DNA from: Eledone cirrhosa
Taxonomy: Eukaryota
Length of the DNA: 64,000 nt
Reading direction: 5' to 3'
Assembly: GCA_964016885.1 (NCBI GenBank)
Contig: OZ024747.1
Span: 31,620,001 to 31,684,000, forward strand
Each line of letters begins with the position of its first letter. Within the stretch, counting starts at the first letter, position 1. A model generated the notes under the pieces. That model was not told the origin of the DNA. It ran no database searches and was given only the letters and a program-made list of their open reading frames with translations. Shown piece by piece: positions 1-64,000 of the stretch. The translations under genes and the position numbers were made by a program.

Positions 1-1088
1 TTTACCACGAAAATACAATAGTATATATAGAGTAATGTAATGCTAAAGGGTTAATCAGAGGCTTGCTTGATCAGAGCTGCGCTGTCAATAAACAACTACT
101 GAAAATCATGTCCTTTCTCCTTTATTAATTTATATTAGGAATACAAATCCAGTTGGAGTTGTCATTCGTTTTAACCTCTTTCATGTTTTAACATGAAAGA
201 AGTTACAAAAAGTACTAGTCAACTATTCCACTTGTTTAAACAATATGTGTCCTTGTCCTAATCTAACAAGTTATTTTTAAATAGACATCATCAAAGGTAA
301 ATGCTTTAGCTCCTTTCTCTGTTGGTTCCACTTTAGCTACATTCTTCACTCTTTCATTTATATACTTCATTCAACATCTCCACTTGAGATGATGCTAGAC
401 AACCAGTGGTAACATCTATTGAAGTCTCCTTTGTCAATAAGAGAGCCTCTATATGTTAATTTGACCTGCAAGAAATAGTAATAAAATCTAACTCCAATTA
501 TTCCCTTTTGTCTTAGAAAATACACATGAAATAATGTAGTCCAAGGAGAACACTTTATAAAAAGGTGTAAGTTGGTCATAATTGATCAGGACTGACATGG
601 GGTTAAACAACAACAACAATCTATTGAAGTTCAAGTACTAATGTTTTCTCTTTGATCTTGTTAAGCTGGGTTAAAATAGAATTATGTGTCCTTTCAAGAG
701 ACATTAAAATGCCTGCAGCCAGCGAGCCATGAACAATGAATAAGAATAAGAAATGAAAATGGATCTAATAGTATGTAAGGTCTTAAAATGGATAATGGCT
801 AGCTTTAGTTTTAAGGGTATTAGAAATAAATGTCATCTTAGATACGATGTCAGATAAATATCGGTACAACCATGCTCCAATGAAGAAATTATTATATTTT
901 TGAAATTTGTAATGAGCGGAATTTGCTATTAACAAGCTACTCATAGGCGAGGTTCATAATCAGATTTTAATTAATAGTTGGAGTTAATTCCTTTCATTTA
1001 AGTCTTTAATTAATTTGGGAAAATTCTCATTTCTCACTGTTCAATTATTTCCTTTCCTATTCTGATGTTATCGTCAAAAATCTGTGTC

Positions 1089-1302
1089 TAGCCCTTTAAC
1101 GTTCAAACCGGCCAAAACCAGCCAGAATTCTCTACCTTTTTCTGTTGAAACTGGCTGTAACTGGTCGCTCAAAACTGATGTTAAGGTATTGTTCTCAAAA
1201 TAAATACTTTCAAAATCTCATAAATTCAATATTATGTGAGATAAAGCATTTATCATGAAAATATAATAGTATATATAGAGTAATGTGAATGCTAAAGGGT
1301 TA
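1089..1302. mobile_element. piggyBac-like MITE (second copy's right end at 1-54)
   Basis: Imperfect TIRs tagccctttaacgttc / gaatgctaaagggtta. The right end atagtatatatagagtaatgt..atgctaaagggtta recurs at 18-54, ending in TTAA. Confidence 0.55.
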
Positions 1303-1984
1303 GAGGATAATGTAGAGGAAAAATTATGATTATTATATTTCCTTATTTTCTGCAGAAAGATATCAAGATATAAGAAAGTTCTTGGAAAAAGTCTAATAAC
1401 AACTTGTGATATGTACCGATATGAAAATAAGCTAACCCCACTATTTTATGTCTGAGAAAAGGGCACAAATCCAAACTCTATTTATGTAGAATTTGAAGTT
1501 ACAGAAAATCATCAAAATATTGACCCCAAATATAAGCCACCTGCTTCTACCATTTTTTGGTCACTTATTCCTTGGCTTATATTTGAGTATATATGGTAAG
1601 TGAAGCAAGGCATATAGAATTAAGTATACAGTTAATGTATGTAAAGTAGATGGCTACATTGATAGAGTAATAAAAAGGCAGCTGCAAGGTCAATGTTTTG
1701 TCCATGGTTAAGACTCTCACCCATCAATGGCACAATACACCTAGGTAAGTACAGCAAGCCATCATCATCATCAGGTACCATCTGCACTCAGCAGCTTGAA
1801 TAGCATGTGTTACTGTCTTGGACTTTTTTATGCTGTCCTTAGCAGCTGGAAGGAATCAACACAACAAGAACCCAGAACTCATTTGCTTTCCGAGTGGGCT
1901 GGGGCTCATCATATCAGACCAAATAAACAATGTTTCTGTTAGTCTTTCCAATTGCTGATACTAACCACCAGTTGCAAATCCTGG

Positions 1985-2105
1985 CAAAATGAGTAATGGG
2001 AAATAAAATGTCTTGTTCAAGGACATAACCCATCACTCGATCAAGGATTGATCTCATGACCTTACAATTGAGAATCCAATTCTCTAAACACTTAGTCACG
2101 TGCCT
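1985..2105 (-). mobile_element. degenerate tRNA-derived CORE-like SINE, 5' part
   Basis: Reverse complement resembles the SINE head at 62741 (ggcacgtgactaagtgtttagag...ttgaacaagacattttattt). Confidence 0.6.
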
Positions 2106-2337
2106 ATATTATTTACTATATTTTAAGCCTATTTAATTCTTCATAATATTTATCCATGTTATTTTTTCCTCTCTTCCCATTTATTTTGCTTTCTATAAAT
2201 AGTCACTGTAAAAAAAGTTCCTAATTAAATACCCATAATATTTTCACTTTTTCTCTCTTTGGTGTTGTCTAATTAAATATTATTTTATTAGTTAATCATT
2301 TAATCCTTAGTTTTGTGTTTTTTGTTCATGTTATTCA

Positions 2338-2640
2338 GTGGAGGTGCCTGGCTTAGTGGTTAGAGCATTGGGCTTACAATCATCAAGTTGTGAGTTTGAT
2401 AGCCAGACCAAGTGATGCATTGTGTTTTTAAGCAAGACACTTTATTTCATGTTGCTCCAGTTTACTCAGCTGTAGCATTGAGTTGCGATATCACTGATGA
2501 CAAGCTGTATTGGACATCGTCTTTCCCTTGGACAACATCAGTGGCATGGAGAGGGGAGACTGGTATGAATGGGTGACTGCTGGTCTTTCACAAAAACACC
2601 TTGTCTAGCCCTGTGCCTCAGAGAGGAACTATTTAGGGGA
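2338..2640 (+). mobile_element. tRNA-derived CORE-like SINE with alternative 3' body
   Basis: A box tggcttagtggt, degenerate B box gagtttgat, core agcaagacactttatttcatgttgctccagtttactcagctg shared with copies at 20508, 56055, 62741. Confidence 0.75.
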
Positions 2641-3484
2641 GCTTTACATGGTATCCTAAAAACTGTTCTATATGTCCACATCTCAACATTGACTTCAAGA
2701 TCAAGATGTTTTCCATGAAAAGACAACCTACAAGAATATCACATCCAGGTGGGAACATGTATTTCTCAACTACTCAATTCAAGACAAAAATAAGGAAAAT
2801 ATTTTAAAAAAGAAACTAATACTAACCTATCATTATAAACAAAACTAATAAAATGTCTGCAATTGAACTGAAAACCTATGAAACATTAGACCAGTAAATT
2901 ATGCAACCACCCATGTCACCTCTACAACAAAGGCAACAGACTGAATACTCTTAAATATATTTCAGACATTCATATTTTGGATGAACGAAGGCATCTCAAA
3001 TAAACTTGGTGATAATGACAAATATGCACATATTGAAAAAAAGAATAACGATAAGAAATATTTCTATTTTGGATTGGAAAATAAAAACAGAAAACTCCAA
3101 AGTGCTATTCCAATAGCAATATTATTGTATTAATTCTGTATGGATGGCTTGCTTGTAAAAGCCTATTTTATATGGTTAAATAGCTACCAATCTTTTATTA
3201 CAGATCTACAAAGAGTTATATTTGTCAATAAACTTTCTTTGTCTCGGATCTCAGGTTTGGCAATAATGGATTTTCAATAAAAATACCTAAGCACTATCAC
3301 AAGTTGTAATGTGCTGATTAGAAGCCTGTGGCACTACCTTGCTCCATGTTATACGTACTATGTTCCAAGATTATAATGTAAGTATGCACTTTTGTTTTGT
3401 CTATCTTTTATCTTTCATGTATTTTATTTTTTGTCTGCCTTCTATTTTACAATTCGTTTAGTGGTTTAACATAAGGCCATAGTT

Positions 3485-3671
3485 ACACACACACACACAT
3501 GTGTGTGTGTGCTTATATAAATATATATATATATATGTGTGTGGAGATATGTATAGTAATTGTTTAGATTAAAACAGTGTTACTTAGAGTTTCATATCCT
3601 CATCATCCTCATCATCATTTTACATCCGCTTTTCCCTGCTTACATATAACATGTGTACATATGTGTGTGTG

Positions 3672-3706
<35 letters not shown>

Positions 3707-3711
3707 GTGTG

Positions 3712-3758
<47 letters not shown>

Positions 3759-3850
3759 ATATATATATATACATATATATATATACATATATGTGTGTAT
3801 ATATATATACATATATATATATATACATATATGTGTGTATATATATATAC

Positions 3851-3922
<72 letters not shown>

Positions 3923-4102
3923 GATAACAAGTTATCATTATAGGTAATCCAGTTAGAGGTTGTGAGTACTCTGCGTCGTGGATAGTTTTGACCCAACCTC
4001 AAGCGATTAGCAAACTCTAGACTCACCTGATCAAACGAAACAATTGTCAGTACTTTAAATAAAGCCCTTATTGTACAGCCAACCATGTTACTCTTCATTC
4101 TT

Positions 4103-4176
<74 letters not shown>

Positions 4177-4276
4177 CATATATATATATATATACACATA
4201 CATATACATATGTGTATATATGTGTGTGTGTATATATATATATACATACATATACAAATGTGTATATATAGGTGTG

Positions 4277-4307
<31 letters not shown>

Positions 4308-4340
4308 AATGGATACACATACATATATAAGTGTGTATAT
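3485..4340. repeat. compound (TA)n/(CA)n/(TG)n microsatellite field
   Basis: Directly visible. Source of the YI-repeat ORFs. Confidence 0.95.
3921..4106. mobile_element. short Penelope-like (PLE) tail insertion with inverted halves
   Basis: 3921-3975 matches 21051-21103 (minus-strand distal tail). About 4005-4106 matches 25580-25687 (plus-strand 3' half of hammerhead GAAAC AATT GTC). Flanked by (TA)n. Confidence 0.75.
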
Positions 4341-5185
4341 AGGTATGATTTTTCGGCGTGTATGTGTATTCATTCACATATACCAACAAAAACATATCTA
4401 TACATATATAAACAGATAGTGAAAAAAATTGAAAAAAAGTAAAATAATTTGCTATATTATTCAAGTATTGAATAGTAAATTGATGAATAGAAAATGAATG
4501 AAAATATTTTGGAAAAGTGTATAAGGTTGTAGCTAAAAATAATTGTGGAAAGTGGTAGATTCTTTTTTTTAGAATATATTTTTAATACAAATTTATTTTC
4601 AATCGAAGTGAACAGCAAGGAAGAAGAGTATTTCTATCAGAGTAAATCAGATAATATATATATATATATAATCTGATTTTGTGGTGTGTATAGTGTGCAT
4701 ATATGAATGTATGTATAGTATATTTGATAATATACTGTATGTTCATTTAAAAATATTTTGAAGACCATTCGCTATGAATTTTAAAGTAGTGACTATGTCA
4801 CTTACTTACTCTCAGCAAAAGCAAAGGGGAGTAATCGACAGTCCCGTTTCTAACTCATAAGTGCTTGTCAAGACTACACAACCCTTCGCTTCTTCCGGGA
4901 GTTATAGAAGCTGGATTCTCATAGAATTTCAGTTATGTTTAAGAGCTGCTTAAACAGAACGGTTGCCGGCCCAGCAAAAATTAGGAATTGGTATTGGTGC
5001 TCTGAAATAGCGATCTATATATGCATATAGTATATTTGATAATATACTGTATGTTTATTTTAAAACATTTTGAAGACCATTCGTTTTGAATTTTAAAATA
5101 GTGACTATGTTACATACTATCAAATTCACTATACATTCATATATATTTCAGAGCATCCATATATATATGTGTGTATATGTATATA

Positions 5186-5700
5186 GGTGCAAGATAATTG
5201 CGTCTGTAGGAGCATTCGATGCTCATGCAGAGCAGAGTATAATAGTATAAGAATAAAGGAACAAAGAATCAGTGTTGCATCATAACATATTTAATAACAA
5301 ATTACATATGTTTCACTGTCGATCAGCTCAAGGAACAATCTATTATTGATCGAACCCGACTCTGGAATCAAAGGATCCTCAGATATGCCTCTGTATGTAA
5401 GCTCCTCTCTGATTTTGTGCTAATATCTCCACTACCTTGTTATAAGTTCCACATTCTAACAATGTGGTATTCTGCGGTATCCGCTCATTGGTTAATTATA
5501 CATCATAAAATCGATTTATTTACAAAACAACGTCTATCCCTCATCCGGTCAAGTTGTCGCATTCATGCATAAAAGACTGTCTGCCAGTCTGCCTGTCTTC
5601 CGCAGCCACACTTGTTTGAAGCGTTTGAAGCATTTGTTAGGCTATAAGTCATTGGTGTTGATAGGTAGGGAAGGGGAATGATTATATCTTGGACATGCAA
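5186..5700 (-). mobile_element. PLE 3' tail/pLTR fragment
   Basis: Contains a minus-strand hammerhead whose stem-II insert is homologous to that of the PLE tail at 17263-17351. Confidence 0.55.
5298..5388 (-). ncRNA. type I hammerhead ribozyme motif, long stem II
   Basis: Minus strand: gcatat CTGAGGA T...T GAAAC ATAT GTA atttgt. Confidence 0.65.
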
Positions 5701-5874
5701 GACAAGACAAATACCGACTTACACACATATCTTTGTCACGCATGTACTCACATACAGATCAATACATATACACATACACACACATAGACGCACATATAAA
5801 CATACACACATACATACACACACATATATATGCACATACATATATATGTATACATATTCATATATATATTTATT

Positions 5875-5955
5875 AAAATAACAGATTAAAGTTTAAGCAA
5901 AGAATTGCTGCTTTCACCCTTAACGGGATCTTCTGAAACTCTGAGTTTCAGAAGA
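5875..5955. repeat. fold-back remnant, same family as the palindrome at 31130-31262
   Basis: Near-identical to 31130-31198. Ends in hairpin tcttctgaaactc-t-gagtttcagaaga. Confidence 0.75.
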
Positions 5956-7415
5956 CAAAGAAGCAGTAGACTCACTTCTCGACTTTATGAATGAGTTTTT
6001 TTGTCCCAACTTGTCCTTGCACCAACAAGGTGTCAGAAGAACATTTTGGACCTAATGTTTAGCTACCACACTAACACTATCCATAGTATTACAATGGAAA
6101 AAACCCTTCTTTCAGACTATGACATGGATCTTTGTAACCTGAGATTCCACCAGCCGAAAGCTAATCCTAGTGACCTCTTTCCAGCCCACTCATTTGATAA
6201 AATGGATCTCTACAATGCCAACTGGGATGCAATTATGAACGAACTTCACACATTCACTGGTCTTTTACACACGCACACTCTCCACCAACATCAAAACATC
6301 TTGTCAGATCTTTGTAGCCACTGTCACAAACATATGTGCAAAACACACCCCACAAAGACCTGTGAACAAAACTAAGTTCAGAATCCTCCAAAACAGAAAA
6401 TCTATTATCAGAAAAATAAAAAGAACACACAAAAAAAAATTAACTAAATAAAATACTTCCAACAGCAACAAACACATTCAATGGTTATCGCACTGCTTGA
6501 ATCAAGAAAATATAACTTCCAACAATGCATGAAGACCATAATCAATAACCAAAGAACAGCTGAGGAAAATGGGCCATCACAAATGAAAAGTGTTCTTTTC
6601 ATTTGTGAAAAAACACAAGGTCACTGTCTCCACTGTTGGCCCTCTAATTGATGAAAATAGCACACTTTAAGATAATGCCAAACCCATGGGTGAGATACTG
6701 CAGAAACAATACTGCTCTGTTTTCAGCAATCCTGATATGGACAATCTGGGCTGTATCAGTGATGTTAATCCCCAACACACTATATCAGACATAACGTTTG
6801 GTGCCCCTCATCTTTTAACGGCAATAAACAAAATTAAACACAATTCAGCAGTAGGCCCCAATAGGTTCCCTGCTTGTGTCCTGAAGTTGTGTCAACACCA
6901 ACTTGCATCTCCTCTTGCTAATCTGTGGAGGAACACACTGGACACTGGCTATATTCCTGAAAACTTTCTGTCCCAGTCTGTTGTCCCAGTTTTCAAAAAG
7001 GGAAACAAGTCCCTTGCAGTGAACTACCGTCTGATCTCACTCACCTCTCATATTATCAAGGTATTTGAGAGGGTGGTGAGATCACGAATAACCCACTTTC
7101 TTGAAAGCAACTATCCAACATGGATTCCGTAATGGAAGTGACTGCCTAACGCAGCACCTGCATCACTTTGATGATATTTTCAGAGCTTTGGGAGAGGGCT
7201 CCAACACTGATGTCATCTACCTTGATTTCAGCAAGGCTTTTGACAGGGTTGATCATAAGATTCTATTGAAAAAACTATCCAACGTTGGTGTCTCTGGAAA
7301 GTTACTACAGTGGATCAAGTGTTTCCTGATAGACAGAGCCCAACATGTTGTAGTCGAAGGAATAAAATCAAGCCCAGCCAAAGTCAGCAGTGGCGTCCTG
7401 TAAGGCACTGTTTTA
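5956..7415 (+). mobile_element. CR1-like non-LTR retrotransposon ORF2 fragment (APE C-terminus plus RT N-half), pseudogenised
   Basis: Motifs PTR..NILDL, PVFKKGNK..NYRLISLTSHIIKVFER, QHGFR, DVIYLDFSKAFDRVDH, VSSGVL*GTV. Frameshifts and stops present. Confidence 0.9.
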
Positions 7416-7940
7416 TTGACTGAATTCTCTATCCTATATTTCAGGGCTTTTGGGATTCACATTGAAAATTAAGACTTGAACATACACTAGGTATCACCTG
7501 ATACCATTCCAACTCTTCCATCCTCTATATCTATATGTATAACCTTGTATTCTCCAACTGTGCTATATATTGTACACTTACTGCACCTTCATCTGTATTT
7601 TATTTCTTCTGTATTTTGATTCCTTCAATATTTTCTTATATACTTCCATTTTACTCCCTCCATTACCACCCTAGGTATGACTGCATTTTATTTATGTATT
7701 TTACTTATGGTTTTATTTATGTATTTATTTACTCGCTTTACCCTCATTATATCATTATATCATTGTACTGATAGCACACGACCCTAGAATATTACTCTCT
7801 GTACCCTATATCTGTTTATCTTTATTCACTACCCCTACCCACCCAAGAATCACATTACATATAACCCGGACTAACTGGGGACTAACTATAGTCTATTTGC
7901 ACATTTCATCAGATTTTACGACTTTCAACTTCACATCACG

Positions 7941-8583
7941 GGTGTGAATAACTAATAATCGTTTGGTACACGTGATGATCCGACGGATGTGGTGGCTTTC
8001 CCGACTGCACGCCAAGAGCTCGGGTCAATCAGCCTTCCCAGAGTGCTTGGAAAAATAAATTTCCCCTTCTTTCGGTAAACGAAAATACTCGAAACGGCTG
8101 CTTCGCCCTGGGGCCCTTTCAGACTTGGAACAAGCCACGCCACCGGTTATTGGCCGCCAAACAGTACCTTTAAATTCTAGGCTTAATCATAACTTTTAAC
8201 CTTATCATGCCTCCTTCTACTAGCACTTAACTAAATCCTCCACCAGTGTGAATAACTAGTAATCGTTTGGTATATACGATAGCCAGCCGGTGGTGGCGGA
8301 CTTCCAGCTAGCGCAGATGACACTTAAGGCAGTTAACATTCCTGGAGTGCTCGGAAAAATGAATTTCCATTTCTTTCGCTAGACGATAATACTCGGAACA
8401 ACTAACACGCCGTCGGGCCCCGGGCTGGCCGGGGGTCTGCAACATTGCTGGTTATTGACTGCTAAGCATGGGCTTAATCTTTACTCTATATTCTACCCTG
8501 TAACATTATCGTGACTATCTATAAACACCTAAACTTTTTCATAAAAGCCTCCTTCTGTAAATTGCTTTAACTAAATCTCACAA
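7941..8583 (+). ncRNA. tandem pair of diverged, structured ~300-nt units of unknown family
   Basis: 304-nt offset. Invariant blocks separated by diverged segments that keep pairing (see findings). G-U pairs favour the + strand. Confidence 0.55.
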
Positions 8584-9012
8584 CTTTAAACCTAAACCTT
8601 ATTTTTCTAATTTCATCTTAAATGGCATCTTCTGACTCTAAACATAAATTTAATGTTTCTAATTGTTAATCGTAATTTCTGTCCATACATTATACCACGC
8701 AGACGCCCACTATATATTACTATATATAGCTTTGTTAAAGATATATGTTCTTTGAAAAAATATTTTTCGCGGTACTTTCTAGCACTCCAGCTTGATTATG
8801 ACCTGATCTCAACTCTGGCCTCTGTCTGTGACGAGGTGGTAGTAGTACACTATAAGCCTACGCCCCTTCACCAGATGGAAAGAAGTAGGCTTAATAATCA
8901 CCACTTGAGGGCTGCCGACCGGGGTAGAAGCTGCTAATTGGTCAGCTGCCCGCATGTCTCTGATTTTCAGCCCCATGGATTTTGTCTATTATATTCCTTT
9001 CTTATATTTCCA

Positions 9013-9070
9013 ATACCTGATGATGTCACCGGATTCATACTGAACCCGATCATTGAAATGTTCATAGTAT
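9013..9070 (+). ncRNA. minimal type I hammerhead ribozyme
   Basis: atac CTGATGA [stem II cgg/ccg, ttca/tgaa] GAAA T gttc ATA gtat. Stem I atac/gtat. AATAAA follows. Confidence 0.75.
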
Positions 9071-9261
9071 AATAAACCTTTTAAGGATTTACACCAGTCC
9101 AGCCTCCTGTTATTTTATAATAATTAACTCCGTACTCGCACCACCAACTACACAAACAAAGACGGGTGAGTTGCATTATGTTGAGTGCTGTCCCTAATAT
9201 TACATCTAGGTTGACCATACGGAAGGACCAGTTCTATCCAGTAGTGAACCAACAAACCTAA

Positions 9262-9313
<52 letters not shown>

Positions 9314-9316
<3 letters not shown>

Positions 9317-10762
9317 GTTATGAAAGTGGCAGAAAGGATTTTAGCACAACTAATTAAAGAAAGGGTCAAACTAGATGAGATGCAGTTTGGTTTTGTGCCT
9401 GGGAAGAGTACAACAGATGCCCTCTTCTTGGTGAGACAAATGCAAGAGAGGTTCTTAGAGAAGAATAAGCCACTATACTTAGCCTTTGTTGACCTAGAGA
9501 AGGCCTTTGATAGGGTACCCCGATCTGTCATCTGGTGGTCCCTAAGGAAGCTGGGTGTTGAGGAATGGCTTGTAAGGACAGTGCAAACTTTGTACAGAGG
9601 TACTCTCAGTAAAGTCAGGGTAGGAATGGAGTTTAGTGAGGAATTCCAGATACAAGTAGGAGTACATCAGGGTTCGGTCCTCAGCCCGCTCTTGTTCATT
9701 ATAGTCCTCCAAGCCATAACAGAGGAGTTTAAGACTGGCTGTCCATGGGAACTTCTCTATGCTGACGATCTGGCTCTTATGGCAGAATCAGTAGAGGAGC
9801 TAGAGAATAAATTCCGGCTATGGAAACAGCAGTTGGAAGCAAGAGGACTGAGAGTAAATCTAGCTAAGACAAAAGTGTTGATGAGTAGAAAAGAGGATAA
9901 AACCCTGATTCCGTCAGGGAAATGGCCATGTTCGATATGCAGAAAAGGAACTGGCATAAATTCTATAAAATGCACACAATGTAGGTCCTGGGTACACAAG
10001 AGATGTAGCGGGATAGCAGGCAAACTAACAGGTAGGGAGAAATATGTATGCAGTAGATGTACAGGGAAATTAGACAGTAGAAGTCGCACTGATAGACACA
10101 TTTTTCAAATGTGAGAGGGCGCTATAGAAGTGGTGGATAGCTTCCGGTACCTAGGAGATCAGATTAGCATGGGAGGAGGGTGTTCCGAGGCCATAGTATC
10201 TAGAATAAGGACGGGTTGGAAGAAGTTTAGGGAGCTGCTTCCTCTGTTGACGAAGAAGGGTTTCTCCCTGCGTACGAAAGGCCGGTTGTATGATGCCTGT
10301 GTGAGGAGCGCGATGCTGCATGGTAGTGAGACATGGGCAGCTACCGCAGAAGATATGCGACGGCTGGAGAGAAATGAGGCAAGTATGCTCCGTTGGATGT
10401 GCAGTGTAAATGTGCGTGAACGACCCAGCATAAATGTGTTGAGAGAGAAACTGTGTCTGAGAGGGATAGAATGTAGTGTACGGGAGAGGAGACTGAGGTG
10501 GTATGGACATGTGATGCGCATGGAGGATGACCGATGGGTGAAGAAGTGCCAGGAAATGCCAGTTGAAGGAAGACGTGGTAGAGGTAGACCACGAAAAACA
10601 TGGGCGGAGGTGGTGAGAACAGACCTCAGATCATTGAAGCTCACGGTGGAGATGACAAGGGACCGTGACGAGTGGAGAGATGCTGTGCTGAATAAGACCC
10701 GTCCCACCCTTACAAGCAGGGAAAAGCGGACGTAAAATGATGATGATGATGATGATGATGAT
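9314..10762 (+). mobile_element. 5'-truncated RTE-clade LINE (RT with PHD-like insert, one frameshift), (GAT)n tail
   Basis: QFGFVPGKSTTDA, AFVDLEKAFDRVPR, GVHQGSVLSPLLF, LLYADDL, FRYLG, RRLRWYGHV, GRPRKTW. Inserted in (TA)n. Confidence 0.95.
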
Positions 10763-10839
10763 ATATATATATTATTCAAGGAAATGACAAAACAGAGGTT
10801 CAAAAAGTCTTATTAGTTTCATGTTTTATATGGAAAAGG

Positions 10840-11330
10840 GAAAAGAAAGTTTGAGGTGTCAAGCTTTAGCCCTTCTTCAAGAGTACAAAAAATTAGAGAC
10901 AGGATCACAAAGGATAGACACAGGAAACAAATGTAGTCAGTAGTAAAAAGTGTGTGAGTATAAGATTAAATTTTAATGTGTGTATTCTATGAATGTTGAA
11001 GTTTATATTGTGTATGTGTAAAGTACCTAACTATTATTTGTATGTAAGTGTGTATGTATGTTTTAACAAGTTTGTGACATAGGAAGAATGTTTAGTGTGT
11101 ATTTGGTGAGTATATAACAGAGAAGACTATAGGAAGATGGCTGGGGCATTACGGCTAGGGGATGAAAGGTTTGCAAAGAAAATATAAGTCGTTGTTCACT
11201 TCACCAGCATGAGACAGTGAATCCGGCACAATGTACGAGCCCATAGACACTAAGGTGGTGTGTGAAGTGACCAGTGCATTGAAAATGTTGGAAGATCGAA
11301 GTGTTGTTATTTCCATGCAAAAGTGTGATG
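10840..11330 (-). mobile_element. decayed Neptune-type PLE 3' end (GIY-YIG C-terminus plus degenerate hammerhead)
   Basis: Minus-strand translation IFQHFQCTGHFTHHLSVYGL...EQRLIFSLQTFHP. TTGAAGA AGGGC TAAA GCTT GACA CCTC at 10852-10880 resembles a decayed hammerhead. Confidence 0.6.
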
Positions 11331-12002
11331 GACAAAAATGTTTGTATTATCAAAGAAGTTAAAATAACGCATTGCTAAAATTTTAACAACATAACCTGTG
11401 TAATCATTTTGGTTTCTAATGATAAGATATTGAAGTAAATCTCATACATTTTAGATGCTTTTTCTAGGAATCAGAAAGAGAAATACCTTTAAATATGTAA
11501 TGTTATTTCATAGATCTACCCAAGATGCTTATGGTAATTATTGTATTAAAACACAGTTGTAACTGAAGGTTGTATATTAAATTAGAAACTATTAAATTTT
11601 AATGCAGTGAAAAATAAATTCATTGAATAAAATGAAAGGGTATATCTTCAAACTTTATAGAATATTGAAATATAAATATTTCATAATTTTGGTGAAGAAT
11701 TCCTAAAGAAAAAATGTAAATAAAATTGAAATGCTTTGAAAACAATTTTGAGTTTTATGGCATTTCTTTTGGTTATTGTTTCCATACTGCTGAGTCTGTA
11801 TAAAGTTAATCATACTCATTGACACACATTTCAATCCCTTCCCCCTCTCTCTCTCTTTTCTCTCTCACACATACTTTAGTCCATCCACTCATACATACAT
11901 ATACTTAGTATGATATGTGTTAATTAAACAACTGACACTATTGTACGAAGGATAGAGCACTTGATGAAGTATACATGTAGGTCTGAATACTCCAGAGTAT
12001 AA

Positions 12003-12178
12003 TTATAATAATTGTTTCGACTTTTGGCACAAGGCCAGCAATTATCCCAGTGCATTACTGGTACTTTATTTTATCGACCCCGTAAGGATGAAAGGCAAAG
12101 TTAACCTCAGCGGGATTTGAACTCAGATCATAAAGGGTCGTAACTCTATGCTGCAAAGCATGGCATCTGACCCTCTAT
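12003..12178 (-). mobile_element. tRNA-derived SINE family B (Meta/MESC-like central domain)
   Basis: Reverse complement of gagttcaaatcccgc.gaggttaactttgcctttcatccttacggggtcgataaaataaagtaccagt...ggccttgtgccaaaagt. Confidence 0.8.
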
Positions 12179-12347
12179 GAATAACAGGTTAGAATTTACC
12201 TGATTTATATATATATCACTAGGGCTTTGAGAAAGCAACACCAATAATCAGCCCATGACATCTAAATGAATGGAAACAGCATGGTATTTTTTTTTTTTTC
12301 TTCATGTCATCTTATTTTTATTCAAGTAACTTTCTGTTCATTTAATA

Positions 12348-12406
12348 GCTGTCTGATGAGGTTATAACTGTTACATAACAGATATCATTGAAATATGTAT
12401 AACAGT
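12348..12406 (+). ncRNA. minimal type I hammerhead ribozyme in a short repeat (12250-12440)
   Basis: gctgt CTGATGA [ctgtt/aacag hairpin] GAAA T atgt ATA acagt. 5-bp stem I. Decayed inverted copy at 18385-18560. Confidence 0.75.
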
Positions 12407-12485
12407 GATTGTGTAATGAAGGTAAATTCTAATCTGTCGATTTCTACATTATTATATACATAAAATATGACTGCAATTATTATCA

Positions 12486-14228
12486 ATATATGTAACAAAA
12501 AAAATGTTTTTCTCTGTTCCTGGCTTGTAATCACTTTTTTGTGTTGCTTAGGTCCCAAATAAATTTTTAAAAAAAGTGCTCTTAAACAGTTAAAAGTTTG
12601 GGTTTGTAAAAATTCTAAGCTATTCACTAGAATTATTTGTATGCTGGATTTTACGTTGTATGTAAGTTTAATTTGCTTATGTTAAATGATTTTTTTTATA
12701 TATGTTTCAGGTTAAATTAAAATTATAAAATAAAGAGTAATACCTAAAGAAAATTATAAAAGTGCAATAAAGTATAAAATTGTTAAAAAGTGGATTAAAG
12801 AGATTTACTGATACTGGATTTTCGCACCCTGAATAAAGGGTAAGTTGTGTTTTAAGCATTCGTCTCCAGGATGTAGCAGTGGAAGTTGGTCAAGGAGGAA
12901 GTGCAGGTGACAAGTCAGAGAAGTCGACACAAACCTTTCTCAGGCTTTTACACTCTTAGGGATGGCCTCTGCTTCTGCCATGACGTGCCTGGACTGTTTG
13001 ACGTTATTGGGGGTACAGTTTGTGCCCAAGGAGTGGTGGCTATTTAGAGACAGCTCCACCACAAGTTTGAAGGCTGTCCTCCTCCACAATGGAGACAAGT
13101 TCCCGACACTGCCCCGAGCTCATTCAGTCTGCCTGAAGGAATTTTACTACAGTGTGAAAGTCCTCTTGGAAGCTCTGCAATACAACCAGTGCAATTGGGA
13201 AATCATTGGAGACTTCAAGATGGTGGCTTTCCTGCTTGGACTCCAAGGAGGCTTTATCAAATTCCAATGCTTCCTCTGCCTTTGGGACAGCAGAGCCACT
13301 ACTAAAGAAAGAACTGGGAGCAGCGAACAGAATTTATAGTTGGGACCCGGAACGTCATGTGGGCGCCACTGGTTGATCCCGGGATTGTGCTCATGCAGCC
13401 ACTGTACGTTAAGTTGGGGTTGATGAAGCAGTTTGTGAAGGCTCTCAACCAAGAATCAGTCACTTTTAAGTACCTTCTTGAGTTCTTCCCCAAGTTATCT
13501 GACGCCAAAATCAAAGGTGGAATTTTTGTTGGACCTCAGATAAAGAAGGTGTTTGAGTCTACCGAGTTCTCCAATAAGCTCAATAGGATTGAGAGAGCAA
13601 CATGGAACTGTTTCAATGCAGTTGTTAAGGGCTTCCTGGGCAACTACAGAGCTGAAAACTACCAGCAACTGGTGCAGGATCTGATAAAGGCTTTTGGTGC
13701 CATGGGATGCAGGATGTTGCTTAAACTCCATATACTGGACGCTCACCTGGAAAAATTCAAGGACAATATCGGCGCCTACTCAGAAGAACTACTCAAAAGG
13801 CGAACGATTCCACCAAGATGTGAAAGAGATAGAGCGGAGGTACCAGGGCCACTACAATGAAAAAATGATGGGGGAATATATCTGGGGGCTAGTGTGGGAA
13901 TGCGACCAGGACTACAACCGCAAATCCAGGAAATCCAGTCATTTCTGACATGTATAAGTTGCTTTATAAGTGTTATTTTTTTTACTTGTTTGCTTTCGAT
14001 AAACTTGTGTAATAAAATAAATATATACTCTGTTAATTTAATTATATGAACTGAAAAATTTTTTTTAAATGTGTTTTTTCTTGAAAAATTTGAAAATTTT
14101 GAAATATCAAACTGCTGACCACAAACCCAAGCCTCTGATTAAATAATAGATTTTTGTTATAATAATGGAATATAACAAACCAGGAAATGATACTTAGAAC
14201 CGGGGAACAAAACATATGTTACACGGTG
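12486..14228 (+). mobile_element. Chapaev3 (CMC superfamily) DNA transposon, internally deleted, pseudogenised transposase 12962-13948
   Basis: SLKAVLLHNG, GDFKMVAFLLGLQGG..CFLCLWDSR, KLGLMKQFVKAL, GIFVGPQI, GERFHQD..ERRYQG. Right end gttacacggtg|tta. Subterminal inverted ttgggtttgt/acaaacccaa. Confidence 0.85.
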
Positions 14229-14800
14229 TTATCATTACTTTTACAAACACCCAGAAAGATATATTTGAAAGAAGAGAAGAGAATTTTAATTTGTAAGAAA
14301 CTTTTTTGGCAGAATCCCAATTTCCTGTGTTTAAAGTACATATATCAGAAAGATTGGGTGTTAAATGGTGATAATGCATTAAAATATTTTTGAAAAAGTC
14401 TAAAATATTAATGTTATATGTGATTGTGGAGAATGAGAGGATGTGTGACAAAAATGCAAATCTAGGAATTTTAGGAAAATGTTACTCAATATTTCCTCTT
14501 TAAGAGACTTTCCTCACTATAATTTTATATGAATTCATACATGTTTAAATCTCTGAAGAATCAATTGAAATGAACATAATGAGTTTTGGGAAATTCTTTT
14601 TTATTTTATTTTGTTTTAAGCCTGATAACTAGTATATGGATTTACTTCCATATACTGGAATGAAAAAAAAAAAATAACCATCTCCATCCTTAATTTCTAT
14701 TTCATTTGATGATACATATATAAGACTAATAAAAATGTTATAAATTCTGTTTGAAATCTTGGATTATTATTTATTATATATATATATATATATATATATA

Positions 14801-17400
14801 TCTGACTATCGCACACGCTTACGTAGTAATAGAGACAAAAGACATAACGCCAACAGATTACTAGGAACTCCTATGACACATACGCCTGAACAAAACGCAC
14901 CCACACTACTACCTAACCACAAAAACCTCACTAAACACTGCAGAGCCCGAAGTAGATCTGTCACTTGGTACAACGCCCCATATTCTATACACGTTGCCAC
15001 CAATATACCGGGAACCTTCTTCATGGCTCTTGAACAATCTTTTTCACACACACATTAATACCACAAGCTCTTCAATAGACACACTGTAAAATTCTCTTTC
15101 TCCACAGCACCAAATCTAGGCCACACAATAGCACACACTAATAGGACAAAAATACGAAAACACATGGTTGCCCCACAACAAACCACTACCACAACCCAGA
15201 ACGAAACCACATACACAACACAACAACCCACATACCAGCTCCACACAGCACGCCACCAACCGGCAACGTGCCACCACACCGGTAACACCCAACTGCAACT
15301 GCAAAAAGCGGGCTGAATGCCCACTAAACGAGGAGTGCCTCGTTAAAAACATTTTTTACCGGTCACAGCCGGCAATAAAGAGTACTCATATATAGGTGCG
15401 ACCTCCACTACATTTAAGGAGCGCTGGTATAACCATAGAAGCTCCTTTAAACATAGGCTGAAACGATCCCAAACCAGACTGGCCGACTTGATCTGGGACC
15501 TCAAGGACAAGAACATCGAATCCCAGGTCACATGGTCAGTCATAAGACGCGTGGCGCAACTCCCCAGTGACAGAAAACACTGCAGGTTATGCCTGGCCGA
15601 GGCGGCAGAAATAATTAAATTAAAATCTGCCATAAACTATAGGTCGGACATAATTGTCAATTGCAGACACACCAGGATGAACACATTTTCTGCCCAAACA
15701 TTGCGCTGAGGGCCGCACACTAACCCTGACTCAACATAATAATAACGACCTCTGCCCTGTCTCACCATCCCTCATCTCAGTGAATTTACACCCCTCATCC
15801 TTGCAACATTGTGTTCTATCTGTCCTCTCTGTCAGGTTTTACCTTGCAAACCATAGTAACATCCGATAACCTCACCCCATCGCCGCACACTTGTTATATG
15901 TCTACCATCCCACACCCGCAACCTTACTCCCCATGTCCCTTCTGTCTACCCTAACCTACAACGCCACCCAAAATTCGATCCTGTATGTTTGCACACACCA
16001 CCACCGCCACCACTAGATACATCCACATACTTCAACAATCACTAACATCATTAACATCATCAACACATATCATCCCAGAACGACTGTGTTACATCTGCCC
16101 TCTCTCTATGCTTTACTCTGTAACCCACCGTAACATCTGATCATGTAATCATATTGTTGAACATATCACCCCATCACCACCTCCACCACCATGACCACAC
16201 ACATCGCTATACGTCCACAAACTTCTTTCCCCCGTGTTCCCTATGTCACCTTTTAACCATCGTATTATTCGATCCTGTAAATTTTTGTCGCTCACAACTC
16301 CACCACCGCCACCACAAGTCACAAGTACATACCTCAACACATACCTTCCCTCTCGAACCAACGCAAGTGTGTGTGTCTGTGTGTAAGTATTTAATATATG
16401 TGTGCGTATATATATGCATATATATATATATGTATATGTGTGTGTGTATATATATATATGTATGTGTATATCTGTGTGTACGTGTATGTGTGTATATCTA
16501 TATGTGTATGTGTGCGTGTGTATGTGTGTATGTATGTGTATGTATGTGTATGTCTATATGTACAACACCATCTCCATTGACTCTCAACCTCCCTCTATCT
16601 TTGTACTACGCCACCCCTACCGATACCCCCCTCTCTATATATATCCACACGCATGCATGAGCATATATATGTGTGTGTATATGTGCATATAGATGTATGT
16701 ATGTGTGGATGTATGTGGGCGTGTGTATGTGTGTGTATATAGGTGTGTATGTATATATATCAGTACATATGCGCATGTATATATATATATATATATATAT
16801 ACAACGTATTTGTCAGACTAAGAGTGTCTAGATATGTACCTCCCCATGGACTTGACACCACCAACACACCCACCACACCACCACAAACGCCACTACCATA
16901 AACAACAACACCACAACCACACCCCACACAATAACCAGCCAAAAATATACGCCAACCTGTCTACCGACAATATGCTAGCCCCACACCACAGACCACCCCA
17001 GTCAGCGGCAGTCACCACCATCTTATGATCACATCCACCCCCATATACATTACAGACGAAAGTCAATCCGCCACCCCCACACCACAGCCAATCGCAGCCA
17101 GCGACTGTCACCAACATCTTATCATCACATCCACCCGCACATACACTACAGGCCAATACATCCCTATGATCTTTTCCACCAATCAAAACAACTCATATTG
17201 TACAACTTATGAACTTCTCACTTTATCACATAGCATGTATTCATTTTCTTATACCATTTTAAAGGGTCCGTCGAGCTGCCGATTATTGAGTCGGGTAAGA
17301 TCGATACAGATCGAACCTTGAGCTGATCAGTGGCGAAACGCGCGTCACTTACCAATAAATGTAATGAAGGAGTAACCAATCGTCCTTGTTATCCTTTCAA
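14801..17400 (+). mobile_element. 5'-truncated Naiad-type Penelope-like element (linker plus GIY-YIG, long 3' tail)
   Basis: WYNAPYS..TN..FF..L..YHKLFNRHTVK, CNCKKRAECPLNEECL, YIGATSTTFKERWYNH, IWDLKDK..VTWSVI..CRLCLAE. (TA)n flanks. Confidence 0.85.
17263..17351 (+). ncRNA. hammerhead-fold motif with non-canonical core CCGUCGA
   Basis: agggt CCGTCGA GCTGCCGATT...GATCAGTGGC GAAAC GCGC GTC actt. Second copy at 25855-25943 (-). Confidence 0.55.
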
Positions 17401-17622
17401 TATATATATATATATATATAGTATTAAGGATACTATTTATGGTTATGTATATACTAAAACCTTTTATAGTTATATATATTTTAAACCCTAAATAGTGAAA
17501 GACAGTAATCTATTACTGTCTTATTACCAGTAAGATAAATAGCTCAATGTAACAACATCAGTTGTTTTACAGAGCAGTTATATAGAGATTACATGAATCA
17601 AAGTTCTGTTTAAATGATTTAT

Positions 17623-17671
17623 TTGCTTACAATTGTTTCTTCCAAACCGAGGTTTGGAGTCTTCGGACCAA
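17623..17671 (-). ncRNA. minimal hammerhead motif, U4C core variant
   Basis: Minus strand ttggt CCGAAGA C TCCAAACC tc GGTTTGGA A GAAAC AATT GTA agcaa, then AATAAA. Confidence 0.6.
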
Positions 17672-19444
17672 TTATTCAGTGATTTTTTACATACTTGACC
17701 TCCTTTTCAACACAAGAGACATATAGAAACATATGTATATATTGACCCACAGTGGGTTGACATCCATTATAATAATATAGCATGGCAATTTACATACAAA
17801 GATTACAGTCATATTAAAGGACAAAATTAAAATTAAAATTAAAATTAAAATAAAACATTGGCAGTTTACGAAGATAAAGCAAGAGGAAAGTTTGGAGTAG
17901 CCAGTGTATGCAACAGTCACACGTGAGGCATGCACGCGTGTCCTATTTATACAAGATTCTAGTGCGGCAGATTGTTACATGTAAAACAAGCAGTCAAAGC
18001 AGGCAATCAAGAGCATCATGGGGGCTGTACTGGTAAAGCATTTTTCACACACACCTATACGATATAGAAGCCCGTGTGTAGAGAAACACCAAAAATATCA
18101 AAAATATTACAAATGAGAAGCAAAACAGCACCACTGTCCTCGTACACACCACCACTCTCACAATCCAGGAAACGCAATTTATAGACGACATGTCCATCAC
18201 ACAATCCACGATGATTCAACATTGGGTGCCTGGTGAACCATGTTAGAACATCACAGCTTGTCGTTCTCTAACTCGATTCTATAGAGCAGGTTGTTATTCT
18301 CTATATATCTAATATATATCTAATATATGTAATCTCTCTCTCTCTATATATATATATATATCAATAAACCAATGAAATAGAAGTTAGTAGGTTAGAAATT
18401 GCCTTATTTATTTGTTACACAATCGCTGTATTTCAAGACTAACTGTTATGTATCAGTTACAACCACATCAGACAGCTATTACATGTACAGAAAGTTACAC
18501 TAATAAAAGAACATTAACAAAATTAAAATTACACATGCTGTTTCCATTCAGTGATGTGAAATAAGTGGGTTATTAACGTTGTTCCCTCAAATACCTGCTG
18601 AGTAGTGTTGGTTGATTAACTAACACAAAATATATCAATGTAATGTAAGGTTCTTTTGTAAAATTATGTTGGAAGATTTTAATTTAAATTGGGACATTTA
18701 TATGGGTGACTTTATTTCATAGAATCAAAGCCGGTTTAGACTGGGATTTTAACAAAAGTTTTAAAGAACTTGGACTTAAAAATCACAGTAACTACTAATA
18801 ACAGAATAATGAGATATGTGGCACCAACCACCTTAAATCTTAGTACAAGTAAATCCAAATGATACAAATGACAAATTCAAAATCACATTTAAACTATTAA
18901 AAATTTTACCTAACTTCCCACTTTTTTTTAGGAATCTCATTAGTATTATTAGTCAAAGAATAACTAACATATCCTTAGTCAAAGGGTGGACGGGATGGTG
19001 TGGGGAGTGGCAAGTTACTTCAACCAAGTAGTGGAGAGCAGAAATGTCTATCATAGAAACTTTTATAAGGTCACTTGACTAACCAGAAATAGCAGTCAAA
19101 TTTCCACAAAATCCCACTCTACTATCTTCAAAATAAACTATGTGTGGATTAAAGATAGAATGGTCACTGCCGCAATAATTAATCTATCATGGATAGCTTT
19201 GCCTGAAAATTCATGCAAAGAATCAGCTATATAATAAAAAATAAAGATCTCTTTAGTGCATTAGAACTCATTATGGTTAAGGTGGTTGATCCACTCTTGG
19301 TCAGCTCGGTCGTTTTGCTTCTAATTTCTGATAAACCACTTTCCCAAATTTCAATCCTTATATCTGCTATGTTAATGTAACATAACACAACTAATGCCTC
19401 CGTGTGCTAGGATGATAAATCTAATGGTTTTATAACAATCATAT

Positions 19445-19628
19445 ATAATTGGTTCTACTTTTGGCAAAAGGCCAACAATTACCCAGTACATTACTGGTAC
19501 TTTATTTTATCGAGCCCGTAAGGATGAAAGGCAAAGTTAACCTCGGCGGGATTTGAACTCAGAATGGCAAGGGCCGTGACTCTATGCGTCAAAGCATGGC
19601 GTCCGATCCTCTACCGATACTGCCAAAA
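19445..19628 (-). mobile_element. SINE family B
   Basis: Matches 30830-31024 and 55637-55826. Confidence 0.85.
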
Positions 19629-20425
19629 CCATTATACAAGGCTATACATCTATCTAGCTATATATATGTGTATGTGTGTGTGTATACCATGTATATCTCA
19701 GTTTTTATAATATGTATATTTATTCCAGCATGTTATAAAAGACAGATAAATGGGCTGGCATCTGGAAAGACACTCGGCTGTAAAACATTGTCTCCAAACT
19801 CATGCCAGCCTAGAAAAGTGTGGCCATAAAAGCAAAGATGATGATATATATATATGAATATTTTTTTTATCATCTACCCCACTAAAATAACTGTATCATT
19901 TTAACACAGTTAAAGAAGAAATAACAAGCAGCAGCAAATACAAGAAATAGAAGTGTGGGGATGAAAATAGAAAACAAAAAATATTTACTTTGGCAGAAGA
20001 TGCCAGTATTTTTATCAATTTTAGTGACTGTTGGGACAAGAGTAAGTACAGAAATCAAGAGAGATGTGCAATGTAAAAGCTAAGCTATGAAGGTTTTGTG
20101 TGATTCTCTATGACTAAGTGCATTCTTAAACTTCTGATTGCATATTTTGGTGTGCGTGCATGAGCTGATTTTTCATCCAAATGTTTATTCCAAGTTTCTA
20201 CAAGAATAAAGGAAATTCAGATACCATATATGTTTACAGTTAATGTGTTGATGTTAGATTTTTTTATATCTTTGTTTCTTCTTTCTTATCTTCCAAGAAA
20301 TATGTCATATCTATAAGTGAATTTAGACAGCTGTCATCAGTGATAAACAGATTGTAGCTCATAAATAATCACATTGAACTTCGATTCTCTTATTTTTGTC
20401 AACATCGTACTAGAAATATTATGAT

Positions 20426-20503
<78 letters not shown>

Positions 20504-20507
20504 CATA

Positions 20508-20841
20508 TCTTAGTGGTTAGAACATTGGCCTTGCAATCGAAAGGTTGTGAGTTCAATTCTCAGACCGGGTGATGTGTTGTTTCCTTGAGCAAGACACTTT
20601 ATTTCACATTGCTCCAGTTTACTCAGCTGTAGAAATGAGCACGGCACCTACACGACCACTTTGCAGGGGTCCCTATCATTCCACTGCAAAGTGGTCGTGT
20701 AGGTGCCACGGCAAAAAGCACCCAGCACTCACTGTAAATGAGGTTGGTGTTAGGAAGGGCATCCAGCTGTAGAAATCAAGTTCCCGTCCCACCCTTGCAA
20801 GCAGGGAAAAAGTGGACGTAAAATTATGATGATGATAATGA
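20508..20841 (+). mobile_element. SINE family A (tRNA head, CORE-like domain, RTE-derived tail)
   Basis: cttagtggttaga...gagttcaattctc...ttgagcaagacacttt...ggttggtgttaggaagggcatcc...cccacccttgcaagcagggaaaa..ggacgtaaaa(tga)n. Confidence 0.85.
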
Positions 20842-20844
20842 TAT

Positions 20845-23925
<3,081 letters not shown>

Positions 23926-23928
23926 TTG

Positions 23929-25687
23929 GGGGGCTCAAATACATGCCAGATAGAGACAGCAACAACAAACCTAACGACAGCTACACTACCCACACCTATA
24001 GAAATAACAAATATAGGACTAAACAAGGAAATAGACAACGAGCTCCAGAAATAACTGAACCGAACACTAATATAAGGACCCATAGGAAATATAGAAAATC
24101 CAGAGATAGGAAATACTTATGGTTCAATCCAATATTCAACTCCTCTATAAAAGGCAAACTACCTTCTACATTCTTTAAGCTAATCGACAAACACTTCCTT
24201 AAACTACACAAATACCATAGAATCTTTAATAGAAGAACTATCAAACTATCTTACTCTACTGCAGCCAACATAGAATCACACATACATAAAATCAGCCACA
24301 AAAAAATCTCTAAAGAAAATAACCTACAAACAAACACCATAACACCAAATAGAAAACGCAAACACATAACAACATCACAACCACACACACACATCAGTGC
24401 GAATCACAACAAAACATTAATAGGCCCAAATCTCAACCCACCCATAACAACATACAAAACCGCAACGGAAAACCTGCACACAGAAAAGCCTCCAACTGTA
24501 ACTGCCACCTACCGGATAAGTGCCCACTACAAAATAGATGCCTGGATTCAAGTATGGTGTACCTGTGTACTATAAATTCAGTCAACTTTACTTGGCACTA
24601 CATACATTCCACGCCTGGGGAGTTAAAAAAAGAGATGGTACGTTCACAGACACTCGATGAAGAACCGTAGACTGGAGAACTCTACAACGCTGGCCAATAA
24701 AATCTGGCAGCTTAACAACACAAACCAGGAATATAAGATTAGCTGGTCGAAATTATTGGGAGCAAGGGCCTACAACAATGGAATCTCCCACTGTGGGCTT
24801 TGCATTATGGAGCTAATCCATATTTTAAAGTACGATAAGATGCTGCTTAACAGCAAAATAGAAATATCAATTTTCTGTAGGCACAAAGCAGCTACAAAGT
24901 TCACAAATTTCAAACCAATCTGATTCGACCCAGCAATCCCAAAATTCGAGCTGAACCATCCGGATTTTAATGTATGGAATACATACCACCACACTGTTAT
25001 TAGCTGTCAACTGACCGACTGGTCACTAGATCATATAACTCCTAACTGTTCTTTCACTCTCTCTTCCTGAAGCCACATTAACCCCATTAAGATAAGACAA
25101 TCAGCACGCTAAATATTTACCACACACATATGTCAAAATCTTCCTCCCCCGTCCTTAGCCCTATCCCTATGTCTCATCACTTAATTTTTAATTTATTGTA
25201 TTTTATCTTCTATCTGTCATTTGTTACTACGTCTTATTCTCTACTTCTAACCCTTTGACCACCACGTATGTATATATCTAATGTTGCTGTTCATGTTAGT
25301 ACTACTTCCAACCCTCACATCTTTATACATACACTTACTCACCACCATCACCATTATCAATTATCGTATTTTGTACTTATATATTTTTTTCTTTTTACTT
25401 ATTTTTTACTTTTTACATCTGTAACTTCTTTACCTCTTTATCATTATATTTTATTATTGATGTTATTGTTTTGATTCTACGCTGTATCTATATATACCAT
25501 TGCCATATATGAGTTCTCTCATATTCTGAGGATTTGATCCGAGGTAAATACTGTATTTAAGGTCGAGTGACACAACTTCGAGTGATTAGCGGCCTTTAGA
25601 CTCACCTGATCAATGAAACAATTGTTAATACATGTAATAAAGCTACTTGTTGTACAGCCGACCATGTTATTCTTCAATCTTTCACTA
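23929..25687 (+). mobile_element. inverted copy of the 3' 1.75 kb of the same Naiad PLE
   Basis: Reverse complement of 21219-22948. ORFs 23943-24575 and 24657-24923. Confidence 0.92.
25522..25630 (+). ncRNA. type I hammerhead, long branched stem II
   Basis: tatt CTGAGGA T TTGATC cg AGGT...ACCT GATCAA T GAAAC AATT GTT aata. Confidence 0.7.
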
Positions 25688-25704
25688 TATATATATATAT
25701 ATCC

Positions 25705-26850
25705 AGTGGGTGTAACTAGGAGTTACTGCAGGTTCACCCGGGTGAGCACTCGATGTTTAGGTTCACTTCTGTGATGATGTGTAGAGCTATACAGAGTGTA
25801 AAATATAGAAAGGATAAAAAGGACGATTGATTATTCCCTCATTGCATTTATTGATAGGTGACGCGCGTTTCGCCACTGATCAGCTCAAGGTTCGATCTAT
25901 ATCGATCCTACCCGACTCAATAATCGGCAGCTCGACGGACCCTCTTAAAATGCTATAAGAAAACGAAATACATGCTATGTGGTAAAGTCAGAGTTTCAAG
26001 AGTTTGACAAAATGAGTTGTTTTGATTGGTGGGAAGGATCAAGGCGATGTACAGGCCTGTAGTGTATATGGGGGTGGGGGTGATGGTGAGATGTTGGTGA
26101 CGGTCGGTGGATGAGGTGGGCTGTGGTGTGGTGGTGGTGGGTTGGCCTTGGCGTGTAGAGTATGTGGGGGTGGATGTGATGATATGGTGGTGGTTATGGT
26201 TATTTAGTGGATGGGCTGTGGTATGAGGTTAGTTGATTGTCAGTAGACGGGTTGGCGTGTGGGTGGGGGTGTGGTAGTGGTGCCGTTGTCTATGGTAGCG
26301 GCGTTTGTGGTGGTGTGGTGGATGTATTGGTGGCATCAAGGTCCTTACATAGATACATAGCTAGACGCTCTTCGTCTGACAGATACTTTCTATATACGTT
26401 ACGCACACACATATATGTATATATGTGCACATATATTGTTGTATAAACACACACAACACAAAACACATACGCACATCCCTGCCCACACATATCGACACAC
26501 GCTCATACACAGCCATATGTATATGTACACACATGTATGTGCATGCGCGCATGCGGATACGAATATGGAGAGTGGGGGAGTATCGGTGGGGGTGGTGAAC
26601 GACAGAGATGGGGGGAAGGTGAGAGGCAATGTAGAAGGTGTTTTACATATATACATACACATACATATACCCACACACACACACATGGGTATGGGCACAT
26701 GGACTCATACTCATGTATGCAAAATATACACATACACACTCACACACACGTATACCCACACACATATATATATATATATGCATACACATGTACAGACAAC
26801 ACACACATACATACACGCACATATACACATACAGGCACACATATATATAT
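25705..26850 (-). mobile_element. 3' tail of the PLE family at 14801-17400
   Basis: Homologous to about 16370-17400 (cgccacccc.accgata, caccacaccaccacaaacgcc, hammerhead-like motif). Confidence 0.8.
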
Positions 26851-26947
26851 ATATCGTTTCTGAATCTGTTTAGCAAGATTCTTTATCTGAAATCGTGTGT
26901 TGAAACCGATATTGTTATACTTTGGGAACATGACCCTCCCAAAGTAT

Positions 26948-27001
<54 letters not shown>

Positions 27002-27111
27002 ATATATATATATACATCAAGGGTGGTGCCCAGCATGGCCTCAACTAGATGGCTGAAACAAGTAAAAGAGGAAAAGAGTAATATATACATATATATGTGG
27101 CTGTGTGTGTG

Positions 27112-27145
<34 letters not shown>

Positions 27146-27147
<2 letters not shown>

Positions 27148-27600
27148 CGATATTAAATAAATGGAAACTATATTTATAAAACCATATTTATTTCATTATA
27201 TATATTTCAGGGATATCATATTAACAATATGCTATGCCTTCCTCAGACAAAATACAATATAAACAGTTTTATAGATAAATAGATTTGACATACCGTACAA
27301 CATCGACTTGTATTTGAAAAGTTGAATTTTCAAATACAAGTCGATGTTGTACGGTATGTCAAATCTATTTATCAAATCTATTTATCTATAAAACTGTTTA
27401 TATTGTATTTTGTCTGAGGAAGGCATAGCATATTGTTAATAAGATATCCCTGAAATATATATAATGAAATAAATATGGTTTTATAAATATAGTTTCCATT
27501 TATTTAATATCGTAAATATACTCCAAATACTTGTCGAGTGCTTTTATATCAGTTATAAATATTTACTAGTTGTAACCCAACAATTTAAATATAACTTTCC
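27146..27600. repeat. near-perfect palindrome (175-bp arms, 6-nt loop) of a hammerhead-bearing PLE-like tail
   Basis: 27146-27320 is the reverse complement of 27327-27514 apart from a 13-nt duplication and about 1 substitution. (TA)n both sides. Confidence 0.9.
27410..27467 (+). ncRNA. minimal type I hammerhead (mirror copy at about 27193-27250, -)
   Basis: ttgt CTGAGGA AGGcATA...TATcCCT GAAA T ATAT ATA atga, then aataaa. Confidence 0.7.
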
Positions 27601-27628
27601 ATGTATATATATATATATATATATATAT

Positions 27629-27778
27629 AGGGCGGGTAAAATTCCCGAGATCCATGGACGAGTTCTCTCCAGCGGTCTCTGTCCCTCATTATCGCTGCCA
27701 TGTCCTGCGTCTCAAACAGACCAGTGTCTGTCCTTAGGGCATCAACATACGTTAACCTCGGTCTTCCACTTCCAGTGT
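27629..27778 (-). mobile_element. RTE/RTE-X LINE extreme 3' fragment
   Basis: Minus-strand [16 protein letters not shown]...MRDRDRWR. Confidence 0.65.
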
Positions 27779-28168
27779 TTATGTGTGTGTGTGAAGGAAT
27801 AAGATCGTATGTGTGTGTGTGAAGGAATATGACAGTGACAGTAATGATAATGATGATGATGATTAAAGAAAGTCAAACAGCATAAAGAGACAAATAAATA
27901 AATAAAAATAAGAGAAAAATCAGCATTATGACAAAATTTACTGGTCTGATTTACTGGTCTGGATCTAATCTTAAAATGTTCTTCAGTATAAAAATCTAAA
28001 CAATAAAACATAAATACATCTGAGTGAGTGTGTGTGTGTAGAGAGAGAGAGACATATATATATTTATATATATACATATATATACGTATATATATATACA
28101 TATATTTATATATATACATATATATACATATATATACGTATATATATATATACATATATATATATATG

Positions 28169-28201
<33 letters not shown>

Positions 28202-28238
28202 GCCTCTCTCTCTACACTCACATGTATTTATTATATAT

Positions 28239-30823
28239 ATTCCAAAGCATATTACTTGATGCTTTCGACAGTGAGGAAGAGCAATTAGAGACGTACAAGG
28301 TAGAGGAACAGTGGGAATTCCTGAAAGCAAACCTGCTGACGGCGGCAGACGAAGTCTGTGGCTGGAGCAGGCCTGTAGGCAGGAGGAGAGTAACATGGTG
28401 GTGGAACAGTAAGGTGGAGGGGTCAATTAAGGCCAAAAAGCAGGCTTGGAACGTATGGCGGGATGGGGGAAGCAGAGAAGACTATCAAGTGGCCAGGAGG
28501 GAAGCTAGGAGACAAGTGTACTTCGTAAGAAGGGAAGCAGAGGAAAGAAAGTTCAAGCATGTTCTACAACGCGATGACCAAAAACGTGAGGTGTTCAGGA
28601 TTGCTAGGCAATGTGGCAAGGAAAACAGTGATATTGTTGGGGAGAAGTGTGTACTTAACGATGACGGTATACTTGCCATCACCGACGCCGATAAGAAGGT
28701 AGCTTGGAAGTGTCACTATGAAAGGCTACTAAATGAGGAGAATAAATGGGAGAAAGACAGTCTCCCCCACATCGACCCAATAGAGGGACCAGCAGTGTTA
28801 GTCGAGGGTAGTATAATAAGTAAGGCAATCAAAGATATGAAGACAGGCAAGGCGGCTGGGCCTTCGGAAATAGTTGCCGAGATGCTGAAGGCATCTGGTA
28901 CGGTGGGACACACCATGGTCACCCGGATAGTCAACCAAGTCATACAGAATGGGGTTGTTCCGAAGGACTGGCGCAGCAGCATTATCGTTAACTGTTATAA
29001 GGGTAAAGGAGATGCCCTAGATAGGAGTAACTATAGAGGCATTAAATTAATCGACCAGGTCATGAAGGTCAAGGAAAAAGTTATAGCGCAACTAATCAGA
29101 GAGCGAATTGATCTAGATGAAATGCAGTTCGGGTTTGTGTCAGGAAAAAGTACCACAGACGCTCTTTTCATTGTACGACAACTACAGGAGAAGTACGTAG
29201 CTAAAAGTAAACCCCTATACCTAGCTTTCGTCGACTTGGAGAAGGCCTTCGACAGAGTCCCCCGTTCCATTATCTGGTGGGCTCTTAGAAAACTAGGTGT
29301 TGATGAATGGCTTGTTAGAGCTATACAAGCCATGTATAAAGAAACAGTTAGCAAGGTTAGAATTAACAACGAATATAGTGAAGAGTTTAGTGTAAAAGTT
29401 GGTGTTCATCAGGGCTCTGTTCTTAGCCCCCTACTATTTATTATTGCCCTCCAGGCTATAACAGTGGAGTTCAAGACCGGCTGCCCATGGGAACTCCTAT
29501 ACGCAGATGATCTAACGCTCATAGCTGAATCAATGGCCGAGCTAGAGAAGAAATTCCAAACATGGAAGCACGGCCTAGAATCAAAAGTCCTTAAAATTAA
29601 CCTAGCTAAGACTAAAGTTCTAGTTTGTAAGAAAGAAAATAAGGCGGCGGTCCCCTCCGGGAAGTGGCCATGCGCAGAGTGTAGGAAAGGCGTAGGTAGA
29701 AATTCCATTTTGTATCCCAAATGCAAAGTTTGGGTGCATAAAAGATGTAGTGGGATTACAGGTAAGCTAACTAAGAACATAGATTTTACATGTGGCCGGT
29801 GTTCTGGGGATATAAGTAGCAGCAAGTGCCCACAAAATACTAGCTCTTTCAACTGCGCAGAGGGTTCTATAGAAATAGTGGACAGCTTCCGTTACCTGGG
29901 TGACAAAATCAGCAGTGGGGGAGGGTGCTCTGAAAGTACAGTAGCTAGAGTCAGAACTGGGTGGAAAAAGTTCAGAGAGCTTATACCACTATTAGCCGCT
30001 AAAGGGTTCTCCCTAAAAATGAAAGGCAGGTTGTACGATGCCTGCATACGAACAGCAATGTTGCATGGCAGTGAGACCTGGGCATTGTGTGCAGAGGATA
30101 TACGCAGACTAGAGAGAAACGAAGCTTGCATGCTCCGCTGGATGTGTAATAGTAATATACGTGAACGACAAAGCGTAAACGAACTAAGGAAAAAATTAGA
30201 AATAAGAGGGATCAGATGTGTTGTTTACTAGAGAGAAGGCTATGTTGGTATGGTCACGTGATGCGCATGAAGGATGATAGCTGTATAACAAAGTGCAGGG
30301 CAATAAAGATAGACGGAAGCCACGGAATAGGCAGACTCAGAAAAATCTGGGACGAGCTGATAAACACCGACCTCACACACTTACACCTCACCAAGACAAT
30401 GTCATTGGACCGAGACCTTTGGCGGTACTCAGTAATAAAGACCCGCCTTGCCAGTAGGCATCTCTAACAAAATACACCCCGTCCCACCACCACCACCCCC
30501 ACCCCATCCACACCGCCCCGTTCTATGTAAAGTTATGTTGGTGCCGCGCCATCCAGGCCGAAACAAATGAGATTGTGTAGGTGTCACGACAAAAAAACAC
30601 ACAGTCCACGCTGTAATGTGGCCGTGTAGGCAACACGGTAAAAACCTCCCAGACCCACACTGTAAATGTGGTTGGTGTTAGGAAGGGCATCCAACTGTAG
30701 AAAACCTGCCAGACAGTCCTATGCGAGCAAGAAAATCACTCTTGCCTCAAGTGGGACTACCCCCGTCCAAACCCATGCAAGCGTGGAACACGGACGTTAA
30801 ACGTTGATGATGATGATGATGAT
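28239..30823 (+). mobile_element. 5'-truncated RTE LINE (family 2), ORF2 remnant 28239-30467 plus structured 3' UTR and (GAT)n tail
   Basis: TWWWN, KAAGPSEI, YKGKGDAL..NYRGIKL, full RT motifs, PHD-like insert, one frameshift. Confidence 0.95.
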
Positions 30824-30827
30824 GTAT

Positions 30828-31024
30828 AGTAATAATTGTTTCTACTTGTGGCACAAGGCCAGCAATAACCCAGTGCATTACTGGTACTTTATTTTATCGA
30901 CCCCCGTAAGGATGAAAGGCAAAGTTAACCTCGGCGGGATTTGAACTCAGAATGGCAAAGGCCGTAACTCTTTGCGTCAAAGCATGGCGTCCGACCTTCT
31001 ACCGATACTGCCAATCCACCGCCC
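30828..31024 (-). mobile_element. full-length SINE family B
   Basis: Head ggcggtggattggcagtatcggtag, B box gagttcaaatc, (att)n tail. Confidence 0.9.
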
Positions 31025-31129
31025 TATATGTATAGTAATAGTAATAAATGTGAAGAGTAGAATCCAAAGAGGGCTCAATAAGGATAAATATATATCAAAT
31101 ATATAAGAACCCTAGAGCAAATATTTATT

Positions 31130-31256
31130 AAAATAACAGATTAAAGTTTAAGCAAAGAATCGCTGCCTTCACCATTAACGGGATCTTCTGAAACTGAGGA
31201 GTTTTAGAAGATCCCATTAAGGGTGAAAGCAGCGATTCTTTGCTTAAACTTTAATG

Positions 31257-31262
<6 letters not shown>
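31130..31262. repeat. imperfect palindrome with about 65-bp arms and a hammerhead-like motif
   Basis: aaaataacagattaaagtttaagcaaagaatcgctgc...gcagcgattctttgcttaaactttaatgttatttt. Confidence 0.85.
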
Positions 31263-31289
<27 letters not shown>

Positions 31290-31316
31290 CACGTATATAT
31301 ATATAAATATATATAA

Positions 31317-31962
31317 ATGGCTTCTCTTTCTAATTTTTACTTCATATGTATCACATTCGCAACAACACAGCACGGTATTTTTCATTCCTATATGCTTTCC
31401 CCTTCGCTGTGACCTGTCTTTTTCTCTTCCCTTACTGCTATCCTCTTTCTCTCTCCCTCTTCTCTCTCCTCCTTCTTACTTTCATTCACCCCCTCTGCTA
31501 GTCACCCTCTCTCGGCTAGCCTCTTCCTCACACTTTCACTCACTCACTCTCTGCTACTCACCCTCTCTCTCACTTCCTCCATCGTCCGACACCGTGCGAA
31601 ATTCTTTTCTCGCTCACTTTTCGCATGGTACGGATATGTCTTTCGTCTTCTCCTCAATGTTCACAAGTTCTTATGTTCAAATGAATCGTTGACTTGATTT
31701 TCTCATTTTTTCCCCTCTTTACGTTATCTCACCATTCATGTTTGTTTACCTGTCTTTCTTTCTCCACCCAATTCTTTTTATCCCAATAACTTATTTAAGT
31801 TATTGTTCACGCTAGCCAGAGGTATCTGATTTTTAATGCGAAGAAATACCTATGATGGCTAGTATTTCATTGATGATGGATAGTCCTGGCTTCTCTTTCT
31901 AATTTTTCCTTCATATGTATCACAATTGTAACAACACAGCACGCCATTTTTCATTCCTATAT
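31317..31962 (+). mobile_element. unclassified element with about 75-bp terminal direct repeats (possible PLE partial tandem)
   Basis: tggcttctctttctaattttt...ttttcattcctata at 31317 and 31887. CT-rich interior. (TA)n flanks. Confidence 0.5.
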
Positions 31963-31974
31963 ACACATATATAT

Positions 31975-32160
31975 AATAATAATTGTTTCTACTTTTGGCA
32001 CAAGGCCAGCAATTACCCAGTGTATTACTGGTACTTTATTTTATCGACCCCCGTAAGGATGAAAGGTAAAGTTAACCTCGGCGGGATTTGAACTCAGAAT
32101 GGAAAGGCCCGTAACGCTTTGCGTCGAAGCATGGCGTCCGACCCTCTACCGATATTGCCA
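31975..32160 (-). mobile_element. SINE family B
   Basis: Matches 30828-31024. Confidence 0.88.
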
Positions 32161-32618
32161 ATATAATATGATTATGTGTGAGTGAATATATAGATATCTA
32201 GTTATAATCTGTGAATGTCTAAAATGTTCATGAAAGCATATATGCAATTGCATGTGACTATGAGTGCATCTAAATTGCCACATCCATATATGTGTATGTA
32301 TTTATATATGAATGTGTGAAAATGAAATAAGTTCACTATTGTTATATTTAGTGTTCAGTTTATTTCTAGCTTAGCTTAGTTTCAGTAATGTATGTCAAAA
32401 CAATCTGTTTCATTCGATATAGAACATCTGTGCAATGTACAAGCATAAATTAAATAGTAGATGCTTGTTAGCTCATGCATGGAGAGCTATCTGCTCAAGC
32501 TGCATGCAAACCTGTTTTGTTGTTGATCAGTTAGGACTATGAGATATTACTATATTTAATCCTTTGGGAGAATTACAAATATCCACAAAAAACAATGCTT
32601 TATTCTGAATTTATGATA

Positions 32619-33285
32619 TTAACCATCTCAGGCCTGATCCCCTGTGTCTAATTTTAACCATCTCAGACCTGATCCCTTGTGTCTAACTTTAACCCTCTCA
32701 GACCTGATCCCCTGTGTCTAACTTTAACAAGCTCAGACTTGATCCCTTGTGTCTAACTTTAACCATCTCAGACCTGATCCTCTGTGTCTAACTTTAACCA
32801 TCTCAGACCTGATGCCCTGTGTCTAACTTTAACCCTCTCAGACCTGATCCCCTGTGTCTAATTTTAACCCTCTCAGACCTGATCCCCTGTGTCTAACTTT
32901 AACCCTCTCAGACCTGATCCCCTGTGTCTAACTTTAACAAGCTCAGACTTGATCCCTTGTGTCTAACTTTAACCATCTCAGACCTGATCCCCTGTGTCTA
33001 ACTTTAACCCTCTCAGACCTGATCCCCTGTGTCTAACTTTAACCATCTCAGACTTGATCCCCTGTGTCTAACTTTAACCATCTCAGACTTGATGCCCTGT
33101 GTCTAATTTTAACCCTCTCAGACCTGATCCTCTGTGTCTAACTTTAACCATCTCAGACTTGATCCCCTGTGTCTCACTTTAACCATCTCAGACCTGATGC
33201 CCTGTGTCTAATTTTAACCCTCTCAGACCTGATCCTCTGTGTCTAACTTTAACCATCTCAGACTTGATCCCCTGTGTCTAACTTT
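32619..33285. repeat. 35-bp minisatellite, about 19 copies
   Basis: Unit aaccmtctcagacctgatcccctgtgtctaacttt, no spacers. Confidence 0.95.
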
Positions 33286-33432
33286 GCCCTCATATTCGGC
33301 TCCTGAGCAGGAAAATAAATAATTGCATACACAGTTCAAGAGTAATGATTGCAGGCAAATTAATGGACAGAATCAACACAAGGTGCAATAAATGTTGAGG
33401 GTAAAGTTAGACACAGAAGACCAGCTCTGAGA
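33251..33432. mobile_element. MITE whose left terminus equals the minisatellite unit
   Basis: tgagggtaaagttagacacagaagaccagctctgaga (33397-33432) is an inverted copy of the last unit plus gccctca. Confidence 0.6.
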
Positions 33433-34255
33433 CACATACACTTTACATCAAAGGACTTTAGGCAGGTTAAAGAAAAATAAACAAACAGTTTAGAATACAT
33501 TTTCAACCAACTTTAACAAATATATAATAGATGAATTGTATGCATTGCTTGCTCATGGAATTAATGTGTAAGTGGCTAAGAATTCCATGGATATGTGTAT
33601 CCTTAATACCATTCTTAAGGAAATTAATATTCATTGAACAACTGATACACTCATCATTGAAATTGATGGAGATCCATATGTATGTATGTATGTATGTATG
33701 TACTAGACTGGTACTCTTTTTATTGACTTCGCATTGATGAAAGGCAAAGTTGACCTCAGTGAGATTTGAACTCAGAGAGAAGAAAGATGAATGAATACCA
33801 CAAAGCATTCTATCGGGCGTTCTAATGATTTTTTGCCAAGTTGCTGCCTGGGATTTCTTTAACTTTATATCAAATATGGATAGTAGCTACTATTGACTGA
33901 CATAGACATTTGGTCTCAGACACATGTTTGAAATTTTCTTTAATAAGATATGTTATGAGTCATGAAAAAATGTTTTGGAAAATTCAAGATATCCATTTAA
34001 ACAGACACATAAACCACTTCTTTTCATTTCATGATATTCTTAGACACTCTAAAGTGACAAAAACTGTTGTCAAACATCTGAGTCTAACACAATTATAGAG
34101 TAGTAGACTTTATAATATACAATGTTGTTGGATTTCCATCGTTTCTGATGGTGACTGCTCCAGTTGATTCTATCAATTAAAAAAAACCTTGTGGAATTAA
34201 TCTATAAGGGTGTATGGAATGAAATTCCTTATAGAAAATTACTTGGAACAATATC

Positions 34256-34410
34256 AATAACCTCATATTCGTGCAAGATGTAGCACCTCCTCATTTTGCA
34301 CACACTATCCATGAGTGGCTTGATGTCCAATTTTCAGAATGTTGGCTGGGTCATTGAGGTTCACAGGAATGGCCAGCGAGAAGCCCTGACTTGACATTAT
34401 GTTATTTTGT
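34256..34410 (+). pseudogene. mariner-like (rosa/DD41D-type) transposase fragment
   Basis: NLIFVQDVAPPHFAHTIHEWLDVQFSECWLGH*GSQEWPARSPDLTLCYF. Confidence 0.75.
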
Positions 34411-35449
34411 CCCTTTGTGGCAGGGGGAAAATCAAAAGTTCATGTATGGACCAACATATCGCCTGAGTTCCTGATGAAGTCAGTCGAGGATTTACTCAGA
34501 CGATTAAATAGGGAGTTTCTTTCCACCCTCCCTACAGATAGCTGAGCATTGTACAGACATGTACACCCTTAAAATAGTTTTCAGGGAGAGTCAACATGAC
34601 ACAATATAGATTCATTATGTAATTAAATGAAAGTATTTTGGGTATTTCAAAGGGGATGGAAAAAAGTTACATTTTATATTTATGGATATCTAAAGTGGTG
34701 AATAGAAAGATACTCTAGAATACCAAACTACATGGCCTATGGCTTTGGTTTTTTACTCAAACAATGTTCTAAATTCTAATCCTACAGTAGTTAACTTGGA
34801 TTTGAATTCTTCTAATGTTAATACATATACATCAGGTAAAAAAAATAATGAAAAACCTATTTAATCAATACATATTATAGGTGGATGCTCGTGTATCAAC
34901 CGAGACAGGACTCAGACTCTGATCCTTCATTCTCTGAATCTAGCTTGCTTACAAATAAGTCAATTTACAATAAATGGAAGAATTAAGCACGTTTGATAGA
35001 TAGAACAATAATTTAACACTGAAACAGTAGCATTAAAGATATAATCAATCTATAGATCTAGTGATCAATTGCATCTTTAAAGAAGAAAATGAGAAATTTT
35101 CCAGTAATATTAAACCCAATATATTAACACAAACTGCCTCTGTTATCTATTTTTGAGCTGATACACTTAACTTAATTGAAACCGTACCATAACACAGCAC
35201 AACTATTTCACCATGATACTTTGGTTTTTAAGCCACAGAGAGGATCTCTACATGACCATTCAAACTGTTAGAAACAGTAGCAGAATATCTATCAAATCAT
35301 ACCCTAAAATCTTTAAAAGGGAAAGGGAACATATTTTTCAAGAAAAATATAGTCCTACATCAATGTTCTCTTGAATTTCTAGTAATCATTGAGTAAAAAT
35401 CTTATAGTGTGCTAAATATTTCTTCTAACAAAAAATAGGAAGCTGTAGT

Positions 35450-35610
35450 AGAGGTAGACCAAGGAAAACATGGACAAAGGTGGTGAGAGCTGATCTCAAA
35501 TCACTGAGACTCATGGAGGAGATTACGATGGAACATGGCAAGTGGAGAGATGCTGGGCTGAAAAGGACCTATCTTACCCTTGCAAATATGGAACAATGGA
35601 CGTAAAAGCA
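35450..35610 (+). mobile_element. RTE family 1 3' fragment
   Basis: Homologous to 10575-10737. Confidence 0.75.
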
Positions 35611-35904
35611 ATGTACGTAAATAGTATAGTAAAAATTATGTACCACAGCATCTGGACATTTATCATCTGATAGGTTGTTGAAACACCTACCTTCACTTGC
35701 TTAATGCCATATGAAACTGGGATAAGTTTCTGCCTGATGTAAGAAACACATAATTTTTTTGACAGGGGATGGTGGAATGGCCCCAGAATGTTAATGGAAC
35801 TTATTTCATCATATTTCATGGTGAAAGAAAGTAAATTTAACCAGGTTATGGTAAAGTTTAGCAGTTCTTTTTAAAATTTGAACCAACATACTTAATCTAT
35901 CACC

Positions 35905-36086
35905 TGTGAATTAGCAGTATCGGTAGAGGGTTGGACGCCATGCTTTCTAGCATAGTTACGTACCTTTACAGTCTGAGTTCAAATCCCGCTGAGGTTAACT
36001 TTGCCTTTCATCCTTACGGGGGTCAATAAAATAAAGTACCAGTAATGTACTGGGTTTGCTGGCCTTGTGCCTAAAGTAGAAACAAC
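35905..36086 (+). mobile_element. SINE family B
   Basis: Family B head, central domain and tail. Confidence 0.85.
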
Positions 36087-37191
36087 TATGTGGCTCTTGA
36101 TTGCTTTTAATAGAATTCACTCTGTTGCAAGGCTCTTGATTGCCTTTAATAGAATTCACTCTGTTGCAAGCATTCAGGCCAGGTCACTAGTTTGATAATA
36201 CCCCCACCTCATCCCACATGTCCCCAGAGCTCCCACAATGTGTCATAGGTACTGTCCATCCTTTCCTGACTAAACCGTAAAACAATAAAACAATACACAA
36301 AAATGTCTGAAAATAGAAACAAAACATTATTAGTTGCACTGTTATTCCCGAAAGACTAAGATTTTTTTTTTTTTTTTTAGCTTGTACTATTTCCCTGACC
36401 ATAACTTTTCCATTAACCTCTCTCAGTTGCCAGACAACATAAGCTAAAAAAAGAGATTACTTTTATTTTATTTTATTTTTCATTAAGCTTCTTTTTATGT
36501 CCGCTGAAATGTGAAGATGTCATTGTGTGTGGGAGGTGTCAACTAATAATCAAAATACTGTATAAGCTATTTAGTCTGGGATGGTACTCTTCCACTTAAC
36601 ACTAGACTGAACACTATTTAACCCAACAGCAATTTAGCAAAAAATATCAACATTTTTATAGTGTCTTCTCTAATGAACAGAAAACTGTAGTGAAAAGTTG
36701 CAGTATTAGAGTAAAGACTTAAATTTTTAATGTGATGTGGTCATAGGAATGTTTTACGCTTTTCAATAAAGTTTTGCTAAAGTAGTTTCATGTGACAGAG
36801 GATGTTGAGTGTTAATAATATACTACTAATATAGAAGACCATTGAAACACGTAAAATACCAACATATTACACCTCATAATCTTATTTATTATATGTATAA
36901 AAATGATAGATTGTAATATATAATAGACAAGACATAAATATTTATATAGATTTCAAAAATAAGCTATCATAGCGTTGAGTAGATTGAATATCTTAGAAAT
37001 TACAGAAATCTCCAATGAAGAAAATAACTGCAATTAGAGTTTAAATAATAGTTTAGAAAATCATAAAAAAACTGACCAGCAGCTTCTACAAAGAATCAAA
37101 CTCAGTCAAGCAAAATAGGAAATTTCAAGTGTTAAACTAATATATCTTCCATTTACTATGCCATTTGTTTTGTTATTTATGTTTACCAATT

Positions 37192-37224
<33 letters not shown>

Positions 37225-38481
37225 CAAGGTGGGGCATAATTCCTGTTACAAAGTTTTAAATCAATTTAAAAATACATTATGTTGCTAACATAACTAATAT
37301 ATTTGTATCAAATCCATGCACTATAACCATATTAAATATTTTTCAGAACATTACTCCATTAACAATTTGCAATGTCCATAGAATTGAAAAGAAAGTTCAT
37401 AATAGTGAAGCATGAAAAAGGCCTGACTCCACCCAAGATATTTAAACTGGGGAAAATTCTTAAGATCAATAGAATGTTGATCAAAAGGACAATCGATTGA
37501 TTTAAGCAAACTTCCTCGACCAAAGACAGACCTCAATCCGGACGCCCTCGCACCTCAAGAAAATCAAAACTCATTAAAAGTGCGAGGGAAAAAATAAGGC
37601 ATAATCCAAGAAGGTCCATGAGAAAAATGGCAGAAGAAGCAGAAGCATCGCCAAGAACTATGCAGAGGATATGTCGAGATGATCTGGGGATGTCATCCTA
37701 TAAGTTCCAAAAGAGGCAGCTTCTTTCTGCAGCCTCAATTGAAAAGAGGCTCTCCAGAAGTAAACTGTTATTGAACCGTATCAAGGATGGCACGCTGCAA
37801 AACATCATCTTTACAGATGAGAAGTTATTCACTGTGCACCAATCTCGCCATCATCAAAATGATGGAGTACTTGCAAAAAGTCTCAAATCAATTCCTTCAA
37901 GTGTAGGAAAAGTGTTCAGAACACAGAAACCAGCATCAGTGATACTTTGGGCAGCCATTTCTGAAAGAGGGAAGTCTCCTCTGATTGTTGTGCCTCAATG
38001 AGTTAAAATTAACAAATAACTTTACATGTTTATGGCGATGACATTTGGACTCTCCAACAAGATGGAGCAACGAGCCTCACTGGTCGCGTAACACAATAGT
38101 GGTGTAGAGATCATTGTCCTGCATGGATCAGTAAGAAGAGTGGCCTCCCACATCACCAGATCTCAACCCTCTCAATTTTTCTTTATGGTCAATTCTTGAG
38201 AGTGAAGCCTGCTCTACTCCTAGCCAAAATATTGAAACTCTAAAATCAAAACTGAATAAAGTATGGGAGAAAATACCCATGGAAACTGTTCGTGCAGCCA
38301 TCGAAGACTTTCCTGGAAGTCTTCGAGCAGTAGTGAGAGCTAGAGGAAAGCATTTCGAATAAATTTTTGTGCAGTTATTTAATAGTATATTACTTACTAT
38401 TTGTTGAAGTCAGATCTTGAAATAAATGTTTTTTTCAAGAACTATTTGCATTTTATTTTGTAACAGTTTTTATGCCCCACC

Positions 38482-38484
<3 letters not shown>
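37225..38484 (+). mobile_element. full-length Tc1/mariner element (maT/DD37D-like), pseudogenised transposase
   Basis: TIRs caaggtggggcataa..ctgttaca / tgtaacag..ttatgccccaccctg in TA. SGRPRT, IIFTDEKLFTV, LQQDGA, WPPTSPDLNPLNFSLW. Confidence 0.9.
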
Positions 38485-38534
<50 letters not shown>

Positions 38535-38537
<3 letters not shown>

Positions 38538-38612
38538 GGTGGGGCATAAAAACTGTTACAAAATAAAATGCAAATAGTTCTTGAAAAAAACATTTATTTC
38601 AAGATCTGACTT

Positions 38613-38615
<3 letters not shown>
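38535..38615 (-). repeat. perfect inverted duplicate of the last 81 bp of the mariner element
   Basis: Reverse complement of 38404-38484 across a (TA)n tract. Confidence 0.92.
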
Positions 38616-38656
<41 letters not shown>

Positions 38657-38664
<8 letters not shown>

Positions 38665-39572
38665 ATTTGGGTTCACAGAAACCAATCGAGGATATTCTAT
38701 AATATCCTTCGATATGGTTTGTTATTTAACCTGATTATATTTTTGTTGTTGTGGTGGCTTCTGGGCTTTGTCCCCTCAACCACAGTTTTCAATTTATTAC
38801 GCTATTTAACGTATGTTTATTACTCTAAAATCTAATTTATCAATTTACCGATACATTCTTATGGAGTGCTTTGTGCTTTTCTTTCGTGGATGCTGACCGA
38901 GTGCCGCAACTTCAATTTTACTAACTTCCACTCTTATTATTCTCTCCTAGTTTTATTAATTAATTAATTAATTTAATTAGTTCATTCTATTGATTGATTA
39001 ATTATTTGTGTTTGTTACCGAATTAGAAGCTCTCAACCTGGTTGAGAGCTTCTAATTTGGTATGTTGGACGGAATCAATTCCTTTGTTCACACTTTGAAT
39101 TTGCTCGCCAAAAACCCGGATGTGTTCCTTCCTCTGCTTCAGAATGAACACATGACAGTGCCACAGTGTGTGCTACTACAGTCACTTATGGCGATGCCTC
39201 ACACCGATTTCTAGGCATGGAACGGTAACCTGTTGATAACATGGGTTCACATTTCGGTCTACAAATACCACAAACTTGCATATTGTGCAAGTCAGATTGT
39301 TGATTTTGATTTCACAGAAACCAATCAAGGATATTGTATAATATTCTTCGATACGGTCCAGGTTTGTTATTTAATCTGATTGTATTTTCGTTGTTGTGGT
39401 GTTTTCTGTGGCTTCATCTCCTTAACCATAGTTTTCAATTTGTCATGCTATTTAACGTATGTTTATTATTCTAAGGTGTAACTTATCAATTTATCAATAC
39501 ATTCTTATTGATAAATCGATAAGTTACACCTGGCCGACTGGCATAACTTTGATTTTACTAACTTCCACTCAT
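38657..39572. mobile_element. unclassified element with about 280-bp direct repeats; solo repeat at 48408-48706
   Basis: gttgattt..ttcacagaaaccaatc.aggatatt...tttactaacttccactc at 38657, 39297 and 48408. (TA)n flanks. Confidence 0.7.
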
Positions 39573-39596
39573 TTATATATATATATATATATATAT

Positions 39597-39847
39597 AATG
39601 AGATGATAGGACTCGGGTCCCTATCATTCCACTGCAAAGTGGTCGTGGAGGTGCCATGGCAAAAAAGCACCCAGTACTCACTGTAAATGAGGTTGGTGTT
39701 AGGAAGGGCATCCAGCTGTAGAAATCAAGCCAGAATCAGTTCCCGTATGAGCAAGACAAGGTCAGCCGACTGGACACTGCCCTCAACAGTACAACCCATC
39801 TAACCCATGCTAGCGTGGAAGAACGGATATAAAATGGTGATGATGAT
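39597..39847 (+). mobile_element. headless SINE A / non-autonomous RTE tail
   Basis: aatgagatgatagg...ggaagggcatccagctg...acccatgctagcgtggaa..(tga)n. Confidence 0.75.
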
Positions 39848-41149
39848 ATACCAGTGGAACTTCAGTTCAAAAATACCTCTCATCATGAACAAATCAGTTC
39901 AAGAAAAATTTTTCCAAACAAAATACTTTGAGTAATGAACAATGTTTTGAGTAATGAACACACAAGGTGGCAACAAGGTAGGAGTATCAGCAGGAAAGTG
40001 TCTCTTGCTGTGTAGTTAGTTACTATGGTGATATCTATCTGTCTTTTACACACATTCTCTCTCTCAGTGTATTTCTCTCTGAACATTTCGTATGGGAAAA
40101 TAGTTTTGGTTTACAAACATTTTGGGTGACGAATGGCTTTCAAGAATTAATTAAGTGCATGAATAAGGTTCCACTGTAAATATATATAACACTAAGACAT
40201 CATTTAAGCATAATATGCACATATATATATATATATAATACGTTTATATACAATAGACATGTGGGTAGCCTCACCACCACACAAAATTTGTTTGTAATGA
40301 AACGAAACCCCCCCACACACACACACACACATATATGCGTGTGTGTGTGTATTTCGTTTCATTATAATTGTCTGTGTGTTTTGTTTTCTTTCTGATATTT
40401 TTCACTGAATCTTGATCAACAAATTTTGAAAGATTCTACCATGAATATCTCTTGAGACAATTCTTGGTGGAAGAAACAAAACTTTATTTTTAAGAATTAT
40501 TTGATCAAGATTTCACCCCACCCCCACCCCCAAATTCTGAACTAAAGCCACTGTAAAATGTTTATCTGAAACATATTAGCTTTTAACCTCAGTGTCACAA
40601 CACACTGTACTGATTTGCACCCACCAATATATACAAAAATATACACATACACACTAACACTTGCATACACACACATATACATATACACACTAACACTTGC
40701 ATACACACACATACATAAATACATACATGTAAAGAAGTACACATACAGACAGACACACACATGCACATATATGCACATGCACATAAATACATACACCTAA
40801 ACAAATACACATAGACAGAGATGCACGAATGCACACTTATGCACTTGCACATAATTACACTCAAAAATAAATGATCTCACATACGCATACATCAATGCAC
40901 ATATAAACACATCAAATAAACACACATACTTAAAGAAATACACATACACTCATAGAAATGCACTCATATACATATACAAACAAACACACACACACAAACT
41001 CACACAAAGTCATAAAATATATATTTTTAAATGATAATAAAAATCTTGGTAATAGAAAGATGAATTTCAATCTTTTAAGACTAACTTCTTCATAAATCCT
41101 TTTGCTACTATGTTTCTAATGAAAGATACTGTTTATGGGTTTCAAGTCT

Positions 41150-41580
41150 CTTTTTCTTCTTCGCCCACTTATTCCTGAGGAGCACTTATTCCAGGGAGCA
41201 GAGTCTTCAAACATTCCTTCCAGTGGCTCCTGTCAGAAGCAACCATCCCTAAGCAAGACCAGCTGAACTCATGGTTGCTATCTAACCATCTTGCTTGGGG
41301 TCTACTCCTTGATCTTCCAGTTGGTTTTGCCCATAAAATCTGTCCAGCGATTCTTTCCTGGGACATTCTAACCACATGCATGTAATATCGGAGTAGAGGT
41401 CTCTCAATTTGGAGAAGTAGCAGCTCTACCTTAAGCGACTCTCTGATCTCTGAGTTATGTACTTTATTGAGTAACATTACTTCAAAGACACTTTGAAGAA
41501 CCCCATTTTGGCTGCTTGTATTCATGATCGTTTTTTTTCAGTCATTACCCAAGTTTCATGACCATAGGTAAGGGTTGACA
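41150..41580 (-). mobile_element. decayed RTE LINE 3' fragment
   Basis: NSEIRESLKVE..LRYYMHVVRM..GRSRSRPQARWLD. Confidence 0.75.
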
Positions 41581-41774
41581 TGAATACCAAGTCATTTTGA
41601 AAATAATCAAGAATTTGGAGGGATTTAACAATATAACTATTAACCCTTTTCTTGCCATATTTCTAATTAAAGACTTTTAATGATTTTTAAATTAATGATT
41701 TTTAAATAATTTTGAAAATATTCAAGAATTATTAGGTGTTTAGTCATACAACTAACCTTCTCATTATTATTGGC

Positions 41775-41970
41775 ATGGCGGTGGATTGGCAGTATTGGTA
41801 GAGGGTCTGGCGCCATGCTTTCCAGCAAAGAGTTACGGCCCTTTATGGTCTGAGTTCAAATCCTGCCGAGGTTAACTTTACCTTTCATCCTTACGAGGTT
41901 GATAAAATAAAGTACCAGTAATACACTGGCATAATTGCTGGCCTTGTGCCAAAAGTAGAAACATTTATTA
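41775..41970 (+). mobile_element. full-length SINE family B
   Basis: Family B head, central domain and tail. Confidence 0.88.
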
Positions 41971-44900
41971 ACATTATTGTTACTATATGTTGAAGGAAAG
42001 ACACTAAGATAGTGAAATCATTTTGAAAATAATCAAACATTTTGTGGGACTTTATAATATAACTAACTTTTAAGTTATTAACCCGTTTTGTTACCATATT
42101 TCTAATAAAAGACGTTGCCTTATGATATTAAATAATTTTGAAAATAATCAAGAATTTTGGATAATTTAGCACGCTTGTATCACCTGTCTTAACAAAAGTT
42201 CTTACATAATATTATAATGGAACATTATGGGGGATTTCTAGAATTGTTAGGGCATCAGATGATATGTCCTGCAATATTTGTTTAGTGTCTGTGCATCCTG
42301 AGTAGACTCTTTAATTGGAGGTGTTTAACAACTAACTTTCTCATTGTTAAGTTGGCGTTTTGAACAAATGAATAAATACGTTTACATAAACTTATGATGA
42401 AAGATTTTTAGATAAATAAAAGAGAGGACCTTTCAGCTGAATCAAGAACATAACAATCTCCCTAGTGCTAGTATCATGATAAAATAAAGTTGGTAGATTG
42501 TAGGGTCCTATGGAAGTGAGTGTCAAACTGCCAGTCCATTTGGGAGGTTAGTAACCCCACATGAGCACTGTCCAAACTTTGCTAGAAAGGAAAACAGACT
42601 TTAAATGATGATGATGATATAATAATGGTTTCTGATTTAGGCACAGGCCCAACAATTTGGGGGGGAAGAGGAAAGTCAATTAAATCAACCGCAGTGCATT
42701 ACATATCAACCCCATATGGATGAAAGGCAAAGATTTGAACTCAGAACATAAAGGGACATAACTATATGCCACAAAGCAAGCATGTCTGATGTTCTACCAA
42801 TACTGCCATTCCGCTGCCCTTGATAAAAATGAACACTTTAAAACAACCAGGTTTGTATGCTAGAACAAAAGGTGGCTTCAGTTGGGTTGATATCAAAGGG
42901 ATTAAAATCCTGCCTTCTTTCACTGGAAAGAATAGTGACATGATAAGTCTGAGGTCCCTTTCATTATAATACTTAAGAAAACTTCTTTCCAAACAATCTC
43001 ATAGGATACCATGAAAACCCACACTGGTGTGAACTGTAACAACAAAAAACAAGCAATTCTTTTAAAACATTTTAAGTGAAGAGTTTCTCAATATATTATT
43101 TTTTCATTCTCCACTGATGTTCTTAAAAGGTGAATCACAGTGGAAGAATTTGTCTTACTTGCTCTCTAAGAATGGTTTTGTCATTGTATTTTTTGTGACA
43201 GTGTGTATACATATATGTATGAGTTTATATTAAGTGTATGATTAGCAGCTAAAATGTTATATGTGTATATATACACAAAATCAAGGAAACTGAGTGTATA
43301 AATGTGTATAAAAATTACACATTTTTAGTTGTCATGCTTAAATCTCTATATACTAAAAATGTGGAAATTTATATACAGGGTTATGTTTTTGTGATCCAAA
43401 AGAAAAGTGGCCAGTCCACATTGTACAGTGGTTGTGTTGGTGAGTCGACAACAATCTCCCAGTCCACATTGTACAGTGGTTGTGTTGGCGCCACAATAGC
43501 ACCCAGTCTGCAATGTAAATGTGGTTGTCATTAGGAAGGACATCCAGACATAGAAACCAAGCTAGAAACAGTGAGTGTGTGAGTTGGTTTGGGAATTTGT
43601 CTGTATTTTTAAGTGTGTGTGTTTGTGAAAGTGTGTCCATGTATTTGTATGTGAGTGTGTTTAGGGATGTATGTGTTTGTATGTGAGTGTATGTTAGTGT
43701 TTTTGTGTGTTTATATGTGTTTATGTATGTGTGTGTTTGTATGTATTTGTATGTGTATGTGTGCATGTTTGTGGATGTATGTATTTGTATATGTGTGTGT
43801 TTGTGGATGTATTTACTTGTATGTGAGTGTGTCTGTGTTTGTGTTTGTCGCTGGGGTGATTTCAGTTTATGCTCTGAAACAAACTGAAATACTAACATCA
43901 AACTAGATTATTTTCTATGTTTATGAGTAGACAGCATGTACTGTGTGTGTACGGTGTGCATATTGTGTTTGTGTGTGTGTGTATGGATGTGCAAGGATGT
44001 GGTGATAATTGTGTGTGTGTGTGTGTGCATATATAAAGCCATGTGTTTGTGGATGTACATAGATGTGGTCATAATTGTGTGTTTGCATATATATATGTAT
44101 GTGTGTGTGTTTGTGTCTTGGTAGTGGGTGAGAGGGAAGGAGAGGATGCAAAATAATGGAGGCATTAAATTTAAGCAAAAGTGGCATTATTATATTAGAA
44201 TATGGTTGAATAAATGTTGGTAGATAGGTAGATAGATTGATAGAAATAGAGGTAGAGAAGGAGGATAAAAAAATAGATAGAGAGAAAAAGATAGAGAGAG
44301 AGATAGTGTGAGAGAGAGAATAAATATAGATAGATAGGAAATTGAAGAGAAAGAGTGAGAGAGAGCGAGAGAAGGAGAGAGAAAGAATGAAGAGAAAACA
44401 GAAAAATATTCGAAGAAAATTTGAAAATTAAAGACAGTTAAAAATAATAAGGAAAAAAAGAACAAAAGAAAATGAAGGATAAAGAAAAAAAGATGAAAGA
44501 GAAAATGAAAGGAAAACAAGAAGTAAAGGAAATTAAGATGTTTCTCTTAGAATAAAATTGCGAAAATTCATTGGAGCATCAACCTACATCCAAACCGATT
44601 CTTACTGACTGACTGATTTTGGAAATTGGAATTAAAAATAAATGAATAAGAACAGGAAGGAATATTAGGATGCAGGGGGGAAAATTTCCAATCAAGAGGT
44701 CTATCTAAATATAAACATAATTTCAAGTAGAATTTTGAGAGTATTTCAGATAAAGAAAGGTTTGCAAATGAGCACACTTCTTCTCCTTGGTTGTCACTTC
44801 GGAGTCAAGGATGACATTTTTGGTGGGGTTTGTTATAATGCATGATGACTGACTGTGGATGAGATGAATTTCCCAATGTTTCTAACATTCACTCTTGTCA

Positions 44901-45554
44901 ATAGCCACAACCAGATTATATAGCTAAAACAACATTAAGCTGAATGAAGATAAATTTGTAGTGAAAAATTTTTAATAGTTAGGATCCACTTTGACCAAGG
45001 ATGGCAGCTCAATGAAGAAGATTAAAGAGGCAAGACTTATACTGGCCTCATTCAGTACCATATTTGCCAGTGTATTGGACATTTCTTTTTTCCAATAAAA
45101 CAAACATAAAACATCTTCCCTGATCCAATATGACCATATCCCTGACAGGAGGCTGAATGGGGCATGAAGACAATCATGTTTAAAAAAATTTAGTTTGTAT
45201 TACTATTAGTATTACTAATACAGAATACAATTTATAAAAGCAAAATTGATGTCAAAAAAACAATGAAATGATTTTTAATAAAAATGCCCTTGCAAAACCA
45301 GGATGCATCTTATAACATTTGCTGGGCTTGTGCCTAAAACAGAAACCCTTATTGTTGCAAATAAGGAATCCTGCTTCTCAGCATATGCCCTTGGACAAAG
45401 CAGTGTCCAAGGGCATGTCATTGAAGACAATGCTTTAATATGGTTGTAATCCAATGAATTAAACCACTAAAAGACTATTAATTATGATGTTGAAAATAAT
45501 CTAGAATTTGAATGGATTTAGTTATACAACTTTCTCAGCATATAGATACATCCC

Positions 45555-45890
45555 TTTATGCTCTGAGTTCAAATCCTGCCATGGTTAACTTTGCCTTTCA
45601 TCTGTACAGGATTAGATAAAATAAAGTACCAGTAACACACTGGCTTTGATTTAATTGACTTTCTGCTCCCCAAAATTGTTAGCCCTGTGTCTAAATCAGA
45701 AACCATTATTAAGTATCGGTAGAGGGTCGGACGCCATGCTTTCCAGCATAGTTACGTCCCTTTACGATCTGAGTTCAAATCCCGCCGAGGTTGACTTTGC
45801 CTTTCATCCTTACGGGGTCGATAAAATAAAGTACCAGTAATGTACTGGATAATTGTTGGCCTTGTGCCTAAAGTAGAAACAATTATTAAG
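45555..45890 (+). mobile_element. two tandem SINE B copies (older plus younger)
   Basis: Central domain present at 45565-45640 and 45770-45845. Confidence 0.8.
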
Positions 45891-46469
45891 TTAGTATTTG
45901 GAACATAACTTAAAGGTTTTTACATCAAATTACAAGAAGAATTTTAGTCAAATATGAACAGTTTAAAATATACAGTTGTGTATCATAGACACAGAACTAG
46001 TTTCAAGGGCTTTGGCATCAACACATTTAATACTGGTCCATTATTTTGTTAAGTAGCAATAGTTTATATTTTTGCTAGATTTATTTTCTCTTTTTTGTAT
46101 GATTAAATGTTTATTTATAATAAATTGTTACTCACAAATATTTGCTACCTATTTTATTTGACAAAGCTGCCTATACAAAAACAAAACACATTAGTAAAGG
46201 GAACAAAAAATAGGAAATGAAAAGAAAAGGAAAAAAAAAACATAAGCAATGAAAGAAAGGAAGAGGAGTGAAGGACAGATGAGGTTTCAGCTGTACCCCG
46301 AGGACAAAATGGTAAAGGCATTACTGCAGAGATTGGCAATAGTTATATTGTGTTAGTTATTTAAACTAGTTGCTTTACATGTTGTTTTTATATAGAAAGA
46401 TAATGGTGCTTGCATGAGTAACAGAGCACACAAGCCGAGAGAGAAAATTTCAAGCATCAAAGGAATAAG

Positions 46470-46640
46470 CCATTGTGTGTACAAGCGAAGACAGTGATAA
46501 TATTGGATATGTGATGGTGCATTTTAAGGCTGGCAGTTTGGTGAAGGACTGCCAAGTGATCCAAGCGGAAGCTGCCTGTGGAAATGGAAGATTGAACAAG
46601 ATATGGAAAGAATTAGTGCAGGATGATCTCAAAAGGCTGT
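46470..46640 (+). mobile_element. decayed RTE 3' fragment followed by (ACT/ACC)n to 46820
   Basis: GYVMV..VKDCQ..GRLNKIWKELVQDDLK. Confidence 0.6.
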
Positions 46641-47854
46641 ACTTCTACTACTACTACTACTACCTCTACCATCACTCCATCTACTACTACTATTACCACC
46701 CCCACCACTACTACTACCTCCACCATCACTCCATCTACTAGTACTACTACCACCACCACCACTACTACTTCCTATACTACTACTATTACCATCACCGTCA
46801 CAACTACTACTACTACTAACAACAAAAACAACTGACACTCATTTTATCAAATGTACTTAAAACAATGAAAGGCCATACAAATTTTAAAAGGCTGCCCTAT
46901 TGTAACCATGATCCTGTATGGCCTTGTGGTAAAACAAATTAGAGAATATGTCAACAGCCACTTCTTATGTTAATGTATCATCACATCATCATCATTGTTA
47001 TCACAATTTTACATCTTTTTTTTTTTTTATACAAGGTGTTTGAAAATAATTGATACAATTTGAGATATAAATATCCCAGAAACTACAAAGTCAATCTATA
47101 ACAACAAGGCTGAGTAGGCTTAATGCTGGGCAGCATAAGATTTATTAGTCAAAATTTATCAAAATGATAACACAAATACATAATATATATTTTAATGTGA
47201 CAACCTGGGGAACATCTCAAATGATGTCAAATCATTTGCAACACCCTGCATATGTATGTATGTGTATATACATATATGAAAAATTCAAGCGCCAATGGCT
47301 AAGCTGCGGCCATTTCAACAGCTAGATCCAAACATATTACCCACTGTACTACCTCAAGTATCGAGTACTCTGGTGAGTAATGGTCTAACTGGTTTTTACC
47401 ACCTCCATTCTAATATATATACACCATGGTTATCAACTCACTGTTAAATATAATCAACTCATGCAACCCTGACTCATTTCTTTTAAGGAGCAGGTGACTC
47501 TCAAGCATGGCCTTTCAAGATGAAGAAGATATACACCATGATGTTAAGAACAGGATATGCACTTCATACCACTGACAGAATTATAAAGAAACATCGACAT
47601 GGGTAAAACCAGAGAACAATACAATATAATGATCATATATATTAATGTAAGACTTCACATTTTGGGTGCTAGCCATTCATGGAAAGATGGAATGAGAGGG
47701 GAGAAGAAATAGGAAGATAGACAAAAGTGAGAAAGTAAATGTGGAAAAAATGAGTGAGGAGGATAACATGTGTGGTTAGTCTGTCATATATATATATATC
47801 ATTTCATTTTTTTTTAAAATGATTTATACATATATATATATAAATATATATATA

Positions 47855-48137
47855 TCATCATCATCATCATTTTACGTCCGCTTTTCCCTGCTTGCAAGGG
47901 TGGGACGGGAACTGATTCTGGCTTGATTTCTACAGCTGGATGCCCTTCCTAACACCAACCTCATTTACAGTGTCGGCTGGGTGCTTTTTTGCCGTGGCAC
48001 CTCCATGACCACTTTACAGTGGAATGATATGGACCCCAGTCCTATCATCTCATTTCTACAGCTGAGTAAACTGGAGCAATGTGAAATAAAGTGTCTTGCT
48101 CAAGGAAACAGCACATCACCCGGTCTAAGAATTGAAC
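47855..48137 (-). mobile_element. SINE family A, head truncated
   Basis: Matches 56055-56340. Confidence 0.85.
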
Positions 48138-48782
48138 TATATGTATGTATATATATATATATATGTATACATATATACATACACACACACACACATATAT
48201 ATATATATGTATACATATATATATATACACACATACATATATGCATGACACTTTTCCTCCTATATCAATTGTTAAACTAATATATATTACCATTGTAATG
48301 CAGTGTTCTCTTGTGTTCTTTTTATTTATTGATCTCTTGCAATCATATATATATATGCATATATGTGTGTATATATATATATGTGTGTGTGTATATATAT
48401 ATAAATATGTTGATTTGGGATTCACAGAAACCAATCGAGGATATTGTATAATATTCTTCGATATGGTCCAGGTTTGTTATTTAATCTGAGTATATTATCG
48501 TTGTTGGGGTGGTTTCTGTGGCTTTGTCTCCTCAACCACAGTTTTCAATTTGTCACGCTATTTAATGTATCCTTATTACTCTAAGATGTAACTTATCGAT
48601 TTATCGATATCTTCTCACTGAGTGCTTTGTGCAAAACTCCAAATATTGTTTCTTCCGTGGATACTGGCCGACCACCGCAACTTTGATTTTACTAACTTCC
48701 ACTCTTATATATATATATATATAATATATATATATATATATAATATATATATATATATATAATATATAATATATATATATAT

Positions 48783-49092
48783 CCGAGACCTTTGGTGTTA
48801 CGCAGTAATACAGAAATCCCGACTTCCCATGGGTACAAGCTGAAGCTGAATCATATAGACAATATGCCCGATCCTACTGCAAAGTGGTCCTGGCGGTGTC
48901 CTGACAAAAAAACACCCAGTCCACGCTGTAAAGTGGTTGTGTAGGCACCATGGTAAAAAAAAGCACCCAGTACTCACTAAATTAGGTTGGTGTTAGGAAG
49001 GGCATCCAGCTGTAGAAAGCAAGCCAAAATCAGTTCCCTTATGAGTAATACATGGTCACCCGACCTGGCATTGCCCACAACAGGACAACCCA
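48783..49092 (+). mobile_element. 3' end of RTE family 3
   Basis: Homologous to 60757-61022 (cgcagtaatacagaa..gacttcccatg.gtacaagctgaagctgaa). Confidence 0.75.
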
Positions 49093-51028
49093 AGATGCAT
49101 ACTGGCTTATACATACAAATGCATGTATGTACAAATACTACAGAAAACTTGAGATCTGAAGAACAGAGAAAAAGAAAACCACAGGAGATAACTAACTACT
49201 GCAAAGCATGTATATTGCCTGAACTTCATTGTTGTATCAAATTGTAATACTACACAGCTGCACCAGAACTGAGCAATTCACTATAAGTTACTAACTATAT
49301 CTTCATACTTCACTAAAATATTTTAAAAAATGATAGAAATTAAAAAAAGAACTATATTACAACAAAAAATATATATCAATTAAAGACAAGTCTTGTTTAG
49401 TGCTATGTCCAAAAAACAAAAAAAAAACACAAAAAAACGAATTTAAAGCTGAATAGAAACAGACAAGTATTAACTGATGGAGTTTGATAATTTCCATCAA
49501 ATGAAAATTTAATTACTTAATGTACTGATAATGGATGCAAAATCTATGACCTTATCTGAGAATGTTAACATTGTACTCATGTAAGTGTGTGTTTAGTACT
49601 AAATCATGTGTATGTTTAGTCCTAAAATATGTGTGTTTAGTAGTAAAATAAACAGAATGTTCTTAGAAAAAATTATATTGTATATATTTCCATGGTTATT
49701 TGGCTGTTATGGAGAAGATGTTATTACCATGATCATCTCAACACTTGAGAGCTCAATATTTCACATACTGTCATTGTATTTCCCGACCAATACACTTTAC
49801 TCTGATATAGCTCAAGCTATCTGGCAGTCAATAGGTATATTAACAAGCAAAGTTGACCATGACAAGATTTATATTCAGAATGCAACTAAATACAACAAAC
49901 CCTTTTCTCTGATGTTCTACAAATTCTGCTAATACACTAACCACAAAACATTTTCTCTGATGCTCTACCATCATGTGCAACCCTCGACTTGGCTGGTTGG
50001 GAGATGTCACATGACTCCCAACATTAATTTCATGAGTAGGCTGATCCATTGTTTGTACAGCAGAAACCCTCATTCTTAGAACCATTGGATGCCAAACGAC
50101 ACAGAACTACATTATTTGACGGCTTCTCTCTTTATATAAATAAGCATGGTGTGAGGGATCTAAGAGAGATTTGGCAAATATTTTTAGCAGATCGATGAGG
50201 CGCTCCTGTTGGCTGTTATTTTCTTAATGTATTTTTTTGATCACAGTGGTGATAATGAGGAAGATGATGATGAAGATAATATCAGTAGTAAATTAAGATG
50301 AAGATCTGTTCACTATAATGGCTGTCAAACTCTCGAAAGAATCCATGAAAAGTGGTCAAACTATCATTGATTGTTGATAAAATTCCTTATTAATAGGACA
50401 AGAGGAAGGAACACTACTGGTGGTTTGTGTGTAATAGTAGGTAGTCAGTTTGAAGATGATGTTGTGGATCGTGGTGGTGATGAAGTTCACGATAGTGGTA
50501 GTAGTGGGGATGGTAAAAGTAGTTCAAATGGTAATGGTTATAGTTATTGTTGCTGTGGCTATGATGATGCTGGCAATGATGATGATGATCAAGATGATAG
50601 CAGCAGTGGTGGTTGTTAGATAATATTGATAAATTTTGTGATAGAGAGATGTGGTGGTAGGATTGTGCAGGGTGGTGCTAGAAGTGATGATGATGATAGC
50701 AATGGTGCTTGGTAGATAATATTGGTAGAGGTGGTGATAGAGAGGGGTGGTTCAGGAGTGTGCAGGTTTGCTGTTTTCATAGAAACCTATAATACTTGAA
50801 ACATTGGTTCAGTTATCTTTCGAAGCACTCAAATGCACCACTGAGTCATAAATCTTTAGGGAGAAGAAATCAATATTTTCTTCATTTTTTTTTAATTTAT
50901 ATTTAATTAATTTACTTTATTTATTTATCAATTTACTTAGATTTTTATTTATTCATCTACATACTAGCTAAGAAATACATGCATGTATAGACAGACACAC
51001 ACACATGAACAAACATATACATGTAGAC

Positions 51029-51090
<62 letters not shown>

Positions 51091-51273
51091 ATGTATGTGT
51101 ATATAGGCATGTTCATATGAGGATGAAATTATATATATATATAATGCATGTCTATATATATATGTACTAAACTTTAAGAAACCAACATCTATTGATGTCT
51201 GTTATTGAATAAAGTATATTTTCTGCACACACACAAACACACACATGCTCACACATACGTATATATATATATA

Positions 51274-51445
51274 TCATCATCATCATCATCATCAACGTTT
51301 AACGTCCGTGTTCCACGCTTGCATGGGTTTGGACGGGGGTAGTCCCACTTGAGGCAAGAGTGATTGTCTTGCTCGCATAGGACTGTCTGGCAGGTTTTCT
51401 ACAGTTGGATGCCCTTCCTAACACCAACCACATTTACAGTGTGGG
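51274..51445 (-). mobile_element. 3' tail of RTE family 2
   Basis: Near-identical reverse complement of 30655-30823. Confidence 0.88.
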
Positions 51446-52294
51446 GGTGTATATATATATATATATATATATTTCATTCTTTTCTCACTCAAGTTTTATA
51501 TGTCTAGAGATTTTTATTACTTTCTTGAAAACAACCCATATATTCTTCCATTTATCAGCATTGCAGACATTTTGTTTATAAATGGTTCCACCAATGTTGG
51601 TTGGTAGAGGAGACTTATATAATCTAGTAGCTCATTGTGGCACACTAAATATTTCATCACAAATTGAGAGCAAACCGGATTGATTTTTATTTCCTTTCCT
51701 TTTATATATGTTTAATCATGAAGGAAAGGACAGACAGCATCTCCAACACTTTTGCAACCCTTCAATAATAGTTAAGAAGGTATTCTCAAACAAAAAATTT
51801 GGCCTAAATGCTTGCAATGGTATGAAGTATACTAATGGTCCTCAATGGTTGGGTGATGGTAATGGTGATATTAACTCTTAACATCCCTGTAAAGTTTTAG
51901 CAGCAAATATCTAAAAACTTGTTTGTTATTCAAATGGTTATAGTATATTTACTAGTGGACAGATCTTTGTGAAAATTCCCAGTAAACTAAATACTTTAAT
52001 TTTTAATGTGATATAGTTATACTGCTGCTTTGTACTTTTCAAGAATGTCTTGTGGTTTCATGTGTTTTGTTAATTCAAATGTTTACAGTATATTTATGAG
52101 TGACACATCACTGTGAAAATTTACAGTAAACTAAATCAAAGACTTTAAATTTTGATGTGATGCAATCATAGTGATTTTTGTACTTTTCAGGAATGTTTTG
52201 TGAACTGAGGCTGTTAATGTTTGATTACATGAGATGGAAAGGTTTTATCACGTCACCACAAAGAAGTGAATGAACTTAGAAGATGTAGAAGCAG

Positions 52295-52352
<58 letters not shown>

Positions 52353-52580
52353 AACAAACAAATACATAGTTTCAATAAAGTTTAAGAGCAACAAAAAATA
52401 AATAGTTCTGAACTAGTTTCTGCTATTAATTTTTTGATGAAGGATTTTATTGTTATCATCATATTTTTAATATTTACTGTCCAATTCTCATTATGGTAGG
52501 CTTCAATCAATACACTATTTTCTATAATTAAAAATGTATTGTGAAAGCTAGTAAAATAGAAATAGGTAATATAATGGTGG

Positions 52581-52584
<4 letters not shown>

Positions 52585-52659
<75 letters not shown>
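52585..52659. repeat. (AG)n microsatellite
   Basis: Directly visible. Confidence 0.95.
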
Positions 52660-52661
<2 letters not shown>

Positions 52662-53224
52662 CAATCTAAGTCTAGAGTAACACCAACAACAACCATTTCT
52701 TTATTTATAATGAGTCATATAATGGTATATAATTCCAAATTTGATTGGGATGGCGAACAGAAAATTCCTTGCATTCACACACATAGGGTTATTTTGCAAC
52801 TTAACTGAAATCATTCCAACTGGGAGCTAAAAGCAGGGCAATGACTTGGTTTCTTTGACAACCTACTCTAACTTCATACTCCTGTACACCCACACAACAT
52901 TACCAGCACCACATTCCTAATTACCAAAATAAGTACAATATTCAGTTATAGGAAAGGGGAGTGTTGTTTTTTGATGTAATCTATAGCAGAGTAGATACTG
53001 AATGGTGTACTGGCTACTTGAGTGCATAATTATCAGAGAAGTGATGGAGTGAAGTATCATCTGTGTATATATATATATTCAGGAAGTTGAATCTCACAAA
53101 TGAGATGATGAAAGTATGCAATAGATAAAGGAAAGGTTTATTGGAAAAGATTCGCCCGATCCATGATGATATGAAAAAACGGATATAAAACTGATGATAT
53201 GGATCATAATGATAATGATGTATA

Positions 53225-53300
<76 letters not shown>

Positions 53301-53841
53301 AGCAAAAAGCAAACAGAAGTAACAGGGCATATGACATACTATAATGAAGAAATATAATATTAGTTTTACGCTTGTTATAGTAGGAATTTCATACTATATC
53401 AAGTGAAAAACTAACAATATATTTCTTCATTGTAGTGTGCCATTGGCTTTGTTATTTCTGTTTGCCTTTTACATACATATACATATATATAAATATATAT
53501 ATATATCATTCATCATCATTATCATTTTATGTCCGCTTTTCTCTGTTTATATATATATCCAGCTGTAGGGCATCCAGCTGTAGAAATTAAGCCAGAATCA
53601 GTTCCCGTCCCACCCTTGCAAGCAGGGAAAAAGCGTACGTAAAATTAAATGATGAAAAAATGATATATATATATGTATATACATACATATATATATATAT
53701 ATACACTTACGTGGACCCTTAAATTTGTCAGATTCCTACATTGGATTTTTACTCTGGAAATGGATTTTTACTCAGAATCTAGTTAAACTTCCACTTGGAT
53801 ATTTTTTGGATCACTGGATTTTCTGATAGTTTTTACATACA

Positions 53842-53883
<42 letters not shown>

Positions 53884-53886
<3 letters not shown>

Positions 53887-55225
53887 CCGGACTTCCACAC
53901 GGTAACATACTGCGAGGATGGTCTGACCTTATCGAGCCATAAAAGGTGTCACGACCTCGACCGGTTTAAAAAAGACTTAACTTCTACCTTCAATGAGTTA
54001 GGACTGAGGATAATGGTAGCTACCAACCTCTCTAGCGTAGATTTCTTAGACATTAATTTAGACCTTTGCACACACACCCACAGACCCTTCCATAAGCTTA
54101 ACGAAAAACTCAATTACATTCACAAGGACTCATGCCACCCTCTACTGTTTTTAGAAACTTCATTAATAATATCAGTACCAGAATCTCTAACCTCTCCTCT
54201 AATAAGGCTATCTTTGACAGAGCGGCACCCTACTTTAACACGGCGTTAGCTAACAGCGGCTTCTCGCAACCTATCACTTACTCTCCCACTAACAACAACA
54301 ACAATAAGAAAAGAAAGCGTGACAATAGACCAACTATCTGGTTCTCTCCTCCCTTCTCACTCAACGTTAAAACTAATGTAGGAAAAAAATGTTTAGCCCT
54401 CTTAGATAGACACTTTCCCATATTTCACAAATACCGCTCCATCTTTAACAGACACAAAGTAAAACTAGGATACTCCTGCGCTATGAATATGAAGGCCCAC
54501 ATCACCAACAGCCCTAAGAGCAACACCCAACCGGAGTGTTCTTGCCGAAAGCCTGAAGCTTGTCCCCTTCAACAGCAATGCAACACACCCGCTGTAGTTT
54601 ATGAAGCTGTTGTCACTTCCAACCAACCAAATCAACCACAGGAGGTCAAATCCTATGTGGGTATGGCGGAGGACTGATTTAAGGAATGCTTCCTGAACCA
54701 TCAGTCGACCTTTTCGTACACGGACAAACGATCATCCACGAAACTCGCGAGCCACTTATGGTCCCTCAAGGACTCAAGTATAGACTACTCCATTCAATGG
54801 AAAGCCATCACTAAGTCCAAGCCATACACATGGGACAATCTGTCTTGTGGACTATATATTTATGAATGGATAAATATTCTAAAGCGATTACACAATAGCG
54901 ATTGCCTAAATCAAGCAATTAATTCTTCGCACGTTGTCCACATGTCTGGAAACACCTCTTACATAACTACAAAGCTCCGGATTGAATAACAACAACATCC
55001 TAATTTTCTTATCAACTAGAACCTTTCGGACTTTCGCAGTTATCTCCCTTACACCTCTCGCACACAGTTTTGTATTGCCTGGGTGAAGTGACCGTTTCTG
55101 CACATGCGCGTTCATATGGTTGTCCTTCCTGTTCTGTATAACCATGTCCATTATGAGCTGAGGATCTGCTAATGTGAAACAATTGTTCTTGGTATGGTGA
55201 ACTAACTGTTGTGTTACCACTTCTA
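53884..55225 (+). mobile_element. 5'-truncated Naiad-type PLE (RT C-half, linker, GIY-YIG)
   Basis: YCEDGL (decayed YRDDGL), VDFLDINLDL, WFSPPFSLNVKTNVGK, CSCRKPEACPLQQQC, VVYEA..YVGM. (TA)n flanks. Confidence 0.9.
55155..55190 (+). ncRNA. minimal hammerhead motif, stem II damaged
   Basis: gag CTGAGGA TctgctaatgT GAAAC AATT GTT ctt. Confidence 0.55.
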
Positions 55226-55243
55226 TATATGTATATATATATA

Positions 55244-55508
55244 TCATCATCATCATCATTTTACGTCCGCTTTTCCCTGCTTGCAAGGGTGGGACGGGAA
55301 CTGATTCTGGTTTGATTTCTACAGCTGGATGCCCTTCCGAACACCAACCCCTCATTTACAGTGAGTGGTGGGTGCTTTTTTTCTGTAGCACCTCCATGAC
55401 CACTTTGCAATGGAATGATAGGGACCCCAGTCCCTATCATCTCATTTCTACAGCTGAGTAAACTGGAGCAATGTGAAATAAAGTGTCTTGCTCAAGGAAA
55501 CAACACGT
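55244..55508 (-). mobile_element. SINE family A, head truncated
   Basis: Matches 56055-56315. Confidence 0.85.
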
Positions 55509-55536
55509 CATATTTGACTGGAACAGGTAAAAGAGT

Positions 55537-55567
<31 letters not shown>

Positions 55568-55636
55568 TATATATATATATATATATATAACCTAAATGTT
55601 AAATGCTGATAATATATATATTATATTGATAAGGAG

Positions 55637-55826
55637 CAATAATTGTTTCTACTTTAGGCACAAGGCCAGCAATTACCCAGTGCATTACTGGTACTTTATT
55701 TTATCGACCTCGTAAGGATGAAAGGCAAAGTCAACCTCGGCGGGATTTGAACTCAGATCGTAAAGGGACGTAACTATGCTGGAAAGCATGGCGTCCGACC
55801 CTCTACCGATACTGCCAATCCACCGA
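55637..55826 (-). mobile_element. full-length SINE B with target-site duplication
   Basis: Flanked by gataaggagcaataat at 55628 and 55825. Confidence 0.9.
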
Positions 55827-56054
55827 TAAGGAGCAATAATGAAGTATCAATATAACATCATTAAATTTATTCACATGTTTCATGATTGATAATAGATTAT
55901 GAAGAGTTTATTATAACAGGAATGCATATACCTGTTATTTTAATTGAAATGTTTGTCAATCAATTAAATGATTTAATTTAAATCATGGTTATTTTCTATT
56001 CATATATATATATATATATGTGTGTGTGTGCGTGCATCTATATATTTTCATTCA

Positions 56055-56389
56055 TTTCATTTCATTTTTACGTCCGCTTTTCCCTGCTTGCAAGGGTGGG
56101 ACGGGAACTGATTTTTGGCTTGATTTCTACAGCTGGATGCCCTTCCTAACACCAACCTCATTTACAGTGAGTGCTGGGTGCTTTTTTGCCGTGGCACCTC
56201 CACGACCACTTTGCAGTGGAATGATAGAGACCCCAGTCCCTATCATCTCATTTCTACAGCTGAGTAAACTGGAGCAATGTGAAATAAAGTGTCTTGCTCA
56301 AGGACACAACACATCACCCGGTCTGAGAATTGAACTCACAACCTTTCGATTGCAAGGCCAATGCTCTAACCACTAAGCCATGTGCCTCC
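56055..56389 (-). mobile_element. full-length SINE family A
   Basis: Reverse complement of the 62741 copy including tRNA head. Confidence 0.9.
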
Positions 56390-56454
56390 ATTAATGTATA
56401 TTATATATAGTCCATATATGTATATTATATATAGTCACAGATCAAGGGAGAGTT

Positions 56455-56630
56455 ATAATTGTTTCTACTTTTGGCACAAGGCCAGCAATTATCCTAGAGT
56501 ATTACTGGTACTTTATTTTATCGATCCCGTAAGGATGAAAGGCAAAGTTAACCTCGGCGGGATTTGAACTCAGACCATAAAAGACCGTAACTCTTTGCTG
56601 CAAAGCATGGTGTCCGACCCTCTACTGGTA
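56455..56630 (-). mobile_element. SINE family B
   Basis: Family B central domain and tail. Confidence 0.85.
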
Positions 56631-56919
56631 AACTGATAAGTGTTTTCAGTAAACATACATTGTTAACCCTGCTGTAAGAAGTAGATATTGTATTTAAAGC
56701 ACATTCCCTTTTCTTCTGTGACCAGAAAATAGAGATTAACCTTCTATATGTTATCTAAGAAAGATAACAGCTTCACAGCAACTTCACTTTTTAAAATACT
56801 GCGCTTCGTGTAAGATTTAAGAAACCTCCCAGGGTTCTTGCAGAAAAGTTAACCCTATTGATAACAAACCATATAAAGTGACCTCAGATTCTATGAAACA
56901 AAACTCCTCTTTTTAGTTA

Positions 56920-57266
56920 AAGTCTGTTCTAAGCTGAAGGCTCATTAGGCTGATACTTATTTCCAGTTTTGCTGGGTTAATTGACTGAGAGTAGAAGACT
57001 CTTCCTAGACAGGACACCAGAATAACTCACACTCTTTCCTACGTTTATTAAAAAAATTATTCTTTTTAGTCTATTCTAAGCCAAAGGCTCATCGGGCTGG
57101 TGCTTATCCCTGGTTTCTTTGGAACTAAACAATTGAGAGTACATGACTCTCCCTAGATAGGATGCTGGTCTATCACAGGTTTAACTCTCCAGATACTGAT
57201 GTTACTCATCTCATCAGAGTGTACTATAGCCATATGAAATGAAATGTTTTTCTCAAGAACACACAG
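56920..57266 (-). mobile_element. old CORE-type SINE with tandemly duplicated 3' part
   Basis: agtct.ttctaagc..aaggctcat repeated at 56920 and 57068. Decayed CORE aaatgtttttctcaagaacaca. Confidence 0.5.
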
Positions 57267-57719
57267 GTCTATATTTAAAGAAATTCTACCAACATAATCT
57301 TATATAAAAACCATTTGTTAAGTTACATTACAATTACTCATTTTAGAAGGTCTCCATTCGAGATAAAATTATAAATGGATCTCAGTTTTGACAATGAGTA
57401 ATCCATTTGTTTAGTCAATGTAACAGCCTACTCTTTTAGTTAATGTGCAAGTGATTCTGTATTTCACAGACATATTAAATAACTTTCAGGGAGATTCATC
57501 ATGAAAATGAGTGACAAGGCTGGTTCTTTAGAACTGGAGGTTCAGTCTATTTGATGGGTTTGAAATACACCCAATTTCATTTACAAGGTTTGGGTCAACC
57601 TAAGGTTTATAAAAAAAGGAAATTTCCTAAGATGGCATACAGCAAGACTGCACTTGGTATTTCATGATTGAAAAGTAAATTTCTAAAAATATTTAATACA
57701 CTGTTAAATATTTATGTTA

Positions 57720-58030
57720 TACCATACTTTGTTGGATGTGCAATGTAAATGAGAGAGAATGGCAGAGATTGTATGAACTGAGGAATTGGAAGTGGTGTGC
57801 AAGAGAGAAGACTGTATTGGTACAGGTATGTAATGTGAATGGATGGTGATCACTGGGTGAAGAAGTACCAAGAAACACCAGTGATAGGAAGCCACAGTAA
57901 AGGTAGACCAAGAAAAACCCAGGCAGAGGAACACAATGAGTGGAGAGATACTGTGCTGAAAAGGATCTGTCCAACATATGCAAGCATGGAAAAATGGATG
58001 TAAAAATGATGATAATTAAGATGATGATGA
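57720..58030 (+). mobile_element. decayed RTE family 1 3' fragment
   Basis: Homologous to 10385-10760. Confidence 0.7.
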
Positions 58031-58819
58031 CATTACATAATAGATATTATAGCTATAGTGCAGCATTAACAACATGAATGTCTGGTTCAGAATAGGTACA
58101 CTATATGTCTGTGTAACTAAAAGTATCAGCATAGAAAAGGCATAAAAACTTCAGGGTGAGTATAATAACAACACAAAATTTACTGAAATTAAAAACTGGG
58201 GAACATATTCCCCCATAAAAAATATTAAATATTAATTTTATGAAATATTTGGAAATATATATTTTAATCTAAATATCTAAAAAAAATCAGCTCATGGAGT
58301 TTTATTGATTTTACAAAATGGGTCACAACAATAAAGTTGGAAATGCTGATCAGATTATGTGGGAGATCTGAAATCTCAAAACACTTATGATAAGAAAATG
58401 AAGTAATTGAGTCAATTGAATAACTATGAATAGATTACATAAAAAATAGAATATGTTTATGAGGTGAAAACCATATTCAAAGGAATTATGAAAAATATGA
58501 TAATGAAGTTTCATGGTAAATGTCTTATATGCAGTCAATTGTTTCTTTTTATTTGTTAGAAATGGAAGCATTTCAATTTTTGCATTCATACATACAAAAG
58601 TCAAGAGAGATAGAGAAATGTGTAGCTATGCCAAATTGTATTTGCCATAGCCACACAATTCTCCATCTCTCGTGACTTTTGAAAATCATAAAACTTGTGA
58701 AACTGGTATAGTAATAAATTATTGAAAATAAACCTTCCTAAAGACTCCAATTGCATTTTTAACTTCTTTTTCCTTTACTTTTGCCCAAGTAGGACATATT
58801 AATAAACCTTACTTTTGAG

Positions 58820-58850
<31 letters not shown>

Positions 58851-58880
58851 ACACACTCAAATTAATTTTTTAATATATCC

Positions 58881-61079
58881 CTAGAAGGGAAGCAGAGGAC
58901 AGAAAATTCAAGCATGTTTTGCAGCGTGAGGACCAGAAACAGGGGGTGTTCAGGATTGCGAGGCAGTGTGTCAGAGAGAATTGTGATGTCATTGGAGAGA
59001 AGTGTGTCCGAAATGATAAAGATGTGCTTGCCCTCACAAGTGCTGAGAAGAAAGATGCATGGAAGAGCCATTATGAAAGATTACTAAATGAGGAGAATGC
59101 ATGGGAGAAAGAGTCCCTACCCCAAGTGGACCCTATAGGGGGGCCAGCAGTACAAGTCAGTAGTAAGTAAGGCAATTAAAGATATGAAGACTGGGAAGGC
59201 AACCAGTCCACCGGGTATAACTGCAGAGATGCTGAAGGCATCTGGGTCGGTAGGTCACACCATAACCACACGTATTGTTAACCAGTTAATACTAGAGGGT
59301 ATCATACCAATGGATTGGTGCAACAGCATAGTTGTCAACTGCTACAAGGGTAAAGGTGATTCACTAGATAGAGCAAACTATAGAGGTATAAAGCTGATGG
59401 ACCAGGTCATGAAAGTAACAGAAAGAGTTATAGCACAGTTGATTAGGGACCAGGTAAAATTAGATGAGATGCAGTTTGGGTTTGTGCCAGGAAAAGACAC
59501 CACTGATGCCCTCTTTCTTGTGAGGTAGTTACAGGAAAAGTATCTAGTTAAAAGTAAGCAGCCCTACCTGGCATTTGTCGAACTGAACTGGAAAAAGCCT
59601 TCGACAGAGTGCCCTGTGCTATAATCTGGTGAGCTCTTAGAAAACTAGGAGTAGATGAATGGCTTGTGAAAGCTGTACAAGCCATGTATCGGGGAGCAGT
59701 CAGCAAAGTTAGTGTTAACAATGACTATAGCGAGTATATTTAGCATACAGGTCGGTGTCCATCAGGGCTCTGTTCTTAGCCCTCTTCTGTTCATTATAGT
59801 ATTGCAGACAATAACAGAGGAGTTTAAGACCAGATGCCCATAGGAACTCCTGTATGTGGTTGATCTCACACTTATAGCTGAATCTATGGTGGAACTAGAG
59901 AAGAAATTCCAAACATGGAAGCAGGGATAAGAAAGAAAGGGTCTCAAAGTCAACCTGATAAAGACTAAGGTCCTTGTAAGTTGACGAGAAAACAGAACTC
60001 AGATCCCCTCGGGGAAATGGTCTTGCTCAGTATGTAGGAAATGTGTAGGTCGGAGCTCCATCCTCTGCCCCAAATACAAACAATGGGTACACAAGAGATG
60101 TAGTGGGATCTCAGGAAGCTTAACTAACAATGTAGGCTTTACATGTAGCAGCTGCACCGGGACAGCAAGCAGCAAACAGCCACAGGAAACAAGCACCACA
60201 TAACTCTGGGAGGGCTCTGAAGAAACAGTAGACAGCTTCTGCTACCTAGGTGACCAAATTTGCAGTGGAGGTGAGTGTTTGGAAAGTACAATAACTAGGG
60301 TAAGAACAAGATGGAAGAAGTTCAGGGAACTACTGCCACTGCTAGCTGCAAAGGCTTTTCCTTCAAAATGAAAGGCAGACTGTATGATGCGTGTATACGA
60401 ACAGCAATGTTACATGGTAGTGAGACCTGGGTACTGTCTGTAGAAGACTTGTGTAGATTAGAAAGAAACAAAGCTTGCATACTCCGAAGGATGTGTAATA
60501 ATAATATATGCGAACAGCAAAGCATAAATGAATTAAGAGAGAGACTGAGCATAAGAGGAATCAAATGCTGTGTGCAGGACAGGTGGTTGCGTTGGTATGG
60601 ACATGTGATGTGTATGAAGGATGACAGCTGCATAAAAAGATGCAGAGCACTAGAAGTCGATGGAAGCCGCGGAGTGGGGAGACCCAAGAAGACCTGGGAT
60701 GTGGTGATAAAAGCCGACCTTACTTAATTGTACCTCTCAAAGGCGATGAGACATAACCGTGAACTCTGGCGTCACGCAGTAATACAGAAGACCTGACTTC
60801 CCATGAGTACAAGCTGAAGCTGAAGCATATAGAAAATATGCCCCCACCCCCTCCCACTGGAAAGTGGTCATGGAGGTGCCACTGCAAAAAAGCACCCAGC
60901 CCACACTGTAAATGAGGTTGGTGTTAGGAAAGGCATCCAGCTGAAGAAATCAAGCCAAAATCAGTCCCCATATGAGCAAGACAGGGTCAGCCGACAGGGC
61001 ACTGCCCACAACAGGACAACCCGTCTAACCCATGCTAGCGTGGAAAAACAGTGATGATGATGATGATGATGATGATGAT
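58881..61079 (+). mobile_element. 5'-truncated RTE LINE (family 3), many stops and frameshifts
   Basis: Collinear with the 28239 copy. (GAT)n tail. Confidence 0.92.
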
Positions 61080-61180
61080 CCCACACAGGTAAAAGTATAG
61101 GAAAAGATGTTGAAAATGCAAACATACCGATTCCTATTGATCTCCTAAATGTATATATATATATAAATAAATAAATATAT

Positions 61181-62675
61181 ATCATCATCATCATCGTTTA
61201 ACGTCCATTTTCCACGCTAACATGGGTCTGGATGGGAATTGTCCCACTTGAGGCAAGATTGGTTGTCTTGCTCAGGACTGTCTGGTGGGTTTTCTACGGC
61301 TGGATGCCCTTCCTAACACCAACCACGTTTACAGTGTGGACTGGGAGGTTTTTACCGTGTTACCTACAGGGCCACATTACAGCGTGGACTGTGTGTTTTT
61401 TTGTCGTGACACCTACACGACCTCATTTATTTAGGACTGGATGTTGTGGTACCAACATAGCTTTACATCGAAAGGAGTGGTGTAGCTGGCGGTGGGGGTA
61501 GGGTTATTGGCACGGGGGGTGTATTTTGGTTAAGGTGCCTACTGACTGTAGGTTTCGCTTTGTACTTAGGCAAGGCGGATCTTCTGTATTACTGTGTAGC
61601 GCCAAAGATCTTGGTCCAGTGACATTGTATTGGAGAGGTGTAAGTGTGTGAGGTCGGATTTTATCAAGTCGTCCCAGGTTTTTCTGGGTATGCCTACTCC
61701 ATAGCTACCGTCCATTTTGATCGCCCTGCACTTTTTTATACAGCTGTCAACTTTCATGCGCATCACGTGACCATACCAACGTAGTCTTCTGTCAAGTAAA
61801 CAGCATCTGATCCCTCTTATTCCTAATTTCTCACTTAGTTCATTTATGCTTTTCCGTTCGCGTATATTACTATTACACATCCAACGGAGTATGCAAGCTT
61901 CATTCCTCTCCAGTCTGCATAGATTCTCTGCACCCAAGACCCATGTCTCACTGCCATGTAACATCGCTGTTCGTATGCAGGCATCATACAGCCTGCCTTT
62001 CATTTTTAGAGAGAACCCTTTAGCGGCCAATAGTGGTATAAGCTCTCTGAACTTTTTCCATCCCGTTCTGACTCTAGCTACTGTACTTTCAGAGCACCCT
62101 CCACCACTGCTGATTTTGTCACCCAGGTAACGGAAGGTGTCCACTATTTCTATAGAACCATCTGTGCAATGGAATGAGCTAGTATTCTGTGGGCACTTGC
62201 TACTACTTATTGCACCTGACCACCGGCCACATATAAAATCTATATTCTTAGTTAGTTTACCTGTGATCCCACTACATCTTTTATGCACCCATACTTTGCA
62301 TTTGGGACATAAAATGGAGTTTCTGCCTACTCCTTTCCTACACACTGAGCATGGCCATTTCCCAGATGGGACCAGTGCCCTATTCTCCTTCCTACATATT
62401 AGGACTTTAGTCTTAGACAAGTTAACTTTAAGGCCTTTTGATTCTAGGCCATGCTTCCATGTTTGGAATTTCTTCTCTAGTTCAGCCATCGATTCGGCTA
62501 TGAGCGTTAGATCATCTGCGTATAGAAGTTCCCATGGGCAGCCGGTCTTCAACTCCTCTGTTATAGCTTGAAGGGCAATAATAAATAGAAGTGGGCTAAG
62601 GACAGAGCCTTGATGAACACCAACCTTTACGCTAAATTCTTCACTATATTCGTTGTTAATTCTAACCTTGCTGAC

Positions 62676-62680
<5 letters not shown>
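61181..62680 (-). mobile_element. 5'-truncated RTE LINE (family 2), open frame 61566-62680
   Basis: GVHQGSVLSPLLF, LLYADDL, PHD-like insert. 3' UTR matches 30470-30823. Confidence 0.95.
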
Positions 62681-62740
<60 letters not shown>

Positions 62741-62743
<3 letters not shown>

Positions 62744-63260
62744 GAGGCACATGGCTTAGTGGTTAGAGCATTGGCCTTGCAATCGAAAGGTTGTGAGTTC
62801 AATTCTCAGACCGGGTGATGTGTTGTTTCCTTGAGCAAGACACTTTATTTCACATTGCTCCAGTTTACTCAGCTGTAGAAATGAGATGATAGGGACTGGG
62901 GTCCATATCATTCCACTGCGAAGTGGTCGTGGAGGTGCCACGGCAAAAAAGCACCCAGCCCACACTGTAAATGAGGTTGGTGTTAGGAAGGGCATCCAGC
63001 TGTAGAAATCAAGCCAAAATCAGTTCCCGTCCCACTCCAGTTTACTCAGCTGTAGAAATGAGATGATAGGGCTGGGGTCCGTATCATTCCACTGCAAAGT
63101 GGAGTGGTCGTGGAGATGGCAAAAAAGCATCTAGCACTCACTGTAAATGAGGTTGGTGTTAGGAAGGGCATCCAGATGTAGAAATCAAGCCAGAATCAGT
63201 TCCCGTCCCACCCTTGCAAGCAGTGAAAAGCGGATGTAAAATGAGGATGAAAATGAGGAT
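62741..63260 (+). mobile_element. SINE family A with tandem duplication of its 3' two-thirds
   Basis: Body restarts at ctccagtttactc (63035) directly after cccgtccca. Confidence 0.9.
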
Positions 63261-63343
63261 ATATAAATTTTGAGTATATGTTGGTTATATACCAACACCT
63301 CAGTATGCAGATTGGGGCACTCGTCTCTACGACACTAATTCGG

Positions 63344-63400
63344 ACTGCCTGAAGAGGCCACAGACAAAGATGGCTGTCACCAAAATATATATATAGCGGT
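63344..63400 (+). ncRNA. decayed minimal hammerhead (G12A)
   Basis: actgc CTGAAGA GG..acag...ctgt..CC AAAA TATATATATA gcggt AATAAA. Stem I actgc/gcggt. Confidence 0.5.
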
Positions 63401-64000
63401 AATAAACGAAGCCAAATTTTAAATATTTGACTTATTTATTTTAGTTTATTTTATATATATGTTTGTGTACATATATATATATATAGGAGATCAATAGGTG
63501 TGGGTATAACACTCATTCGTTACCAAGTCATAAACGTTCAATGTGTTACTGATGCTTACAATTACATTTCGATAAATCAAAACAGTCATTGAAATGAATA
63601 AAGTTATTTGAACTACTATAAAATCTTTGGTTTTTTTCCACCTAATTATACATATATATATTCATCAGAAAATCGAACGAGAAATTATACAAGAAAAAGA
63701 AAGATAGAGGAGGGCGAGCAGTGGCAGAAAGTAAAAAATATTTATTTGAGAAAAAACACTATTCTGGTCGCCCTCTCTTGGAAAACTACAACAGGATTCC
63801 TTGCTGTTTCTTTCAAGTACATTTATTCCCAAGGATATTAGTCAGCCAAAAAGTATATTGGAAGACCAATTTGCCACGCAATGGGATACAACTCGAAACT
63901 ATAATGGTTGCAAGTAAAATTGGTAACCAGACAGCCATGCTTGCAATTGTGTGCAAAGTGATTTTAATTCAGATGAATTGAGACTTTCAGATATATCTTC

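Follow-up and report, generated by a model that had tools for sequence, protein, structure and literature searches.

A duplicated RNA unit with a predicted, permuted start-hairpin apex in a large non-coding Penelope-like element of Eledone cirrhosa

The 64,000-nt stretch of Eledone cirrhosa DNA analysed here (the window) contains two tandem copies of an RNA unit that belongs to an unusually large non-autonomous Penelope derivative carrying a hammerhead motif, as far as its sequence tells. The tip (apex) of this unit holds, in sequence and predicted pairing, the helix, bulge and tail of the hairpin found behind the 3' ends of the same element, with the order of the two strands swapped and the open end closed by two short hairpins. 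This circularly permuted internal copy of the start-hairpin helix is the new point of the present analysis. It is an even call, in our judgement, whether the units act as extra, non-priming binding sites for the reverse transcriptase (RT) of a helper element, the pair having been regained after one lineage lost a copy.

The window copy represents what we call family A (table 1). Its matches to 30 loci break off at 7411 on one side and at either 9122 or 9262 on the other, and the copy is short of ~235 nt of the full family A monomer of ~2.09 kb. Unit 1, used as a query against the 3.0-Gb genome, brought up 1,469 first-look candidates, of which 40 were scored and proved 90-100% identical. In other copies a partial tandem (pLTR) adds the ~235 nt and closes the monomer, and inverted 5' pieces and (TA)n flanks occur; all three are marks of Penelope-like elements (PLEs) in the available text of PMC8557442. 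A one-sided tail and a (TA)n target were also found. The LINE fragments on both sides (about 6000-7410 and 9314-10760) are neighbours and not parts of the element; the upstream flank holds a broken LINE-like RT fragment, the downstream one an RT fragment, a PHD-like finger and an (ATG)n tail. There is no tRNA head in the window, and the exact patterns gave 0 matches in viral contigs and metagenomes.

Table 1. Features of the family A copy in the window.
Feature	Position	Strand	Remarks
Family A copy, truncated at the 5' end; Penelope-like element, non-coding and non-autonomous	7411..9262	+	matches to 30 loci
Unit 1 leader, with the 5' strand of the proposed pseudoknot (7947-7953)	7941..7960	+	missing or altered in the majority of the other subfamilies
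Unit 1, predicted imperfect rod with apical junction; base 7961-7967/8156-8162	7961..8162	+	majority fold mapped to the window
Unit 1 apex	8035..8094	+	helix 8035-8038/8091-8094, 2-nt bulge, GAGTG/TACTC 8041-8045/8086-8090
Unit 1 apical hairpins	8049-8064 and 8070-8084	+	
Unit 2 leader	8246..8264	+	
Unit 2, predicted imperfect rod with apical junction	8265..8467	+	
Unit 2 apex	8339..8398	+	CC-TG(bulge)-GAGT-GCTC (8341-8352) paired with ACTC-GG (8391-8396)
Unit 2 apical hairpins	8353-8368 and 8376-8386	+	
Second conserved hairpin 5' of the hammerhead	8907..8951	+	decayed in this copy; reaches ~15 bp in other subfamilies
Minimal type I hammerhead motif	9013..9070	+	CTGATGA 9017, GAAA 9055, predicted cut after 9066
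First of two favoured 3' ends among inserted copies	9115..9125	+	37/80 sampled ends
Start-site hairpin 1	9127..9189	+	ACTC-CGTA paired with TAYG-TT(bulge)-GAGT-GCT
Second preferred 3' end, the window copy's own, with (TA)n target	9255..9313	+	34/80 sampled ends

The hammerhead that a first-pass annotation of this DNA had placed downstream of the units is indeed there, 670 nt past the apex of unit 2, and has the architecture seen in the available parts of PMC4209133; its pattern has 5,276 exact matches in the genome. Ten complete hammerhead-to-hammerhead monomers (1,916-2,905 nt) each carry one type I hammerhead, a false hammerhead pair (L179) having been left out of the set; eight of them contain two units, two contain one, and none is without a unit. 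A parent open reading frame, expected by that annotation 5' of the units, did not turn up, the complete monomers being non-coding. Of 60 core-anchored loci, 5 have PLE protein matches, in no case running on into the element, and coding PLE sequence is continuous with it in none of 30 hammerhead-anchored loci. Loci with GIY-YIG were considered as the parent and rejected, the shared hammerhead region arising there only through nested insertion (L051). Locus L163 is an insertion into another Hydra-type element. The motif ATGGGA(C/T)T is kept 300-340 nt past the hammerhead in all families (at about position 830 in L002), and the frame behind it, 22-72 codons long, changes between families. A kept ATG followed by differing frames, together with the lack of continuous PLE coding sequence, marks this as a large non-autonomous element.

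The same observations bear on the suggestion that the units are a cap-independent translation element, such as an IRES or translation enhancer, for the hammerhead-cut RNA, which we consider highly unlikely. In outline, the Y-shaped tip on a rod resembles Y-shaped 3' translation enhancers and IRES domains; the ATGGGA(C/T)T motif ~300 nt past the hammerhead is kept in several families. However, the 22-72-codon frame shifts between families, no PLE-like coding sequence is continuous with the element, no IRES family matches, and there is thus no kept reading frame that such an element could serve.

Animal non-LTR retrozymes and non-autonomous PLE derivatives, as described in the available passages of PMC7229834 and bioRxiv 10.64898/2026.07.22.740005, resemble our element in being non-coding, in having a type I hammerhead once per monomer, in forming partial tandems and, probably, in being moved by a Penelope-like helper. 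In contrast to the 1.9-2.9 kb found here, which lies outside the small-monomer range, the retrozyme monomers in these passages measure ~170-400 nt, or 51-972 bp, retrozymes in the strict sense being small monomers in tandem arrays. Family A further differs from them in its hammerhead, which is of the minimal PLE type, and in its copies, mostly single insertions that are truncated at the 5' side and have inverted arms. For retrozymes the same passages do not describe an internal domain that is modular and duplicated, as family A has, and the literature listings and abstracts searched contain no description of the duplicated domain.

The 3' ends of family A are concentrated at two sites, which account for 71 of the 80 sampled. 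A few bases past each site begins a hairpin in which RCTC-NN pairs with NN-TN(bulge)-GAGY-RCTY, the second of these hairpins being located past the second 3' end and hence visible only in tandem copies (L002). The same two bulged hairpins stand behind the two ends of an autonomous element (L274) whose 709-aa ORF, without a Pfam match, has RWR, NKT and CxCX5C motifs, close to the RWK, DKT and CxCX5C marks given for the Hydra clade in the available text of PMC8557442. Moreover, CTGTTATTTTA precedes end 1 in both L274 and family A. Hydra-clade PLEs also share with family A the (TA)n targets, a hammerhead, an inverted 5' copy and two 3' ends (PMC8557442, in the parts available). Unlike L274, family A has no ORF and, beyond these short signals, no sequence alignable to it, and the autonomous Hydra element lacks the three-way junction. 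Start hairpins were found in none of ten Neptune- or Poseidon-type stretches. The end signals, common to family A and the autonomous Hydra element and not seen in other clades, suggest that the element is a client of a Hydra-clade PLE. A Neptune-type family (L049, L213) that shares a 14-mer with it (E 0.25-0.36) was considered as the helper and rejected, as it is without start hairpins.

With hairpin 1 of the family left out, 40 of 81 distinct matches to the start-hairpin form lie 30-110 nt before a TA run, compared with 7.9% of bases. Part of the consensus was built into the search pattern, the first bulge base, T in 39 of the 40 hairpins near TA runs, not being required by it. In start hairpins, RCUC is preceded on its 5' side by a single strand rich in A and U (81% AT). 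The window also contains start-type hairpin motifs that belong to other families, at 27536 (+) and 25751 (-), 68 and 50 nt before TA runs, respectively.

The two units of the window, reported at the outset as a tandem duplication, lie at 7941 and 8245, 304 nt apart, with 191 of 310 alignment columns identical and 70% identity over 175 nt. The sequence blocks first described are where they were said to be, except that the basal partner is GCCAAAC at 8156 and not GCCAAAAC. A scan with the covariance models of Rfam 15, which include SRP, RNase P/MRP, telomerase, introns and IRES, gave 0 matches at the gathering threshold in the window, in keeping with the earlier failure to assign the units to a known class, and the same scan of seven copies gave only matches with E 1.5-7.5, on the opposite strand. 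The rod with its apical three-way junction holds at the level of the family, whereas this particular copy is decayed: unit 1 folds no better than its shuffled versions (z 0.05) and unit 2 modestly better (z -2.28), compared with z -3.7 and z -2.4 for the folds of the respective subfamily majorities. Unit 1 differs from its majority at 13 places and unit 2 at 21, several of the changes breaking pairs. The helices that had been taken as covarying between the two units do exist in the sequence, yet two of the partners are private to the window copy, AAGCCAC (8132) being present in 1 of 31 aligned copies and AACT (8400) in 1 of 25, so the apparent covariation is partly an accident of one decayed copy.

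We therefore rely on the family. Two core patterns have 842 and 540 exact matches, compared with 0 for controls. From 238 distinct units taken, 221 fell into 15 groups of at least three, the 17 in smaller clusters being dropped (19 of 170 units, chimeric or truncated, had been dropped from an earlier folding set). When the group majorities are compared with one another, the ~58-nt apex has a mean identity of 0.85, a figure inflated by the sampling of units mostly by their core, and the leader and arms have 0.57-0.60. The arms nevertheless pair better than shuffled arms in all 15 groups (z -2.3 to -5.5), and the plus strand is more stable than the minus strand in 12 of the 15. Cognate arms pair better than swapped ones in nine long subfamilies (p 0.0001, relatedness not removed), but no better in the six short subfamilies (p 0.66). 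Covariation by column is weak because the helices slide: the rod has 8 double-change pairs (130 of 500 shuffles score as high), while the apex has 3 (15 of 500), with 93.9% of cells paired. The GAGU/ACUC helix has a probability above 0.5 in 9 of 14 groups, reaching 0.97 in the group of the window's unit 1 and 0.09, at 1.7 kcal/mol above the minimum, in that of unit 2. Rod length varies between subfamilies while the tip is kept; its two hairpins are near-invariant, as conserved as the helix, and both their loops read xUNRA. We consider the rod and the three-way junction well predicted by these models. A poly(A)-signal hairpin was considered too and rejected, AATAAA not being kept (the 540 matches show AATTAA, AATTGA, AATCGA and others).

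The units could in principle be neutral, i.e. products of an old fold-back and tandem duplication in master copies whose tips are kept alike by conversion between units. The weak column covariation of both rod and apex, the lack of a cognate-arm advantage in the short subfamilies, the sampling of units by core and the fact that most genomic copies are truncated and have no units all fit this notion. We still deem it improbable, given that the arms out-pair shuffles in every one of the 15 subfamilies at ~60% identity, that the plus strand folds better in 12 of them, that the tip is kept across both clades of units described below, and that no complete monomer among the ten lacks a unit. The original designation of the units as a new retroelement cis-RNA is supported: they have no Rfam family, are confined to one non-coding Penelope-type element and are conserved across its subfamilies.

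The pseudoknot proposed at the base of the rod fared differently. AATAACT and GGTTATT are complementary and crossing as claimed, but the crossing helix is not kept: it is complete in 2 of 15 majorities (the two units of family A), retains 3-5 of 7 pairs in four, and lacks one strand in nine. Its 3' strand also pairs 7/7 with a partner in a competing nested helix, and leaving both strands open costs ~12 kcal/mol, compared with -3.4 for the duplex. An alignment of 13 rows has a single double-change pair (354 of 500 shuffles as high), with 85.7% of cells pairing (11 of 500). A conserved crossing helix, the mark of pseudoknotted classes (IRES, xrRNA, HDV-like), is hence not supported for the units. 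That the units are a new self-cleaving ribozyme or an exonuclease block, as also put forward initially, receives hardly any credence from us. The invariant unpaired junction bases and the presence of a hammerhead in the element would suit such an activity, but the pseudoknot needed by such folds is not kept and the 5' ends of copies are scattered. Among 90 copies anchored 3' of unit 2, the 5' end falls in the unit 2 apex in 3 of 81 and in the unit 1 apex in 2 of 64, no more than elsewhere. This absence of a pile-up is an indirect test, as cut RNAs might escape copying; nor do the 5' ends give any sign that a bound protein acts as a roadblock at the apex or directly behind it.

The base of the rod invites comparison with ENE-type stability elements, in which a U-rich internal loop forms a triple helix that clamps the poly(A) tail, the Evade retrotransposon being an example (ENE definition from the available parts of PMC7583470 and PMC12501189). 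Such a role is quite improbable, in our opinion. In the six short unit 1 subfamilies U3-4 does face U4-6 between G-C stems, a two-sided U-rich loop like that of an ENE, and this register costs 0-5 kcal/mol. Against this, the register costs 8-22 kcal/mol in the six long subfamilies tested, including the two of the window, where the loop is not favoured and reads CTTT or ACTT versus TTATT; the loop is not the conserved part of the unit, the rod-base part is lost in two subfamilies, the short form is nested in the tree, and the invariant apex is left unexplained. The ENE-like loop (L113:1396-1637, L135, L099 and other short unit 1 subfamilies) arose in one clade after an apparent 16-nt deletion.

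The apex itself provides a more specific clue. Its sequence CC-TN-GAGT-RCTY is predicted to pair with ACTC-GG 46 nt downstream, which is the start-hairpin pattern with its two strands exchanged. This permuted form is present in 12 of 15 subfamily majorities and in 148 of 238 copies; of the remaining three majorities, two lose only the second pair and one is a decayed cluster. It arises in 0, 0 and 1 of 5000 shuffles of units and in 2 of 1500 shuffles of monomers. Genome-wide, 66 of its 71 matches lie in the family, one is unclear and four are unrelated, four being also the number found with the control. In the window its sole match is the intact apex of unit 2, that of unit 1 being damaged by private changes at 8039 and 8092. 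The apex and the start hairpins vary alike (at the second bulge base and at the R after GAGY) and are invariant at the same positions, whereas they differ in the pair below the bulge, which is G-C in the apex but Y-R in all 40 of the 40 start hairpins close to TA runs. A hairpin outside the family (L154:1745-1776, -), in which TTCC-TA-GAGT-GCTT is paired with ACTCGGA, has the apex sequence unpermuted; it is one case of G-C under the bulge in a start-type hairpin and a candidate element end only.

A covariance model of the apex found nothing in 90 loci of autonomous elements (best E 1.1) and none in ten searched with filters off, which makes the junction look like something that the parasite built itself. 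In the 200 nt behind the core, a TA run occurs in none of 236 cases; as copies do not end at the apex, it is not a start hairpin, although it may bind like one. A single family copy (L284; G000:C3:228851546-228851600, -) ends 5 nt before the apex ACTC and continues into (TA)n. This is the position expected of a start at the motif, so synthesis may on rare occasions begin at the apex. Other genome-wide matches to this end pattern comprise one that stops after hairpin 1 and two unrelated places. The possibility that synthesis starts from another hairpin, unpermuted and formed in the 5' arm, was considered and rejected (one match, outside the family).

In the tree, units of the first type separate from those of the second as two clades (100/100), implying that the duplication predates the subfamilies. 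Three copies (L105, L110, L123) have a common loss of unit 2, and a second family, B, with two unit 1-type copies ~507 nt apart, adjoins in the tree the copies with this shared loss; its longer copies are 92-99% identical over 2 kb. The loss, combined with the two unit 1-type copies of family B, indicates that the pair was made twice and that one unit can suffice. Further diverged tandem repeats of ~230 nt occur in the pyrimidine-rich part of family B (L082:6646-7358, oriented).

The earlier mention of an RT-recruiting element gains from the permuted motif a specific argument, the binding itself being what we infer: an apex that is a permuted copy of the bulged helix at the end sites makes it likely that the units bind the helper RT without starting synthesis. 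The bulged helix is plausibly what the Hydra protein recognises, by analogy with Poseidon_Ac, where synthesis starts inside the RNA at two sites and needs RNA 3' of the start, and where the Penelope protein is predicted to be a dimer (available parts of PMC11167929). In a start hairpin the AU-rich single strand 5' of RCUC would meet the nicked (TA)n target. In the apex the two short hairpins would replace this template strand, hairpin 2 occupying its place, so the protein would be held with no priming on (TA)n. One or two extra sites on long rods might then give the parasite a larger share of the helper protein and let a non-coding RNA win that protein from the RNA that made it. Weighing against this reading are the G-C pair under the apical bulge, the weak column covariation, the low probability of the GAGU/ACUC helix in the group of the window's unit 2, the lack of an excess of 5' ends at the apex and the existence of a single-unit lineage. 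Poseidon_Ac is like family A in its two internal start sites, needed 3' RNA and predicted dimeric protein; it differs in belonging to another clade and in having an AC-rich stem-loop, and no extra distal site is reported for it in the available parts of PMC11167929.

The two apical hairpins have no counterpart in the 90 autonomous-element loci and are not accounted for by RT binding. They are a reason to consider that the junction docks a host factor, such as the ribosome or an initiation factor, or an export or localisation protein, bringing the RNA to freshly made helper protein, with the likeness to the start hairpin a relic of origin. Alu RNA is thought to reach its newly made helper protein in such a way, through SRP9/14. 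Near-invariant hairpins with xUNRA loops, absent from autonomous elements, the kept tip on a rod of varying length and the fact that copies do not start at the apex are all compatible with a docking role. It fails, however, to explain why the helix keeps the exact pattern of fixed and free positions of the start hairpin, and there is no Rfam likeness; we regard it as unlikely.

Returning to RT binding, a fuller version of it, which we put forward tentatively and rate slightly below even, holds that the parasite rebuilt the recognition motif of its helper as a permuted, priming-blocked junction on a stalk and maintains a pair of these for catching the enzyme. The junction would then be both an aptamer and a decoy of natural origin for the RT, parallel to the separate protein-binding junction of telomerase RNA. 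The CR4/5 domain of telomerase RNA is a three-way junction with a short hairpin (4-5 bp, 5-nt loop) that holds the RT apart from the template. If RT binding is the right reading, the apex would be similar in holding a telomerase-related RT apart from the template. Family A differs in having neither sequence nor Rfam likeness to CR4/5, no template, and thousands of dispersed copies.

These considerations touch on how non-autonomous Penelope derivatives capture helper protein and on what RNA the Penelope RT recognises. If the apex binds the Hydra protein, binding would be separated from priming within one natural molecule, and the minimal handle would consist of a helix of 4 bp, a bulge U-N and a tail RCU, whatever the order of the strands. 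Parasites would then compete by adding binding sites, and the apex would lend itself to structural work on a telomerase-sister RT bound to RNA. Even without such binding, the units constitute a conserved RNA domain not described before, and the element that carries it exceeds published animal retrozymes several-fold in size, as far as the available passages of PMC7229834 and bioRxiv 10.64898/2026.07.22.740005 describe these.

Several further observations were made along the way. The second conserved hairpin, GAGGGCGACYG with its complement, lies ~110 nt before the hammerhead in L109, L113, L116 and L136, with changes on both strands between these subfamilies. The autonomous L274 has a hammerhead-like motif ~920 nt past its ORF (CAGAAGA...GAAA, with a change at a core position). 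L213 (830-2257, 2167-4491) is a very young Neptune-type PLE, 40 of 40 scored pLTRs being 100% identical, with two ORFs that overlap (476 and 775 codons between stops; possibly a frameshift) and with CCAAT and TATA-like boxes before the hammerhead. At the 3' ends of the Neptune-type families L046, L047, L055, L053 and L063, TTGAAAA or TTGATAA replaces CTGANGA in the hammerhead core, resembling the U3-A8 variant described in the available parts of PMC4209133. Elsewhere in the window, a 35-bp unit is repeated 19 times at 32619-33285, and a SINE-like repeat, which includes a tandem pair of 176 bp, is dispersed over 39629, 48923, 60854 and 62858-63211.
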